Shown here: one piece after another, positions 1 to 64,000 of the stretch | Position numbering within the stretch: position 1 is the stretch's first letter | Layout of the letters: each line of letters opens with the position of its first letter | Position numbers and translations under genes: made by a program | Notes under the pieces: model-generated | The model's input: the letters and a program-made list of their open reading frames with translations, nothing else | Told to the model about the DNA's origin: nothing | Databases searched by the model: none | IMG/VR virus record: IMGVR_UViG_3300042154_001567 | Coordinates: 11,833-75,832 of that record | Reading direction: 5' to 3' (one strand) | DNA from: a virus | Length of the DNA: 64,000 nt

Positions 1-317
1 TGGAAGGAAAATGGAAAAAATATTTAGCAGCATTTAAAAATGTTGACCAAATAGTAGAAGGAATTAAGAATAACATATTTAAAAAAGAACACATTGAAGC
101 TGTAGCTACAGATAGATTTCAAGTATGCATTAAGTGTTCTTTATTTGATGCTTCTGGAGATAATTGTTTAGCTCCTGGTACACAACCATGTTGTTCAGAT
201 TGTGGATGCAGTCTAGCCTTTAAGGTGAGATCATTATCAACATCTTGTCCTAAAGGATTTTGGGATTCTTTAATGACTGAAGAATTGGAAGAAAAAATAA
301 ATAAACAAATAAAATAA
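1..317 (+). CDS. Small Cys-rich putative Zn-binding protein (5' truncated, apparently by one base)
   Basis: Not in the ORF track. Reads (M)EGKWKKYL...CIKC...C...CCSDCGCSLAFKVRSLSTSCPKGFW...KQIK*. TAA at 315-317 overlaps the next ATG (TAATG). Confidence 0.8.
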   Translation, partial: EGKWKKYLAAFKNVDQIVEGIKNNIFKKEHIEAVATDRFQVCIKCSLFDASGDNCLAPGTQPCCSDCGCSLAFKVRSLSTSCPKGFWDSLMTEELEEKINKQIK

Positions 318-1129
318 TGGCTATAATATTTAAAGAAGATGGACATACTTATGAAAGTATAGAGGAAGATAACATTGAATGGTTAAGTGTTACATCTCTT
401 GTAAGTAAGTTTAAACCTAAGTTTGATAAAGAAGGACAGGCTAAAAAATCTGCAAAGAATAAAAATTCTAAGTGGTATGGTATGACTGCAGAACAAATAA
501 TAGAAGCTTGGGATAATGAAACACAAAGAGCTGTTACTCTTGGTAACTTTTATCATAACCAAAGAGAATCTGATATGCTTGATTTTAAAACTATTGAGCG
601 TAATGGAATTGAAGTACCTATTATTAAACCACTTATAAATGATGAGGGTATAAAATTAGCACCAGAACAAAAGTTATCTGATGGTGTATATCCAGAGCAT
701 TTAGTTTATTTAAAATCTGTAGGACTTTGTGGCCAAGCAGATGTTGTAGAAGTTGTAGATGGTTATATTAATATCAATGATTACAAAACTAATAAAGAAA
801 TTAAAGAAAAAGGATATACTAATTGGGAGGGTATTACAAGTAAAATGTTTAAACCTATTAATCACTTAGATGATTGTAATTTAATGCATTATTCTTTACA
901 ACTCAGTATTTATGCGTATATTATTAAAAAGCATAACCCTTCTTTAAAGATTGGTAAACTTACAATTCAACATGTTAAGTTTAAACAGATAGGTGAAGAC
1001 GCAAACGGATATCCAATAAATGAACACTATAATGGAGAACCCATTTTAGATGAAATCAAAATGTATGAAGTTCCTTATTTAAAGGATGAAGTTAATTCAT
1101 TAATGATGTGGTTAAAAGATAATAAATAA
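317..1129 (+). CDS. PD-(D/E)XK family exonuclease
   Basis: SVTSLV at the N terminus, then E...LCGQADVV...INDYKTN and YSLQLSIYAY motifs. Sits upstream of the terminase as in crAss-like phages. Confidence 0.8.
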   Translation: MAIIFKEDGHTYESIEEDNIEWLSVTSLVSKFKPKFDKEGQAKKSAKNKNSKWYGMTAEQIIEAWDNETQRAVTLGNFYHNQRESDMLDFKTIERNGIEVPIIKPLINDEGIKLAPEQKLSDGVYPEHLVYLKSVGLCGQADVVEVVDGYININDYKTNKEIKEKGYTNWEGITSKMFKPINHLDDCNLMHYSLQLSIYAYIIKKHNPSLKIGKLTIQHVKFKQIGEDANGYPINEHYNGEPILDEIKMYEVPYLKDEVNSLMMWLKDNK

Positions 1130-1133
1130 AACT

Positions 1134-1403
1134 ATGGCAAGTATAACAATTACACAAATACAACTAGAAATAGCAACACTTCCAAATAGTCCTGCACCAC
1201 TAAATTTATATTGGAATTCATCTAGTGCATCACAAATAAGCATAGATCCTACAAAAATTATTGGAGTAGGTTATGTTTGGGATCCTACAGCAACAGTTTA
1301 TATACCAGGTATAATACAAATATATTTATCAGGTCCTTTTAATATTTATAGTACAGCTTCTTATGAATCAATAGTTGCTTATATGAATCCTACATTAACT
1401 TAA
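1134..1403 (+). CDS. Hypothetical protein
   Basis: 89-aa ORF packed tightly in the operon. Confidence 0.7.
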   Translation: MASITITQIQLEIATLPNSPAPLNLYWNSSSASQISIDPTKIIGVGYVWDPTATVYIPGIIQIYLSGPFNIYSTASYESIVAYMNPTLT

Positions 1404-1405
1404 TT

Positions 1406-1924
1406 ATGTTAGTAAGACTATTTGACATCCAGAACAGTAAGGTAATTCCATCAGAACATTGCTATGCTTTACCTTTTTTAAATGCCATTATGGAAAATTA
1501 TCCTGATAGTTATTTAAAAATCTATCAGTATATATTTTATATGAGTTGTCCTAATCCAGATATGAATCCGTTTTTTAATATACCAGAACATGAAAAAGAA
1601 GATATCATTATTGAAGAAGTTCAATTAGAAGATTCACCAGAAGATCCTAAAATAAGATATGCATTAGACATGTGTTATAAGTTATATGAAACACCTACAT
1701 TTAGAGCTTACAAAGGTATTAAATCAATGCTTGATAGATTGGCTAAATACATGGAAGTAACTGCTATTGAACATGGTAGAGATGGTAACATAAACTCTAT
1801 GGTAAATGCAGCATCTAAATTTGAGCAGATTAGACAATCATATAAAGGGGCCTTTATTGATATGAAACAAGAACAAGAAAGTTCTGTACGTGGTGGTGCA
1901 GGATTAGCATATGACCAAATATAA
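1406..1924 (+). CDS. Conserved phage protein, possible terminase small subunit
   Basis: 172 aa, helical C terminus ending SVRGGAGLAYDQI, located upstream of terL. Function inferred from position only. Confidence 0.45.
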   Translation: MLVRLFDIQNSKVIPSEHCYALPFLNAIMENYPDSYLKIYQYIFYMSCPNPDMNPFFNIPEHEKEDIIIEEVQLEDSPEDPKIRYALDMCYKLYETPTFRAYKGIKSMLDRLAKYMEVTAIEHGRDGNINSMVNAASKFEQIRQSYKGAFIDMKQEQESSVRGGAGLAYDQI

Positions 1925-1945
1925 TAAACCATTAAAATCAAAAAT

Positions 1946-2224
1946 ATGACACAACAAGTAATACCAGTAGGTAAAAAATTATTAATTAAACAAAAAAAAG
2001 CTGAAACATTTTTTAAAAACACAAGTATTATTATACCTGATGCAGCTCAAAAATTTGAAAATAAAGGTACTGTAGTAGCTGTGGGTGAGGGTATTACAGA
2101 AATCAAAATAGGTGATGAGGTTCAATATAGTGAGCATTGTTTACCAACGTCTATGATGCATGATAATGAAGAACATTTACTGATCCATGAAGGTGATGTA
2201 TTTGCAAAATTCAAGTATGTATAA
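1946..2224 (+). CDS. groES: Co-chaperonin GroES (Cpn10)
   Basis: PVGKKLLIK, IIIPD, GTVVAVGEG, IKIGDEV, LLIHEGDVFA match the Cpn10 pattern. Confidence 0.9.
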   Translation: MTQQVIPVGKKLLIKQKKAETFFKNTSIIIPDAAQKFENKGTVVAVGEGITEIKIGDEVQYSEHCLPTSMMHDNEEHLLIHEGDVFAKFKYV

Positions 2225-4403
2225 ATCCATACCTACATATAAAAATAATTCTTGGACAACTACGGAATTTGATACTAGGCAAGATTTTATAGACTATGTT
2301 TTAAGTATATTTAATGTTCCTGGGCATTATGAGTTTAATGAACTTTCTTTTAAGTTTAATGAACAAGCTCAAATATTTAATGAACAGGGGTTTTATTGTA
2401 ATAAACCATTTAGGTCTAAAGATTTTACTGACTATTGGGAAGATCAAAAAATCAAATGTAGAGAGGGAGTTATTTATGATGATGGAGATAAAAGCTGGTA
2501 TTTAACCAGAGACTACTATATGTGGTTAAACTTCTTACCTATCTTTGATAAGGAAGAAAAGAAGTATGGTTTTGCTAAAGTACGTGATGCTCAGTATCAT
2601 ATGGCTTTGTATGAACAACTTGCAGAACTACATTACAAACATTCAGCTATATTAAAGAAACGTCAGATAGCATCTTCATATTTTCATATGGGTAAAATTA
2701 TTAATACCTATTGGTTTGAGGAAGGTAGTATCTGTAAGATTGGTGCATCACTTAAAGATTTTATAAATGACAAAGGTTCATGGAAATTTTTAGATGAATA
2801 TAAAACCTTCTTAAATGAACATACTGCTTGGTATAGACCAAGTAATCCAGAAAAAGTTTTGTTATGGCAACAACAAATTGAAGTTAAAATTGGTAATAGA
2901 AAAACAGCAAGAGGATTAAAGTCAAAAATACAAGGAGGTTCATTTGAAAAAAATGCAACTACTGGAGTAGGTGGACCTTGTTCCTATTTCTTTCATGAGG
3001 AAGCCGGCATTGCTCCAAAGATGTCTGAAACATATGAGTACTTACGTCCTGCTATGTCTTCAGGTATGATTACTACAGGTATGTTTATTGCTGCTGGTTC
3101 AGTGGGAGATTTAGAACAATGTAATCCTTTGAAAGAAATGATTACTAACCCAGTAGCAAATGACATATATGCTGTAGAAACTGACCTTATTGATGCAGAT
3201 GGTACAATAGGTATGGCAGGATTATTTATTCCAGAACAATGGTCAATGCCTCCATACATTGATGACTACGGAAACTCATTAGTAAAAGAAGCTGAAGTAG
3301 CAATCCATGAAGAAAGAGAAAGATGGAAGAATGAATTAAATGGTGAACAGTTTCAATTAAGGATATCTCAAAAACCTTTAAACATTGCAGAAGCTTTTGC
3401 ATATAGAAAAGCATCTGTATTTCCACAAGGTATTCTTAGTAGACAACAAAAAAGAATTGAAGAAAAAGAATATCCTTATGAACTTATTGAATTAGATAGA
3501 GATGAGAAAGGTATATTTGCTAAAAGAACAAACAAACTTCCAATAAGCAGATTCCCTGTAGACAGGAAACAAGTGGATAAGACGGGAAGTATTGTTGTTT
3601 GGGAACGTCCAGTCAAGAGTCCAGAGTTCGGGGCTTATTACGCCTCTATTGACCCTGTATCAGAAGGCAAGACAACTACATCAGATTCCTTGTGTAGTAT
3701 TTTTGTTTATAAGAATGCAACAGAGGTTACAAGGACTATGATATCTGGAGATGTAGAACAATTTTTAGAGAAAGATAAAATTGTAGCATCTTGGTGTGGT
3801 AGATTTGATGATATTAATAAAACACATGAAAGATTAGAATTAATTATAGAATGGTATAATGCCTGGACTATAGTTGAGAATAACATATCTTTGTTTATAC
3901 AACATATGATTTCTAGAAAGAAACAAAGATATTTAGTACCTAAACAACAAATCTTATTTTTAAAAGATCTTGGTTCAAACAATACTGTTTATCAAGAATA
4001 TGGATGGAAAAATACAGGTACATTATTTAAAAGCCATTTGATATCATATGCAATTGAGTTTTTAAGAGAAGTTATAGATGAAGAAACTGATGTCAGTGGT
4101 GTTGTTACAAATCAAACATTAGGTGTTGAAAGAATACCTGATGGAATGTTAATAAAAGAAATGCTTGCATATTATCCTGGACTTAACGTGGATAGATTAG
4201 TGGCATTTGGAGCTTTAATAGCTTTTGTAAAAATACAACAATCAAACAGGGGTTTTTCAAAAAGACGTGAATCAGAAGAAAAATCTTTGGTAAATTCAGA
4301 AAATTTGTATAAATTAAAGTATAGTCCGTTTAAAAATATTGGACGTAGAGGAAACAATACTGGAAATACAATTAAAAGATCAGGCTTCAAAAATTATAAA
4401 TAA
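2217..4403 (+). CDS. terL: Terminase large subunit
   Basis: LKKRQIASS (Walker A variant), YFFHEEAG (Walker B), C-terminal nuclease IDPV...D; directly upstream of the portal. ATG 2217 preferred over 2187, which overlaps more of groES. Confidence 0.9.
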   Translation: MYKSIPTYKNNSWTTTEFDTRQDFIDYVLSIFNVPGHYEFNELSFKFNEQAQIFNEQGFYCNKPFRSKDFTDYWEDQKIKCREGVIYDDGDKSWYLTRDYYMWLNFLPIFDKEEKKYGFAKVRDAQYHMALYEQLAELHYKHSAILKKRQIASSYFHMGKIINTYWFEEGSICKIGASLKDFINDKGSWKFLDEYKTFLNEHTAWYRPSNPEKVLLWQQQIEVKIGNRKTARGLKSKIQGGSFEKNATTGVGGPCSYFFHEEAGIAPKMSETYEYLRPAMSSGMITTGMFIAAGSVGDLEQCNPLKEMITNPVANDIYAVETDLIDADGTIGMAGLFIPEQWSMPPYIDDYGNSLVKEAEVAIHEERERWKNELNGEQFQLRISQKPLNIAEAFAYRKASVFPQGILSRQQKRIEEKEYPYELIELDRDEKGIFAKRTNKLPISRFPVDRKQVDKTGSIVVWERPVKSPEFGAYYASIDPVSEGKTTTSDSLCSIFVYKNATEVTRTMISGDVEQFLEKDKIVASWCGRFDDINKTHERLELIIEWYNAWTIVENNISLFIQHMISRKKQRYLVPKQQILFLKDLGSNNTVYQEYGWKNTGTLFKSHLISYAIEFLREVIDEETDVSGVVTNQTLGVERIPDGMLIKEMLAYYPGLNVDRLVAFGALIAFVKIQQSNRGFSKRRESEEKSLVNSENLYKLKYSPFKNIGRRGNNTGNTIKRSGFKNYK

Positions 4404-4424
4404 ATTAACTAAATTAAATTTAGA

Positions 4425-7172
4425 ATGAAAGTACTTAATGCAATGCAGTTAAAGGCTGGTGCAAAAAAAACTGAAGGACCTACCTTTTCTAGTTTAACGC
4501 AACCTATTCAATTTTTACCTTATTCTGAAAAAACAGATGATTGGGCCGCTTGGAATTTAGATTGGTTAGAACTCCAAGGTATTCAATTTTTAAAACTTAA
4601 TGCCAGAAGACTTTTAAAAAATTACAAATTAGCCAAAGGAATCATAGATAAAACAGACTATATAGTTGAACCTGATAATGACTATAAAGATTTAATGGAT
4701 GTTTTAACTAAAGAAAATGATTCAGCTTTAGAACTTAAATTTTATCCTATCATCCCAAATGTAATTAATGTATTAAGTGGGGAGTTTTCTAAAAGATACA
4801 ATAAAGTACAATTCAGAGCAGTTGATGATAGATCTTATAATGAAATGCTTGAGCAAAAGAGAATGCAAGTTGAAGAAGCTTTACTTGCAGATGCTGAAAG
4901 AAATTTAGTACAAAAGATGATTCAAATGGGTTTAGATCCATCATCTGATGAAGCTAAACAACAACTTGCTCCTGAAAATATTAAAACATTACCTGAAATT
5001 GAAGACTTTTTTAGTAAGTCATATAGAAGTTCTGTAGAAGAATGGGCAACCCATCAATTAAATGTTGATGAAGAAAGATTCAAAATGCAAGAGCTTGAAG
5101 AAAGAGGCTTTAGGGATATGCTTATTGCTGATAGAGAGTTCTGGCATTTCCGTATGTTAGAAGATGATTATGATATTGAATTATGGAATCCTGTTTTAAC
5201 ATTCTACCAAAAGTCTCCAGATCAAAGATATATTTCTGACTCAGCATATGTTGGTAAAGTAGATTTGATGACAGTATCTGACGTTGTAGATAAATATGGA
5301 TATTTAATGAGCCAAGAACAATTGGAATCATTACAAAGAATTTATCCAGCAAGATCAGCTCAGTATCAAGTTAATGGATATCAAAATGATGGTTCTTACT
5401 ATGATGCAACAAGATCACACGCATGGAATACTAATTCACCAGGTTTAGCTTATAGACAATATACAAGTAATTACATGGCAGATCCTGCCAGAGGTGGTGA
5501 TATATTAAATCAAATTTTAGGAGAGAGTGAAGACTTAGCTTATTTTGGTGATGGTAATTTAATGAGAGTTTCTACAATTTATTGGAAGACTCAAAGAAAA
5601 ATTGGACATCTTACTAAGATAGAATTTGATGGTGAAGTAACTCAAGAGATAGTTGATGAAACATTTAAAGTAACAGAAAAACCTGTTTATGATACATCAA
5701 TCTTCAAAAATAAAACAAAAGATACTTTACTACAAGGAGAACATCTTGATTGGATTTGGATTAATGAAATCTGGGGTGGTGTAAAAGTAGGACCAAATGT
5801 ACCTGCTATGTGGAAAAGTTCTACAAGTAGTGAAATTAATCCTATTTATTTAGGTATTAATAGAACTAAACCGGGAAGACTACCATTCCAATTTAAAGGA
5901 AATAATTCTTTATATGGTTGCAAGTTACCTGTAGAGGGTAGAGTATTCTCTGATAGAAATACAAGATCTACTTCTTTGGTAGATTTAATGAAAGCATACC
6001 AAGTTGGATACAATATGGTTAATAATCAGATTGCTGATATCTTAATTGATGAATTAGGTACAGTAATTATGTTTGACCAGAATGCATTACCACGTCACTC
6101 AATGGGTGAAGATTGGGGTAAAAACAATTATGCCAAAGCATATGTAGCTATGAAGGATTTCCAAATGCTTCCTCTTGATACTTCAATTACTAATACAGAA
6201 AATGCAGTAAACTTCCAACACTACCAGACTCTAAACATGGAGCAAACTAGTAGATTGATGAGTAGAATACAATTAGCTAATTATTTTAAACAACAATGTT
6301 TTGATGCAATTGGTATTAACCCACAGAGATTGGGTGGTGCTGTATCAGCAGAAACAGCTACTGGAGTAATGAATGCAATGCAACAATCATATGCTCAAAC
6401 AGAAATTTATTTTGTACAGCATTCTGATCAGTTAATGCCAAGAGTACATCAAATGAGAACAGACTTAGCTCAGTTCTATTATAGTACCAATCCAAGTGTA
6501 AGATTAAGTTATATCTCTACGGAAGCAGATAAGGTAAACTTTACAATCAATGGTACAGATCTTTTATTAAGAGATTTCAATGTATTTGCTACAACTAAAA
6601 CAAATCATAGAGCTATTCTTGAACAGTTAAAGCAAATGGCATTAACTAATAACACAACAGGTGCTAGTATATATGAACTAGGTAATATTGTTAAAGCAGA
6701 TTCTATTGGTGAAGTAACAGATATCTTAAAAGATTCTGAAGCAAGAATAACAGCTCAGAGACAAGAAGAAATGCAACAACAACGTCAAATGCAAGAACAA
6801 CAGTTACAAGCACAGGCGCAGGAAGCTCAAATGAAAACACAGATGCTACAAGTAGAAGCTGAAAAGGATAGACAGAATGATATTACTATTGCTGAAATTA
6901 GAGCTGCTGGGTATGGTGCCGGTGTAGATATAAATAAAAATGAGGTAAATGATTACCAAGATGCATTAAAGGATATTCAACAAACAACTCAATATAGAGA
7001 ACAAATGAATATGAAACGTGAGGAGATGGTAAGTAAGTCATCTACAGAAGCACAGAAACTTCAAGTTGAAAGAGAAAGAATTGCAGCACAAACACAAATA
7101 GCAAAAACACAGTTAGATATAGCCATACAGAATAAAAACAAGTATGATACTAAAAAACCAAAAGATAAATAG
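4425..7172 (+). CDS. Portal protein
   Basis: 915 aa; LKFYPIIPNVINVLSGE and GINPQRLG motifs; Q/E-rich coiled-coil C terminus; follows terL. Confidence 0.88.
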   Translation: MKVLNAMQLKAGAKKTEGPTFSSLTQPIQFLPYSEKTDDWAAWNLDWLELQGIQFLKLNARRLLKNYKLAKGIIDKTDYIVEPDNDYKDLMDVLTKENDSALELKFYPIIPNVINVLSGEFSKRYNKVQFRAVDDRSYNEMLEQKRMQVEEALLADAERNLVQKMIQMGLDPSSDEAKQQLAPENIKTLPEIEDFFSKSYRSSVEEWATHQLNVDEERFKMQELEERGFRDMLIADREFWHFRMLEDDYDIELWNPVLTFYQKSPDQRYISDSAYVGKVDLMTVSDVVDKYGYLMSQEQLESLQRIYPARSAQYQVNGYQNDGSYYDATRSHAWNTNSPGLAYRQYTSNYMADPARGGDILNQILGESEDLAYFGDGNLMRVSTIYWKTQRKIGHLTKIEFDGEVTQEIVDETFKVTEKPVYDTSIFKNKTKDTLLQGEHLDWIWINEIWGGVKVGPNVPAMWKSSTSSEINPIYLGINRTKPGRLPFQFKGNNSLYGCKLPVEGRVFSDRNTRSTSLVDLMKAYQVGYNMVNNQIADILIDELGTVIMFDQNALPRHSMGEDWGKNNYAKAYVAMKDFQMLPLDTSITNTENAVNFQHYQTLNMEQTSRLMSRIQLANYFKQQCFDAIGINPQRLGGAVSAETATGVMNAMQQSYAQTEIYFVQHSDQLMPRVHQMRTDLAQFYYSTNPSVRLSYISTEADKVNFTINGTDLLLRDFNVFATTKTNHRAILEQLKQMALTNNTTGASIYELGNIVKADSIGEVTDILKDSEARITAQRQEEMQQQRQMQEQQLQAQAQEAQMKTQMLQVEAEKDRQNDITIAEIRAAGYGAGVDINKNEVNDYQDALKDIQQTTQYREQMNMKREEMVSKSSTEAQKLQVERERIAAQTQIAKTQLDIAIQNKNKYDTKKPKDK

Positions 7173-7245
7173 TTTGCGTTAGCTATATACTGCAAAAAAC
7201 TTTGCAATATTATCAAATATAATAAGTTTAGCATGATGCAAACTA
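7170..7245 (+). ncRNA. Predicted three-way-junction RNA element between portal and scaffold genes
   Basis: P1 7170-7185/7229-7245 (16 bp, 2 GU, 1 bulge); P2 7191-7196/7201-7206; P3 7208-7213/7219-7224. Confidence 0.45.
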
Positions 7246-7258
7246 ATTAAAGATTTAC

Positions 7259-7266
7259 TATATTAT
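7259..7266 (+). promoter_or_regulatory. TATATTAT putative phage late promoter element
   Basis: The same octamer recurs in intergenic gaps at 12859, 14475 and 31103. Confidence 0.55.
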
Positions 7267-7301
7267 ATATATAAAGTATTAATTATTAAACCAACAATAA
7301 G

Positions 7302-8600
7302 ATGAGTACCAAAAACAACGCAATGAGTAGTAATGTAGAGACTTTAGATATTGATTTAGATACAATATTCAATGCAGCACCCAGCGGTGATGACATGACT
7401 TTGCCATCTGGAAAAGATACTAAAGCTACAAATAACATTTTTTCAGGAATAAATAAAAAAGCAGATTTTTCATTTGCTGATCCAGATGCAGATGATGCAG
7501 ATAATTTAACTGATAAAGGTAAAACTCCAACATCAAGTGCAGATCTTCTTGCAGATGATGAAGATGAGACTACACCTAAACCAACTAAAGAAGACGGTAA
7601 AAGCATTCTTGAAAGTTTAGGTGATGAAGATGATGAAGAAAAAAAAGAAACTAGAGGTAGAAAATCTATTTCTGGAATTTCAGATGTCTTCTCAAAAATG
7701 ATTAAAGAAGATAAATTAGTACCTTTTGATGATGAAAAATCTTTTGATGAATATACAGCAAAGGATTGGGAAGAATTAATTGAAGCTAATTTGGAAGAAA
7801 AAGCTAATCAAGTAAGACGTGAAACACCTAAACAGTTTTTTGCTAGCTTACCTGAAGAGTTACAAATTGCAGCAAGATACGTGGCAGATGGTGGTACTGA
7901 CTTAAAAGGTTTGTTTTCTACTTTAGGTCAAGTAGAAGAAACTAAGGATTTAGATATTAAATCTGAAAGAGATCAAGAGATTATTATTAAAGAGTATTTA
8001 AATGCTACTGGTTATGGTACTTCTGATGAGATTGCTGAAGAAATTGAAATTTGGAAAGATTTAGGAAAACTTGAACAACAAGCTGCTAAGTTTAAACCAA
8101 AGTTGGATAAGATGGCAGAACAAATTGTTATCAAGAAAGTGCAAGAGCAACAACTAAAACAAAAACAACAAGAACAAGCATCTAAAGCTTATATGCAAAA
8201 TGTATATGATACTTTAAAAGATGGCAACTTGGGAGACATTAAAGTTGATAGAAAAACTCAAGCAATGTTGTATAATGGTTTAGTTCAACCAAGTTATCCT
8301 TCAGTAAGTGGAAGGAATACAAATCTATTAGGACATCTATTAGAGAAGTATCAATTTGTAGAACCAAATTATAAATTAATATCAGAAGCATTATGGTTAT
8401 TGCAAGATCCAGAAGGATATAAAGCAAAGATCATGGATAAAGGAGCTCAACAAAGTATTGAGCAAACAGTAAGAAAACTAAAAACAGAACAGGGTAACCA
8501 TAGTTCAAGTTCTCTTGGGATTCAAGATAAAGATGAAGAAACAAGAAAACAACCAACTAAAAAATTACCTAGAACCAATAACATTTTCAAAAGGATTTAA
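7302..8600 (+). CDS. Putative capsid scaffolding protein
   Basis: Highly acidic N-terminal half and helical C-terminal half; lies between portal and MCP. Confidence 0.7.
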   Translation: MSTKNNAMSSNVETLDIDLDTIFNAAPSGDDMTLPSGKDTKATNNIFSGINKKADFSFADPDADDADNLTDKGKTPTSSADLLADDEDETTPKPTKEDGKSILESLGDEDDEEKKETRGRKSISGISDVFSKMIKEDKLVPFDDEKSFDEYTAKDWEELIEANLEEKANQVRRETPKQFFASLPEELQIAARYVADGGTDLKGLFSTLGQVEETKDLDIKSERDQEIIIKEYLNATGYGTSDEIAEEIEIWKDLGKLEQQAAKFKPKLDKMAEQIVIKKVQEQQLKQKQQEQASKAYMQNVYDTLKDGNLGDIKVDRKTQAMLYNGLVQPSYPSVSGRNTNLLGHLLEKYQFVEPNYKLISEALWLLQDPEGYKAKIMDKGAQQSIEQTVRKLKTEQGNHSSSSLGIQDKDEETRKQPTKKLPRTNNIFKRI

Positions 8601-8645
8601 CAATCAAAAATATAAATAATTAATAACTAAAAACAATTTAAAATT

Positions 8646-10262
8646 ATGGCAACTCCAGTATTAAATAATGGGATTTTCCTAAGAGACACTAGCTACAAAG
8701 CAAGTTCTCATGTAGATTCTTATCACTTGACTCAGATGCTTGGTTCAGCAGAACCAATGGATATGGGACCAATTGATTTATGGGCAATGACTCAAAAAGT
8801 TGAAATGCCTCTTTATCAAATGGCTTCATTTGGTGGAAAGAACACTATCATGGTGGACAATGCTCGTGGTGAGTACAAATGGCAAACTCCTATTGCGCAA
8901 GATCTTCCATACATTGTGGCAGACATTGAACCAGCTAACGCTTCTAAAGGTGTAGATGGTACAACATTCAAAATTAAAATTTCTAAAAGAACATTTGGAC
9001 ATGGTGATATTATCACTTATGACAAGTACAATGGTTTAGAACTTTACATCACAGCTGATGATATCATCCCTGCTGGTGACGGTTTTATCTATACTGTTCA
9101 ATTAGTAAACAACAACAACGTAGCTAGCTTAGATAATAAGTATTTAGCTAAAGGTACTAAATTCTTCAGAAAAGGTTCTGCAAGAGGTGAGTACGGAGAA
9201 AGATTTTCTGACATTGAAACAGGTTCTGGTTTCCGTGAATTCTACAACTTTGTAGGAGGAGCTGAAGCACACGTACATTATTCTATTTCTAGCCGTGCTG
9301 ATCTTATGATCAAAGGTGGTTTGAATGCAGATGGTACTGTACCTGTAACTGAAATCTGGAGAAACTTTGGTGCTAACAATGATCCTGCTGTACCTAGTAT
9401 TGAAGGATTAATTGCTAACATGGGTAAAGCTGGTGCAAGAGAAGCATTTGAAAATGGTTCATTGACTAGAACATTTATCACTAACATGGAAGCTGCGCAT
9501 TTATCAAAAATTGCTTCTGACATTGAAACTTACTTAATGTGGGGTAAAGGTGGTAGAATCAAACAAGATGGTCCAGATGATATTAGATTATCTGTGGGAT
9601 TATGGGCACAGTTGGATAACTCATTCAAAAGAGTTTACAACAAGTCTTCTTTCACACTTGATATGTTTAAATCTGAATTGTATAACTTCTACCAAGGTAA
9701 AGTTGAGTTCAAAGGTCCAGATCCACAAAGATCACTTGTTGTTCAAACAGGTATTGGTGGTATGCAATTGATCAACAAAGCTATTGCTGATGAAGTATAT
9801 GGTTCTGGTTTAGTACAAAATGCTAGTGATATTGGAGCTGTTAAAGGTTCTGGAATGGATCTAGATTATGGATTTGCTTACACTTCATTTACTATTCCTT
9901 TCTTAGCTAACGTTAAGTTTGTATTGAACCCAGCGTTTGATAACTTGAATACTAATGATATTGAGAATCCATTAATTGATGGTCGTCCATTAAGTTCTTA
10001 TAGCTTTATTATCTTTGACGTAACAGATGAAGGAAATGATAACATCCATTTATTGAAATTATCTTGGGATAATCAATTGAAATGGTTCTACCAAAATGGA
10101 ACTATGGATTATATGGGAAGAACTCAAGGTTTTGCATCTACAGGTAACTTTAATGGATACCGTGTAATGATGTCACAAACTATGCCTGCTATCTGGGTTA
10201 AAGATCCAACTAAAGTCTTAAAAATTGTAATGAGAAACCCAATTACTGGTGGATCATTCTAA
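8646..10262 (+). CDS. Major capsid protein (crAss-like)
   Basis: 538 aa after the scaffold, biased codon usage, followed by a strong terminator; YLMWGKGG and IWVKDPTK segments. Confidence 0.85.
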   Translation: MATPVLNNGIFLRDTSYKASSHVDSYHLTQMLGSAEPMDMGPIDLWAMTQKVEMPLYQMASFGGKNTIMVDNARGEYKWQTPIAQDLPYIVADIEPANASKGVDGTTFKIKISKRTFGHGDIITYDKYNGLELYITADDIIPAGDGFIYTVQLVNNNNVASLDNKYLAKGTKFFRKGSARGEYGERFSDIETGSGFREFYNFVGGAEAHVHYSISSRADLMIKGGLNADGTVPVTEIWRNFGANNDPAVPSIEGLIANMGKAGAREAFENGSLTRTFITNMEAAHLSKIASDIETYLMWGKGGRIKQDGPDDIRLSVGLWAQLDNSFKRVYNKSSFTLDMFKSELYNFYQGKVEFKGPDPQRSLVVQTGIGGMQLINKAIADEVYGSGLVQNASDIGAVKGSGMDLDYGFAYTSFTIPFLANVKFVLNPAFDNLNTNDIENPLIDGRPLSSYSFIIFDVTDEGNDNIHLLKLSWDNQLKWFYQNGTMDYMGRTQGFASTGNFNGYRVMMSQTMPAIWVKDPTKVLKIVMRNPITGGSF

Positions 10263-10279
10263 TAATCAATAATTAAAAC

Positions 10280-10308
10280 GGGAGGGGTTAACGCTCCTCC
10301 CTTTTTTT
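10280..10308 (+). terminator. Rho-independent terminator
   Basis: GGGAGGGG-ttaacg-CTCCTCCC followed by T7. Confidence 0.85.
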
Positions 10309-10328
10309 AATCTTTAAAAAAAAATAAA

Positions 10329-10529
10329 ATGGCACTAGATATAAAAAAAGCAAATAAAACATATGAGTTTTCAAACTTAAATGTTTCTGAGATTATTGCT
10401 TCAAAAGCTGTAGGTAAAGATATATTGGTTAGAAATTATGTAGATAATGCTGCAGCAAAAGCAGTAGGATTAGTTAATGGAGATTTGTATCACACAGATG
10501 GAGTATTAAAAATTGTTTACGCGGCTTAA
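10329..10529 (+). CDS. Small putative capsid decoration or fibre-tip protein
   Basis: 66 aa; C-terminal NYVDNAAAKAVGLVNGDLYHTDGVLKIV resembles short virion-fibre end modules. Confidence 0.6.
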   Translation: MALDIKKANKTYEFSNLNVSEIIASKAVGKDILVRNYVDNAAAKAVGLVNGDLYHTDGVLKIVYAA

Positions 10530-10613
10530 GTCAAATAAACTGGAGTAAGAATAAAAAACTTACTTTAGAAATATTAATAATAATAATTTGTACATAATTA
10601 TGTACTTTTGACT
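10529..10613 (+). ncRNA. Predicted four-way-junction (cloverleaf-like) RNA element
   Basis: P1 10529-10535/10607-10613; P2 10540-10549/10559-10568; P3 10569-10576/10581-10589; P4 10590-10595/10600-10605. Confidence 0.45.
10603..10610 (+). promoter_or_regulatory. Bacteroidota -7 promoter element TACTTTTG, overlapped by the palindrome GTACATAATTATGTAC (10590-10605)
   Basis: Exact TAnnTTTG match 43 nt upstream of ATG 10653. Confidence 0.45.
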
Positions 10614-10652
10614 ATGAAAAAACAATTATTAAATTTTAAAGAAAACCAAATT

Positions 10653-11669
10653 ATGAATGATTACACAATTGTAGAAAAGTATCAGCAAACAAAAAATCAA
10701 ACTATTGCTATACGTCCCTATTTTAACTCTTCTAAAGAGAACATGGGTTTAGAGCATTATGGATTAGCTTTGCATGATGGAGTATTTCATGAAGAAACAT
10801 TAGCTTGTTTAGAAATGAATGGAGTTAAACGTTATGTTACAGGATTAAATGAATTTGCTCCTGATGTAAAAATGTTACCTCCAAAAGAAAAAGAAGCTAA
10901 AGTAAAAGAAATTAGAACTATTGTTGCTCAATTAGAAGCAGAATTAGCAGCTAATGTTGTTGCTATTGATGACAAAGATTTTTGGAATAAGCTTACAGTA
11001 ATGAAGCCTGATAATTCAAAATTTTGGGATAAGATTAGTTTAAGATGTGGTAATGATCCTGTTTTTTTAGATCCACAAAAAGATCCTTATGACTTAATTA
11101 AATTACATGCTATTCACGCAGGAGGTTTTTCTATTGTAGCAAAATCATTAAGAGAAGCAAGAGAATCAGGTAATCCACCTAAATTCTATCTTGATACAAT
11201 GGAAGAAACATTAAGTACTAGAACAGAACTTAGTAAATTAAAAAATAAAGCATTAGTTGAACTACAAAAAATGTATGATTCAAATGCTTCAAAATTAATG
11301 TATGTTGCTAAAATCTGTGATGCTGATAGTGTACAGTATGTAAAAAATACACCTAATGATATTCTTTATGAAAACATGGATGAATACATTCATGGAAATG
11401 GAGCTGAATCTTCTAAGAAAAGAGCTGCTTCACAATTCTTAGAAATATCTGGGTTATCAATGGAAGAATTAAAAATAAGAGCTTTAATTAAAGACTCTTT
11501 ATATTATAGATTTATTACTACTAAAGCTGGAGGTTGGATTGAACCAATTGATAGTGGAATAAGATTAGGTAAATCACCATCTGAATGTTTGGAATTTTTA
11601 AAGAATCCAGAGAATGAAGAAACATTGATGGCATTACTTAATAAAGTAGAGCCATACTGGAACTCTTAA
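10653..11669 (+). CDS. Conserved crAss-like protein downstream of the MCP (head assembly module)
   Basis: Synteny. ATG 10653 has an A-rich leader and is preferred over TTG 10608. Confidence 0.65.
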   Translation: MNDYTIVEKYQQTKNQTIAIRPYFNSSKENMGLEHYGLALHDGVFHEETLACLEMNGVKRYVTGLNEFAPDVKMLPPKEKEAKVKEIRTIVAQLEAELAANVVAIDDKDFWNKLTVMKPDNSKFWDKISLRCGNDPVFLDPQKDPYDLIKLHAIHAGGFSIVAKSLREARESGNPPKFYLDTMEETLSTRTELSKLKNKALVELQKMYDSNASKLMYVAKICDADSVQYVKNTPNDILYENMDEYIHGNGAESSKKRAASQFLEISGLSMEELKIRALIKDSLYYRFITTKAGGWIEPIDSGIRLGKSPSECLEFLKNPENEETLMALLNKVEPYWNS

Positions 11670-11679
11670 AAGATAAAAA

Positions 11680-12387
11680 ATGGATAATAATACGCTCTTA
11701 ATTAAATTAAAGCAAAGACTAAATAAACTAGATAGCCAGGACTATGATAATATAGAATGTTGGCAATTTGTTGAAGCGTTTAATAAAGTACAGATAGACT
11801 GGTGCAGAAGAAATTTGCACGGAGGTAATATGTACAAAGAGGGTGATGAATTATCTAAAAGAAGAATTGATGATTTACAACCCCTGTTAAGAGAGTTATC
11901 TTTAACAGGAGTTGTAACTGATCAGTATTTTGAAACAGATAACTTTCCAGTAAGTACTTATTTAGAATACAAAAGAGTAAGCACTGATGCTACAAGTGAA
12001 TGTTGTCCTGATCCTAGATCAATGACTGTATATTTAGCTGAAGAAGCTAATGTTTCTGTATTATTAAGAGATCCGTTGAAAGATCCAAACTTTGAGTGGG
12101 GTGAAACATTTTGTACAATGTTAGGAAACAAGATCAGAATCTATAGAAAACCAGATTTTAATATTGTAAATCCTGTATTGACTTATTATCAAAAACCTAT
12201 CTATATACAAATACTAGGGTGTGTTGATCCGTACACAGGTGTAGTTAGTACAACTAATATACCTTGTCAGTTTAAAGATGACGTTGTTGAGGTATTATTA
12301 GATGATACGGCTTCACTTATTGCAGGAGATATAGAGAACATTTATCAACAACAAAGGGGCCAAGGTTCTGCTGAAAGAAATAATTAA
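11680..12387 (+). CDS. Putative head-tail connector or ring protein
   Basis: LKQRLNKLDSQDYDN, SKRRIDDLQPLL, LTYYQKP; position matches crAss neck genes. Confidence 0.65.
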   Translation: MDNNTLLIKLKQRLNKLDSQDYDNIECWQFVEAFNKVQIDWCRRNLHGGNMYKEGDELSKRRIDDLQPLLRELSLTGVVTDQYFETDNFPVSTYLEYKRVSTDATSECCPDPRSMTVYLAEEANVSVLLRDPLKDPNFEWGETFCTMLGNKIRIYRKPDFNIVNPVLTYYQKPIYIQILGCVDPYTGVVSTTNIPCQFKDDVVEVLLDDTASLIAGDIENIYQQQRGQGSAERNN

Positions 12388-12389
12388 TT

Positions 12390-12836
12390 ATGAGAGCATT
12401 AAAAACTACTAACACTGAAGAAAAAAGTGAAAAAACTTTAAAAAGACCCAATGCTGAATTAGGTCAAGAAACAGCTCAAGTGGTTACAGCTTTAATGAAT
12501 GCAGCTACTAGTTTGCATAAATTACATTTACAACTTACTGGAGTTGGTTCATATGCACAACACATAGCTTTAAATGAGTTATATGATACAATGCATGGGC
12601 ATGCGGATACATTAGCTGAAGGATTTCAAGGAGCATCAGAAACATTGTTAAAATATGAAAATGATGCACCTATAGTATTAAATAGTGTGAAAGAGGCTAT
12701 TGTATATTTAAGAGAATTAACTGAAGAAGTAGTAGAATTACAATCAATTATGCCTTACTCAGAGATTGTAAATAATCTAGATCTTGTAAAAGATTCAATT
12801 AACTCAACAAAATATAAATTAATTTTCTTATCATAA
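12390..12836 (+). CDS. Ferritin/Dps-like four-helix-bundle protein
   Basis: HKLHL...SYAQHIALNELYD...ADTLAEGFQG...TKYKL; Dps-like H, D and E ligands. Confidence 0.75.
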   Translation: MRALKTTNTEEKSEKTLKRPNAELGQETAQVVTALMNAATSLHKLHLQLTGVGSYAQHIALNELYDTMHGHADTLAEGFQGASETLLKYENDAPIVLNSVKEAIVYLRELTEEVVELQSIMPYSEIVNNLDLVKDSINSTKYKLIFLS

Positions 12837-12858
12837 TTAGAAATTAAAAACTTTTGCT

Positions 12859-12866
12859 TATATTAT
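12859..12866 (+). promoter_or_regulatory. TATATTAT putative late promoter element
   Basis: Recurrent intergenic motif. Confidence 0.55.
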
Positions 12867-12920
12867 ACATGTACACGTAGTACAAATTTATATATTTATT
12901 AACAATAAAAAACAAAAATT

Positions 12921-14384
12921 ATGGCTTATTTCAATCATGCGTTTTACAAAACGTTTGTTGCAACTTCTACTCAGGCTTCTGCCGGAACTGCAACCTCAGC
13001 ATTAACTGCTGGACAGCTTGGTTTAGTTACTGATTCAACATGGCAAACAATTGCTATTTCTGGAGGTACTTTACCCGCTAATTCATTGGCTTATCTTGTA
13101 CAAGGTAGCTATTACACTAAAGATACTATTGGAAACAATCCAGGTAACGGTGGTTACAAGGAATCTGTTAAATCAAAAGGTATCAATCCTAAATTTATTT
13201 CAAGAGTATGGGTTACCAATTGTTTATTGGCTCAACAATCTACTGCTTCTTTGTCATTAGCATCTAATTGTGCTCCTTGTGGAAAAACTCAATTCATGAG
13301 AATGGATGTTAAGGGTTCTCCAACATTGCGTTTCTTAAATCACAATGCTTATTCTATTGGTGATAGTGCAAACATTTGCTGTATTGATGGACAAGAATTT
13401 TTAGATCCAGCATTAGTTTCTGCTACTATGGCTCAAATGGTTCTTGCTAATCCTTTAATTAAACCATTTGTTGCTGAAGGTGACGTTGATGGTGTATTGA
13501 CTGCTACATTAGTTGGTGGTTCTGGATATTCTGTTACTTCTGGTGTTGCTACTACTGGTGGTTCTGGATCAGGATTTAAAGTTAATATTTTAACTGTATC
13601 TTCTGGTGCTATTGCTACTTATAGTGTTGCTGCACGTGGTGCTGGATATGTAGTAGGTGATGTATTAACAGTTGCTGGTGGAACTGGTGGAACTTTAACA
13701 GTTACAGCTCTTACTGCTGGTGGTGTTGTAGTTACTGCAACTACTGGTACTGTAAGTGTACAATCTGTATATACTATTGCTCAAACTTTAGGTACAGCTG
13801 GTTCTGGAAACTATGTTCCTTCAACTGATCCTAATGGTACAACTAAAATTAGTGCTACAGTTAATTTTGTAGGAGCTTATGTTGATACTAAATTTGGTAA
13901 CTGTTCATTTGATACTAGAGATCATTTTAACGCTGAACCTGTAGTTATCATTGCTTCTATTCTTGATGAAACTGGAAATCCATGTAATGATTGTGGTGTT
14001 GCTACAAGCACTCCTGGTCAAATGCAACAAACTCAAGGTGAAAACGTAGTTAGAGATTTAATCTTATCTGAATCATACAGACAATCTCCTTTCAATCAAG
14101 GAAATGTTGATAGTGCGAGAATCAGAGAAATTGAAATGTCTGATGAGCTTTTAGCTGCTGTTGATAGATCTGCTATTTACAAAGCATACTATATTCAACA
14201 TACTGTTCCAAGATTTAACAACCCAAGTGGTGTGTTTGATAATGATCAATATGTTTACCAAATATATGTAAAATGCTCTGATACAACCGCTAACACAAAT
14301 GTATTAGCTTTAGTTAACAAAGTAGTTGCTTTAGCAAATACTGCTGGTAATAACATTGCATTAGAAACTAATTCTTACTGGTAA
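12921..14384 (+). CDS. Abundant virion structural protein (auxiliary capsid protein-like) with a Gly/Thr-rich insertion
   Basis: Has its own promoter motif and terminator, with MCP-like codon bias. GGSGYS...GAGYVVGDVLTV is a beta-rich insert. Confidence 0.6.
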   Translation: MAYFNHAFYKTFVATSTQASAGTATSALTAGQLGLVTDSTWQTIAISGGTLPANSLAYLVQGSYYTKDTIGNNPGNGGYKESVKSKGINPKFISRVWVTNCLLAQQSTASLSLASNCAPCGKTQFMRMDVKGSPTLRFLNHNAYSIGDSANICCIDGQEFLDPALVSATMAQMVLANPLIKPFVAEGDVDGVLTATLVGGSGYSVTSGVATTGGSGSGFKVNILTVSSGAIATYSVAARGAGYVVGDVLTVAGGTGGTLTVTALTAGGVVVTATTGTVSVQSVYTIAQTLGTAGSGNYVPSTDPNGTTKISATVNFVGAYVDTKFGNCSFDTRDHFNAEPVVIIASILDETGNPCNDCGVATSTPGQMQQTQGENVVRDLILSESYRQSPFNQGNVDSARIREIEMSDELLAAVDRSAIYKAYYIQHTVPRFNNPSGVFDNDQYVYQIYVKCSDTTANTNVLALVNKVVALANTAGNNIALETNSYW

Positions 14385-14419
14385 TCAATATACCTTAGAA
14401 AGATTATTCTATTAAAATT

Positions 14420-14455
14420 AGAGTAGGGGGTAAAAACTCCTACTCTTTTTTTTTT
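14420..14455 (+). terminator. Rho-independent terminator
   Basis: AGAGTAGGGG...CTCCTACTCT followed by a long T run. Confidence 0.85.
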
Positions 14456-14474
14456 CTTTGTTCTATTTTTTTTG

Positions 14475-14482
14475 TATATTAT
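14475..14482 (+). promoter_or_regulatory. TATATTAT putative late promoter element
   Basis: TTTGTATATTAT directly after a terminator. Confidence 0.6.
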
Positions 14483-14511
14483 ATATATAGTGTATAAAAA
14501 CAAATATAAAA

Positions 14512-15084
14512 ATGGCTGACAAACATATATTAAGCTTAGAAATACCAACGGTATCTAACTGCAATCTTTTATGTATTAAAGATACTAGTCAGTATTCTTC
14601 AGAATTAGCTGTTGATTGTGAAGAATTATTAATAACACTTCCTGGATTTACAGTACCTATGTTACTAAAAGTAACAAAAGAATTTGATATGTGTTTAACT
14701 GCATGTACACTTGCAATACAAAAAGTTAATTGTGGTACTGTACAACAAGAAATTCCTGATGGTATTTATGTTATTAGATATAGTGTTTCTCCAAATTTAA
14801 AAGTTTATGTTGAATACAATCACTTAAGAGTAAGCAGATTAATGACAAAATACTATGAAGTATTATGTGATATAGATGTTCAAGCATGTCAACCTCAATC
14901 ATCTAAACAAGATTTATTAAATGAAATGGGTTACATTAAAATTATGATTGATGCTGCTGTAGCTAATGTTGAATATTCTCAATCTCCAGCTCAAGGTATG
15001 CAATTGTATAATTATGCAAAAGATAGATTAAATAAAGTAATTTGTCCATCAGGAAATTGTGGTGGACGTACATACCTATACTAA
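14512..15084 (+). CDS. Putative tail hub or fibre-anchoring structural protein (Cys-rich)
   Basis: IPDGIYVIRYSVSP motif; precedes the fibre genes. Confidence 0.55.
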   Translation: MADKHILSLEIPTVSNCNLLCIKDTSQYSSELAVDCEELLITLPGFTVPMLLKVTKEFDMCLTACTLAIQKVNCGTVQQEIPDGIYVIRYSVSPNLKVYVEYNHLRVSRLMTKYYEVLCDIDVQACQPQSSKQDLLNEMGYIKIMIDAAVANVEYSQSPAQGMQLYNYAKDRLNKVICPSGNCGGRTYLY

Positions 15085-15126
15085 TAGTGTATTATAAATA
15101 TTTAAATAAACCAAAAATAAATTATT

Positions 15127-15345
15127 ATGGATTGTGCAAATTGTAATAAAACGTTTACTTGTGGTTGTCAAAAAGCATTTGATGATCAAGGAATAGCCAT
15201 ATGTAAAACATGTGTTAATGAATGGTCTAATAAAAAATTAAGTAATCAAGCACCTTCAAAAGAATTGCCAGTAAAAGAATTGTCAACAAGAGATTTAAAT
15301 TTAGAATTAGCCACTCAACAAATTAGAGATCTGAGAAATAAATAA
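15127..15345 (+). CDS. Small Cys-rich (CxxC...CGC...CxxC) Zn-binding protein
   Basis: MDCANCNKTFTCGCQK...ICKTC. Confidence 0.7.
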   Translation: MDCANCNKTFTCGCQKAFDDQGIAICKTCVNEWSNKKLSNQAPSKELPVKELSTRDLNLELATQQIRDLRNK

Positions 15346-15347
15346 AT

Positions 15348-15848
15348 ATGGAGCAGGCACTTATTAAAAGAATTAAGATAGAGCAAACTTTTGCAGTACA
15401 GGCATATACAAATTTTAAAGAAATTAAATTTGGTATAGAACCTTGTTGTTTTATTGATTTTGAAAAGGCTACTTTAAATAAGTATTTATGTGATTGGCAA
15501 AATAGTGCTTCTAATAAAATAGTTATTGACAGTGGAGAAATGGGTATTTTTATTGAACCATTAGCAATAATTAATTCAGAAGCAAGTATGTCTTGCCCAG
15601 TTGTACCAACTAATGTTTGTACAATAATAGATCTTGAAAATATTTTATGTAATGTTGGAACTTATATACATTCACAAGATGCGCCATTATTGGTTTGGGT
15701 TATAAATCATAATTTAGGAAGTTTTCCATCAGTAACAGTAGTTGATAATTTAAACCATGTTGTAGTTGGTGATATAGTTTACAATAGTTCACATACATTA
15801 ACAATAACATTTAGTTCTGCTTTTGCTGGATATGCATATTTAAATTAA
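15348..15848 (+). CDS. Putative tail-associated structural protein
   Basis: C-terminal WVINHNLGSFPSVTVVD...LTITFS module, similar to the C terminus of the next gene. Confidence 0.6.
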   Translation: MEQALIKRIKIEQTFAVQAYTNFKEIKFGIEPCCFIDFEKATLNKYLCDWQNSASNKIVIDSGEMGIFIEPLAIINSEASMSCPVVPTNVCTIIDLENILCNVGTYIHSQDAPLLVWVINHNLGSFPSVTVVDNLNHVVVGDIVYNSSHTLTITFSSAFAGYAYLN

Positions 15849-15877
15849 ATAGAATTTAAAAGAAAAACAAAAAAAAC

Positions 15878-18127
15878 ATGGCAATTATATATTTAAGTAG
15901 TATTAACCTAAATCAGAATGAATTGCAATATGCAGTTATTCAAAATTTAAGTACTGTACCCTCAACATCCACGGAAGGACAAATTTATTATGACACAGTA
16001 ACAGATAAGTTACAGTTAAAAACAGCTGCGGGTTGGGTTCCAATTCAATCAGGACAAGAACTTAATACAACTTACACGTTAGCTACAGCTCCAACAGGAA
16101 CTGCAATTAGATTAACGGGTAGTGATTCTACTACCAATGATGTTACTTTAACTGGTGCTGGTACTACTACTATTACAAGAACAAGTGGTACACAGTTAAC
16201 AATTACAACAGCTGATCAGTTTGTTGGTACAGTAACTTCAGTAGCTGCCGGTACAGGTATATCTGTTACTGGAACTGCTACTATAACTCCTACAGTTAAT
16301 ATTCTTTATGCTGGTGCATCAAATGCTATTTTAGCTGCTACTACTGCTGTTCCATTAGGTGAAGATACATTATGGTTTAGTGATGCTACAGATAGTACAA
16401 TTAAAAAAAGTTTACTTTCATTATTTCCTGGATTTGGAAAAGATGGTACAGTTACAGAAGTAACAGGTGTTAACTCTACATTTATTTCAACTGCAGTTGC
16501 TAATGGAACATCAACACCTGCTATTACAGTTAGTTTAAGTGCAACAGGTTCACCAAGCGCATCTACTTATTTAAGAGGTGATAATACATGGGCATCTCTT
16601 CCCAGTCCTTATACATGGTCTATAGGTGCTACTACTGGACTTTCTCAAGTTGTTGGAAGTGGTGCATTAGTAAAAATTTTAGCGGGTTCTGGTATAACAA
16701 GTACGGTAGCACCGAATGGTGGTGATCCAACTGTAACTATTGTAAATACAGGGGTTCTTGCACTTACTGCTGGTACTAATATAAGTATAACAGGTACACA
16801 AGCAAACTTAACTATTAATGCAACTGACCAATACCAAGGTACAGTTACATCTATTACATTAGCTGCTGGATCAGGAACCGGTACTGCAATTACTTCAAGT
16901 GGTACATTTACATTTACGGGAGGTACTGGTATTACAACTTCAGTATCAGGAACTACTGTAACAATTAATGCTATAAATTTAGGTACTGTAACAAGTGTTG
17001 CTACTGGTTCTGGTTTAACTGGTGGTACTATTACTTCTACTGGTACTATTTCTGTTCAATATACTGGAGCAAGTAACATTGTAAATTCAGCACCTACTCA
17101 AGTAGTTGCATTGGGTGGTGATTCAATTTTAATTAATGATTTTTCAACAGGTAATGCGGCTAAAGCATTAATTTCAAGTATATCATTAAGTCAATTAGGT
17201 TTACCTACTGCAGACTTAAGCATTGGTGGTTATAAATTAGAAAATGTTGCTAATCCAACTGTTGCTCAAGATGCTGCTACTAAAAACTATGTAGATACTA
17301 CATTAGCTGGTTCTGGTGCTTTAATTTATCAAGGCGGTTATAATGCTTTAACAAATACACCTAACTTAGATACACCTCCTACAGGTACTATTAATAGAGG
17401 ATTTACATATACTGTTACAGTAGATGGTTTATTTTTTACTGAACAAGTAAGAGTTGGTGATTTACTTATTGCAAATATTAATACTCCAACTGTATTAGCA
17501 GATTGGACGAGAGTTCAAAATAATATTGATTTAGCTACTACAACTACTGTGGGTATTGCTAGCTTTGCTGCTGCAAGTTTTGCAGTAAGTGGTGCTGGTG
17601 AGGTTACTATTAAAAATGGTGGTGTTATTTTAGGTACACAAACTACTGGTTCTTATAACCCTACTGTTGGTACAACAGCAAGTGTTGATATTGGAAATAA
17701 CACTACATCTGGTATTGAGGTATTTAATACTGTTTCATTAACAAATGGTGTAATTACAGCATATACTACTGAGTATATCCAATCATCAAGTACAACTAAT
17801 CCTGGTGTAATTTTAATTGCAACAGATGTTGAAGCAACTGCTGGTTCAGTTACTACTAAGGCAGTTACTCCAGCACAATTAATTTCTAATGCAACTACAG
17901 TAGCTAATACTGCTATAACAAGTAGAGAGTTTAAAATAACTATTGCTGCATCAGGACCTGTAACGCATAATATGAATTCATATGATGTTATGGTACAATT
18001 ATATGATTCAGTTACAATGGAAACTGTATATGCTGATGTAGTTAGAACAAGTTCAAATACTGTTACTGTTACATTTGGAGCAGTTTTAGTTAACCCTATT
18101 AAAGTGTTAATTATTAAAATAGGGTAA
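15878..18127 (+). CDS. Tail fibre or spike protein 1
   Basis: Repeated GTVTS(V/I)..GTGI units, DAATKNYVD, and a C-terminal THNMNSYDV module. Confidence 0.75.
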   Translation: MAIIYLSSINLNQNELQYAVIQNLSTVPSTSTEGQIYYDTVTDKLQLKTAAGWVPIQSGQELNTTYTLATAPTGTAIRLTGSDSTTNDVTLTGAGTTTITRTSGTQLTITTADQFVGTVTSVAAGTGISVTGTATITPTVNILYAGASNAILAATTAVPLGEDTLWFSDATDSTIKKSLLSLFPGFGKDGTVTEVTGVNSTFISTAVANGTSTPAITVSLSATGSPSASTYLRGDNTWASLPSPYTWSIGATTGLSQVVGSGALVKILAGSGITSTVAPNGGDPTVTIVNTGVLALTAGTNISITGTQANLTINATDQYQGTVTSITLAAGSGTGTAITSSGTFTFTGGTGITTSVSGTTVTINAINLGTVTSVATGSGLTGGTITSTGTISVQYTGASNIVNSAPTQVVALGGDSILINDFSTGNAAKALISSISLSQLGLPTADLSIGGYKLENVANPTVAQDAATKNYVDTTLAGSGALIYQGGYNALTNTPNLDTPPTGTINRGFTYTVTVDGLFFTEQVRVGDLLIANINTPTVLADWTRVQNNIDLATTTTVGIASFAAASFAVSGAGEVTIKNGGVILGTQTTGSYNPTVGTTASVDIGNNTTSGIEVFNTVSLTNGVITAYTTEYIQSSSTTNPGVILIATDVEATAGSVTTKAVTPAQLISNATTVANTAITSREFKITIAASGPVTHNMNSYDVMVQLYDSVTMETVYADVVRTSSNTVTVTFGAVLVNPIKVLIIKIG

Positions 18128-18144
18128 TTAATAAAATTTATATG

Positions 18145-18182
18145 AAGGGGGATTTCATAAATTCATGTTTTCCCCCTTTTTT
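18145..18182 (+). terminator. Probable terminator
   Basis: AAGGGGGA...TCCCCCTT followed by a T run, with a large loop. Confidence 0.6.
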
Positions 18183-18230
18183 ATAAATAAAAAATTGTAC
18201 TTTCGGTGCAGATATTAAATAAAATTATAG

Positions 18231-21200
18231 ATGGCAATAAAATTTTTAACCAGTCAAAATATACAAGCAGGTACATTAACTGTATCAACTATAGCCAACT
18301 TAACTACAGCATCAAATACTTTTTTAGTTTCAGATGGTGGTTTAGTTAAATATAGAACTGCTGCAGAAGTGCTTTCTGATATTGGAGCAGGCACAGGTTC
18401 AGTAACATCTATTACAATAACTCCAGGTACAGGAATAAGCGGTGGAGGAACAATTACATCATCAGGTACACTTACTATTACAAATACAGACTTGGGTTCT
18501 TCTCAAGCTATATTTAAAAATATTGCTGTTGCAGGCGAAAGTACTATAGTTGCTGATTCTAATAATGATACATTAACTTTTATTAATGGATCTAATATTG
18601 CTATTACTACTAATGCAACAACTGATACAATAACCATATCTGCATCTGATACTAACAATTATCCAACTAGTTTAGCTTGGGATACAGCAACAGGTATTTT
18701 AACTTTAGGTAGAAATGGTTTATCTTCTTTAACTGTAGATTTAGATAATAGATATGCAGAATTAGGAACTCAAGTTACAAATAAACTTACTAAGTGGAAT
18801 GGTTCAAATGTTATTACTGAATCTATTATTTATGATAATGGTACGAATGTAGGAATAGGGACTACGACACCAACAGTCGCATTACAAGTTAATGGATCTG
18901 GATCAGCAAATAATTATCGAGGAGTAATAAGAATAATTAATAATTCAGCAGAACAATGGAGTGGATTATCATTACCAGATAATGCATCTAGTGATGCTAA
19001 TTCTTCAAATTATTATTTTATAGGTAGAGGTAATTCACTTGCAAATAGAGAACTTAGTTTTCATATTCCTACAGCTGCTAATTATGGTTCAGGGGATCAA
19101 CCATTATTTCGATTTGCTTCAACTGGAGCTGATAATTTAATGACTATACAGGCAGTCACAGGAAATACATATATAAAAGGTAATGTAGGAATTGGGACAA
19201 CTAGTCCAATAGACGTTTTACACGTTGTTGGTGGCATATCAAGTACATCACTTTCTAATACATTAAATGGTAGTATTGGTTCAATACAAATGGGTTATGA
19301 TGGAACTAATGGTGTAATTAGAACTTGGAATTCATCTCCTATAATAATTGCTGCTTACAATTACCAAGCATTTGAAACAACAGGTGCTGAAAGAATGCGT
19401 ATTGCTACTTCAGGTAATGTCCTAATCGGAACTACTTCAGGTTCTTTCCCACTTACCGTAGTTGGTAAAATAGGTGCTAATATATTTGGAGATAGTTATT
19501 TAGAATTCCCATCAAATGGACATGCAATCTTAAAAGCAAACAACGATGTCTTTGTAGGTTATTCACAAAACTTTGTTGTTAAACAAAATGGATATGTAGG
19601 TGTCGGAACAACAAACCCTTTATATAGATTAGAATCAACTACTACAGCGTTGTTTGGTACAACTGCTTATGGTGTTCTTAATATAGCAGGGGATAATCCT
19701 GCATACATAAAAATTAAAACAAACATTCCTTTTTCTTATGGTGCTCAAGGATACACAGTAAATATTAAAGGTTTCCAATATGGAAGTGCTCAAACATTAG
19801 ATTTACAAGTATGTTGGCATCAATATGCTGATGCATTTACTAGTCCAACAATTACGTCTAAAGGATCATTTGCTCCTGTAGTTAGGTTAGCTAGAGAGAA
19901 TGGATTAGTAGTAATCGTACTTACTTGGGGTCAATATTGGCCGAAATTATATGTAGAGTCTGTTCATAATTATATTAATGACGGATATGCAAATGGTTGG
20001 ACGTGGGTTGATGAAAATGTTACAGGTGATAAAACGGTTACCTTATCTTACAAGAATGACTTCGGTGATGGCTTTGTAAAGACAGCAGCAGGATTAGTTG
20101 GTATAGGGACAAGTAATCCTACAAAAAAACTTGATGTTATTGGTCAAGCAGCAATAGGATCTGGTGCTCAAGCAATTGTTGGAACAGATGGAACTTATGC
20201 TGGATATTCTACTATAGGATTTGGTGGTACAACAAATGGATACAATAGAGTATTTGGAAACAATGGAACGGGTGATGGTTTATTTTTAGCAGCAGCAACA
20301 AGTCAAGGTATTTCTTTTTGGACAAATGGTGCTAATAATAGAATGTATATTACTTCAAGTGGTAATGTTTTAATAAATACAACTACAGACTCAGGCTATA
20401 AGTTAGATGTTAATGGTACTGCAAGGGTGAGTGGTCAAGTTGTATCAGATACTAAATTTTTTGTTGCTGGCACTCCTAATGTTAATAGTGGAGATTTAAT
20501 AAGTGTAAGAGATTTAAGTGCAACTGGTTCTAATACTACTTTTGGTGGTGTGTTTTTTAATTCAAGTCCCGGTAATGATTACTCAATAGGTAAACTAACT
20601 GAAAATAGTGTTGGATTTTTACAAATTAGAAATGGTAATAATGGTGCAGAATTATTAAGAATTGGTTCAACAGGTGTAACTACCATTACAAACCTTGCAG
20701 GCACAGGTAGCAGAATGGTCGTGGCTGATGCGTCAGGTGTTTTATCTACTCAAGCTATTCCTACAGGAACTGTTACAGGTACGGGTACAACAAATTACAT
20801 TTCAAAATGGACTAGTGGGAGTGCTTTAGCGAATAGTTCTATTGTAGATGATGGAGCGGGGAATGTCTATGTATATAGTAGATTATTTCAATCAAATGGA
20901 ACTAACCAAATGATATTTGGTCAATGGGATGGAGTAAATAATAGAATTGAAGGCTCAAGTGGATTACCTATGTATATGGTAACTTATGGGTCTGCATTAA
21001 AATTTGGAGTTAGTGGAGATGAAAAAGCACAAATTAACTCTTCAGGTAATTTACTTATAGGAACTACAACTGACGCAGGGTATAAACTTGATGTTAATGG
21101 AAGTATCAAATCACAAGGTATACTATTTGAAAAATCTCCATATGAAACAAGGAGTATTGGATTAGATACATATGGTTGGTATTTTTATAATAATACAGAC

Positions 21201-23654
21201 AGCCGTTATGATATGCTTATTGATGCATCAGGTAATGTTGGTATTGGTACAACAAGTCCGGGGGCTAAACTTGAAGTAAATGGTAATATAAAATTAAGTG
21301 GTGCTGCTGGTGCTACCTCAACTCCAAGTTATATTTGGTTAGGTAATGACTATAGTAACGGTGTAACTAGAGATAAATTAAAAATATATTTATATAATTC
21401 AGGTGTAGAACAATATGGTTTTACTGTAGGTTCAATTGGTGATGTACAATATCACTCAAATGCATTTCATGATTTTTATACTAATAACTCACTTTCTTTA
21501 AGAATTAACAGTAGTGGTAATGTAGGAATAGGAACGACTATACCTAATGGTAAGTTAAATGTTGTAGATACTTTAAATAATGGTACTTATGGTGCTGTTA
21601 ATATCACAAATAATGTGGCGAATGTTTCTTATGGACATGGTCTTATTATTAATGTACCTAATTTTGCTGTGGGATGGGGAGGTAATACAAACTACTCATT
21701 GGCAAAATTTATGGATGCGGGAGGGGATGCAGCGTGGATAGGAGGTGCACAATCATATTTTAGAGGTAATGTAGGAATAGGAACAACTACTCCTGCAACT
21801 AAATTAGAAGTAGTCGGTGGATACATTAGTACTAAAGATGATGCTACTTATGGTGGTGCTTTTATGGAAGGTGCTAATGGGATTGCTTATTTTGGTTCAT
21901 TAGGTAATGATGTTATTTCATTATATAGTGGTGGGGCAATTAAACTACAAATTAAATCTAACGGAAATACTTTAATCGGCACTACTACAGATTCAGGATA
22001 TAAATTTTATGTAAATGGAAATGTATCTTTTGAATCAGGAAAAATATACACCGTAAATAATGCTAATGGAAATTCATTAGATATATATAATCATGCAGGT
22101 ACAGGAGCTAATGCTTGGAGGCATATTTATGGTGGGTCTGGGACTGGGTATGGTGTTGGAGTAGGAGGATATGGCATATATTACAATGGGAATTCAGGCT
22201 ATAATCAAATAAACTTTCCAAATGGGGATGTTTATTTTGGGTATAACGTAGGTATTGGAACTAATAGTCCTATAGCAAAATTGACTGTTAATGAACTTCC
22301 GGTTGCAGAATTAGGGTCTACATCTTATGGGTCAGCAGTTATTCATGGAACAAATTATAATTTAAGCAATACTCAAAGAGGAATTGTTGATATAAATTAC
22401 ATAGATGTTGCAGCTCAAGATAATGGTTCAACCTTGACATTTACTAATAACGCTGGTATGTTTGGGTATGGATATTCTTATGTTGGAGTTGGACTAAAAG
22501 CTGGTAAAGAAAACTCTACTAATCAAAATCAAGCTACATATTTTGCAATTTCAACAAATAGTAATAGTGGATTTGCTGAAAGATTTAGAATATCTTCAAC
22601 AGGTGCAGCAACCTTTTCTTCTTCGGTAACTACGGGTGGGGATATTATTGTTAATAATAGTACAAATCCATATTCAAGTACAAATCGTGGAGCTATATTT
22701 TTAAATGGAGTTACTAATTCGCTTTATGGATTTGGAGTTGGAGGTGTGGCTAAAGGGTATTTGTATCATGAAGGTACTAATATGTATTTTGAAAATACGG
22801 TTAGTGGTGGATTTTTTAATATAGTTCAAGTTGGTGCGGGTTATATCGGGTTTCAAACAAATGGTTCTGAAAAAATGCGACTTAATTCAAGTGGTCAATT
22901 ACTTTTAGGGACAAGCACAAGTAGTTCGTACTTGTTAGATGTAAATGGAGATACAAGAGTTACAGGAACTTTATTAGCAGTATCAGCAGGTGGACAACCT
23001 GCAATGCAATTAAGTGGTAATAACCCTGATTATGCTCAATTAAAATTAATTAATACAAATGGTTATAATTATGCTATAATATCAGGAATAACATCTCTTA
23101 CAAATGCAGGATTTAGTATTAGAAATATAACATTAGGAACTGATATATTAACTCTTGCAGCAGCGGGTGCAGCAACATTCTCATCTTCAGTTACCGCTAC
23201 CAACTTCATAGTACCCGGTGGAACATCAGCACAATTCTTAAAAGCAGATGGCTCATTAGATTCAAATGTATACCTTACATCAACAAGTAGCACATTCAGT
23301 TATACTTCAAGTGTAACTTTATCTCCTACATGGCAGAATACAGGCGTGAGTAGTACTAACTTAGGAACAGGGACTTACCTTGTAAATTGTTTTGTTAATG
23401 ATCACGCTGTAGGTGGGGAACAATATAGTTGCACCTATGCAGGGATTATGTATTTTTATGCAGGTGGAACAAACGGATCAGATGCAAACGAGATTGTATT
23501 ACACCATTCAGGTCATGCTGATCAGGGAAGATATCTTTATTTAAGAACATTAAATACTTATAATACGGATGGTAAAACATACTTACAGATAAGCGGAAAC
23601 GGAACAAATTCAGGAGCATCAAACTACCAATTTACATTTAAAAAATTATTATAA
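18231..23654 (+). CDS. Long tail fibre protein 2 (GNVGIGTT repeats)
   Basis: 1807 aa; many GNVGIGTTxP..KL.V.G and TTTD(S/A)GYKLDVNG repeats typical of Bacteroidota phage fibres. Confidence 0.85.
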   Translation: MAIKFLTSQNIQAGTLTVSTIANLTTASNTFLVSDGGLVKYRTAAEVLSDIGAGTGSVTSITITPGTGISGGGTITSSGTLTITNTDLGSSQAIFKNIAVAGESTIVADSNNDTLTFINGSNIAITTNATTDTITISASDTNNYPTSLAWDTATGILTLGRNGLSSLTVDLDNRYAELGTQVTNKLTKWNGSNVITESIIYDNGTNVGIGTTTPTVALQVNGSGSANNYRGVIRIINNSAEQWSGLSLPDNASSDANSSNYYFIGRGNSLANRELSFHIPTAANYGSGDQPLFRFASTGADNLMTIQAVTGNTYIKGNVGIGTTSPIDVLHVVGGISSTSLSNTLNGSIGSIQMGYDGTNGVIRTWNSSPIIIAAYNYQAFETTGAERMRIATSGNVLIGTTSGSFPLTVVGKIGANIFGDSYLEFPSNGHAILKANNDVFVGYSQNFVVKQNGYVGVGTTNPLYRLESTTTALFGTTAYGVLNIAGDNPAYIKIKTNIPFSYGAQGYTVNIKGFQYGSAQTLDLQVCWHQYADAFTSPTITSKGSFAPVVRLARENGLVVIVLTWGQYWPKLYVESVHNYINDGYANGWTWVDENVTGDKTVTLSYKNDFGDGFVKTAAGLVGIGTSNPTKKLDVIGQAAIGSGAQAIVGTDGTYAGYSTIGFGGTTNGYNRVFGNNGTGDGLFLAAATSQGISFWTNGANNRMYITSSGNVLINTTTDSGYKLDVNGTARVSGQVVSDTKFFVAGTPNVNSGDLISVRDLSATGSNTTFGGVFFNSSPGNDYSIGKLTENSVGFLQIRNGNNGAELLRIGSTGVTTITNLAGTGSRMVVADASGVLSTQAIPTGTVTGTGTTNYISKWTSGSALANSSIVDDGAGNVYVYSRLFQSNGTNQMIFGQWDGVNNRIEGSSGLPMYMVTYGSALKFGVSGDEKAQINSSGNLLIGTTTDAGYKLDVNGSIKSQGILFEKSPYETRSIGLDTYGWYFYNNTDSRYDMLIDASGNVGIGTTSPGAKLEVNGNIKLSGAAGATSTPSYIWLGNDYSNGVTRDKLKIYLYNSGVEQYGFTVGSIGDVQYHSNAFHDFYTNNSLSLRINSSGNVGIGTTIPNGKLNVVDTLNNGTYGAVNITNNVANVSYGHGLIINVPNFAVGWGGNTNYSLAKFMDAGGDAAWIGGAQSYFRGNVGIGTTTPATKLEVVGGYISTKDDATYGGAFMEGANGIAYFGSLGNDVISLYSGGAIKLQIKSNGNTLIGTTTDSGYKFYVNGNVSFESGKIYTVNNANGNSLDIYNHAGTGANAWRHIYGGSGTGYGVGVGGYGIYYNGNSGYNQINFPNGDVYFGYNVGIGTNSPIAKLTVNELPVAELGSTSYGSAVIHGTNYNLSNTQRGIVDINYIDVAAQDNGSTLTFTNNAGMFGYGYSYVGVGLKAGKENSTNQNQATYFAISTNSNSGFAERFRISSTGAATFSSSVTTGGDIIVNNSTNPYSSTNRGAIFLNGVTNSLYGFGVGGVAKGYLYHEGTNMYFENTVSGGFFNIVQVGAGYIGFQTNGSEKMRLNSSGQLLLGTSTSSSYLLDVNGDTRVTGTLLAVSAGGQPAMQLSGNNPDYAQLKLINTNGYNYAIISGITSLTNAGFSIRNITLGTDILTLAAAGAATFSSSVTATNFIVPGGTSAQFLKADGSLDSNVYLTSTSSTFSYTSSVTLSPTWQNTGVSSTNLGTGTYLVNCFVNDHAVGGEQYSCTYAGIMYFYAGGTNGSDANEIVLHHSGHADQGRYLYLRTLNTYNTDGKTYLQISGNGTNSGASNYQFTFKKLL

Positions 23655-23655
23655 T

Positions 23656-26600
23656 ATGTCAGTAAAAATATCAAGCCTAAATACAGCTTCAACAATTTCT
23701 TCAGGGGATGACATTAACATTGCTGGAAACAACCCACTATATTTTAGTGATTGGGGTGGCGGATGGTTTATGCAGGATTCAGCTTGGATAAGGTCATATA
23801 ACTCAAAGTCGTTATGGATTGGTGCAGGGGTTATTGGTGGGGATGGTGGTTTGACAATTGGATATGGTGGTACAAGTTATGGTACAAATAATGCTATTAT
23901 AGCAGGGTTAGTAGGTATTGGAACGACAAGTCCTAGTGCTAAATTACATATTGGAGAAAGTGGAGCTGCTGCTCAATTATGGCTTCAAAGAACTGACGGT
24001 TATAACCCTATTAAATTAATTGGAGGAACATTGTCTGATGGGAATGGGTTTAAAATAACAATGAACACTACTGATGCTTTTGCTATCACCTCCACAGGCA
24101 ACGTAGGAATAGGAACGACTAGTCCTTTGGCTAAGCTAGATGTAGAAACATCAGCTGCCGGATATGCTGCTATAATAAAAAATACTAGTGCAGGAGGGGA
24201 TTATCTTAAAATGATAGGCGACTCAGGTAATACGGTTTTTGAGTTTGGTTCAGGAGGTACAGGTGGAGAAGGATTTGTTAATATATATTCAGACGCAGTC
24301 CAAAAAATACTTTTTGATGCAAACGGTGCTTCTTACTTTAATGCAGGTAATGTTGGTATAGGGACAACAAGTCCAAACTCAAATTTAACTGTTAGTGGAA
24401 CAACAAGTTTATTTAATGGAGCTTCAACTGCGGGGGCTGTTGAAGCTGGACACTCAGAAATAATAACAACTGGATTTAATATAGATGCGGGTGCTTCTCT
24501 TGATATTAGCAATATTAATGTTACATTAAATAAATGGAAAGTTATAATTAAAGGAGGATTTGCAAATAATTATGAAGGAGCAGGTTTAATTTCATCATCT
24601 TTAGAAATTGAAGTAGATAGTAATTCTCCAACAATAGATATAGGTTCAACAGATTTAACTTTTTCTAGAAATAGTAGTACAGGTAAGTTACAAGTAACAA
24701 ATACTAATAGCTCTGGGTTTAGAGTTGGTTTTGTTGGAACAATACAAATAATAAATTATCCAATATCTATACTTCCTACTACTTCAAAAATTATCCTTGG
24801 TAAAGTTGGTATAGGTACAACTACTCCTGCAACTAAATTACAAGTAGTTGGCGGGTATATTAGCACTAAAGATAACGCTGCTTATGGTGGTGCTTTTATG
24901 GAAGGTGATAATGGTGTTGTTCATTTTGGTTCGTTAGGTACTGATAATGTAAGTTTATACTCAAGTGGTACTCGTTTATTTATAAATGGAACAACAGGGA
25001 ATATTGGAATTGGAACAACAAATCCTAGTGCTAAATTACAAACAGTATCCTCAGGTTTAGGAGATGGAGGAGGTATTAGAATTACTAACACCGGAGCAGG
25101 AGGAGATGATTATAGAATATGGCCTACAGCAACAGTAAATGGTGAAGGTGCTGGTAAACTTATATTCTCTAATAATGGAGGAAATGTATTAACATTAACA
25201 AGTGGAGGAAATGTAGGTATTGGGACTACTAGTCCTAGTGCACCACTTACTGTAGCGGGCACAACTGATTTAGCTTGGGCAGCATCAACATCTAAATTAC
25301 AAATATCAAGAAATTCAACAGTTGCAAGGCTTCAAAACTACGAAAACGGATCCGCCTCTACTAACCTAGCACTCCAGTGGGAAGGCGGTAACGTAGGTAT
25401 TGGTACTACTAGTCCAAACAGAACATTAAGTGTAAATGGTATTATAGGAGTTGCTTCGGGAACTGCTAATACACAACAATTAGTATTTAATATAGATAGC
25501 GGAGCAAGTTATATTACATCTTCTTATTTTGGTTCATCTTCATATGTACCTATGTATTTTGAAACAGGGGGTGCAGTTAGATTAGCAATTCAAACTAATG
25601 GTAATATTGGAATCGGCACAACCACAGATGCAGGCTACAAGTTAGACGTAAATGGTAGTGGTAGGTTTAGTTCAATTTTAACAATTTCTACTGCTATTAG
25701 TATAAACCCAGCGGACTATGTTAACAATGTTGTAATTGGAAATGTTGGTGATAGTGCTTGGAGAGCAAAAGGAATTGGTGGAAGTGCAGCGGCTAATCAT
25801 AATTGGACTATTGCTCACAATGGATCAAATTTATATTTTGGAATATCTAATGGGGTTACAGCAAGTCTGGTAAGTTGGTTAGTAGTTTCTCCTAGTGGTG
25901 CAGTAGAATTCAATTCTCTTGCAGGCACAGGTAGCAGGATGGTAGTGGCGGATGCATCAGGTGTTTTATCAACCCAAACAATTCCCACAGGAACTGTTAC
26001 AGGAACAGGAACAACTAATTATTTACCAAAGTTTACAGGAGCAAGTGCTTTAGGGGATTCTCAAATATTTGATAATGGTAGTGGTGTAACAATTAATGGA
26101 ACAACAGTAGGAGAGAAATTTAATGTTAATGGTTATATTGGATTGCAAAACGCAGGTGTTCAAAAATGGCACTTTGGAGCAAATGCAAGTAATGCTTTAG
26201 TATTCTCAAGGAGTGGTGTTGCTGATAGAATGGTATTAGATTCTGATGGTAATGTAGGAATAGGAACTACTACTCCAAATAGAAAATTAACTATTGAAGG
26301 GACTTCTAATGCTTATATGTCTTTTAATGCAACTTCAAATAGAAATACTACAATAGGAAGTGATGGAGTTGGTAATTTTGTTGTATTTGATGATACTTTT
26401 GGAGATTATAGAATGGCTATATTTTCAGATGGAAATCTTGCTATAAATAGAAGCACCAACGCAGGCTACAAGTTAGATGTAAATGGTACTGCAAGAGTAC
26501 AAGGTCAATTATCGGTTAATCATTCTTTAAGTAGTAATTATGGTGCTGTTATTTATAACACATCAGCAACAGGCGAAGGTTTAGTAGTAAGAGGTGGTTC

Positions 26601-28014
26601 AACTGCTTCACATACTTCTTTTGCAGTTCAACCTTATGATGGTTCAGTTGCTTTATTTAGTGTTGTAGCTTCAGGTGCAGCAACTTTTTCTTCTTCGGTA
26701 ACGGCTACAAACTTTATAGGAGCAGGTACAGGATTAACAGGGACAGCATCTAGTTTAAGTATTGGGGGTAACGCTACTACTGCAACAAACATATCTAATA
26801 CAGGTACTGTAACTCTTGCAACTGCAACTGAAGCAAATAGTATTTATATTACACAACCTTCATATACAACTGACACTCCTGTAAAATTATTAAACTTTGC
26901 TTGGTATAGTGATGTATGGCAAATGGGTAATATTAGAAGTGGGGGTGTTGCTTCAAATGGATTTGGAATATATTTATCTGGTTCTGAAAAAATACGCATT
27001 GCTACTTCAGGTAATTTACTAATTGGCACAACAACAGATTCAGGCTACAAATTAGATGTAAATGGTAGTGGTAGGTTTACTAATAGTGTTTATTCAGAAA
27101 GTGTAAACGCTTATGTTTTAAACCAAACAGGCAATATAACTGATACTAAAATATGGTCAATTCAAAACTTGCCTTCAAGCGGACAATTAAGAATAAGAGC
27201 ATTAAATGATAATCTTACAAGTGGTATAAACGCTATTGTAATTTCAAGAACAGATATATCAAGCGTATCACTTGATTTTAATGGTGCAGCAACTTTTTCT
27301 TCTTCGGTAACTGCAGTAGGTGCATTATTTACTTCATCTACAGAAACAAGAGGTAATATAAGAACAACATTTACAAGCGATAATTCATATTATAGTTTAT
27401 TTAGTAATGATGGAGCTTTAAATTTAGATACTTATGGAGTAGGTGGTTTTATGAACTTTAAAATATTAGGTTCAACTAAATTTACAATAGCTAATTCAGG
27501 TGCAGCAACATTTTCAAATAGTTTAACTACTACAAATGGATATATTTCTGCAAATTATAATGCAGGAGATGTAATAATTTGGGGTGGTATAGCCCCTTAC
27601 GCAAATGTATATGGAGCATTATCTTGGGATGTTGATAAAGCGATTGTTAAAGGAAGAGGTGGTTATGCATTAGGACTATATGTAGATAATAATGTTTCTA
27701 AGGGGATTACTATTGCTACTTCAGGTGCAGCAACTTTTTCTTCTTCGGTAACGGCAGGTTCATTTATAAAATCAGGTGGTACAGCCGCTCAATTTTTAAA
27801 GGCGGATGGTAGTATTGATTCAAATACCTATGCAACAACATCGGCATTAGCTGCTTACTTATCATTATCAGGTGGCACAATTACAGGCGATTTAACGGTA
27901 AATAACAAGGTTTATGTAGGAACACATGGTTGCTACTTTGAAGAGGTTTTAATAGGCTCTACATACGAATTAAGGGTAGTAGATTCAGCAGGTAACATGA
28001 CGGTATTATCATAA
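23656..28014 (+). CDS. Long tail fibre protein 3 (GNVGIGTT repeats)
   Basis: 1452 aa; same repeat families; shares whole modules with fibre 2. Confidence 0.85.
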   Translation: MSVKISSLNTASTISSGDDINIAGNNPLYFSDWGGGWFMQDSAWIRSYNSKSLWIGAGVIGGDGGLTIGYGGTSYGTNNAIIAGLVGIGTTSPSAKLHIGESGAAAQLWLQRTDGYNPIKLIGGTLSDGNGFKITMNTTDAFAITSTGNVGIGTTSPLAKLDVETSAAGYAAIIKNTSAGGDYLKMIGDSGNTVFEFGSGGTGGEGFVNIYSDAVQKILFDANGASYFNAGNVGIGTTSPNSNLTVSGTTSLFNGASTAGAVEAGHSEIITTGFNIDAGASLDISNINVTLNKWKVIIKGGFANNYEGAGLISSSLEIEVDSNSPTIDIGSTDLTFSRNSSTGKLQVTNTNSSGFRVGFVGTIQIINYPISILPTTSKIILGKVGIGTTTPATKLQVVGGYISTKDNAAYGGAFMEGDNGVVHFGSLGTDNVSLYSSGTRLFINGTTGNIGIGTTNPSAKLQTVSSGLGDGGGIRITNTGAGGDDYRIWPTATVNGEGAGKLIFSNNGGNVLTLTSGGNVGIGTTSPSAPLTVAGTTDLAWAASTSKLQISRNSTVARLQNYENGSASTNLALQWEGGNVGIGTTSPNRTLSVNGIIGVASGTANTQQLVFNIDSGASYITSSYFGSSSYVPMYFETGGAVRLAIQTNGNIGIGTTTDAGYKLDVNGSGRFSSILTISTAISINPADYVNNVVIGNVGDSAWRAKGIGGSAAANHNWTIAHNGSNLYFGISNGVTASLVSWLVVSPSGAVEFNSLAGTGSRMVVADASGVLSTQTIPTGTVTGTGTTNYLPKFTGASALGDSQIFDNGSGVTINGTTVGEKFNVNGYIGLQNAGVQKWHFGANASNALVFSRSGVADRMVLDSDGNVGIGTTTPNRKLTIEGTSNAYMSFNATSNRNTTIGSDGVGNFVVFDDTFGDYRMAIFSDGNLAINRSTNAGYKLDVNGTARVQGQLSVNHSLSSNYGAVIYNTSATGEGLVVRGGSTASHTSFAVQPYDGSVALFSVVASGAATFSSSVTATNFIGAGTGLTGTASSLSIGGNATTATNISNTGTVTLATATEANSIYITQPSYTTDTPVKLLNFAWYSDVWQMGNIRSGGVASNGFGIYLSGSEKIRIATSGNLLIGTTTDSGYKLDVNGSGRFTNSVYSESVNAYVLNQTGNITDTKIWSIQNLPSSGQLRIRALNDNLTSGINAIVISRTDISSVSLDFNGAATFSSSVTAVGALFTSSTETRGNIRTTFTSDNSYYSLFSNDGALNLDTYGVGGFMNFKILGSTKFTIANSGAATFSNSLTTTNGYISANYNAGDVIIWGGIAPYANVYGALSWDVDKAIVKGRGGYALGLYVDNNVSKGITIATSGAATFSSSVTAGSFIKSGGTAAQFLKADGSIDSNTYATTSALAAYLSLSGGTITGDLTVNNKVYVGTHGCYFEEVLIGSTYELRVVDSAGNMTVLS
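26669..26705 (+). repeat. 37-bp exact direct repeat, copy 1 (copy 2 at 27719-27755; near copies at ~22601 and ~27283)
   Basis: CTTCAGGTGCAGCAACTTTTTCTTCTTCGGTAACGGC, encoding SGAATFSSSVTA. Confidence 0.9.
27719..27755 (+). repeat. 37-bp exact direct repeat, copy 2
   Basis: Identical to 26669-26705. Confidence 0.9.
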
Positions 28015-28496
28015 TGGGATTATCAACGACATATAAATTAAATACCGAAAGGCAGACTTGGGAGGACAATAATGTCACCGAAGATGCTGACCATAATGTA
28101 GGCACATTTTTTGTATCAAAATATAATAATCAATCAGGGCAATACCCAATGACTACCTTTAAGATAATTGTTGCCTATAAGGACACAGCTAATAGCATTG
28201 TTGATGCGGAGTTATATGTAGTGGTTATAGATTTAAATACAACTATAGAGTTTTTACCTGAAGGGGATACTGTACAAAACTTTTTCCCTTTAACCGCACC
28301 TACAGATTGGACAAAATATGGGCATTTGATAGCTACACATATTTCTAATGTAGAAGATTTTTTCTCTATTACATTGTCTTATAATACTACTACTGGAGAA
28401 GGGCACCTTTATGATGTTATTGTACATACGCCAAGATTAATAAGTGGTACAGCAACAATGATTGCAGATGTTTATACTTATACATTGATACAATAA
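28014..28496 (+). CDS. Hypothetical beta-rich fibre-associated protein
   Basis: TAATG-coupled to fibre 3. Confidence 0.65.
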   Translation: MGLSTTYKLNTERQTWEDNNVTEDADHNVGTFFVSKYNNQSGQYPMTTFKIIVAYKDTANSIVDAELYVVVIDLNTTIEFLPEGDTVQNFFPLTAPTDWTKYGHLIATHISNVEDFFSITLSYNTTTGEGHLYDVIVHTPRLISGTATMIADVYTYTLIQ

Positions 28497-28852
28497 TGGC
28501 TACAAAATTAATAAGATACGATGGGGTTAATGACCCACAACAGAATATAGTGACAATAGATTTATCAGCTATTACAAGTTCGAATTGTTTTACGATAGAT
28601 ATACTATATTCATGTAGAAATTTAACTAATTCAACTATGGAGGAAGCTGGATTATATAGATATATTAATACCTATGCTAAATACGGATCAAGTAGTTATG
28701 CTGTTTTAGATGAGCGTTTAATTTTAGAGTTTTATTTGGGTACACTCCAATATAATATGACATCTAATATTTCGGGTAATACTTTATATTTAGATTTATC
28801 AAGCACCAACACAGATTCAACTGTTTTATTTGACTGTAAATTAGAATATTAA
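28496..28852 (+). CDS. Hypothetical beta-rich fibre-associated protein
   Basis: TAATG-coupled. Confidence 0.65.
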   Translation: MATKLIRYDGVNDPQQNIVTIDLSAITSSNCFTIDILYSCRNLTNSTMEEAGLYRYINTYAKYGSSSYAVLDERLILEFYLGTLQYNMTSNISGNTLYLDLSSTNTDSTVLFDCKLEY

Positions 28853-29238
28853 TGTATACCTACAGAAAGAAAATACAATTATCTCATTCAGCTACAGCAA
28901 GTGGCTTTAGCGATATTAATGTATTAAGTTTATCAGGATTTGGCACAAATAAAATAGCAGATGTTGAGGTAAAGGTAACTGCATATGATGTAGCTAACGC
29001 AAAATCTTCTATAGTATATTATAGAAATGTTGAAGTTATAGACTCAGCTGCTGCCCCCTCGTACTATAATTCTAATGATTCTTCATTTTTTTATAGGGAG
29101 GATACTTCAACAGCCGCCTATGTTTATGATGTTGCATACAACCAAACTACTTCAAATATTGTTATTAGGGCTTCTAATCCAACCGCTACTACCTTAAATA
29201 CTATTTGTATAATAGACTATAAAATCAATTTTTATTAA
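28852..29238 (+). CDS. Hypothetical beta-rich fibre-associated protein
   Basis: TAATG-coupled. Confidence 0.65.
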   Translation: MYTYRKKIQLSHSATASGFSDINVLSLSGFGTNKIADVEVKVTAYDVANAKSSIVYYRNVEVIDSAAAPSYYNSNDSSFFYREDTSTAAYVYDVAYNQTTSNIVIRASNPTATTLNTICIIDYKINFY

Positions 29239-29241
29239 AAA

Positions 29242-29296
29242 AAATACTTATATTTGCTTAAATTAGAAAAATAAATACTTACCTTTACTTAAATTA
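29242..29296 (+). promoter_or_regulatory. Tandem duplicated promoter unit (TATATTTG / TACCTTTA)
   Basis: AAATACTTAtaTTTgCTTAAATTA (29242-29265) and AAATACTTAccTTTaCTTAAATTA (29273-29296). Confidence 0.65.
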
Positions 29297-29303
29297 AAAA
29301 AAA

Positions 29304-29582
29304 ATGGAAACAACACCTATGACAAATGGCTTAAAGCCTATCGAACCAGTAGTAGTACCCACATTAGGAACAGCTACTCAATTGTATGTACAAGCTAATA
29401 GCTTCTCAGCTTCAGCTGTAAATTGTACTTTATACTATTACTTAGCTGATGCTAATGGTATGCAATTATTACAAGGAAATGTGCAAATGACTGACGAGCA
29501 ATTCGCAACATGGGGTACTGATAACTCAGTATTGTATGAAATTGTTGCTGATGAAAAAGGCTTAGTTCTTATTGAAGAATAA
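29304..29582 (+). CDS. Small fibre-associated protein (putative assembly chaperone)
   Basis: Acidic 92-aa protein downstream of the fibres; LYYYL...GNVQMTDEQFATWG. Confidence 0.6.
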   Translation: METTPMTNGLKPIEPVVVPTLGTATQLYVQANSFSASAVNCTLYYYLADANGMQLLQGNVQMTDEQFATWGTDNSVLYEIVADEKGLVLIEE

Positions 29583-29599
29583 TTTAAATTTAAATCTAT

Positions 29600-30058
29600 A
29601 TGAATCAAAAGAAAAAAGCTACACTAAAGCTATCTCAAATCATGTCTTTAGAGGCAGAGATAGGCGGTTTACAAAACCAACAAACAGGTGAATCAATTTT
29701 AAAAGGCTTATTAAGTCATAAAATGCCAATGATTGCCAAGTTTAAATTAAAAATGTTACTTAACTCTTTGTCAACTATTAAGAAGGCAAATGATGAGTTA
29801 AGGGAAGAGTTGATTAAAGAGTATGGTACGGAAGGTGAGAACGGTTCTATTTCAATCCCCATGTATGTAGATGCAGAGGCAGAAGTAAAAGAGTTTAACC
29901 CTAAGTACGTTGAGTTCGCTAACAAAATGGAAGAGCTATTAGCTAAAGAAATTGAGTTTGAATTTGAAGAAATTTCTATGGAAGAGTTGAAAGACCTAGA
30001 TACTGAGGAGTCATATCCTGCGTTCATGGACTTGCTTATCTTAGTAATGGAAAAGTAA
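29600..30058 (+). CDS. Acidic helical protein, putative tail-fibre chaperone
   Basis: REELIKEYG...F...MEELL..EIE pattern; location after the fibres. Confidence 0.55.
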   Translation: MNQKKKATLKLSQIMSLEAEIGGLQNQQTGESILKGLLSHKMPMIAKFKLKMLLNSLSTIKKANDELREELIKEYGTEGENGSISIPMYVDAEAEVKEFNPKYVEFANKMEELLAKEIEFEFEEISMEELKDLDTEESYPAFMDLLILVMEK

Positions 30059-30080
30059 TAGCACATTCTCTACCCAAATT

Positions 30081-30109
30081 AAGCCACGCAGAAATGTGTG
30101 GCTTTTTTT
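30081..30109 (+). terminator. Rho-independent terminator
   Basis: AAGCCACGCA-GAAA-TGTGTGGCTT followed by a T run. Confidence 0.85.
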
Positions 30110-30111
30110 AT

Positions 30112-30119
30112 TATATTTG
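30112..30119 (+). promoter_or_regulatory. Bacteroidota -7 element TATATTTG
   Basis: Consensus TAnnTTTG directly after a terminator. Confidence 0.6.
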
Positions 30120-30185
30120 TAATATTAAATAATGACTATATAGAATTAAAGAAGGTAAATTTTAATTTAAATAAAAAATAAAGTT

Positions 30186-30704
30186 ATGAAAAAACCAATT
30201 GCTAAAATGTCTATTGCAAAAAAAGAGGTGGTCAAGAAGGTGGTCAAGGGGGTGGTCAAGCAAATTCCAATTGAAAAACCTATAATTAAAAAACCAATTA
30301 AAGCAAAACCAAATGCTAAAACTCTTAGTAAAGAAGTTAAGGTTATTACTAAAATTATTAAACCTTCATTTAAAAAACCAATTGTACCAGAAATTATTTA
30401 TAGTTGGGATTTAGAAAATATTGAAATTAACAACTCAACTAATGTTATTGTTCAAATAACCTATGAATTTATTGGTACTTTAAATGATCAAAAATATGCA
30501 TTAGCAGGAACGATTACTTTGCCAAAAGATGTAAATCCTAATAGTAAAGTAGAAACAGGTGATTATAGAAATTTATTAAAAGAGGAAATTATAGATTATA
30601 TTATAAACAATGTATCAGAAAGACATATTGAAACAATGAAAGGTTTGATTATTCAAAATTTCAATGGAAGTAAAATAATTGATAAAACTTTTTGGAAATC
30701 CTAA
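30186..30704 (+). CDS. Protein with a Lys/Pro-rich N terminus and a fibre-accessory-like C-terminal domain
   Basis: KKPI repeats, then YSWDLENIE...NVIVQITYEFIG. Confidence 0.6.
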   Translation: MKKPIAKMSIAKKEVVKKVVKGVVKQIPIEKPIIKKPIKAKPNAKTLSKEVKVITKIIKPSFKKPIVPEIIYSWDLENIEINNSTNVIVQITYEFIGTLNDQKYALAGTITLPKDVNPNSKVETGDYRNLLKEEIIDYIINNVSERHIETMKGLIIQNFNGSKIIDKTFWKS

Positions 30705-30720
30705 ATAAATTATATATTTG
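30691..30720 (+). promoter_or_regulatory. Complete Bacteroidota sigma-70-type promoter
   Basis: TTTG (30691-30694), 18-nt spacer, TATATTTG (30713-30720). Confidence 0.7.
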
Positions 30721-30745
30721 TAAACAATTTAATAAACCAATAAAA

Positions 30746-31030
30746 ATGGCAAAGACAAAGTTACCACAAGAAAAAACTGTTGAAGTTAAGAAACTTACAA
30801 CAGAAGAATTAGAAAATCTAGTTAATGTTCAACAAAAGATTAATAACATTACTTTAAATTTAGGTAATGCTGAATTGGCTAAACAAACAATGTTTGTTGA
30901 ATATTCTAAAATTAAGGCTGAATGGGATGCTGTTGCAAAAACATTACAAGACAAATACGGTGATGTTAATGTTAACCTATCTGATGGTACAATTGCACCA
31001 ATAGATCCCTCTGCTAACCCATTAGGGTAA
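30746..31030 (+). CDS. Small coiled-coil protein
   Basis: LQDKYGDVNVNLSDGTI near the C terminus. ATG 30746 preferred because TTG 30692 lies within the promoter. Confidence 0.7.
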   Translation: MAKTKLPQEKTVEVKKLTTEELENLVNVQQKINNITLNLGNAELAKQTMFVEYSKIKAEWDAVAKTLQDKYGDVNVNLSDGTIAPIDPSANPLG

Positions 31031-31054
31031 ATTCTTTATTCATAAGTATTTTAT

Positions 31055-31110
31055 AAAAAATTTTATAACTGAACTTTTCTTGTTTGGTTATAAAATTTTT
31101 TGTATATTAT
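31055..31110 (+). promoter_or_regulatory. 15-bp perfect inverted repeat abutting a TATATTAT element
   Basis: AAAAAATTTTATAAC (31055-31069) / GTTATAAAATTTTTT (31087-31101); TATATTAT at 31103-31110. Confidence 0.55.
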
Positions 31111-31159
31111 AATTGTATAGAGCACAATAAACTATCACATTATAGTAAATAAAATATTT

Positions 31160-33418
31160 ATGATACCAACAAATTCAAGTAATACAACAAATGGATGTGA
31201 TAGTATCTCATCTAATTGTGTCATTTGGCAAGGTCCAGATATTAGTTGTATAAACCTTTGTAATGGAGATACAATAAGTGATGTAACAGCCAAATTAGCT
31301 ACATTAGTATGTTCTTTAATTGAAGATGGGGTTGCTGCTAATCCAAACTTAACAGGTTTAGACTTATCATGTCTTAATATTCCTGGTACAACGCCTACTA
31401 CATTAGTTCCTGTTTTACAACAAATGGTTAATGCAATATGTGAGACAAATACACCAGCAGGACCTACTTCAATATATATTCAAGCAAACCTTCCTATGAT
31501 GACTTTGCCTGCATGTTTAATCTATGATGATGCATCAGGTAATCCTGTAACACAATTACGTTTAGATAACTTTACTGTTTTATTAGCAAACAAAATTTGT
31601 GATATACTTTCATCTATAGTACTTATTAATTCAACTTTAAGCAATTATAATACTAGATTATTAACATTAGAAGCATGTGTATTACCATGCTCAGGTGCTG
31701 TAGCAGAAACGCAAGTAGTTCCAACATGTATAATTAATGTTGGTCAATTAACAAATGTATCTGTTTTATTACTTGCTTTAGAAGTAAGATATTGTGCATT
31801 AGAGACAGCAGTGGGTTTACCTGCTGCAATTAATGCTGCTATTAGTCAGGCTTGTATATTATCAACTACAAGTACATTAGCTAATTCAGCTGTATCATAT
31901 GGTTCAAAAACGGGTTGGAATAATACCCCTATTAATTTAGCACAAACAGTTCAAAACATGTGGATTGTATTGTGTGATATGTATGAATCTGTTTCAAGTA
32001 TCAAAACTAACTGTTGTCCTTCAGGTTGTGATAGTGTATCTTTTGGATATAATGTAATAAATGTATTAAGTGGTGAAGGTACAATAGCAGGTCTTAATTT
32101 TAATTTTCAAAATACAACAGGTAATGGATCTGTTATTCCAGTAGGATTTAATGATTGTGCGGGTAGTACAGTTATAACTATTAGAGACATTAATAATGTT
32201 ACTATTACTAGTACAGTAAGTGTTACAGCTTTACAAAATTCTGCATCAGGAGTTACTATTTCAGTACCGGGTTTAAATACTTATGGAGCATTAACTACAA
32301 GTGTGGCATTCTGTGTTACAAATGGTGGTGATACATGTAGTGATACAATAGTAAAATCAGTTACAGGAGTTATTCCTTGTCCATTACCAGTTATGAGTGC
32401 AATTACAACAACAGGAGCTACTGTTACATTTACAAATATGTTAGGTTCAACAGCAACCTATATTATAGATATTCTTAATGCTTCAACAAATCTTGTTGTA
32501 AGTACATATACACAAAATAGTCCAGGTCCTACAGTAACACGTGCATTTACGGGGTTAGTTGCAGGAACACAATATAAAACAAGAATAACAGTTCAAATTG
32601 GTGGTCAAACACAAGTTTGTACTAATACAGTAACATTTACAACTACAAGTGCAGCTGTTCCATGTAGTAATGGATTAGATGTAGTGTTTGTAGTAGATTA
32701 TACAGGAAGTATGAGTGAGGTTATTACCGAAATTAAAACAGGTATACCATCTACTATAAGTGTAATACAGTCAGCATCTGGAAGTAATGATTATAGATTA
32801 GGTTTAGTTTTAGCTGATGAAGGAAATGATAATACACCAACTTATGCTACATCAACAGATTATCTTGCATTACCAAGTAACCAAAGAGTTATAAACACAG
32901 GTGTTGGTAGTAAATGGCAGTATATTACTGCGGTAGAAAAAATGGCTACAAATAATAGTACATCATTTACAACTCAATTAAATAAAGTTTATAATGGTAC
33001 AAATGGTGTTGGTGGTCCTCCACCTACATATTGGCCAATAGGTGAGGGTGGTGGTGCACCAGAGCCAGTAGATATGGCTATTGGTTTTGTTGTAGAATCA
33101 AATGCATTTGCCGGTTCATTTAGATCAGGTGTTGCTAAATATGTAATAATTTATACAGATCAGTATCCTAGTGGAGATGATGATATTTTCAATGCTACAG
33201 ATATAACAAGATTAGCTTCATTAGCACAAACTTGTTTAACTCAAGGTATTAAGTGTTTTGTATTAGGAGGCGGTGTATCATTACCATATACACCACCAGG
33301 TGGAACAGTAACATATCCTTGGCAAAATTTTGCTGTAGCTACAGGTGGTTATTATAATACATCTTATACAACAGCAGCTGTAAATGCATTGATTACTAAT
33401 GGTTGTGCTTTAAGTTAA
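31160..33418 (+). CDS. Cys-rich virion fibre or adhesin with FN3-like and vWA domains
   Basis: N-terminal CDSISSNCVIWQGPD, coiled segments, FN3-like FTGLVAGTQYKTRI, vWA DVVFVVDYTGSM...PE...IIYTD. Confidence 0.75.
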   Translation: MIPTNSSNTTNGCDSISSNCVIWQGPDISCINLCNGDTISDVTAKLATLVCSLIEDGVAANPNLTGLDLSCLNIPGTTPTTLVPVLQQMVNAICETNTPAGPTSIYIQANLPMMTLPACLIYDDASGNPVTQLRLDNFTVLLANKICDILSSIVLINSTLSNYNTRLLTLEACVLPCSGAVAETQVVPTCIINVGQLTNVSVLLLALEVRYCALETAVGLPAAINAAISQACILSTTSTLANSAVSYGSKTGWNNTPINLAQTVQNMWIVLCDMYESVSSIKTNCCPSGCDSVSFGYNVINVLSGEGTIAGLNFNFQNTTGNGSVIPVGFNDCAGSTVITIRDINNVTITSTVSVTALQNSASGVTISVPGLNTYGALTTSVAFCVTNGGDTCSDTIVKSVTGVIPCPLPVMSAITTTGATVTFTNMLGSTATYIIDILNASTNLVVSTYTQNSPGPTVTRAFTGLVAGTQYKTRITVQIGGQTQVCTNTVTFTTTSAAVPCSNGLDVVFVVDYTGSMSEVITEIKTGIPSTISVIQSASGSNDYRLGLVLADEGNDNTPTYATSTDYLALPSNQRVINTGVGSKWQYITAVEKMATNNSTSFTTQLNKVYNGTNGVGGPPPTYWPIGEGGGAPEPVDMAIGFVVESNAFAGSFRSGVAKYVIIYTDQYPSGDDDIFNATDITRLASLAQTCLTQGIKCFVLGGGVSLPYTPPGGTVTYPWQNFAVATGGYYNTSYTTAAVNALITNGCALS

Positions 33419-33436
33419 TTTAAATAAAATATAAAG

Positions 33437-33997
33437 ATGGCATGTAATTGTTCAAAATGTAGTAGTAATTGTGGTTGTGCTGATACAGCATTAACAAGTC
33501 CATGTACATATACTGACTGTAGTGTTGGTAGTGAAAGATGTGATGATATACAATGTGCAGAATGTGTTAGTTATTGTGGAACCTCTTTTCAAATAGGTTC
33601 TGCAGGGTCATTATTACAAATAGCTAAAGGTGAAAGACTTGATTCTATTATTCAAAAATTTGCTATGATAGTATCTAATGGTTTAGGAGCATGTACATCT
33701 AATGATTTACCACATGATCCATTCAATGTATATGCGGGTGTTATTACAAGTAACAGTGTATCAGTATTATGGAATGGTACTTGGAGTGGAAGCACTGGAG
33801 TAAACATTTATTATAATACTCAGATAGCTCCTACTACGTGGGTTTTAGCTAATCCTGTACCAATTGTGCCAACCATATTTAACTTTACAATAACAAACCT
33901 TTTGTCTACTACAGCATATAAAGTAAAAGTGGTAAATGTGGGTAACTCATCATCATGTAAACCAATTGAAATACTATTTTCTACACTAGCAGTATAA
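33437..33997 (+). CDS. Cys-rich structural protein with a C-terminal FN3-like domain
   Basis: CVSYCG...GERLDSIIQK resembles the N terminus of the previous gene; ITNLLSTTAYKVKV is FN3-like. Confidence 0.65.
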   Translation: MACNCSKCSSNCGCADTALTSPCTYTDCSVGSERCDDIQCAECVSYCGTSFQIGSAGSLLQIAKGERLDSIIQKFAMIVSNGLGACTSNDLPHDPFNVYAGVITSNSVSVLWNGTWSGSTGVNIYYNTQIAPTTWVLANPVPIVPTIFNFTITNLLSTTAYKVKVVNVGNSSSCKPIEILFSTLAV

Positions 33998-34007
33998 CAT
34001 TAAAAAA

Positions 34008-34083
34008 CAACAATAGTGGCGGTTTGTTGGTTTTCTGTCACAGGCGTTGCAAGAGGCTGGGGAAACCCAGTCTCTTTTTTTTT
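34008..34083 (+). ncRNA. Candidate small RNA: hairpin with U/G-rich loop plus terminator
   Basis: CAAC/GTTG and GTGGCGG/CTGTCAC stems enclose the loop TTTGTTGGTTTT; GC-rich island in AT-rich DNA. Confidence 0.55.
34051..34083 (+). terminator. Rho-independent terminator
   Basis: AAGAGGCTGGG-GAAA-CCCAGTCTCTT followed by a T run. Confidence 0.9.
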
Positions 34084-34144
34084 AAATTAATCTTTAATAT
34101 TAAAAAAAAAATTTACATTTACACAATTAATTTAAAAATGTTCT

Positions 34145-35350
34145 ATGAGTTATTTAAAAAATAAAATACTTGAGTCATTAAAATGGAAAAAATCACCAGC
34201 TTATTGTGCTTCAAAACTAGGAATATCAGAAGAAGAATACATTAAAATTAAAGATCAGATTCTGAGTAAATTTAAAAAAGTATATAAAAAACAAGATTCT
34301 AAAATAAGTGAGTCTGTAGATTTAGAAAAGGGTGAATCAACAATTTCAGGTTCTTTTGCATATGAACCAAAATCAGCAGAAGAGATAATTAAACTTTTAA
34401 AAATTGATACAAAAGTTTGGAAGTTATCACAATATTGGAATAAACAAATGGGAGACCATTGGAGAGTTTCAGCTTTAATAACTAAAATTAAAGAAAATAC
34501 AAAAGAAGATTTATTAATAAATTTATTAAACAATTGGAAACCAAAGGTTTATAAAATAGATACTATAAAAAAACCCTATGACTCTAATAAAGCAGATGTA
34601 TGCGGGGTAATATCTTTACAGGATATTCATTTTGGAAAACAAGGAAATGAAACCATTGATAAAGATTTTGAAAATACAATAAAAAACTTATTAAACAAAG
34701 GTACTGCATCACATAATATTAAAGTATTGTACTTTGTGGTTGGTGGTGACTTAATCAATATGGATACCTTTAATGGTTCAACAACAAGTGGAACACCTCT
34801 TGATAACTGTATGTCTGCAACGGATGCTTATATGCAGGCTTTTGATGCAATGCATTGGGCTATAAATTATATAAAACAATATTGTGAAGAACTTGTAGTG
34901 GTATATGTTCCGGGTAATCATGATAGATTATCCTCTCATCATTTGGTGCATGCCCTATCTAAATCTATTTATAATGATGGAGATATAGAATGGGATATAA
35001 AGTATGAAGAAAGAAAAGTGCATGTATGGCATAATAATTTTAATGCATTTGAGCATGGTGATAAATCAAGTAAAAACAATCCTTTAATATATGCATCAGA
35101 ATACCCAAAAGAGTGGGGTAGCACAACGAATAGGACTCTATATAAGGGTCACATCCATACTGACAGAAAAGTAGAATACATGACATCTAATGAGACGGCA
35201 GGATTTATAGAGAAGACACTTCCTAGTTTAGGTAAAACAGACTATTATCACTATAGCAATAAATATACTGGCAATAGAAGATCAGGTAAATTAGAATTAC
35301 AAGATCCAATTCTAGGCATCATATGTGAATTAACTCATCAATCAGTATAA
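34145..35350 (+). CDS. Calcineurin-like metallophosphoesterase
   Basis: QDIHFG, GGDLIN, PGNHD, EHGD and GHIH motifs. Confidence 0.85.
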   Translation: MSYLKNKILESLKWKKSPAYCASKLGISEEEYIKIKDQILSKFKKVYKKQDSKISESVDLEKGESTISGSFAYEPKSAEEIIKLLKIDTKVWKLSQYWNKQMGDHWRVSALITKIKENTKEDLLINLLNNWKPKVYKIDTIKKPYDSNKADVCGVISLQDIHFGKQGNETIDKDFENTIKNLLNKGTASHNIKVLYFVVGGDLINMDTFNGSTTSGTPLDNCMSATDAYMQAFDAMHWAINYIKQYCEELVVVYVPGNHDRLSSHHLVHALSKSIYNDGDIEWDIKYEERKVHVWHNNFNAFEHGDKSSKNNPLIYASEYPKEWGSTTNRTLYKGHIHTDRKVEYMTSNETAGFIEKTLPSLGKTDYYHYSNKYTGNRRSGKLELQDPILGIICELTHQSV

Positions 35351-35396
35351 AGAAGCAACTTAAATTTCATTAAGTGGTCTTTTTTTTGTAAATTAT
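35351..35396 (+). terminator. Weak terminator followed by a GTAAATTAT promoter-like element
   Basis: ACTTAA-atttca-TTAAGT stem, T8 run, then TAAATTAT at 35389-35396. Confidence 0.45.
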
Positions 35397-35408
35397 AAAT
35401 ATAAGTGT

Positions 35409-35975
35409 ATGATAAACAATTTTAGAAAACCAGATTTAAAGGCACCAAGATATAGAGAAAAAAGATTAGGTTTATTAAATGAAGAAACCATAAAGGAATT
35501 TAAAGAAAAAAACCCTTTATATTATAGTATAGATAACAATAAGTTAAAGAAAATAATAAAGCTTTATAATACAAACTTATGGGAAGCAGTAATTAAAAAT
35601 AGAGATGGTGTAGAGTTACCTGACTCATTAGGATATTTGTTTATTGGCACATGTCCTTCTTCTAAAACGGTAAATACAAACTATGCACTATCTCAACAAT
35701 ACGGTAAAGTTTTGCAAAACAAAAATTGGGAAACTGATGGTAACTTGGGTAAAATATTTTATACTAACTGGTCAACAAAATATAGATTTAAAAATAGAGA
35801 GTTATGGAGATTTGTAGCTTGTAGAGAATTTAAAAGATCAGTAGCTAAAACATATCCAGAAAGCTGGACTAAATATGTTGTAATGAAAAACAAATATAGA
35901 GTGGCTCATTTATATGATATGAATACAGAAGAAACCAAAAAAGAATTAGAGTTTTATAATGAATTTGAAACATAA
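35409..35975 (+). CDS. IHF/HU-like DNA-binding protein (crAss-type)
   Basis: Basic; helix-helix then GVELPDSLGYLFI...F.ACREFKR; position before the tail ring genes. Confidence 0.6.
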   Translation: MINNFRKPDLKAPRYREKRLGLLNEETIKEFKEKNPLYYSIDNNKLKKIIKLYNTNLWEAVIKNRDGVELPDSLGYLFIGTCPSSKTVNTNYALSQQYGKVLQNKNWETDGNLGKIFYTNWSTKYRFKNRELWRFVACREFKRSVAKTYPESWTKYVVMKNKYRVAHLYDMNTEETKKELEFYNEFET

Positions 35976-35980
35976 ACATA

Positions 35981-36658
35981 ATGTCACAGATAATAATAGG
36001 AGAAGCAGTATCAAGAATAAGAGGACAGGTTAAAGCTGAAGTCCAAGATTCTTTTGTTACAGATAGATATATTTACAGTTTAATAGAAAAGTTTTCTCAG
36101 GTTTTAATGAGGAGACAAGATTCATTAAACAAATTAATGAAATTTAACTCTGTGTGGAAAGCTCTTCCATATGTTGAATTAATTGATGTAGATAAAGTAG
36201 AAGCAGGTTGTTCTGGAATAACTAGCGGATGTACAATAAAACGTACAAAATTAAGATTACCTTCTATGATTGAAGGTTATTGGGGTCCACTCATTCGTAC
36301 TGTAACCTCAATAGATAGTTCACAAGAACTTCAAGCAACATATCCTGGGGTATATACATCCATGACAAAAACAACATCTTTTAAATATAATAGAACAAAA
36401 TATTTCTGGTGGTTAGATGGATATATTTATTCACCTAATATTGAATGGGATGCTATTAGAGTTGAAGGTGTGTTTAATGATGATGTTACAAACTGGAATT
36501 GTGATACAAAAGATGATTGTATTCCTAGATATAAACAACCAATCTATGTACCTGAAGCAATGTTTGCTGAGATAGAATCTCAAATCATAAATGTTATGAT
36601 GAATACAATGAAGGTACCAAGTGAAGATTCTGATAATAAACAAAATATAAATAGATAA
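35981..36658 (+). CDS. Putative tail ring or tubular protein
   Basis: Synteny; RTKLRLP and YFWWLDGYIY motifs. Confidence 0.6.
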   Translation: MSQIIIGEAVSRIRGQVKAEVQDSFVTDRYIYSLIEKFSQVLMRRQDSLNKLMKFNSVWKALPYVELIDVDKVEAGCSGITSGCTIKRTKLRLPSMIEGYWGPLIRTVTSIDSSQELQATYPGVYTSMTKTTSFKYNRTKYFWWLDGYIYSPNIEWDAIRVEGVFNDDVTNWNCDTKDDCIPRYKQPIYVPEAMFAEIESQIINVMMNTMKVPSEDSDNKQNINR

Positions 36659-37602
36659 TGGGAGTATCACATAAATATAGAACATTCAGTCAATTATATG
36701 AAGATGTTGCAGTTGACTTTGCATCTTATTCATTAGAAGGATTGATTGAACCACAACAGTTAATTAAAGTTGCTACTAGAATTAATTATGAACTTGGTTT
36801 AAAAATACATAGAACTAAGGAAACTATAATTGATGTAGAACATGGTAGAGCTCAATTACCTAGAGATTTTGCATATATCAATTATGCATTTCTTTGTGGT
36901 GAGTATCATATCAATGCATCAATGCCTTCAGGTACACACGTTGAAACTTTTAATGATGTACCATATGTACCAGCACCGGGTGAAGTTGCTTCATGTAGTA
37001 CAGGAACAGGATGTGCTGATGTATGTGTAGTTCAAACATGTGAAGATAAAAATAGTTATCAATTAGTTCAAAGAATTTCTCCAAATCAATATAGAACTTA
37101 TAGTACTTGGACTCAATTAAAAATTCAAGATATAAATCAGAAAAGTTGTTTTTGTCCTGATTTGGCAGCACAAGCTCCAGACATTGCTCAAATAGTTGAT
37201 GGTTTTTTACTTACTAATTTTAATAGTGGTAGAGTTTATATAAGTTATCAAGGAGCAATGGAATCACCTGATGGAGATTTATTAGTTCTAGATCAACCTC
37301 TTTGTAATGAATATTATGAATATGCATTAAAGCAAAGAATATTAGAAAATATGATTTGGCAAGGAGAACAAGTATCTCCTCAATTGCAATTAGTTGAAGC
37401 ACGTTTAAGACCTGCAAGAAATAATGCATTATCATTTGTTAATACACCAGATTTTGCAGAAATGCAAAAAGTCTTTGTAATGAATAGAAGAGCTCAATAC
37501 CATAATTATTATAATATGTTTATGAGTTATGCTCCTTATAATCCAAGACTTCATAGAGGAATTAATACATCAAGTAGTATTAATAATCCTACACACCAAT
37601 AA
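36658..37602 (+). CDS. Putative tail ring or tubular protein (P22 gp4-like position)
   Basis: RAQLPRDF, GFLLTNFNSGRVYISY; directly precedes the stabilization gene. Confidence 0.65.
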   Translation: MGVSHKYRTFSQLYEDVAVDFASYSLEGLIEPQQLIKVATRINYELGLKIHRTKETIIDVEHGRAQLPRDFAYINYAFLCGEYHINASMPSGTHVETFNDVPYVPAPGEVASCSTGTGCADVCVVQTCEDKNSYQLVQRISPNQYRTYSTWTQLKIQDINQKSCFCPDLAAQAPDIAQIVDGFLLTNFNSGRVYISYQGAMESPDGDLLVLDQPLCNEYYEYALKQRILENMIWQGEQVSPQLQLVEARLRPARNNALSFVNTPDFAEMQKVFVMNRRAQYHNYYNMFMSYAPYNPRLHRGINTSSSINNPTHQ

Positions 37603-37617
37603 AAGAATTAAATTATT

Positions 37618-40600
37618 ATGGCACAACAAAATGAAAATCCTGGGACATCCTCTGTAAATACTAATTCATTCATTAAAGGAATGAATAAAGATATCACGCA
37701 GGCAATGGAACCAAAAGAAAGTTGGTGGCATGCACGTAATGCAATGAATAATTCTACTGATGGAGATCTTGGTGTAATAGGTAATGAACCATCAAATTTA
37801 CAATGTGGTGTTATACCTTATACAATTATTGGTGCTATACATAGATATGGTGATCAATGGATTGTATATTCTACTGATGATATAAATTCTGAAATTGGAA
37901 GATTTGATGATAGTGAATGTAAGTATGAAGTTATTGTAAATGATCCTTGTTTAAATTTTAATAGAAAACATTTAATAATTGGTGCAGCAAAAGAGAATTT
38001 TGATTGTACTTGGCAAGTATATTGGGATGATGGAAACAATCCTTCACGTTCATTAAACATTGATAAAGTTCCTTGGATTCAAACTGTGTCTTCTGCACCT
38101 GGTGATTCTTGTATTACTTTTGCTGATACAACGTCTTTAAATTGTGAGAAAATAAGATTAGCTCCTTTAGTAGATACACCTTGTGTTACTTTAAGTAAAT
38201 CAATAGATGGTGGTATGTTACAGAATGGTGCATATCAAGCATTTATTGCTTATACAGAAAATGAACAAAAAGTAACTGATTATATTGGTGTTTCTAATAT
38301 TCAAACATTATGGTCACATTCTGGTACAGCTGGTTCATTAAATGTTAAATTAAGTAATTTAGATAAAGATTATGATTACTATGAGTTAGTATTACTTGTT
38401 AGAAATCAAGGTCAGATATATGCTAAACGCATAGGTCTTTATAGTACACAACAACAAGATATTAATATTGATTATATTGATGATACATTAGTTGCTGTAA
38501 GTTTAAAAACAATACCTCAAAGAAGTCCTGCTTATGAAAAATCAAATGCAATGTATGTTGTAAATGATTGGTTAATTAGACAAGGACCCGTAAGTCAATT
38601 TGATTTTAACTATCAACCAATAGCAAATGATATTAAAGTTAATTGGGTAGCAAATCAAATAAATGCTAGTTATTATCATTTAAGTGGTAATAAGATGGGA
38701 TTCTTAAGAGATGAACAATATGCATTCTTTATTAGGTGGATTTATAACACAGGAGAAAGATCTTCTTCTTATCATATTCCAGGAAGAGCACCAAGGCCAT
38801 TTACAACCCCTTCAGGAACATATCTTGAAACAGATACTATATACGGCAATAATGTGTTAGATGCTGCTGGAGATCCTTTATATAAGGTTTATAATACAGG
38901 AACAATTACAGCACAAAATTTAACTGAAGTTCAACCAGATGGTTCATTAGTTATTGCTAGAGGTGAAATGGGATATTGGGAATCAACCGAAAGATATCCT
39001 GCTAATAGACCAGATATTTGGGGTGATCTTTGCGGTAAACCTATTAGACATCATAAGTTTCCTACTGAAGAAGTAGGAGGTGCAAATTCACCATTACATA
39101 TAAGTACAACAGCTGGAGATTTAATTAATATCTTGGGTGTTGAATTTACAAATATTGGAAGACCAAAAAATAATGACGGAACATATATATCAAATGTAGT
39201 TGGTTATGAAATATTAAGAGGATCTAGAGCAGGTGCAAAATCTATTTTAGCAAAAGGGTTATTTAGAAATATGCGTAAGTATACTATACCTAATGCAGAA
39301 AATCTAATAGGTAATTCTGTTCAAGGTTTATATCCTAATTATCCATACAATGATTTAAGACCGGATGTTTACTTTCATGATGGTGCTGCAAATTCTATCA
39401 ATAGAACAGAAGGTTGTGATAACTATACTGAATCAATACGTGATTTTAAACCATTAGGTTCAGCACCTGCTATAGCCGGTGATCCATCTGGATATTCAAA
39501 AACAGTATTTAGTTTTTCTTCACCAGATTTAATGTTTACTAAACCTTTTTTAAATGCTTATGAAACAAGATTATATGGTGAAGTAAGTGGTAATTCAAGT
39601 GGTTATTTTAAAGCATCTGAGGATCATCCACAATTTAAATTATTAAGAAATGGTGCTGCAATAATAGCTTCTGTTATTGGTGTTGGTTATGCTATGCATA
39701 AAGTATTAGGAACAAGAAGTACAACAGTGGAAGGTGCTAGAGGAAATTTTGATTCATCAAGTTTTCTTATGGCAGGTCTTTCAAGTGGATTTGGTCCAAA
39801 CCCTCTTGTACTTGTTCCATATATAGTTGCAGGAATGGGAGCAGTTGGAGCACAATCAGCTGCTGCAGTAGTTATAGATGTATTACTTGGAGACGCTGCA
39901 GGATTAGCAGATCTTTATCTTACTGGTGGAACAGCAACATATTCAAAAGATATGCTTAATGCAGGAGCCGCTATTGCTGCTGGTGCTTTTCCTGGTGTAA
40001 CAGGTGGTACTATAACTAAAACACAAGTTAATGATTCATCAGAATCATCATTACCTACAATTGTAAAGCTGTTTGTAGCTTCAACTATGGCTAAAACTAA
40101 TATAGCAATTGGTGGAAATGAAATATTAGAATTAATTTATAACTTAATTAATAAATCTGATTTTGCATTTAAATATAATTCTTATGGATTTTTTAATTCA
40201 TATCAAAAAATTAATACAGGATTATTTAGAATTAAAAATACAGATTCAAATTATTTAGGTCAATCTTTTCAATCATTTGATAGTGGGAAGTATAAAATTA
40301 ATAATTTATTTAGACCATCTACTGTAGCTGTTTCATTAAGTAATCCTGTAACGGAACCAAGTATAATTGATACATCAAGATTTACAATTGGGGGTTCTGT
40401 TAGTACTACTGGTAGTGTTAATGTTACAGATGGAAATATAACTAATCCATCAGTTAAACAAAAAACGCCTATATCAGCTTATTATGGTGCTCTTAAATTT
40501 AATTTTGATAATCAGTATGGTCAATTAGATGGCATTAAGCAAGTTCAAATGAGAGGTTGTGTAGAATATTTAGATCCTACTAAACCTGATGCTTTTAAAT

Positions 40601-43059
40601 ATTCTAGTTCAGCTATATTTAGTGGTGATATATTTATTACTAGATATACTGAAAAAGTTATTATGCCTATATTTGCTCAATATTTATTAGGACAACCTGA
40701 TGAATTTACATATGATTATTCTCAACACGTTAATATACCATATCCAAGATTTTGGTTAAATTCTCAAAAATTTGATATGAGTACTTTAGCTGAGGAAATT
40801 GCTTCTCTTGGTTTTGCAAGTTCTGGTGAATTGGATAATGTTTTTCCTAATGATTTGTTTTATTTAGATAGAGGATCAGATAGTTGTGCTAGTGGTTTAA
40901 GTGCAATCTTTGGTGGTAGTGGTGATCCTAATCCTAAGTTTGCTATGAGATATGCTTATATGTATACTCACGTTAATGGCATATTAGATTTCTTTGTAGA
41001 GTCTGAAGTTAACTTAGCTAATAGAGATTGGGAAGATAGAACAGAAGCAAGAATATATGATGTATATGGATATAATGATATAGATGAATTATTTCATGCA
41101 CAAATAGAAAAGAAAGATAACTTCTATAAATATGATGAATCACTAAGTCCATCTAAATTTGTAACGCAGCTGGGTAGTTTTGGTGAAATTCAACCAAGAT
41201 ACTATGATCCATATACTGCAGAAAATTGTTATGTTAGTTATCCAAAAAGATTAATCTATTCATTACAAGCACAAAAGGAATCTAAGAAAGATTTTTGGAG
41301 AGTATTCTTACCATTCAATTATCAAGACTTTAAAAATAAAGTGAGTGTAATTAAACCTATTAATAAAAATGGTGCTATTATATTCTTTCCTTTTTTATCT
41401 CCGCAAATGTTTCAAGGAGTAGATACTTTGAGAACATCTTTAGATACTAAACTTACTATTGGTGATGGTGGATTATTTAGTCAACCATTCCAAAATATTG
41501 TTAATGCAGATTTATCAAATGAGTATGGTTCATGTGAAAGTTTAAGAAGTGTTATGAATACACCTGTAGGTTTGTTTTTTATATCTCAAGCTCAAGGTAA
41601 AATATTTCACTTTACTGGACAAACATTAGATCCAATATCTAATGCAGGAATGAAATGGTGGTTTAATAAATACTTACCATCTCAACTTGTTAAACAATAT
41701 CCTCAATTAGAAGCTTCACCATTGTCAGATAATCCTGTAGTTGGTGTTGGTTGTCAAACAATCTATGATCCTAATGATGATATAGTTTACTTTATGAAAA
41801 AAGACTATAGAGTTAAAGCTACATATATTGCTGATGTTACATATACAGAAAATAGAGGATTTGCTTTATTAGGAAACCCTATTACATTAGGTGATCCAAT
41901 TTATTTTGATGATTGTTCTTGGACTGTAAGTTATGATCCTAAAGCTAAAGCTTGGATATCATTTCATGATTGGCATCCAGAATTTGCATTACCTAGTATT
42001 AATCATTTCTTTACTACTAAGACTATGACTACTACTATTCCACAATGTCCTCCAGGTTATACATATAATGCTGCTAATGGACTATGTGAACAATCAATCA
42101 ATATTAGTGAGCGTGCTATTATTACAATAGAAGAAGTTAATTCTGTTATTAGTGGCGGATTTCCTAATCCTTTTATTTGTAATTGTCCTCCGGGTTATAC
42201 AAAAGTATTTTATAATTCTACAACCAATGTTTATACTTCACCAACTGGTATATGTAATAATATTAAACCACCTATCTGTAGAAAAGTTACTTGTGCGTGT
42301 CCTATATCTCCTGTAGGTACAACAACTACAACAACAGGAAATTGTGATGATGTTTATTTAGTTGGAAATCCAACATATGTAAATCCAAATCCAAGGATTT
42401 GTAATTATTTTAAATATGAATCTACACCAGCTAATTTTAAAGTTGGTTCATTTTGGAGACATAATTCAAGGTGTGATAGTTTTGCTAATTTTTATGGTAC
42501 TAATTATCCATGGGAAGTAGAATTAGTTTCTAATACAGGACAAATGGTTAATACTGTTAGAAGTATGGAATACCAATTAGAAACTTATGTATATAAAGGA
42601 GACATGGGATTTGCTTGTAATGATGATAGATGGGAAGATTTAAACTTTAACTTTGACCAATCAATTATTTATAATAATGAGCAGGTATCTGGTTTATTAC
42701 AATTAACTCCAACACCATATAATAATCCTGTATTAGAATTGAGTTATCCTATTATTAATACAAATAGTATAAATATACTATGTTCTAAAGTAGAACAGAA
42801 ATATAGATTCAATCAGTTCTATGATATCACTAAAGATAGAGGAGAATTTACAAATGCTGAACAGGCAATATGGGATACTCAACCAAATGGATATATTAAA
42901 GTTTTAAATACTATAAACTTAAATTATAATAAACCTCCATTACAACATAAGAAGTTTAGACATTACTATACTAATGTTATTTTGAGAAGAGTTAAATCAG
43001 AAAATAGAAAGATGTTATTAAGATTGAATAACACTAAATTACTTTTATCAATGAGATAA
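37618..43059 (+). CDS. Tail stabilization or muzzle protein
   Basis: 1813 aa; FIKGMNKD, IGNEPSN, GFLRDEQYAF, IRHHKFP, SWTVSYD..AWISFHDW motifs of crAss-like stabilization proteins. Confidence 0.8.
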   Translation: MAQQNENPGTSSVNTNSFIKGMNKDITQAMEPKESWWHARNAMNNSTDGDLGVIGNEPSNLQCGVIPYTIIGAIHRYGDQWIVYSTDDINSEIGRFDDSECKYEVIVNDPCLNFNRKHLIIGAAKENFDCTWQVYWDDGNNPSRSLNIDKVPWIQTVSSAPGDSCITFADTTSLNCEKIRLAPLVDTPCVTLSKSIDGGMLQNGAYQAFIAYTENEQKVTDYIGVSNIQTLWSHSGTAGSLNVKLSNLDKDYDYYELVLLVRNQGQIYAKRIGLYSTQQQDINIDYIDDTLVAVSLKTIPQRSPAYEKSNAMYVVNDWLIRQGPVSQFDFNYQPIANDIKVNWVANQINASYYHLSGNKMGFLRDEQYAFFIRWIYNTGERSSSYHIPGRAPRPFTTPSGTYLETDTIYGNNVLDAAGDPLYKVYNTGTITAQNLTEVQPDGSLVIARGEMGYWESTERYPANRPDIWGDLCGKPIRHHKFPTEEVGGANSPLHISTTAGDLINILGVEFTNIGRPKNNDGTYISNVVGYEILRGSRAGAKSILAKGLFRNMRKYTIPNAENLIGNSVQGLYPNYPYNDLRPDVYFHDGAANSINRTEGCDNYTESIRDFKPLGSAPAIAGDPSGYSKTVFSFSSPDLMFTKPFLNAYETRLYGEVSGNSSGYFKASEDHPQFKLLRNGAAIIASVIGVGYAMHKVLGTRSTTVEGARGNFDSSSFLMAGLSSGFGPNPLVLVPYIVAGMGAVGAQSAAAVVIDVLLGDAAGLADLYLTGGTATYSKDMLNAGAAIAAGAFPGVTGGTITKTQVNDSSESSLPTIVKLFVASTMAKTNIAIGGNEILELIYNLINKSDFAFKYNSYGFFNSYQKINTGLFRIKNTDSNYLGQSFQSFDSGKYKINNLFRPSTVAVSLSNPVTEPSIIDTSRFTIGGSVSTTGSVNVTDGNITNPSVKQKTPISAYYGALKFNFDNQYGQLDGIKQVQMRGCVEYLDPTKPDAFKYSSSAIFSGDIFITRYTEKVIMPIFAQYLLGQPDEFTYDYSQHVNIPYPRFWLNSQKFDMSTLAEEIASLGFASSGELDNVFPNDLFYLDRGSDSCASGLSAIFGGSGDPNPKFAMRYAYMYTHVNGILDFFVESEVNLANRDWEDRTEARIYDVYGYNDIDELFHAQIEKKDNFYKYDESLSPSKFVTQLGSFGEIQPRYYDPYTAENCYVSYPKRLIYSLQAQKESKKDFWRVFLPFNYQDFKNKVSVIKPINKNGAIIFFPFLSPQMFQGVDTLRTSLDTKLTIGDGGLFSQPFQNIVNADLSNEYGSCESLRSVMNTPVGLFFISQAQGKIFHFTGQTLDPISNAGMKWWFNKYLPSQLVKQYPQLEASPLSDNPVVGVGCQTIYDPNDDIVYFMKKDYRVKATYIADVTYTENRGFALLGNPITLGDPIYFDDCSWTVSYDPKAKAWISFHDWHPEFALPSINHFFTTKTMTTTIPQCPPGYTYNAANGLCEQSINISERAIITIEEVNSVISGGFPNPFICNCPPGYTKVFYNSTTNVYTSPTGICNNIKPPICRKVTCACPISPVGTTTTTTGNCDDVYLVGNPTYVNPNPRICNYFKYESTPANFKVGSFWRHNSRCDSFANFYGTNYPWEVELVSNTGQMVNTVRSMEYQLETYVYKGDMGFACNDDRWEDLNFNFDQSIIYNNEQVSGLLQLTPTPYNNPVLELSYPIINTNSINILCSKVEQKYRFNQFYDITKDRGEFTNAEQAIWDTQPNGYIKVLNTINLNYNKPPLQHKKFRHYYTNVILRRVKSENRKMLLRLNNTKLLLSMR

Positions 43060-45632
43060 TGGAGAAAAAAATACAACATAAAGAAAGTAGAGGATTACCC
43101 GGTGGTCCAAATGAGATGTTTACTTATACCACAGGTATATTTTCTACAGAAGGATTTAGGATGGATAGTCCAGATGTTAATAACTATGAAAACATTATAC
43201 CATCTGGATCTATTACTATGAAAGAAAAAGATGGTAGCCCTTTAAGAAAGGGACCAATCTATGGTGTAGATAATCTAGGTAATGAACAGTTAATGTATCC
43301 AGGATATGATTATGAATTTCCCGGTACACAAGTAAAAGAAACATTGCTAGCTAAAATGGGTGGTGGCTTATTAGATAAAACTATTAAGTGTTCTAGTTGT
43401 GGTTGGGAATGGAAAGCTGCTGATGGTGGTTCAGATATTATGGATTGTCACAAGTGTGGTGGGGAAGGTATGGTAAAAGCACAAAAAGGAGGAAGAGTTT
43501 CTATTCCTGTAACTGATCGTAATGATCCAAGACTTAAAAACTACAGTGATAGTTTGAGTGTTTTTAATACAGGTACTAACTTGAAAAATAAACTTATGAA
43601 TTTTCATAATAGTTTGCCAAATGGATTAGAAAAAGAGAAAGAAGTTTTTGGTGATGATAATTATGAAAAAGGAGTAAAATATAATATTGCGTTAGTTGAA
43701 GGTAAGGATAACAAAGATAAATATAGAAAGTTAAGAGGTGACTATGTTAAGTATATAAATGAACATTTTGGCACTAGGACATCACCCATGATAGATTATA
43801 CTAGACAAGTAGGTACATATTCTCCTAATGCAGGTGGTTCATCAGAATGGGTTTATAATTTTAAAAAACCTGAACAACCTTATTATCTTGAAAGATCAAA
43901 CATGGATACAATTCCATCAAGAGGTATTTCAAATATTGATGCAAATGATAATCTTTCTTTAAAACCTATGTCAGTTGATAGCAATCAATACGTTCCTGAT
44001 AACAAAGTTTATGTTATGAGAAATCCAAATGGTACTGAATCTATTATAGATAACGTTGAAGCACATTCAATGATTAAAAGAGGAGTTCCTGGTATATATA
44101 GCAGAAAGGTTGATAATATAAAAAGAGAAAATATTAGTAATCCTTATGATGAAAGTATTGCTCAAAATTATCAAACAGGAGGTTCTACAGGTGAAGAAGA
44201 TTTAATGACTGAATATGGCAAAAGAATTGTAAAAAAGGTTGCTCAGTATGGTGATAAACTAAGACCTGCATCTTTTTCAAACAAAGCAGCTGATATGGCT
44301 GAAGCAAAAGGATTTGGATTTGGTGAAGATAATCAAGGACCATTAGATGCTGTAAGACATGCAAGTGCTGCAGCAAGTGTTGCATCTAATTTACCTGTAC
44401 CATCATTTATGAATAATATTTTGTCAGGATCTGAACAAGCAATAAGAGAATATGGATCAAGAGCATTAGGTGCTTTATATGAAGTAGCAAACTATAATTC
44501 TGAAGGTAGAGATATGGATTTTTATAATAATAAGATTGGTGCACAAATAGGTTCTATACCAGGACTTACAGATGAGCAACGTTTAAAGCTTATCAATAAT
44601 GCACTACTTAATAAGCAACTACAAATAGATAATAACAAACGTATCAAACCTAAGCAAGAAGGTGGAGAACAAGAAGATACTCCATGGACAGCATATTTAA
44701 ATCCAGCAAACTGGGGTACATCTAGATATGATGATGCGGGTACATTTAAAAAAGCATTTAGAGCAGCACGTATAGAAGGAGACTCTGATTTCTTATATAA
44801 AGGTAATAGGTATTCAACAGAATTAAAACCTGCTGCTCCTCCTTTAAAAGGAATAACACCAGAACTTTTAATAAGACAAGCATATAGAGAATCTACATTT
44901 AACCCCAATGCTGTTTCACCTGCTGGATTTAAAGGTATAGGTCAAATTGGAAAGGCTGTAATAAAAGATTATAAAAAAGCTAATAATATTACAGGTGAAA
45001 TAGATCCTTTTAATATAAAGCAAAACTCTGATGTCCAAAAATATACAATGAATGAATTGTATAATTCAAGTTTTATTGATAAACCGGGACAATCAGAAGA
45101 AGTAAGGCTTGCTAAAACTTTAGCTTCTTATAATTTAGGTAGGACTAAAGTTTCTGATTTATTAAATGATTTAAAAGAAGAGGGTGTTGATATATATAAT
45201 AGTTTAGATTGGATTAATAAATTACCTTCAGAATCAAGAAAATATATTAATGATATATTATTACAAAAAAATACTACTTTTAACAGTGATTTTTCTAAAG
45301 CATTAAGTGATAAAAAGAATATACCAATAAAACGTTTATATGGTTTTAGAGATGGTGGTGAATCAAAACCAGGTCCATTAATGAAGGCATATAACAGACT
45401 TCCAATGGAAAAGAAAATGGGAGGTGCTATTGTCAATAAAAAACAATTTGGTGGCCAATTAAATTCTGGTAACATTACCATGTATAAAGATTATATAAAA
45501 GGTAATATTGAAAATGAAACAGAAGCAGTAAAAAACTATGATAAGTTAAATAGAATTTATTATAGTAAAGCAAAAGAACTAGGAATGAGTGCAGCAAATT
45601 ACATAATGACGCATGTTGCAGACAACTCTTAA
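43059..45632 (+). CDS. Modular internal virion (cargo) protein: Zn ribbon, DAxRH...NNxxG module, SLT lytic transglycosylase
   Basis: CSSC...CHKC; DAVRH...DFYNNKIG; RESTFNPNAVSPAG..GIGQI...ASYNLG...ESRKYI. Confidence 0.75.
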   Translation: MEKKIQHKESRGLPGGPNEMFTYTTGIFSTEGFRMDSPDVNNYENIIPSGSITMKEKDGSPLRKGPIYGVDNLGNEQLMYPGYDYEFPGTQVKETLLAKMGGGLLDKTIKCSSCGWEWKAADGGSDIMDCHKCGGEGMVKAQKGGRVSIPVTDRNDPRLKNYSDSLSVFNTGTNLKNKLMNFHNSLPNGLEKEKEVFGDDNYEKGVKYNIALVEGKDNKDKYRKLRGDYVKYINEHFGTRTSPMIDYTRQVGTYSPNAGGSSEWVYNFKKPEQPYYLERSNMDTIPSRGISNIDANDNLSLKPMSVDSNQYVPDNKVYVMRNPNGTESIIDNVEAHSMIKRGVPGIYSRKVDNIKRENISNPYDESIAQNYQTGGSTGEEDLMTEYGKRIVKKVAQYGDKLRPASFSNKAADMAEAKGFGFGEDNQGPLDAVRHASAAASVASNLPVPSFMNNILSGSEQAIREYGSRALGALYEVANYNSEGRDMDFYNNKIGAQIGSIPGLTDEQRLKLINNALLNKQLQIDNNKRIKPKQEGGEQEDTPWTAYLNPANWGTSRYDDAGTFKKAFRAARIEGDSDFLYKGNRYSTELKPAAPPLKGITPELLIRQAYRESTFNPNAVSPAGFKGIGQIGKAVIKDYKKANNITGEIDPFNIKQNSDVQKYTMNELYNSSFIDKPGQSEEVRLAKTLASYNLGRTKVSDLLNDLKEEGVDIYNSLDWINKLPSESRKYINDILLQKNTTFNSDFSKALSDKKNIPIKRLYGFRDGGESKPGPLMKAYNRLPMEKKMGGAIVNKKQFGGQLNSGNITMYKDYIKGNIENETEAVKNYDKLNRIYYSKAKELGMSAANYIMTHVADNS

Positions 45633-45692
45633 ACCTTAAAAATTAGTAAATCTATTGATTTATTTGTATATTAATAATATAATATAAGTACC

Positions 45693-47405
45693 GTGAAAGT
45701 AAACAAAATAAGTTTAAAGCAAGAAGGAGGACAAGCTACTGAACAAGTTGGGGCACAACCACAACAATCAGTAGATCCTGCTATACAACAAATTTCAGAT
45801 TTTATTTCTCAAGCAATTAACCAAGGACAAAATGCTGCAGAAGTTGTTATGTCTTTAGTTCAGCAACAAGTTGATCAACAAACTATTGGTCAAGCTTTAA
45901 TGATGAATGGTTTTGAAGAAGATGATATTATGTCTTTGTTTGAACAAATGAGTCAAGGTCAACAACCAGAAGAACAAGTTGGTGGTGAACCTGATCCTGC
46001 TAATTTAAATCAAACTCCGGAACAATTAACTCAAGATGAAAGAATGCATGCTGATGATATGTCTGCAAAAGAAACTGAAGAAGCGGGATTATCTTTAGGT
46101 AAATCTGGTATAGAAATTAAACCTGAAAATGAAGGTAAGTTTACTAGATGGGCTCAAGCACGCGGTATGTCTGTACAAGAAGCTGCAAGTAAAGTTATGG
46201 CAAATACAGATGAGTATCCGCCAGCTGTAGTTAAGATGGCAAACTTTGCTAAGAATGCTGCCGGATGGAATAAAGAATATGGTGGTGAAAATTATCAAAT
46301 GGGTGGTGTTCCTCAAGGTAAAGTAGCAGCAGTCAATAATGTATCTGTAGGTAATAAAGATATGAATTGGCAAAGGGCTCCATTATATATTAATCCAATG
46401 GAATTTGAATATACAAATGATAACTTTAGTTTAGGTAAAGCTGCTGCTGTTGCTTATGGTGGTTATAAAGAATTTTTAAGTGGTGCTGATGAAAATAAAG
46501 ATGGTATTAAAGATGGTTTCTTTAGAGATGGTTCTAAAAAATCTGCAATAAGGGATGCATCTAAAGGTAATTACTATAATTATAAAATTACTCAGGATGC
46601 TAATGATATAAATAAACAAAATTCAATGATACCTACTGGAGATAATGGTCAACCCGCTCCTAGTATGTTTAATACAAAACCAGCAACATCAATGATGAAT
46701 GCAATTCCTTCTGCTTCAACTAATATTCCACAAAAATCATTTAAACAATGGTATAGTTCAGGGGATGCTATTAGAAATCAAGGTAAAAGTTCTGATCAAC
46801 TTAAGTCTGAATATGATGCTTATCTTAATAATGGATACATGTATGGTGGAGATATAATGCAATTTGGTGGTCAACTAATGTCCAAAGATGAATGGATGAG
46901 TGAAAATGGAAGGGGTATGATTGGACAAGAGTTAATAGATGAAAATGATTATCAAACTTATGTATCTACAATGGAACCCATTCCTGCATCTCAAACAACA
47001 AGTATACCAGCATTTCAACCAATAAAAGTAGAAAGAACAAATAATTTTGAAGGTGGTCTTAATAGATTTATAGATAGTCCGGGTGTACAAGGCTATGGAA
47101 AATTGTCTAACTTTGCAGTAAAAGGTGCGGATGTTATTAATGATTATTTTAGAGATAAAAATATTAATCAAGCAAGAGAAGATAACTTTAATAAATTGGG
47201 TGCTGATTTTCAATACTCTACTGCAGAAGATCCTTTTAATAAAAGAGGACTATTTGATATTAATACAGGAACTGCAGGAAGTGAAGGAGATAGAACAACT
47301 GGTTTATATATGAGCAAATACGGTGGTGAAAAGAATACTGTAAATGTTGATTCAAATTTATTAGCAAAATTAATTGCAGCGGGAGCTGACATTGAAATAT
47401 TATAA
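45693..47405 (+). CDS. Internal virion (cargo) protein
   Basis: GTG start, Q-rich; IEIKPENEGKFT...ANFAKNAAGW module; many xQxGG motifs. Confidence 0.7.
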   Translation: MKVNKISLKQEGGQATEQVGAQPQQSVDPAIQQISDFISQAINQGQNAAEVVMSLVQQQVDQQTIGQALMMNGFEEDDIMSLFEQMSQGQQPEEQVGGEPDPANLNQTPEQLTQDERMHADDMSAKETEEAGLSLGKSGIEIKPENEGKFTRWAQARGMSVQEAASKVMANTDEYPPAVVKMANFAKNAAGWNKEYGGENYQMGGVPQGKVAAVNNVSVGNKDMNWQRAPLYINPMEFEYTNDNFSLGKAAAVAYGGYKEFLSGADENKDGIKDGFFRDGSKKSAIRDASKGNYYNYKITQDANDINKQNSMIPTGDNGQPAPSMFNTKPATSMMNAIPSASTNIPQKSFKQWYSSGDAIRNQGKSSDQLKSEYDAYLNNGYMYGGDIMQFGGQLMSKDEWMSENGRGMIGQELIDENDYQTYVSTMEPIPASQTTSIPAFQPIKVERTNNFEGGLNRFIDSPGVQGYGKLSNFAVKGADVINDYFRDKNINQAREDNFNKLGADFQYSTAEDPFNKRGLFDINTGTAGSEGDRTTGLYMSKYGGEKNTVNVDSNLLAKLIAAGADIEIL

Positions 47406-47407
47406 CT

Positions 47408-49759
47408 ATGGCAAAAATTAAAATAAATAGTTTACCTGCAGGCTTTAAATTAGTTAATGGTAAAGTAGAAGAAGATCAAATGATGAGAGAAGGTGGTTAT
47501 GTAACTGGTGATCAAGCTGGTTATGGATTAGTTACTTTACCACAGGAGTATTATAATAATGCTAATATAAATACCACAAGAGATGAATCTGTTAGATACA
47601 GTTTATCTAGCGTACCTAGAGACAAAGCAAATATTGAAGCTGAGGGTGGTGAAACGGTATTAACTGATTTAAACAATGACAATCAATTTGGTCTGTATAA
47701 TATAACAGGACCAAGACACTCTAAAGGTGGTGTGCCAATGTTTTTACCAGAACAATCTTTTATCTATTCTGATACAGATAAGATGAGATTTAATCAAGAA
47801 GAGCTTACTGAGTATGGTATAGAGACTAAATTAAAAATGACTCCTGCTCAAGTATCTAAAAGATATGATCTTAATAAGTACTATGGTACTATGAAAGATC
47901 AATTTGCTGATGAGATAACAGCGCGTAGTTCTGAGATTATGTTAAAGAAAAACATGATGGGTTTGTCTAAGTTAGCATTTGGTCAAGAACTTAAAAAGAA
48001 ATTTGATGATGGTGTACCTTTAGCGGCTCATCCATACTTAGTTTCTATTGGAGAAGATCCAATTGAGTTTACTGCTAAGGTGGAAAACATTACTAAGAAG
48101 CAAGCTCAGATGAAAGCCTTTGCTGCTTTGCCTCCTGATCAACAACAACAATTAATATTGTTACAAGAAATGATGGCACAGATGGATCAACAACAACCTC
48201 AGCAAGAACAGTCTTTTGAAGATCCTTCAATGCAAGAACAACAATTAGCTATGGCTGATGAAGATGTTATGGATAATGAGGAAATGGCAAGATATGGTAA
48301 AGAAATAGGAATGTATCAAGATGGTAAAGAAACTCCTAAATTTAAAGCAGATAAAGAAGCTCAATTAAGAAAAGAAAAAATTTCAAGTCAAAATCAAAAA
48401 GGACAAGGTTCTGTATCTATTTATGGTGAAGATCTTATGGGTCAAGAAAAAGCAATGAATGAAAGTCCTATTGGTTTATATAAATATGGTAGATTATCAC
48501 AAGGTAATAGACCTGAATTTCAAAATAGAATTGGAAATGCATATGGTTCTGCAGATATTGCTTTACCAGAATCAAAAGCTGATTTTTATGATAGATGGGG
48601 AGATGTTGTAGCAACAATACCAGGATTTGATTATGATAATCCAGATGCTCCTCAGTGGGGACAGTTTCAAAGAAAAGCTGAAGATACTAGAAAAAAAGAA
48701 CACATTGCTGCATTTGGTAATCTTGATAATTATATACCTTACTTTAAAGAAAAAGGTGATAAAGGTTATGTTAAGGGTGAAGGATTTGATAGTAAATTAG
48801 GATTACGTACATACAATACACCACGTTTTAAACTAGGTGATATACAACCTAGTAATGCTACAATTAATAGTAATGTTCCACCAGTATCAAAAACTCCTTT
48901 AGAAGTTCCACCAGTTAACGAATATATGCCACCTCAACCAGAATGGTGGAGACAAGATGTTAATAATCTAAATGCATTAAGTTTAATTGATGATAATTTA
49001 TATTTACCATGGGCACCAGATGCTGCACCAGCTAAAGTAGATTATGTATTAGATGATTGGAGAGGTAATGCTAATGCAAATTTAGCAGCTGCAAATACTA
49101 TGGCTCAAGCATTAGGTGCTGTCGGTGGACCACAAGCTGTTGCTGCTTCAAATATTCAAGGTACGGCTATGGATAACATTGCTCAAGGTATTAATAATGT
49201 CAATACCAATAATGTGCGTATAATGAATCAAGTAGCTCCAATGCAATCACAATTGAATATGCAAGTTGATGCTATCAATCAAGCTAGAAATATGAAAGTT
49301 TATGATGATACTCAAAAGACTTTGCAATCTAGTGATAACTTTCAAAATTGGAAGATTGGTAAAGAGAATGAATTATTTAATGCTGCACTTACTAATAGAG
49401 CTAATACAGCTAATTTAAATTCAATATATGATAATTATTCAATTGATCCTACAACTGGAGGTATTATTGGATTTAAAGGTGCTAAAGCTCTTCAAAAAGT
49501 AGGTAAACAACCTGATTTAATTAAAAACTTTTATGATCAAGTTGTTGATTATGAAAGACAAACGGGTAAACCAATGCCAGATGCTCTTATTAATAAATTA
49601 TTTCCAGGACAAACAGCAATTGATCCTGATATAACTAATGCACAATTAGAGGCACAAAGAAGAGGTGCTCCAATAGGTTATCCACAGACTCAGAGTAAAT
49701 CAGGAAAAGAAATAAAAAGAATGGTGGTGCCATTCTATACAGGAAAGATGGGAGCATAA
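47408..49759 (+). CDS. Internal virion (cargo) protein
   Basis: NIEAEGGET...GPRHSKGGVP module; N/Q/A-rich helical C terminus. Confidence 0.7.
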   Translation: MAKIKINSLPAGFKLVNGKVEEDQMMREGGYVTGDQAGYGLVTLPQEYYNNANINTTRDESVRYSLSSVPRDKANIEAEGGETVLTDLNNDNQFGLYNITGPRHSKGGVPMFLPEQSFIYSDTDKMRFNQEELTEYGIETKLKMTPAQVSKRYDLNKYYGTMKDQFADEITARSSEIMLKKNMMGLSKLAFGQELKKKFDDGVPLAAHPYLVSIGEDPIEFTAKVENITKKQAQMKAFAALPPDQQQQLILLQEMMAQMDQQQPQQEQSFEDPSMQEQQLAMADEDVMDNEEMARYGKEIGMYQDGKETPKFKADKEAQLRKEKISSQNQKGQGSVSIYGEDLMGQEKAMNESPIGLYKYGRLSQGNRPEFQNRIGNAYGSADIALPESKADFYDRWGDVVATIPGFDYDNPDAPQWGQFQRKAEDTRKKEHIAAFGNLDNYIPYFKEKGDKGYVKGEGFDSKLGLRTYNTPRFKLGDIQPSNATINSNVPPVSKTPLEVPPVNEYMPPQPEWWRQDVNNLNALSLIDDNLYLPWAPDAAPAKVDYVLDDWRGNANANLAAANTMAQALGAVGGPQAVAASNIQGTAMDNIAQGINNVNTNNVRIMNQVAPMQSQLNMQVDAINQARNMKVYDDTQKTLQSSDNFQNWKIGKENELFNAALTNRANTANLNSIYDNYSIDPTTGGIIGFKGAKALQKVGKQPDLIKNFYDQVVDYERQTGKPMPDALINKLFPGQTAIDPDITNAQLEAQRRGAPIGYPQTQSKSGKEIKRMVVPFYTGKMGA

Positions 49760-49818
49760 ACTTTAAAAGTTTTATGATTTATCTTGTTAAACTTAATAAA
49801 TTTTAGTAATTTACAATT

Positions 49819-52800
49819 ATGGCAACATACGTACCAGGAGCAGAAACATATTTACCCGACATTAAACCATTTACACCAGACTATAAATTTTTGTCTGCTG
49901 TACTTGATGTCAGAACAGATAAGTATAATACTAATTGGAAGGCAACTAATGATCTTTACAATAAAGTTGTCTATGCAGATTTGTCTAGAACAGATACCAA
50001 AGAACAAAGAGACCAATATATAAATCAATTAGCTCCATCTTTAGAGAAGATCTCAGGGATGGATTTATCATTGGCACAAAATGCAGATTCTGCTAAGTCA
50101 GTGTTCGCTCCATTTTTTGAAGATGATTTAATAGTTAGTGATATAATGCATACTTCTAACTATAGAAAAGAAATGGATTATGCAAATAGACTTATTGATT
50201 CTCCTGATCAAAAGCAAAGAGAAAAATATTCTCAAGATGGAGTAAAAGGTTTACAATATCATATGGAGGATTTTATTAACTCTTCTCCTGATAAAGCAAT
50301 TAAAATGGGATTACCTAAGTTTGTTGAAGATGCTGATTTATTTGAATTAGCACAAGAAACATTAGGTGCAATGAAACCTCCTTTAAAAGTAAAGGTAGAT
50401 CATTATGGTATGAATCCCAATGGTACAGTAAATACTGATTGGATTATTACAGAACAGAATGGTAATTTAGTTACTGGTCCTGCATTACAATATATTCAAA
50501 AAGCTTTATTAGATGATCCAAGAGTTGTTAGACATTATCAAAATCAAGCTTTTGTAAGAGGTAGAGATTTTGCTGCAGAAGGTATGGCTAATGGAATATT
50601 TGCAACTAAAGAAGAAGGTCAAGCTGCTTGGGCATCTGAAACTATTAATAGAATTAATCAACAAAATGAATATTATTTAAAGAAAGATATAAAAGCTTTA
50701 GCTAATGCTCAAGATGTAAATGTTAGATGGGATAACTATAAAATAAGTAATGGTGTTGTTCCGGGTTCAGATGATGAAAAAGCAATGCTTGCAGAACGTT
50801 CATCTTATGAAGCTACTAAAGCAGCTTTAGATGCAAAGTTTAATATTCAAAAAACAGCTAATGCACCCGTTAAAGATTTTGAAGGAACATTAAATAAAGC
50901 TTATAATCTTTTAATGCAAAATAATATAGCTAAAGATATGCAAGCTGCTGCTCAAGCTTATGGTGCTAGAGATATGGAGTATACTATGAAAGTTAATGAG
51001 TATGCTAAACAACAAAAGCAGTTTCAATTTGATATGGCTAAAGTTACACAACAACATTTAAATGCAATTGAGTTAGCTAATATTAAAGGTTCAATTGATT
51101 TTGAATTGGCAAAAGCAAAAGGTGAACTTGTATCTCAAAATCCTTTATTAAATACATTATTAGGTGGTGAAGCTTCTATTGGCGATGCTAGAAATACAGA
51201 ATTTAAAGTAGGTCCAGATGGATTGCCTGATCCAAATACAGAAATGTATACTAAATTAATTATTGATTATGATAAACCAAGAAACGAAGCTAGAGATAAA
51301 CAACTTAATGTTTTAACTAATGTATTAACATTTTTAAATCCTGCAGGAGATATAGATAATTCTGGTAAACCTACACAAAAGTATACAGTAAAAGTGGAAG
51401 GTAAAGATTTTATAGGAACAATTGATCAAATAAAAAATAAACTTGGTACAAAAGACGAAAAGGGTAATTATATATATGCATCTGATATAGATAATTTGTA
51501 TCAACAACAATCTAAAATATTAGATGATCCAAAACAAATGGCTAAGTATCCAGGTAAAGGTAAGACCAAAACTTATGATGATTTGTATAAACAAATATAT
51601 TCTGATAAAGGTCTTAATACAACAATTGAAGTACTTGATAAAACATTTCAAACTGTATCTAATAAATATAAAAATACTCATGATAAAGCTATAGAATTAG
51701 TTAAAGGTGAAGATGCTAACGTTAAATCTTTAATGGAAAATGCAGGTATGCCGGGAATATATAAAACACTTCCTAGTGGTGTACAACGTGAATTAACTAA
51801 ACCTGAATATATTAATAATGTAATATCACTTATTAATCAAGGAAAAGTTAAAAATATAGATTTAATTGGATGGGATACTGGTACTAGTAATAGCAAGTAT
51901 ATGCATACTGTTAAAAAAGGTACAGGTCAATATTATACTGTTAGAGATGGTCAAGGTGGTACTGAACAAAGAGAACGTATGACAACAGTTACCGAATTAG
52001 ATAAAGCTGCTATTGAAGCTGAAGCTGGTTTAGTATATGATAAAATTAAAGCAAAAACTAATAGTGCTTTAACAGGACATCTTGGTGATAAATTTGAAAC
52101 AGGAACATTTAAAGGTACTTTGTATGGAAGAACTGGTGCTTCTGATATGACTATATCACCAGTTTATAAAGCTATCATAGATCCTTTATCTGCTACATCA
52201 GAAGGTCAAGCTACCTTAGCTCAAATGATTACTCAAAAAAAGATGTTAGATTCACAAGGTGGTGGCTATACAATGGTACTTGGTAATTTATCAGATAAAA
52301 AAGATAGTAAATCTATAGTTAATGATGCATTAGCTACTAAAGCATATAATGCATATATATCAGATATGACAACATGGTTAGGTAATCCTAAACGTAGTAA
52401 TACAGCGGGTATTACACCAAGAGCAAACATTATATATTCTGGTACAATGGGTCCTGCAGGAGAAGGTGATAAAACTACAGCTGGTTATACTATTGATGGA
52501 TTTAATGAATGGTTATCAAGTAAAGTTAAAGGTTCAGTAACAGAAGCAACTGGTGCTGCAGGAGAATATGGTTTATTTAGCAAATCTGAAGTAGATCAAT
52601 TACAAAATGGAATTAGTATGGTGTTTGATAAAAAACAAGATATCAATCCTAGATCAGAACGTAATCAATATTATTCAAGTACGTTGTCAGCTATTGAAGC
52701 TAGTCCTGAAAAATTTGTAGAATATAATTATCCTGGAGTAGATGGTATGACACCAACTGCATCATATAGAATTGTAAAAACAGGAACTGATCAGTTTTAT

Positions 52801-53007
52801 GCTACATATAAATATAGTACTTATCAACCTAATGGAACTTATAATACAAGTGATTGGCAACAAGTTCCAATAGAAATGAGTTCTTTTAATGCAGCTCAAT
52901 CAATTGATGAACAAGTAAGAAAATTACAAGAATCATTTGAAATTAAAAGGCAATTAAACTTAGAGGATTATAATAGAAATTCTGCAGTTAAAGGCAGAAA
53001 AAATTAA
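49819..53007 (+). CDS. Large internal virion (cargo or ejection) protein
   Basis: 1062 aa, MATY...PFTPDY N terminus; directly precedes the RNAP gene. Confidence 0.7.
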   Translation: MATYVPGAETYLPDIKPFTPDYKFLSAVLDVRTDKYNTNWKATNDLYNKVVYADLSRTDTKEQRDQYINQLAPSLEKISGMDLSLAQNADSAKSVFAPFFEDDLIVSDIMHTSNYRKEMDYANRLIDSPDQKQREKYSQDGVKGLQYHMEDFINSSPDKAIKMGLPKFVEDADLFELAQETLGAMKPPLKVKVDHYGMNPNGTVNTDWIITEQNGNLVTGPALQYIQKALLDDPRVVRHYQNQAFVRGRDFAAEGMANGIFATKEEGQAAWASETINRINQQNEYYLKKDIKALANAQDVNVRWDNYKISNGVVPGSDDEKAMLAERSSYEATKAALDAKFNIQKTANAPVKDFEGTLNKAYNLLMQNNIAKDMQAAAQAYGARDMEYTMKVNEYAKQQKQFQFDMAKVTQQHLNAIELANIKGSIDFELAKAKGELVSQNPLLNTLLGGEASIGDARNTEFKVGPDGLPDPNTEMYTKLIIDYDKPRNEARDKQLNVLTNVLTFLNPAGDIDNSGKPTQKYTVKVEGKDFIGTIDQIKNKLGTKDEKGNYIYASDIDNLYQQQSKILDDPKQMAKYPGKGKTKTYDDLYKQIYSDKGLNTTIEVLDKTFQTVSNKYKNTHDKAIELVKGEDANVKSLMENAGMPGIYKTLPSGVQRELTKPEYINNVISLINQGKVKNIDLIGWDTGTSNSKYMHTVKKGTGQYYTVRDGQGGTEQRERMTTVTELDKAAIEAEAGLVYDKIKAKTNSALTGHLGDKFETGTFKGTLYGRTGASDMTISPVYKAIIDPLSATSEGQATLAQMITQKKMLDSQGGGYTMVLGNLSDKKDSKSIVNDALATKAYNAYISDMTTWLGNPKRSNTAGITPRANIIYSGTMGPAGEGDKTTAGYTIDGFNEWLSSKVKGSVTEATGAAGEYGLFSKSEVDQLQNGISMVFDKKQDINPRSERNQYYSSTLSAIEASPEKFVEYNYPGVDGMTPTASYRIVKTGTDQFYATYKYSTYQPNGTYNTSDWQQVPIEMSSFNAAQSIDEQVRKLQESFEIKRQLNLEDYNRNSAVKGRKN

Positions 53008-53015
53008 AAAATCAC

Positions 53016-53024
53016 TACATTTAC
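53016..53024 (+). promoter_or_regulatory. TACATTTAC promoter-like element (identical copy at 34114-34122)
   Basis: TAnnTTTA variant of the Bacteroidota -7 element, upstream of two operon starts. Confidence 0.45.
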
Positions 53025-53048
53025 AAAAAATAATTCAGGTACTAATAC

Positions 53049-56000
53049 ATGGAAAATCAAATTGAAAATAACAGTTTAGATCAAACAATTTTAAATAATC
53101 AAGTTACAGAAAGTGTTATTCCAAAAGATAATTCATTTCAACCTGTAATGGATATGTTTGATAGTGAAGAAAATAATGCTCTTATGAGCAGAATAGATTT
53201 AGCACAGTTACAACAACTTGATGCATTAAAGCCATTAATTGATACAACAGGAATTAGATCAAATGGAAATGCAGCCGCAAGAAGACCTACATTATCTTCT
53301 AATACATTTGATCCGGTTCTTCAACAAAATCCACCAAATATAAATGAACCGGGTGGATTTGAAAGAATAGTAGAACAAAATGTAAAAGCAGGTTTTCAAA
53401 AAAGTCAAGGAAATATTGCGCCTGGAACAGGTGTAGCTGCTCCTGCTTTTGCGGGAATGGTGCAAAGTAATTTCATGCGTTATTATGAGCATCCTGAATT
53501 TCAAAAATTAGGATGGAAACCATTTGCAGATAATGAAGCATACTATAATGCTAACTCAACCATCTATGATGATATGAGTAGAATGTGGGGTCAGTTTGGA
53601 AGTTTAACCGGAACAGGATTTATGGGTGGATATAGATCTATTGGATCTATGTTTACTGGTGAATCAATGACAACAGATTTAAAATCTGCTAATGAGTTTG
53701 AAGATGCAATGGCAATTGGTAATTCAACTAGAGGAGGTGCTTTAGGTTTTACAAATAATTTATTATTAAATTCTGCATACACAGTAGGTATTATTGGTTC
53801 AATTGCAGCAGAAGAATTAGCATTAGCGGCTTTAGAAGTAGGAACATTTGGTGGTGCTACTCCATTATTAGCAACAAGAACTACAGCTAATGCTGAAAGA
53901 CTAGTAAGAAGTATTGGTCAAGCTACTACAGTTGGTAGACTCTATAGTGCAGGTAGAGGAATGATGACTGCATTAAAAGGTGTTGATGCAGCAAAAGATT
54001 TTTGGTCTATTGCCAGAGCTGGTGGTAAAATGACTGCTGGAATATTTGCACCTGAAACATTAGCTGCTGTTAAAAGATTAAAAACTACAGAAGTAGTAGC
54101 ACAAAACTTAACTAATATGGCTAAAGCATCTGAGTATGCTGGAGCATTTTATAGAGATGCTAGAGCTTTAAATTTAGCATTATCAGAAAGTAAACTTGAA
54201 GGAGGTATGGTCTATAATCAATTGGTTAAAGATGGTATGGATATTAAATTTGCTGAAAATAATGGTAACCCGGTTACTACAGAACAAGTTGCAGATATTC
54301 AAAATAATGCACACAAAGCTGCATTTGCAACTACAATGACAAACATGCCTGTAATATACTTGACTAATAAATTAGTTTTAGGTAATTCATTAGGAGGTTT
54401 TAACAAATCATTGGGTAGAATATTTAATGAACAAGCAAAAGGTATTGGTAGTAGAATTATTAAAACTGCACAAACTGTTGGAAAAGATGGTGTAAAATCA
54501 TTATCTCCATTTAAAGATGCTGGTACAGGACTTAAAGGATTAGCCACAAGACTTGCTAATGCAGGAGTTAAAGGTAATTTAACAAAATTAGGTCAGGGTT
54601 CATTAAGATATTTTGCAGCAAATTTAGGAGAGGGTGTACAAGAACTTTCTCAGGAAGCTATTTCATCGGGTACTAAAAACTATTATACTTCCGTATTAAA
54701 AGATCCAATGAATGGAGGACCTGAATTGTTTAATGCTTCAGTTAAAGCTGGATTAGGTCAACAAGTTTCAGCTCAAGGATTTGAAACATTTATGTCAGGA
54801 TTTTTAATGGGTGGTATAGTTTCTATACCGCAAAAATTATTTTTCCAAGGTGTACCTGCTTTATATCAAAGAGTTTCTGATCCAGAAAAGTATGCTGAGT
54901 ATAAACAAAAAAGAGATAACCTAGTTAAATCTACAGTTAATACTTACAACGCTGTTTGGAATGCACAAGCACAAGATCCAAGTTCAATTTTTGATCCTAA
55001 AAGATTTAATTTTCTACAACAAAAGGCAGCAGCTCAGGGAAAGACATTAGCATCTATTGCTATGGATAGATTTTATTTTACTGATGAAACTGATTTTGCT
55101 AAATTTAATCAAATACATACTGTATTAGTTTCTGGTGGTGCTGCTTTATTTCAAGATCAATTACTTGATTATATGAAAATGTCTGATGAAGATTTAGCTA
55201 CAGCTTTTCCTTCAAGCAAAAAAGATATTAAGAATGGAAAGATTAGAGAACGTCTTCAAAGTATGGTCAATCAAATTGACAAAACTGAAGAAGTATATAG
55301 TCAATCAAAAGATAGATATCCAAATCCATTTATACCTGAAGCTTATGAAAAAGATTCAAGACAATACGTAGAAGAAAAAATAAAACAAATTGCATTTGAG
55401 CATGCTAGATATCTTTATATGTTCACTCAAGATGGATTCACTAGAGCATTAGAAAGATCAAATAGTATATATCAAAGTTTAGCATCTGATCCATTGTTTG
55501 ATAAAATGGCAGCAAGTGATTTAACTGTATTGTTAGATCAAGAATCTATTGATAAAGAAATAGCATTTTTAACTGAGGAAATTAAAATTTTAGATGGAGA
55601 TAAAAGTAATAAAAGCAAAATAAAAGAAAAAACAGACAAAAAAGAAAGATTATCCGCATTTAAAAATGTATTACTAGAAAATCAAACTAAAGATGGTTCT
55701 TTTGATAAAAGAAAAATGGGTGCACTCAGAAAAGAATTTGAAAATTATATTAAACATATGGCTCAAACATCTGGTACATTTGTAAATAAAGATAATATTG
55801 ATGCTGCATTAAAACAAATTATAGATTATACTGCATTACAAGGTAGAGCTAAACTTTATGATAAAGCAATTGAGTATTTAAATGATCCTCAAAAGTTTGA
55901 TCTTGTATTTGAAAGAACATCTGAAGTATTAAAAGAACAATACAAAAACAGAAAATCAATATTTGAACAACAAGTAAGTGATTATATTGGTATAATTGAA

Positions 56001-59000
56001 AGAAATGAATTAGCCAATCAAATTGCAAAAGCAGGATTTATTCCCAATAATGAGCAAATGCAAATGTTTTTAGAAACTGGAGACACCAAATATTTAAAAA
56101 TATTTTATAATCAAAAAGGTGAACAATTAGGTATTTTAGACAGACAAGATCTAGAAGATATACAAGCATTATTAAATGACTATGAACAAACTAGACCTGA
56201 TAAAAAAATAGAAGAAGTTAAAACAGATGAAGAAGTAGCAGAAGAAAGTAGGTCTGATGTAGATGATATATTAGCTGATATAAACATTGAAGTTTCAGTT
56301 AAAGATTCAGTTGTATTAGATAATACAATGAAAAAAGCCTATGCTAAATATGCAGCTAAACAAACTGTTGCTGGTAAAAAACCAATCACTTTAGATAAAT
56401 GGATCAATAGTGAAGATGGTAAAAATCATAGAGTTGCATTTATTGCTGTTAAGAAAATTTGGATTGATAATGATACATTAGTAAATCCAAATAACCCGTT
56501 AACTGAAGTAGAAATTCAAAATGAATCTGGGTTAATACCATGGTTACAAAGTCAAGAAGGTAAAACAAATGACTTAGTACAGAACGTTGTTAATGCATTA
56601 GGATTAACTATTGATGATATTACAGGCCAAACTGAATCGTTACCTAGTGAAGGAGAAGCTGTTGAAGGAAATAAGAATATAACAATAGTTAAGAAAGGTA
56701 ATGCTGTTTCATTAATTGAACTAAAGACTGTTGACTCAGAAGGGAATATAAGTACTTCATATCAATTGGTTGATCAATATAAGCAACCATTAGATGAAGA
56801 AACATTAAATAGATTTGGTGTTCCTGCATTTGGTATCTTTATTGAAAGTGACAAAGTTAAAGCATTATCTATACAAAAAGCTATTGATGGTGCAGCACCA
56901 GATATTACTACATTTGTTTTTGATGATGTAGAGTTAAACTATGGTCAACTTGTCTATGATCAAACAGGTAAAGAATTTATTGTAGTAAGTCAACCAAAAC
57001 AAATTGGTACTGAACGTAAATTATTAGTAGTACCATCTGATGAAATCAGTCCTTCAATAGAAGAAACTAAAAAAGCCACCATTAATGTAATGCCTGGTGA
57101 ATTTAAAGCATCATTTAGTATTCAAGATTTAGATCTTAAAGTACTACCGCAAAGCGTTAGTAGATTGAATATAAATGAACCTATTCAACCTTATGCATAC
57201 AGAAATAAAGATGCTGTTACTAATCAATGGTTAGAAAGTCCAGAACAAGCAATTGCAAGATATAACTTAGTTATGTCTGTATTGTCTCCTGAAGATCTTA
57301 ATGAATTAGAATTAGTTGTTACATTAGATCCTGAAGGTGGATTAAACAATGGATATTTAATTATTCCTGGTTTTAAAGAAGCAAATCCATATATTCAAAC
57401 AATAACTGCAAACTACTCTGTAGGAATTAGAACTTCTAATCCTATTGTACAAGCTAAGATTGATGCTGCTATTGAAAAGAATGGTTTAAACAAAAGTAAT
57501 GCATTAAATGGTGTTTTTGGTTTTATGCAAAATACCAATTTTATAATTACTAATTCTCAGGGTACTGTTATTAATCCAGCTACCATGACAGTAGAAGAAT
57601 ATAAAAATATAGTTTATGTTCCTGCAGGAATGGATGTAAATAGTGAAGAAGATTTAAAACGTGCTCAAAATAACTTTGCATTAAATAATTTATTAAGTTC
57701 TGCATTACCTGAGTTAGTAGCAAATAATCCTGATGGAGTTATTCCATTTTCTGAATTACCAAATGGTTTATCTTTTATTTCTAAACCAGGAGTAACAATG
57801 TATAATAAATCTCCAAAGCCATTAGTAGATTTACAATTTAGTGCTGCTGATGAAGAAGGTAATTATTTAATTTATCAATTAGAAAATAACAAAGGAGGAG
57901 CAAGAACTAAAGTTGCTATATCTAATCTTGAAGGTGAAGAAAGAAGACAACTAATAGATAGAGTTGAAGAAAGTTTAACTAAACAAGGATTGTTAGATAG
58001 TATTACAAGTTTGACAGATGCCTATGTAGCTGCAGTATTATTACCTGATGGAACATATGCCTTAGCAAATTTAAAAGCTAAATCAATTGATTTAAATGCT
58101 AAGTTCCTTGAATTATTAAATAGAGCTGAAACAACTTTAGTTGATAATCCAGAATCAAATCCTGAAAAATTTGATAAAAGATTTAATATTGATTATAACA
58201 AAGCATTAAGAAGTGAATTATTTATAAGTGCTAAACCTGGTTATAGACTTTCTTTACAAGTAAGTCCATGGGGTAAAATTGAATTAGAAATTTCTGATTC
58301 AAATAATAAACAAATAGGTATAGTTAGATTAAATAAAACTGACATTTCAAATAAAGATCTATCAGTTGATGATAAAGTTAAATTATTATTAGATAAATTT
58401 AATGAATTACCTGCAGTAGTTGCTGCTGATGTAAATATTACAGCTGCAAATTTTAGATCTTCATATTCAAGAGAGGCTGGTGTTCAAGAGATACTTGATA
58501 AAACAACAACGCAAGTTGCACCACAAGTAGTGTCTCCTAATGTAATTCAATTATCTGCAGATTCTTCAGCTATTCAAGCTGCTAGAAATATTCCTGTAGT
58601 TCAACAAACAGCTTTTGTTCCAACAGAAATTGTTTTAGATATAGAAGCAGCAGAAAAAAGAATTGAAGCAGAAAAAAGAAGACAAGAAGAAAAAGCTAAT
58701 ACTGTTGATACAGAAAACATTAATCCTGAAGATATTAATGTAGATGATATTAATGCATTAAGAAATGGTGTTAGATTAAATAAATTAGAAGTTGTTAAAG
58801 AACAATTAGAAACTCTTAAAGCACAACTTACTGAAGGATTGGTTGGATCAGCTAAACGTGTAGCTACTCAAAAAAGTAAAGAGTATCAAGATCTTTTAGC
58901 TCAAAGAAAGAAATTAGAAAGTGAAGCTAATAAGATAGTTTCTGTTGAAGATGCTATTACTGATGCTGAAGATATTGCTGTATTTACAGCATGGACTTCA

Positions 59001-62000
59001 GATAATCTTCCAAGTTTTATAACATTAGAAGATATTAAAACATTAGCTGATAATCTTAAAGCTGGTGGTGTACGTGTTGGAGCATTTGTATTAAACCTTA
59101 ATAATATAGGTGGAGGATTAACTGTTAATGGTACATTATTTACTGGAGCTAAATCACCATTTAAATATCATGAAGCATTCCACGGTGTATTCAGAATGTT
59201 ATTAACTGATGCAGAAATTAAAAAATATTTAGCAATTGCTAGAAAAGAAGTAAGGGCAAAATTAAGAGCAGAAGGTAAAAGCTTTAAAACTGAGTTAGAA
59301 AGATTCAGAAATTCAGCTAATACTTATACTAATATGAGCCCTGAAAGATTAGAACAAGAATATTATGAAGAATATTTAGCTGATGAATTTGAAAAATTTA
59401 AAGCAAATGCAAAGTCAACTCAAACAGATTCTACTGTTAAGTCTTTATTCACTAGAATTATGGAGTGGATTAAGTCTGTATTCAAATCCTTTACTAAGAA
59501 TGAATTACTTACTTTATTTGAAAACATTGATGCAGGTAAATTTAAAAATGCGTCAATAAGTCAAAATCAGTTTGTTACTAGTTTGATGACTGGTATATCA
59601 TTAGAAGCTAATGCATTACTACCATATGATACAGAACAAAATGCTAACAATAAAATTGGATATTATTTCTTAGATAGTGCTATTGCTGAACCTTTGGTTT
59701 CAAGTATAGCAGCTATGTATATACAAGAAATTGCAAAAGTAAAAGATCCAAATGTTAAACGCGGAGACATACTTGAAAATGTTTTAAATGATTTTGCTGC
59801 TTTATATGATGAAGAAACTGAAGCAAATCAAAAACTTTCAGATGAACAAAAGAAATTTTTACCTCAAATTAATGACGTGTTTTATAATTTTTCTGATGAG
59901 TTAAAATCTGAAGTTTATAAAGTATTAAACATCATAACTAAACAAACTCAGGAAGAAGAATACAATAACGAGTATTTTGAAGAGCAAGTTGGTTTAAGAA
60001 ATGTAGAGCAATATAACATGGATGCTTCTATGATTGGTGGATTTGGTTCTTTATCTGAAGGATTAAGAAGTTACTTAGCTACTACAACTATAGAGGAAAC
60101 AGATTACTTTGGTAACAAAGAATTAAAGCCAGGAGTAAAACTAATTGTTCCAATTAACTTTGTATCTGCTTATAACGGATTATTAAAAGCTGTTAAGAAT
60201 ATTGATGATCCTAAAAAGATGTTACAGAATATGTACTTCTTTGGATTAGATAATCCTCAAACTGGTGCCGTTGTAACAAGATTATTGCAAGACTTTGGCA
60301 TATCTGTTGATACATTATTAGAGTCAGGTCCATTACCTACTGAGATTAAAAATGGTTCTTTATTTCAATCTATTGTAAAAGGATTTACAACCTTTAGAGT
60401 AGACTACTTATTTGTACAAAGAGATAATGCTGGTGCAGTATTAATTTATTCTGCTGCTCAAAGAGATGATATTAATTCACAATTAGAATCATGGTCTCAA
60501 GCTTGGGGTCAAGCCGAAAAGAAAATTAAATCTGATGCTAAAGTTAAAAATGAAACTATTAAAATATTAGAAGATTTTGCAAGTTATTTAAAACCTAGTG
60601 ATACAAAACTTACAGGTCCAAAATTATCTGAGTTATCTTCTAAATATTCACAAGATATTTTTAGACTTACTGGTATTAAGTTAAGTAAGCAGTTTATTGC
60701 ATTTAGTATTGCATCATCAAGAAATAATCCTACAGTTGCACAGGCAGCATTATTAAATGCTAATTCTGAACAAACACCAATGACCTATAGTGATATTCTT
60801 GAAATAAATAAATTAATTCAACAAGGTAATGATATCTTTAGTGAAGGAGAAACAGGAGCTAGTTCTAGACTTAGAACATTAGCAATTCAAAATGCACCGT
60901 TTGATGAAACAATTGGAGCATCTGTATTCAAAAATCCTGAAGGTAACTTAGTATATGCTCATCAATTACCTACTTATCATTTAAAAAGAATACAAGAGTT
61001 AAATGATGTAGCAGAATTAGAACGTCTTAAAGATTCTGATCCTTACTTGGCTAATAACTTCTTATTGAATAGCGATGCATTTATACAAATGTCTGCAGAA
61101 AATAGACAAAAGGTATTAAGAGTAGCGGGAAGTAGTGTTGGTAAAATTAATAGTACTGAAGAAGAACTTAATGATAAAATCTCAGGTCTATCTAATAAAT
61201 CAACTTATGGTAATTATACACCACAGGAATTTGCATTGAGTATACTTAATACATATACTGCATTATTAAATACTAAAAGTAATAAAGTAGATTCAGTTGA
61301 ATACTTTGATGACAAATTAAATAAAACAGTTAAAGCTGCATTAGCTCCAATTCTCATTAGAGTTTTAGAAGCATCTAATACTGGAGATTTAATGTATCTA
61401 CCTGTGGTTAAAGCTGTTAAGTTTGAAAAACCAGGTGGTGGTAAAGTTGTATTGACTGATGAAATACTAGATGCATTTACAAATAATATTGAAAGTGAGT
61501 ATGATAGAATCAGAAGAGAAGAATCTGCTAGAGTTATACGAGAGTTAAATCCTTTAACTGCTGATCAAAATACTCAACTTGGTTACAATACTGAAGATGG
61601 TAGAGCATTTCAATTAATAAATACAGGTTTATTACTTACTCCAGAATTAAAAGCTTCTTTAGAAGAAATTGCAAAACGTAAAGATGCTCCATTATTGAAG
61701 GAGGCTTTAAAAGAATTAAATGTAACTACCAATGCTTTTAGAGCTATTGTTAATACTCAGTTAGAAAGTCAATATGATATCTTTTCTAAAGGCTTAGTAG
61801 ATTTAAAAATTGAAGATCAATTAGGTAAAAGTATTACTAAAGGTTTAGTTACTACAGGAAAAGCTGATCAAAATTTAATTGAGTCAGCTGAATTACTTAA
61901 TCTTACTTATGATAAAGAATATAACTTAAAACAAATATTTTTTAATGACTGGATCAATACAGCCTCTATAAATGATGTTCTTTTGGGTGACCAAGCTATT

Positions 62001-64000
62001 ACATTAAAAGATGGAGTTGATGCTGTTAAAAGAGCTAAGATGCAGAATGCAGCATACTATAGTGCTTATACTTCTATATCTGCAAAAGATTTAGGTGTGA
62101 TGCATACAGTTGATGATATTAGTTTAGTTTCTTTAGAAGAACCCGTGGGTGTTTCTACTTTAACGGGAAAGAATATTAATAGATCAGATGCTCAGATGTG
62201 GATGACTACAAAAGCATTTAGATATATGTGGTTTGGATTTGGTAAACTTACTCCTGCACAAGCAAAACTTATTGATAAAATTGAAGCTGGTGAAGATATT
62301 TCTTCTGAAGAATATTTTGGTCAAGATGGTTATGTTGATATGGGTAGTATGCTTAACTCTAAAAAGTTAGTATATGGTGATGGTAAAACATTTATTAAGA
62401 TGTCTGCTTTTGTATTAACTCCACAACTCACATCTAATAAAGTAGTAGATGAAAATGGAAATATAACTTTTGTAGCTAAAGAAACTAAAGTTGACTTACA
62501 TAATTTAAGAGTTAAACTTGAAGCTATTGAGAAAACTAAAGATACAATTAGTATAGCTGCACCATTAAGTGCACTTAAAATGTTAAAGCAACGTGTAAAT
62601 CCATTAAGTGATTTGGGTAATACTAGCTCATTTACAAATGGTTATAGTACATTGAGTGCAAAATACATGGGTCTTCAGGTATTAACTCCTTCAAATAAGA
62701 CAGAAGTTATTGATCCAACACAAGTAAAGAATATTGTTACTTCTGAACAAAAAGATAGTGTATATGTAGAAGCTTTAGGAATGACTGTAGGTCAAATTAG
62801 AACTGCATACAATCTTGCTACCTCAGCTAAAGTTGAGTTAAAGTTTAAAAACAAAAGGAATTTAATTTTTAGTTTTGAAAAAGGAATGCAAGAACTTGCA
62901 ATTTCTAAACAAAACAATAAATTGACTCCTAACTTAACAGCATTCTTAAGATATGCTACTGAGGGTCTTAAAGCATCTCAAGCAAGTAGTAATTTGTTGG
63001 AGTTCTTTTCAACTCAAGATGGAGAACAAAAATATGATTTAAATAATCCTATTACTTTAAATAAATTTGAGCAATTGTTCTTAAGTTATTTAAGTAAAGG
63101 TGCACTTGCTGAAAAAGCACCAGGACATGCTGTAGCTTTAGTATCTGATTTTGGTGTTAAAGTTTATAGAAGAGTGTTTAGTTTTGATGAAAATGGTATT
63201 CCTGATAGATCTGAAGTTATAAGAGAAGAAGTTTTTAATAAATTAAATAAATATAAACCTGATATTATAGAATCAAATAATATAGGTGGTGAAAGATCTT
63301 GGAAGGATATTAACGTTCCTAAAGAAGGTATTGTTATACTTGACCGTTTAAGATCGGGTGTAAAAGAATATGATAAGAATGGTAAGTTTACAGGTGAAAG
63401 ATATACTGAGATGCTTATGCCAGCTCATTTTAAATCTATAATGGATTTAGTTGAAAATGGTAGCATGAATTTTCCAGAGCTATTATCAAAAATGTTTGCT
63501 GTACGTATTCCATCTCAAGATAATCATTCTACAATAAATGTAAAACATGTTGACTTCTTACCTGCATTTTATGGTTCATCAGCAATGTTTGCTCAAGAAC
63601 TTATTGAGATATCAGGAGCGGATTTTGATATTGATAAAGTTTACATGCAGATTAAAGAGTTCTATGAAGAGAAAGGTAAATTCTATGAGTATGGCAAACA
63701 AACTACAGATGAAGGTAAATACACAGATTATTTAAAGTATGTATCTGAAAAAGTTAATCAGCCAGGAACAACATATGCTGAAGCATTGGATTTATATAAA
63801 AATAATCTTCAAGCATCAAGCATTGCAAATTCTGTAACAGATATTGAACAAGAAATAGCTTCAGATGCAGGACTATCAGAAAATGGTATGAAAGCTTTAC
63901 AAATTCTAGGGTTACCTATTACAAAAGAACAATACTTAGAGTACAAAAAGAAATTCCGTGAGCCATATGAAGCTCCAATGAACAATGCTATTTTAGATTA
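53049..64000 (+). CDS. Giant virion RNA polymerase polyprotein with a zincin-like domain (3' truncated)
   Basis: ATG 53049; absence from the ORF track is consistent with no stop before the window end. In frame: HEAFH 59169-59183 plus EEYLADEF ~59367; SDAQMW ~62184; RIPSQD ~63504; GADFDIDK 63615-63638. Confidence 0.9.
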   Translation, partial: MENQIENNSLDQTILNNQVTESVIPKDNSFQPVMDMFDSEENNALMSRIDLAQLQQLDALKPLIDTTGIRSNGNAAARRPTLSSNTFDPVLQQNPPNINEPGGFERIVEQNVKAGFQKSQGNIAPGTGVAAPAFAGMVQSNFMRYYEHPEFQKLGWKPFADNEAYYNANSTIYDDMSRMWGQFGSLTGTGFMGGYRSIGSMFTGESMTTDLKSANEFEDAMAIGNSTRGGALGFTNNLLLNSAYTVGIIGSIAAEELALAALEVGTFGGATPLLATRTTANAERLVRSIGQATTVGRLYSAGRGMMTALKGVDAAKDFWSIARAGGKMTAGIFAPETLAAVKRLKTTEVVAQNLTNMAKASEYAGAFYRDARALNLALSESKLEGGMVYNQLVKDGMDIKFAENNGNPVTTEQVADIQNNAHKAAFATTMTNMPVIYLTNKLVLGNSLGGFNKSLGRIFNEQAKGIGSRIIKTAQTVGKDGVKSLSPFKDAGTGLKGLATRLANAGVKGNLTKLGQGSLRYFAANLGEGVQELSQEAISSGTKNYYTSVLKDPMNGGPELFNASVKAGLGQQVSAQGFETFMSGFLMGGIVSIPQKLFFQGVPALYQRVSDPEKYAEYKQKRDNLVKSTVNTYNAVWNAQAQDPSSIFDPKRFNFLQQKAAAQGKTLASIAMDRFYFTDETDFAKFNQIHTVLVSGGAALFQDQLLDYMKMSDEDLATAFPSSKKDIKNGKIRERLQSMVNQIDKTEEVYSQSKDRYPNPFIPEAYEKDSRQYVEEKIKQIAFEHARYLYMFTQDGFTRALERSNSIYQSLASDPLFDKMAASDLTVLLDQESIDKEIAFLTEEIKILDGDKSNKSKIKEKTDKKERLSAFKNVLLENQTKDGSFDKRKMGALRKEFENYIKHMAQTSGTFVNKDNIDAALKQIIDYTALQGRAKLYDKAIEYLNDPQKFDLVFERTSEVLKEQYKNRKSIFEQQVSDYIGIIERNELANQIAKAGFIPNNEQMQMFLETGDTKYLKIFYNQKGEQLGILDRQDLEDIQALLNDYEQTRPDKKIEEVKTDEEVAEESRSDVDDILADINIEVSVKDSVVLDNTMKKAYAKYAAKQTVAGKKPITLDKWINSEDGKNHRVAFIAVKKIWIDNDTLVNPNNPLTEVEIQNESGLIPWLQSQEGKTNDLVQNVVNALGLTIDDITGQTESLPSEGEAVEGNKNITIVKKGNAVSLIELKTVDSEGNISTSYQLVDQYKQPLDEETLNRFGVPAFGIFIESDKVKALSIQKAIDGAAPDITTFVFDDVELNYGQLVYDQTGKEFIVVSQPKQIGTERKLLVVPSDEISPSIEETKKATINVMPGEFKASFSIQDLDLKVLPQSVSRLNINEPIQPYAYRNKDAVTNQWLESPEQAIARYNLVMSVLSPEDLNELELVVTLDPEGGLNNGYLIIPGFKEANPYIQTITANYSVGIRTSNPIVQAKIDAAIEKNGLNKSNALNGVFGFMQNTNFIITNSQGTVINPATMTVEEYKNIVYVPAGMDVNSEEDLKRAQNNFALNNLLSSALPELVANNPDGVIPFSELPNGLSFISKPGVTMYNKSPKPLVDLQFSAADEEGNYLIYQLENNKGGARTKVAISNLEGEERRQLIDRVEESLTKQGLLDSITSLTDAYVAAVLLPDGTYALANLKAKSIDLNAKFLELLNRAETTLVDNPESNPEKFDKRFNIDYNKALRSELFISAKPGYRLSLQVSPWGKIELEISDSNNKQIGIVRLNKTDISNKDLSVDDKVKLLLDKFNELPAVVAADVNITAANFRSSYSREAGVQEILDKTTTQVAPQVVSPNVIQLSADSSAIQAARNIPVVQQTAFVPTEIVLDIEAAEKRIEAEKRRQEEKANTVDTENINPEDINVDDINALRNGVRLNKLEVVKEQLETLKAQLTEGLVGSAKRVATQKSKEYQDLLAQRKKLESEANKIVSVEDAITDAEDIAVFTAWTSDNLPSFITLEDIKTLADNLKAGGVRVGAFVLNLNNIGGGLTVNGTLFTGAKSPFKYHEAFHGVFRMLLTDAEIKKYLAIARKEVRAKLRAEGKSFKTELERFRNSANTYTNMSPERLEQEYYEEYLADEFEKFKANAKSTQTDSTVKSLFTRIMEWIKSVFKSFTKNELLTLFENIDAGKFKNASISQNQFVTSLMTGISLEANALLPYDTEQNANNKIGYYFLDSAIAEPLVSSIAAMYIQEIAKVKDPNVKRGDILENVLNDFAALYDEETEANQKLSDEQKKFLPQINDVFYNFSDELKSEVYKVLNIITKQTQEEEYNNEYFEEQVGLRNVEQYNMDASMIGGFGSLSEGLRSYLATTTIEETDYFGNKELKPGVKLIVPINFVSAYNGLLKAVKNIDDPKKMLQNMYFFGLDNPQTGAVVTRLLQDFGISVDTLLESGPLPTEIKNGSLFQSIVKGFTTFRVDYLFVQRDNAGAVLIYSAAQRDDINSQLESWSQAWGQAEKKIKSDAKVKNETIKILEDFASYLKPSDTKLTGPKLSELSSKYSQDIFRLTGIKLSKQFIAFSIASSRNNPTVAQAALLNANSEQTPMTYSDILEINKLIQQGNDIFSEGETGASSRLRTLAIQNAPFDETIGASVFKNPEGNLVYAHQLPTYHLKRIQELNDVAELERLKDSDPYLANNFLLNSDAFIQMSAENRQKVLRVAGSSVGKINSTEEELNDKISGLSNKSTYGNYTPQEFALSILNTYTALLNTKSNKVDSVEYFDDKLNKTVKAALAPILIRVLEASNTGDLMYLPVVKAVKFEKPGGGKVVLTDEILDAFTNNIESEYDRIRREESARVIRELNPLTADQNTQLGYNTEDGRAFQLINTGLLLTPELKASLEEIAKRKDAPLLKEALKELNVTTNAFRAIVNTQLESQYDIFSKGLVDLKIEDQLGKSITKGLVTTGKADQNLIESAELLNLTYDKEYNLKQIFFNDWINTASINDVLLGDQAITLKDGVDAVKRAKMQNAAYYSAYTSISAKDLGVMHTVDDISLVSLEEPVGVSTLTGKNINRSDAQMWMTTKAFRYMWFGFGKLTPAQAKLIDKIEAGEDISSEEYFGQDGYVDMGSMLNSKKLVYGDGKTFIKMSAFVLTPQLTSNKVVDENGNITFVAKETKVDLHNLRVKLEAIEKTKDTISIAAPLSALKMLKQRVNPLSDLGNTSSFTNGYSTLSAKYMGLQVLTPSNKTEVIDPTQVKNIVTSEQKDSVYVEALGMTVGQIRTAYNLATSAKVELKFKNKRNLIFSFEKGMQELAISKQNNKLTPNLTAFLRYATEGLKASQASSNLLEFFSTQDGEQKYDLNNPITLNKFEQLFLSYLSKGALAEKAPGHAVALVSDFGVKVYRRVFSFDENGIPDRSEVIREEVFNKLNKYKPDIIESNNIGGERSWKDINVPKEGIVILDRLRSGVKEYDKNGKFTGERYTEMLMPAHFKSIMDLVENGSMNFPELLSKMFAVRIPSQDNHSTINVKHVDFLPAFYGSSAMFAQELIEISGADFDIDKVYMQIKEFYEEKGKFYEYGKQTTDEGKYTDYLKYVSEKVNQPGTTYAEALDLYKNNLQASSIANSVTDIEQEIASDAGLSENGMKALQILGLPITKEQYLEYKKKFREPYEAPMNNAILD

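Follow-up and report, generated by a model that had tools for sequence, protein, structure and literature searches.

A conserved hairpin at the end of the tail-fibre genes of a crAss-like phage is a candidate antisense RNA against a leader box of virion genes

Downstream of a tail gene of an uncultured virus lies a hairpin whose loop is complementary to a short word found just before the start codons of several genes of the same virus. Is this hairpin an RNA that acts on those genes, or does it serve some other function at the end of its own transcript? The window, i.e. the whole 64,000-nt stretch that was analysed, corresponds to positions 11833-75832 of the 75.8-kb viral contig IMGVR_UViG_3300042154_001567. 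The contig was estimated by CheckV to be ~65% complete and represents about two-thirds of a genome, complete relatives being 113-122 kb long. The source virus is an uncultured freshwater crAss-like phage. It has a major capsid protein of the Crassvirus type (8646-10262) and a P22-like portal that scored under the Pfam cut-off (23.8 bits vs 26.1), and an open frame of >3,650 aa occupies the right end of the window. All genes of the window are carried by the plus strand, and no tRNAs were found in the 64 kb. The phage DNA was found in lake-water metagenomes, and relatives were present in both marine (TARA) and freshwater assemblies. Among the GenBank phages, we did not find a cultured relative, either by DNA or by three of the phage's proteins.

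The gene upstream of the hairpin (33437-33997, plus strand) encodes a Cys-rich tail-like protein of 186 aa with a weak PHROG match to a major tail protein. The hairpin is located in its 3′UTR and starts 19 nt after the stop codon, a TAA that ends at 33997. On the plus strand, an A-rich 5′ flank with a conserved (A)ACAAC (34002-34015) leads into the 5′ arm of the inner stem, GUGGCGG (34016-34022), which pairs with the 3′ arm CUGUCAC (34035-34041) through 7 bp, including two G·U pairs. The arms enclose a 12-nt loop, UUUGUUGGUUUU (DNA TTTGTTGGTTTT, 34023-34034), with GUUGGUU as the proposed seed core. A linker with a nearly invariant CGUUG(G) follows (34042-34050), in which the alignment columns G44-G47 are at least 90% conserved. 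The element ends with an intrinsic terminator (34051-34085) that consists of an 11-bp stem with a GAAA loop (stem-loop 34051-34076) and a U-tract, the T-run reaching 34085. In addition, CAAC in the flank (34008-34011) can pair with GTTG in the linker (34046-34049) as an outer helix.

The coordinates that the preliminary description had given for the hairpin, the loop, the terminator and the stop codon were all correct when checked on the sequence, and its fold was reproduced with ViennaRNA. The 106-nt region folded as first described at -30.6 kcal/mol (z = -4.1), and none of 200 shuffled sequences was as stable. The calculated cost of opening the loop was 0.12 kcal/mol. The element is single-copy; extra copies are absent from the genome. 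We also noticed that the linker 34042-34050 repeats the GUUGG of the loop (as CGUUGG) and that this repeat is nearly invariant in all relatives.

Homologues of both flanking genes were used to collect 136 viral loci and 80 metagenome loci. The hairpin was found between the two flanking genes in essentially all loci that were sufficiently long, in this clade without exception after the homologue of the 186-aa gene, and a hairpin at the end of the tail-fibre genes is common to hundreds of relatives. Among 60 distinct sequences, the inner stem paired in 97.9% of the cells of the alignment. Double-sided changes were observed in five of its seven pairs; for example, the closing G-C was replaced by A-U and a middle A-U by G-C. 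Its covariation score was not reached by any of 500 shuffles. About 22% of the paired cells of the inner stem were G·U or U·G, which would be A·C mismatches on the opposite strand. This share of G·U pairs indicates that selection acts on the plus strand, i.e. the transcribed (RNA) strand. The terminator stem also covaries freely among relatives. The loop stayed the same while its surroundings drifted: 66 of the 67 aligned sequences shared it, as did 77 of 78 further metagenome loci, and it was kept in relatives whose tail protein is down to 47% identical. Judged from these alignments, the hairpin is a plus-strand RNA structure under selection. The preliminary description had proposed that relatives be searched for covarying stems around an invariant loop, and both were found. 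The outer helix is an unproven candidate: its sequence is conserved, its pairs gave no covariation, and a few relatives (L056 and L075) do not have it.

Downstream of the terminator, a TAnnTTT(G/A) box was found in 60 of 62 distinct relatives, 14-45 nt (mostly ~20-30 nt) before the next ATG. This box is of the Bacteroidota -7 promoter type. In the window it is TACATTTA (34114-34121, plus strand), 23 nt before the ATG of the next operon at 34145. As a terminator is followed by a conserved promoter box, the transcription unit of the tail-fibre genes ends at the hairpin.

We scanned 185,579 species genomes with a pattern of the element and obtained 67 matches. In four of them the match was the real element, in each case on a phage contig assigned to a MAG (Lacinutrix, Flavobacteriales and two gammaproteobacterial bins). 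At most, a Flavobacterium-type host is hinted at by the Lacinutrix and Flavobacteriales bins that contain real copies. A weak match in Ochrovirga was rejected as a host copy, since it is an ordinary inverted repeat, and a repeat common to Winogradskyella and Lutibacter was rejected because it lacks the hairpin. No Rfam family reached its gathering score in the 64 kb, where the best sub-threshold matches had at most 23 bits. At the element itself there were only weak matches at chance level, such as sraA (23 bits) and AgvB (19.7 bits, with a gathering score of 56). A literature search with the loop sequence returned unrelated primers only.

The preliminary description had listed complementary sites at 7288-7297, 10640-10649, 15108-15114, 30734-30744 and 1926-1931, and all of them are present on the plus strand. 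The principal predicted target is the box AAACCAACAA (7288-7297) in the leader of a scaffold-like gene (ATG 7302), with a hybrid energy of -11.7 kcal/mol and a net energy of -10.0 kcal/mol. The second box, which we place at 10642-10650 (AAAACCAAA), precedes the ATG at 10653 of a virion-module protein of 338 aa with unknown function, and the predicted pairing is -7.3 kcal/mol. At the start of the leader of this gene (10529-10652) stand the word GTACTTTTGAC, which is conserved, and a structured region; the box lies just 3′ of the latter. AAACCAA at 15108-15114, before the ATG at 15127 of a 72-aa CxxC protein, pairs weakly in this genome (-6.5 kcal/mol). The site before ATG 30746 (AAACCAATAAA, 30734-30744) is a predicted clade-specific one, with -10.7 kcal/mol and one G·U pair. 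The site in the groES leader (1926-1931) is weak in this genome.

AAACCAA occurred in 5 of 65 leaders (-30 to -1), vs 0.71 in shuffles (P ~0.0005), so the enrichment over shuffled leaders that had been suggested as a check was found. In the leaders of five genomes, AACCAA and AAACCA were the most enriched abundant hexamers. The energies alone were less telling. The duplexes are short and A/U-rich. When the real loop was compared with 219 permuted loops of the same composition in this genome, it beat 93% of them (P ~0.07), which is marginal, and in the same test the leaders were no better targets than coding windows. As the single-genome test of pairing is marginal, the signal becomes clear only with comparative data. 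Across the whole genome, the word complementary to the loop had 18 one-mismatch matches vs 12.3 expected, with no excess outside leaders. A perfect complement of the 12-nt loop (AAAACCAACAAA) lies at 29673-29684, 75 nt into the CDS 29600-30058. Relatives do not keep it, and it was rejected as a target, being probably a chance match.

We fetched ten relatives whole or in part and mapped the orthologues. The core of the box, AACCAAC, which is the complement of the loop, lies ~13 to 4 nt before the ATG at 7302. AACCAA was found in all 41 distinct close leaders of the scaffold-like gene, its position being -13 in 31 leaders and never outside the range -14 to -11. The spacer between the box and the promoter varied from 11 to >20 nt. 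Because the spacing is fixed to the ATG and not to the promoter, the box is an mRNA signal. In seven genomes, the scaffold-like gene had a mean loop duplex of -11.8 kcal/mol vs -8.3 kcal/mol for the next gene family. When the 219 permuted loops were applied to the seven genomes, the only ones that matched the real loop were shifted versions keeping GUUGG.

The other boxes were kept to different degrees. AAACCAA was retained before gene 10653 in 45 of 45 distinct relatives and before gene 15127 in 12 of 12 close relatives, and distant orthologues of the latter also have it. The box before 30746 was kept by close relatives only and is lost at 69% identity and beyond, and the groES site varies by lineage. 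Of the target list first proposed, gene 7302 is thus robust; 10653 and 15127 keep the tag, although they pair weakly in this genome; 30746 holds for close relatives only, and groES is weak and lineage-variable. The labels 'scaffold' and 'chaperones' that had been attached to the targets were positional and had no family match. The product of 7302 has no PHROG match, and in the protein atlas only a sub-threshold lead to scaffolding proteins (0.82) was obtained. Its gene sits between the portal and the major capsid protein, and the product is acidic in its N-terminal part, helical in the middle and basic in the tail. We call it scaffold-like, a name suggested by this position and composition.

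The scaffold-like protein family is very large, with 5,738 scored relatives and, at 50% identity, 539 clusters. Viral contigs were scanned by alignment with distant members as seeds, which gave 80 homologues that were 36-44% identical to the distant query protein. AACCAAC stood just before the ATG in ~59 of 63 distinct leaders of these distant lineages, often in tandem. The hairpin and the terminator followed the fibre genes in four of five long distant contigs. The distant stems were unlike that of the window (GUCGCAG/CUGUGGC, GUCGCAG/CUGUGAC and GUCAUG/CAUGAC) and the loops were UUUGUUGGUUU (twice), A-UUUGUUGGUU-CAA and UUAAGUUGGUUUA, all of which kept the core GUUGGUU. In two distant genomes that were read whole (G014 and G015), the orthologues of 7302, 10653 and 15127 carry full AACCAAC boxes, and in one of them groES does too. 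Leaders with AACCAAC numbered 6 of 133 and 6 of 130 in these genomes, vs 0.47 and 0.27 in shuffles. Before gene 10653, the box of distant lineages is a full AACCAAC and is often doubled. Given the tandem boxes in some distant leaders and the GUUGG repeat in the linker, a contact at two sites is conceivable.

We also searched for compensatory changes between loop and box in the variant loops (L135, L136, L516, G014 and G017) and did not find any; the contig of L516 is too short to include the scaffold-like gene. Four variant loops were UUUGUUGGUUCU, UUUGUUGGUUAC, A-UUUGUUGGUU-CAA and UUAAGUUGGUUUA. For three of the four, the scaffold-like leader of the same genome showed no matching change in the flanks, the tag alone being comparable in the second of these three. 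The cores GUUGGUU and AACCAAC did not vary anywhere, and the drift in the flanks of the loop was not matched by that in the flanks of the box. The co-occurrence and co-conservation of hairpin and box across these genomes are strong.

In every lineage examined, the leader word that is most conserved is exactly complementary to the invariant loop, and RNA-RNA pairing is the simplest interpretation of this match. The proposal of the preliminary description, that the loop is antisense to a leader tag of phage genes, turned out to be the best-supported reading: the tag stands at a nearly fixed distance from the ATG in orthologues, including those of very distant relatives. The hairpin is, in our view, a strong candidate, as yet unproven, for an RNA by which the phage controls the translation of three of its virion genes. 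In the form that we favour, with a probability of roughly 0.55, it would be an antisense RNA borne by a 3′UTR and most likely repressing the tagged virion genes.

The mechanism may be pictured as follows. The transcript of the tail-fibre operon would end in a structured RNA of ~80 nt, composed of the stem, the 12-nt G/U-rich loop, the linker and the terminator. The loop core GUUGGUU would pair with the A/C-rich AACCAAC box ~13 to 4 nt upstream of certain starts, i.e. that of the scaffold-like gene 7302 and, more weakly, those of 10653 and 15127. A loop of 12 nt cannot form a full helix of 10-12 bp without strain. In the leader of 7302, the predicted pairing site extends from -15 to -4, inside the stretch that the 30S subunit must bind. 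Repression is proposed because the pairing would cover the stretch where the ribosome loads on leaders of the Bacteroidota type, which have no Shine-Dalgarno (SD) sequence. Pairing would thus most likely block initiation, and the tagged genes would be turned down once the transcripts of the tail genes accumulate. The existence of several targets would explain the frozen seed. We infer that loop and box would pair in vivo, that the RNA would either be released or act as part of the 3′UTR, and that the effect would be repressive. At the hairpin, we identified neither a processing site nor an internal promoter for a free sRNA. A precedent for the proposed action exists in Bacteroides, where the sRNA GibS represses SD-less mRNAs via pairing at the translation initiation region (PMC7366714).

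The alternative that fares best is that the hairpin is a protein-binding RNA site, concerned with termination read-through or with the processing or stability of the tail operon mRNA, and that AACCAAC is a separate translation signal whose complementarity to the loop is incidental. The invariance of both cores without compensatory change would fit this, as if a protein or the ribosome read each of them. The position of the hairpin, directly before a terminator and a new promoter, is also as expected, and the second GUUGG in the linker is conserved though its pairing partner is sometimes absent. However, this explanation leaves aside why, in every lineage examined, the loop holds an exact complement of 8-12 nt to the most enriched and most conserved leader motif. 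By a rough estimate from leader composition, a 10-nt complement in any leader of this genome has a chance of ~0.02. Nor did we identify a candidate binding protein. We regard it as rather unlikely, though it deserves to be kept in mind.

It is also conceivable that the box is a phage-private translation enhancer and that the hairpin RNA serves as an adaptor, an mRNA stabiliser or a decoy instead of a repressor. The box is located where Bacteroidota ribosomes contact A-rich, SD-less leaders; its frequent tandem duplication in distant lineages is enhancer-like; and the tagged products are probably needed in quantity. Yet no earlier case of an RNA adaptor acting in bacterial initiation is known to us. 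UUGGUU, the complement of the box, is absent from the 16S rRNA of two Flavobacteriaceae, which argues against 16S rRNA mimicry by the loop; AACCAA is absent from the same two rRNAs as well. Moreover, pairing at -13 to -4 normally blocks 30S loading (PMC7366714). An enhancer with a helper RNA thus appears doubtful. A bolder version, which we judge improbable, joins the two elements into a private code of the phage for translation by SD-less Bacteroidota ribosomes, with the box as a phage-specific loading signal. The hairpin RNA, made together with the tail genes, would be a trans switch that bridges or withholds the tagged mRNAs, and thereby a timer that couples head and tail assembly by contacts between RNAs and is conserved in whole crAss-like families.

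Alternatively, a DNA-binding protein, for instance a late regulator, might recognise the shared word as double-stranded DNA, in one orientation in the leaders and in the opposite one in the hairpin. A word of 8-12 bp at several promoter-proximal places and in one intergenic region would suit such a protein, for which the strand is indifferent. Against this, the arms that flank the loop covary, and with 22% G·U their pairing works only as plus-strand RNA. In addition, the distance of the box is kept to the ATG and not to the promoter, and the word is without excess outside leaders (the 18 one-mismatch matches vs 12.3 expected given above). We consider a DNA site very improbable. A tandem terminator or a 3′-end stabilising hairpin with no sequence-specific role would suit the end of an operon, beside a canonical terminator, but is hardly credible, since a stabiliser needs no invariant 12-nt loop and here the stem and the true terminator drift while the loop is fixed.

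Several further readings were rejected. A plain intrinsic terminator fits the second hairpin (34051-34085) and not the first, which has no U-tract and an invariant loop. A DNA hairpin promoter of the N4 type was rejected on account of the 12-nt loop (not 3 nt), the single copy, the position at the end of a late operon and the G·U pairs in the stem. A replication origin was set aside as there is no turn of the GC skew. Similarly, none of a DGR hairpin, a stimulator of stop-codon read-through, a replication origin and a packaging site explains an invariant loop on a covarying plus-strand stem.

An antisense RNA of the kind we favour would resemble several known systems. Base-pairing sRNAs derived from 3′UTRs, of the CpxQ, SroC, DapZ and MicL type, are the closest in arrangement. 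Like them, the phage element stands directly after a stop codon and shares the intrinsic terminator of its parent mRNA, an arrangement that is the same in all relatives, and it has a conserved accessible seed complementary to the initiation regions of several mRNAs transcribed elsewhere. It differs in being encoded by a lytic phage and aimed, as we propose, at the phage's own virion genes, and in having its seed in a hairpin loop instead of a linear stretch. To our knowledge, the host phylum, Bacteroidota, has neither Hfq nor ProQ, unlike the hosts of CpxQ-type sRNAs.

In the c4 antisense RNA of phages P1 and P7 (RF01695), the loops pair with short boxes where ribosomes load on genes of the same phage, and the candidate described here would likewise be a phage-encoded small RNA directed against boxes at such sites of its own phage. 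There is no sequence or Rfam match between the two, and c4 was not among the sub-threshold hits. c4 precedes its targets within one operon and regulates immunity, whereas the present RNA ends a tail operon, and its candidate targets (7288, 10642 and 15108) are found 19-27 kb upstream of the hairpin, in other transcription units with promoters of their own. GcvB of enterobacteria (RF00022) uses a G/U-rich seed against C/A-rich leader elements of several mRNAs. The phage loop is also a G/U-rich seed facing C/A-rich boxes just upstream of several starts, and as in GcvB, multiple targets would explain a frozen seed. However, sequence and structure are unrelated, there is no Rfam match, the RNA would be a phage and not a host RNA, and Hfq is absent. 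The sole echo of GcvB was the sub-threshold match to the anti-GcvB RNA AgvB mentioned above (19.7 bits vs 56). GibS of Bacteroides thetaiotaomicron, which represses SD-less Bacteroidota mRNAs by pairing with their initiation regions, is the precedent in the phylum (PMC7366714). Unlike the phage element, GibS is encoded by the host in an intergenic region and has a long linear seed at its 5′ end, and the two have no homology. GibS is associated with RbpB (PMC11697453).

The kind of RNA proposed here, a phage antisense RNA or a seed RNA borne by a 3′UTR, is therefore already known, and the family is new to Rfam. Our literature search found no paper that combined Crassvirales with sRNA or described this hairpin family, and a paper on the transcription of phi14:2 made no mention of such an element. 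CrAss-like phages are among the most abundant gut and aquatic viruses. Hairpin and tag were found together in every sampled clade of this very large uncultured group. Should the pairing prove real, this would be the first regulatory RNA of Crassvirales known to be conserved and to act in trans, and a rare case of a lytic phage setting the dose of its own head-assembly proteins by RNA. An 8-nt seed and an 8-nt box might also offer a simple handle on the control of initiation in a phylum that does without Shine-Dalgarno pairing.

Two further words drew our attention near gene starts. In the leftward, early-looking small genes to the left of the window (bases 1-6500 of the contig, G000) and in their orthologues in four relatives (G004, G006, G008 and G010), TTAACC(C/T)TT(T)AA recurs 15-30 nt before the ATG. 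It may mark early promoters or starts, perhaps those used by the virion RNA polymerase. The other word is a promoter-like box, TTATATT(R)TATATATAAG, that stands before the scaffold-like gene (7255-7275) and before gene 14512. Relatives keep this box, which is distinct from the -7-type box TATATTTG before 30746 and the similar TATATTTA before 12921.
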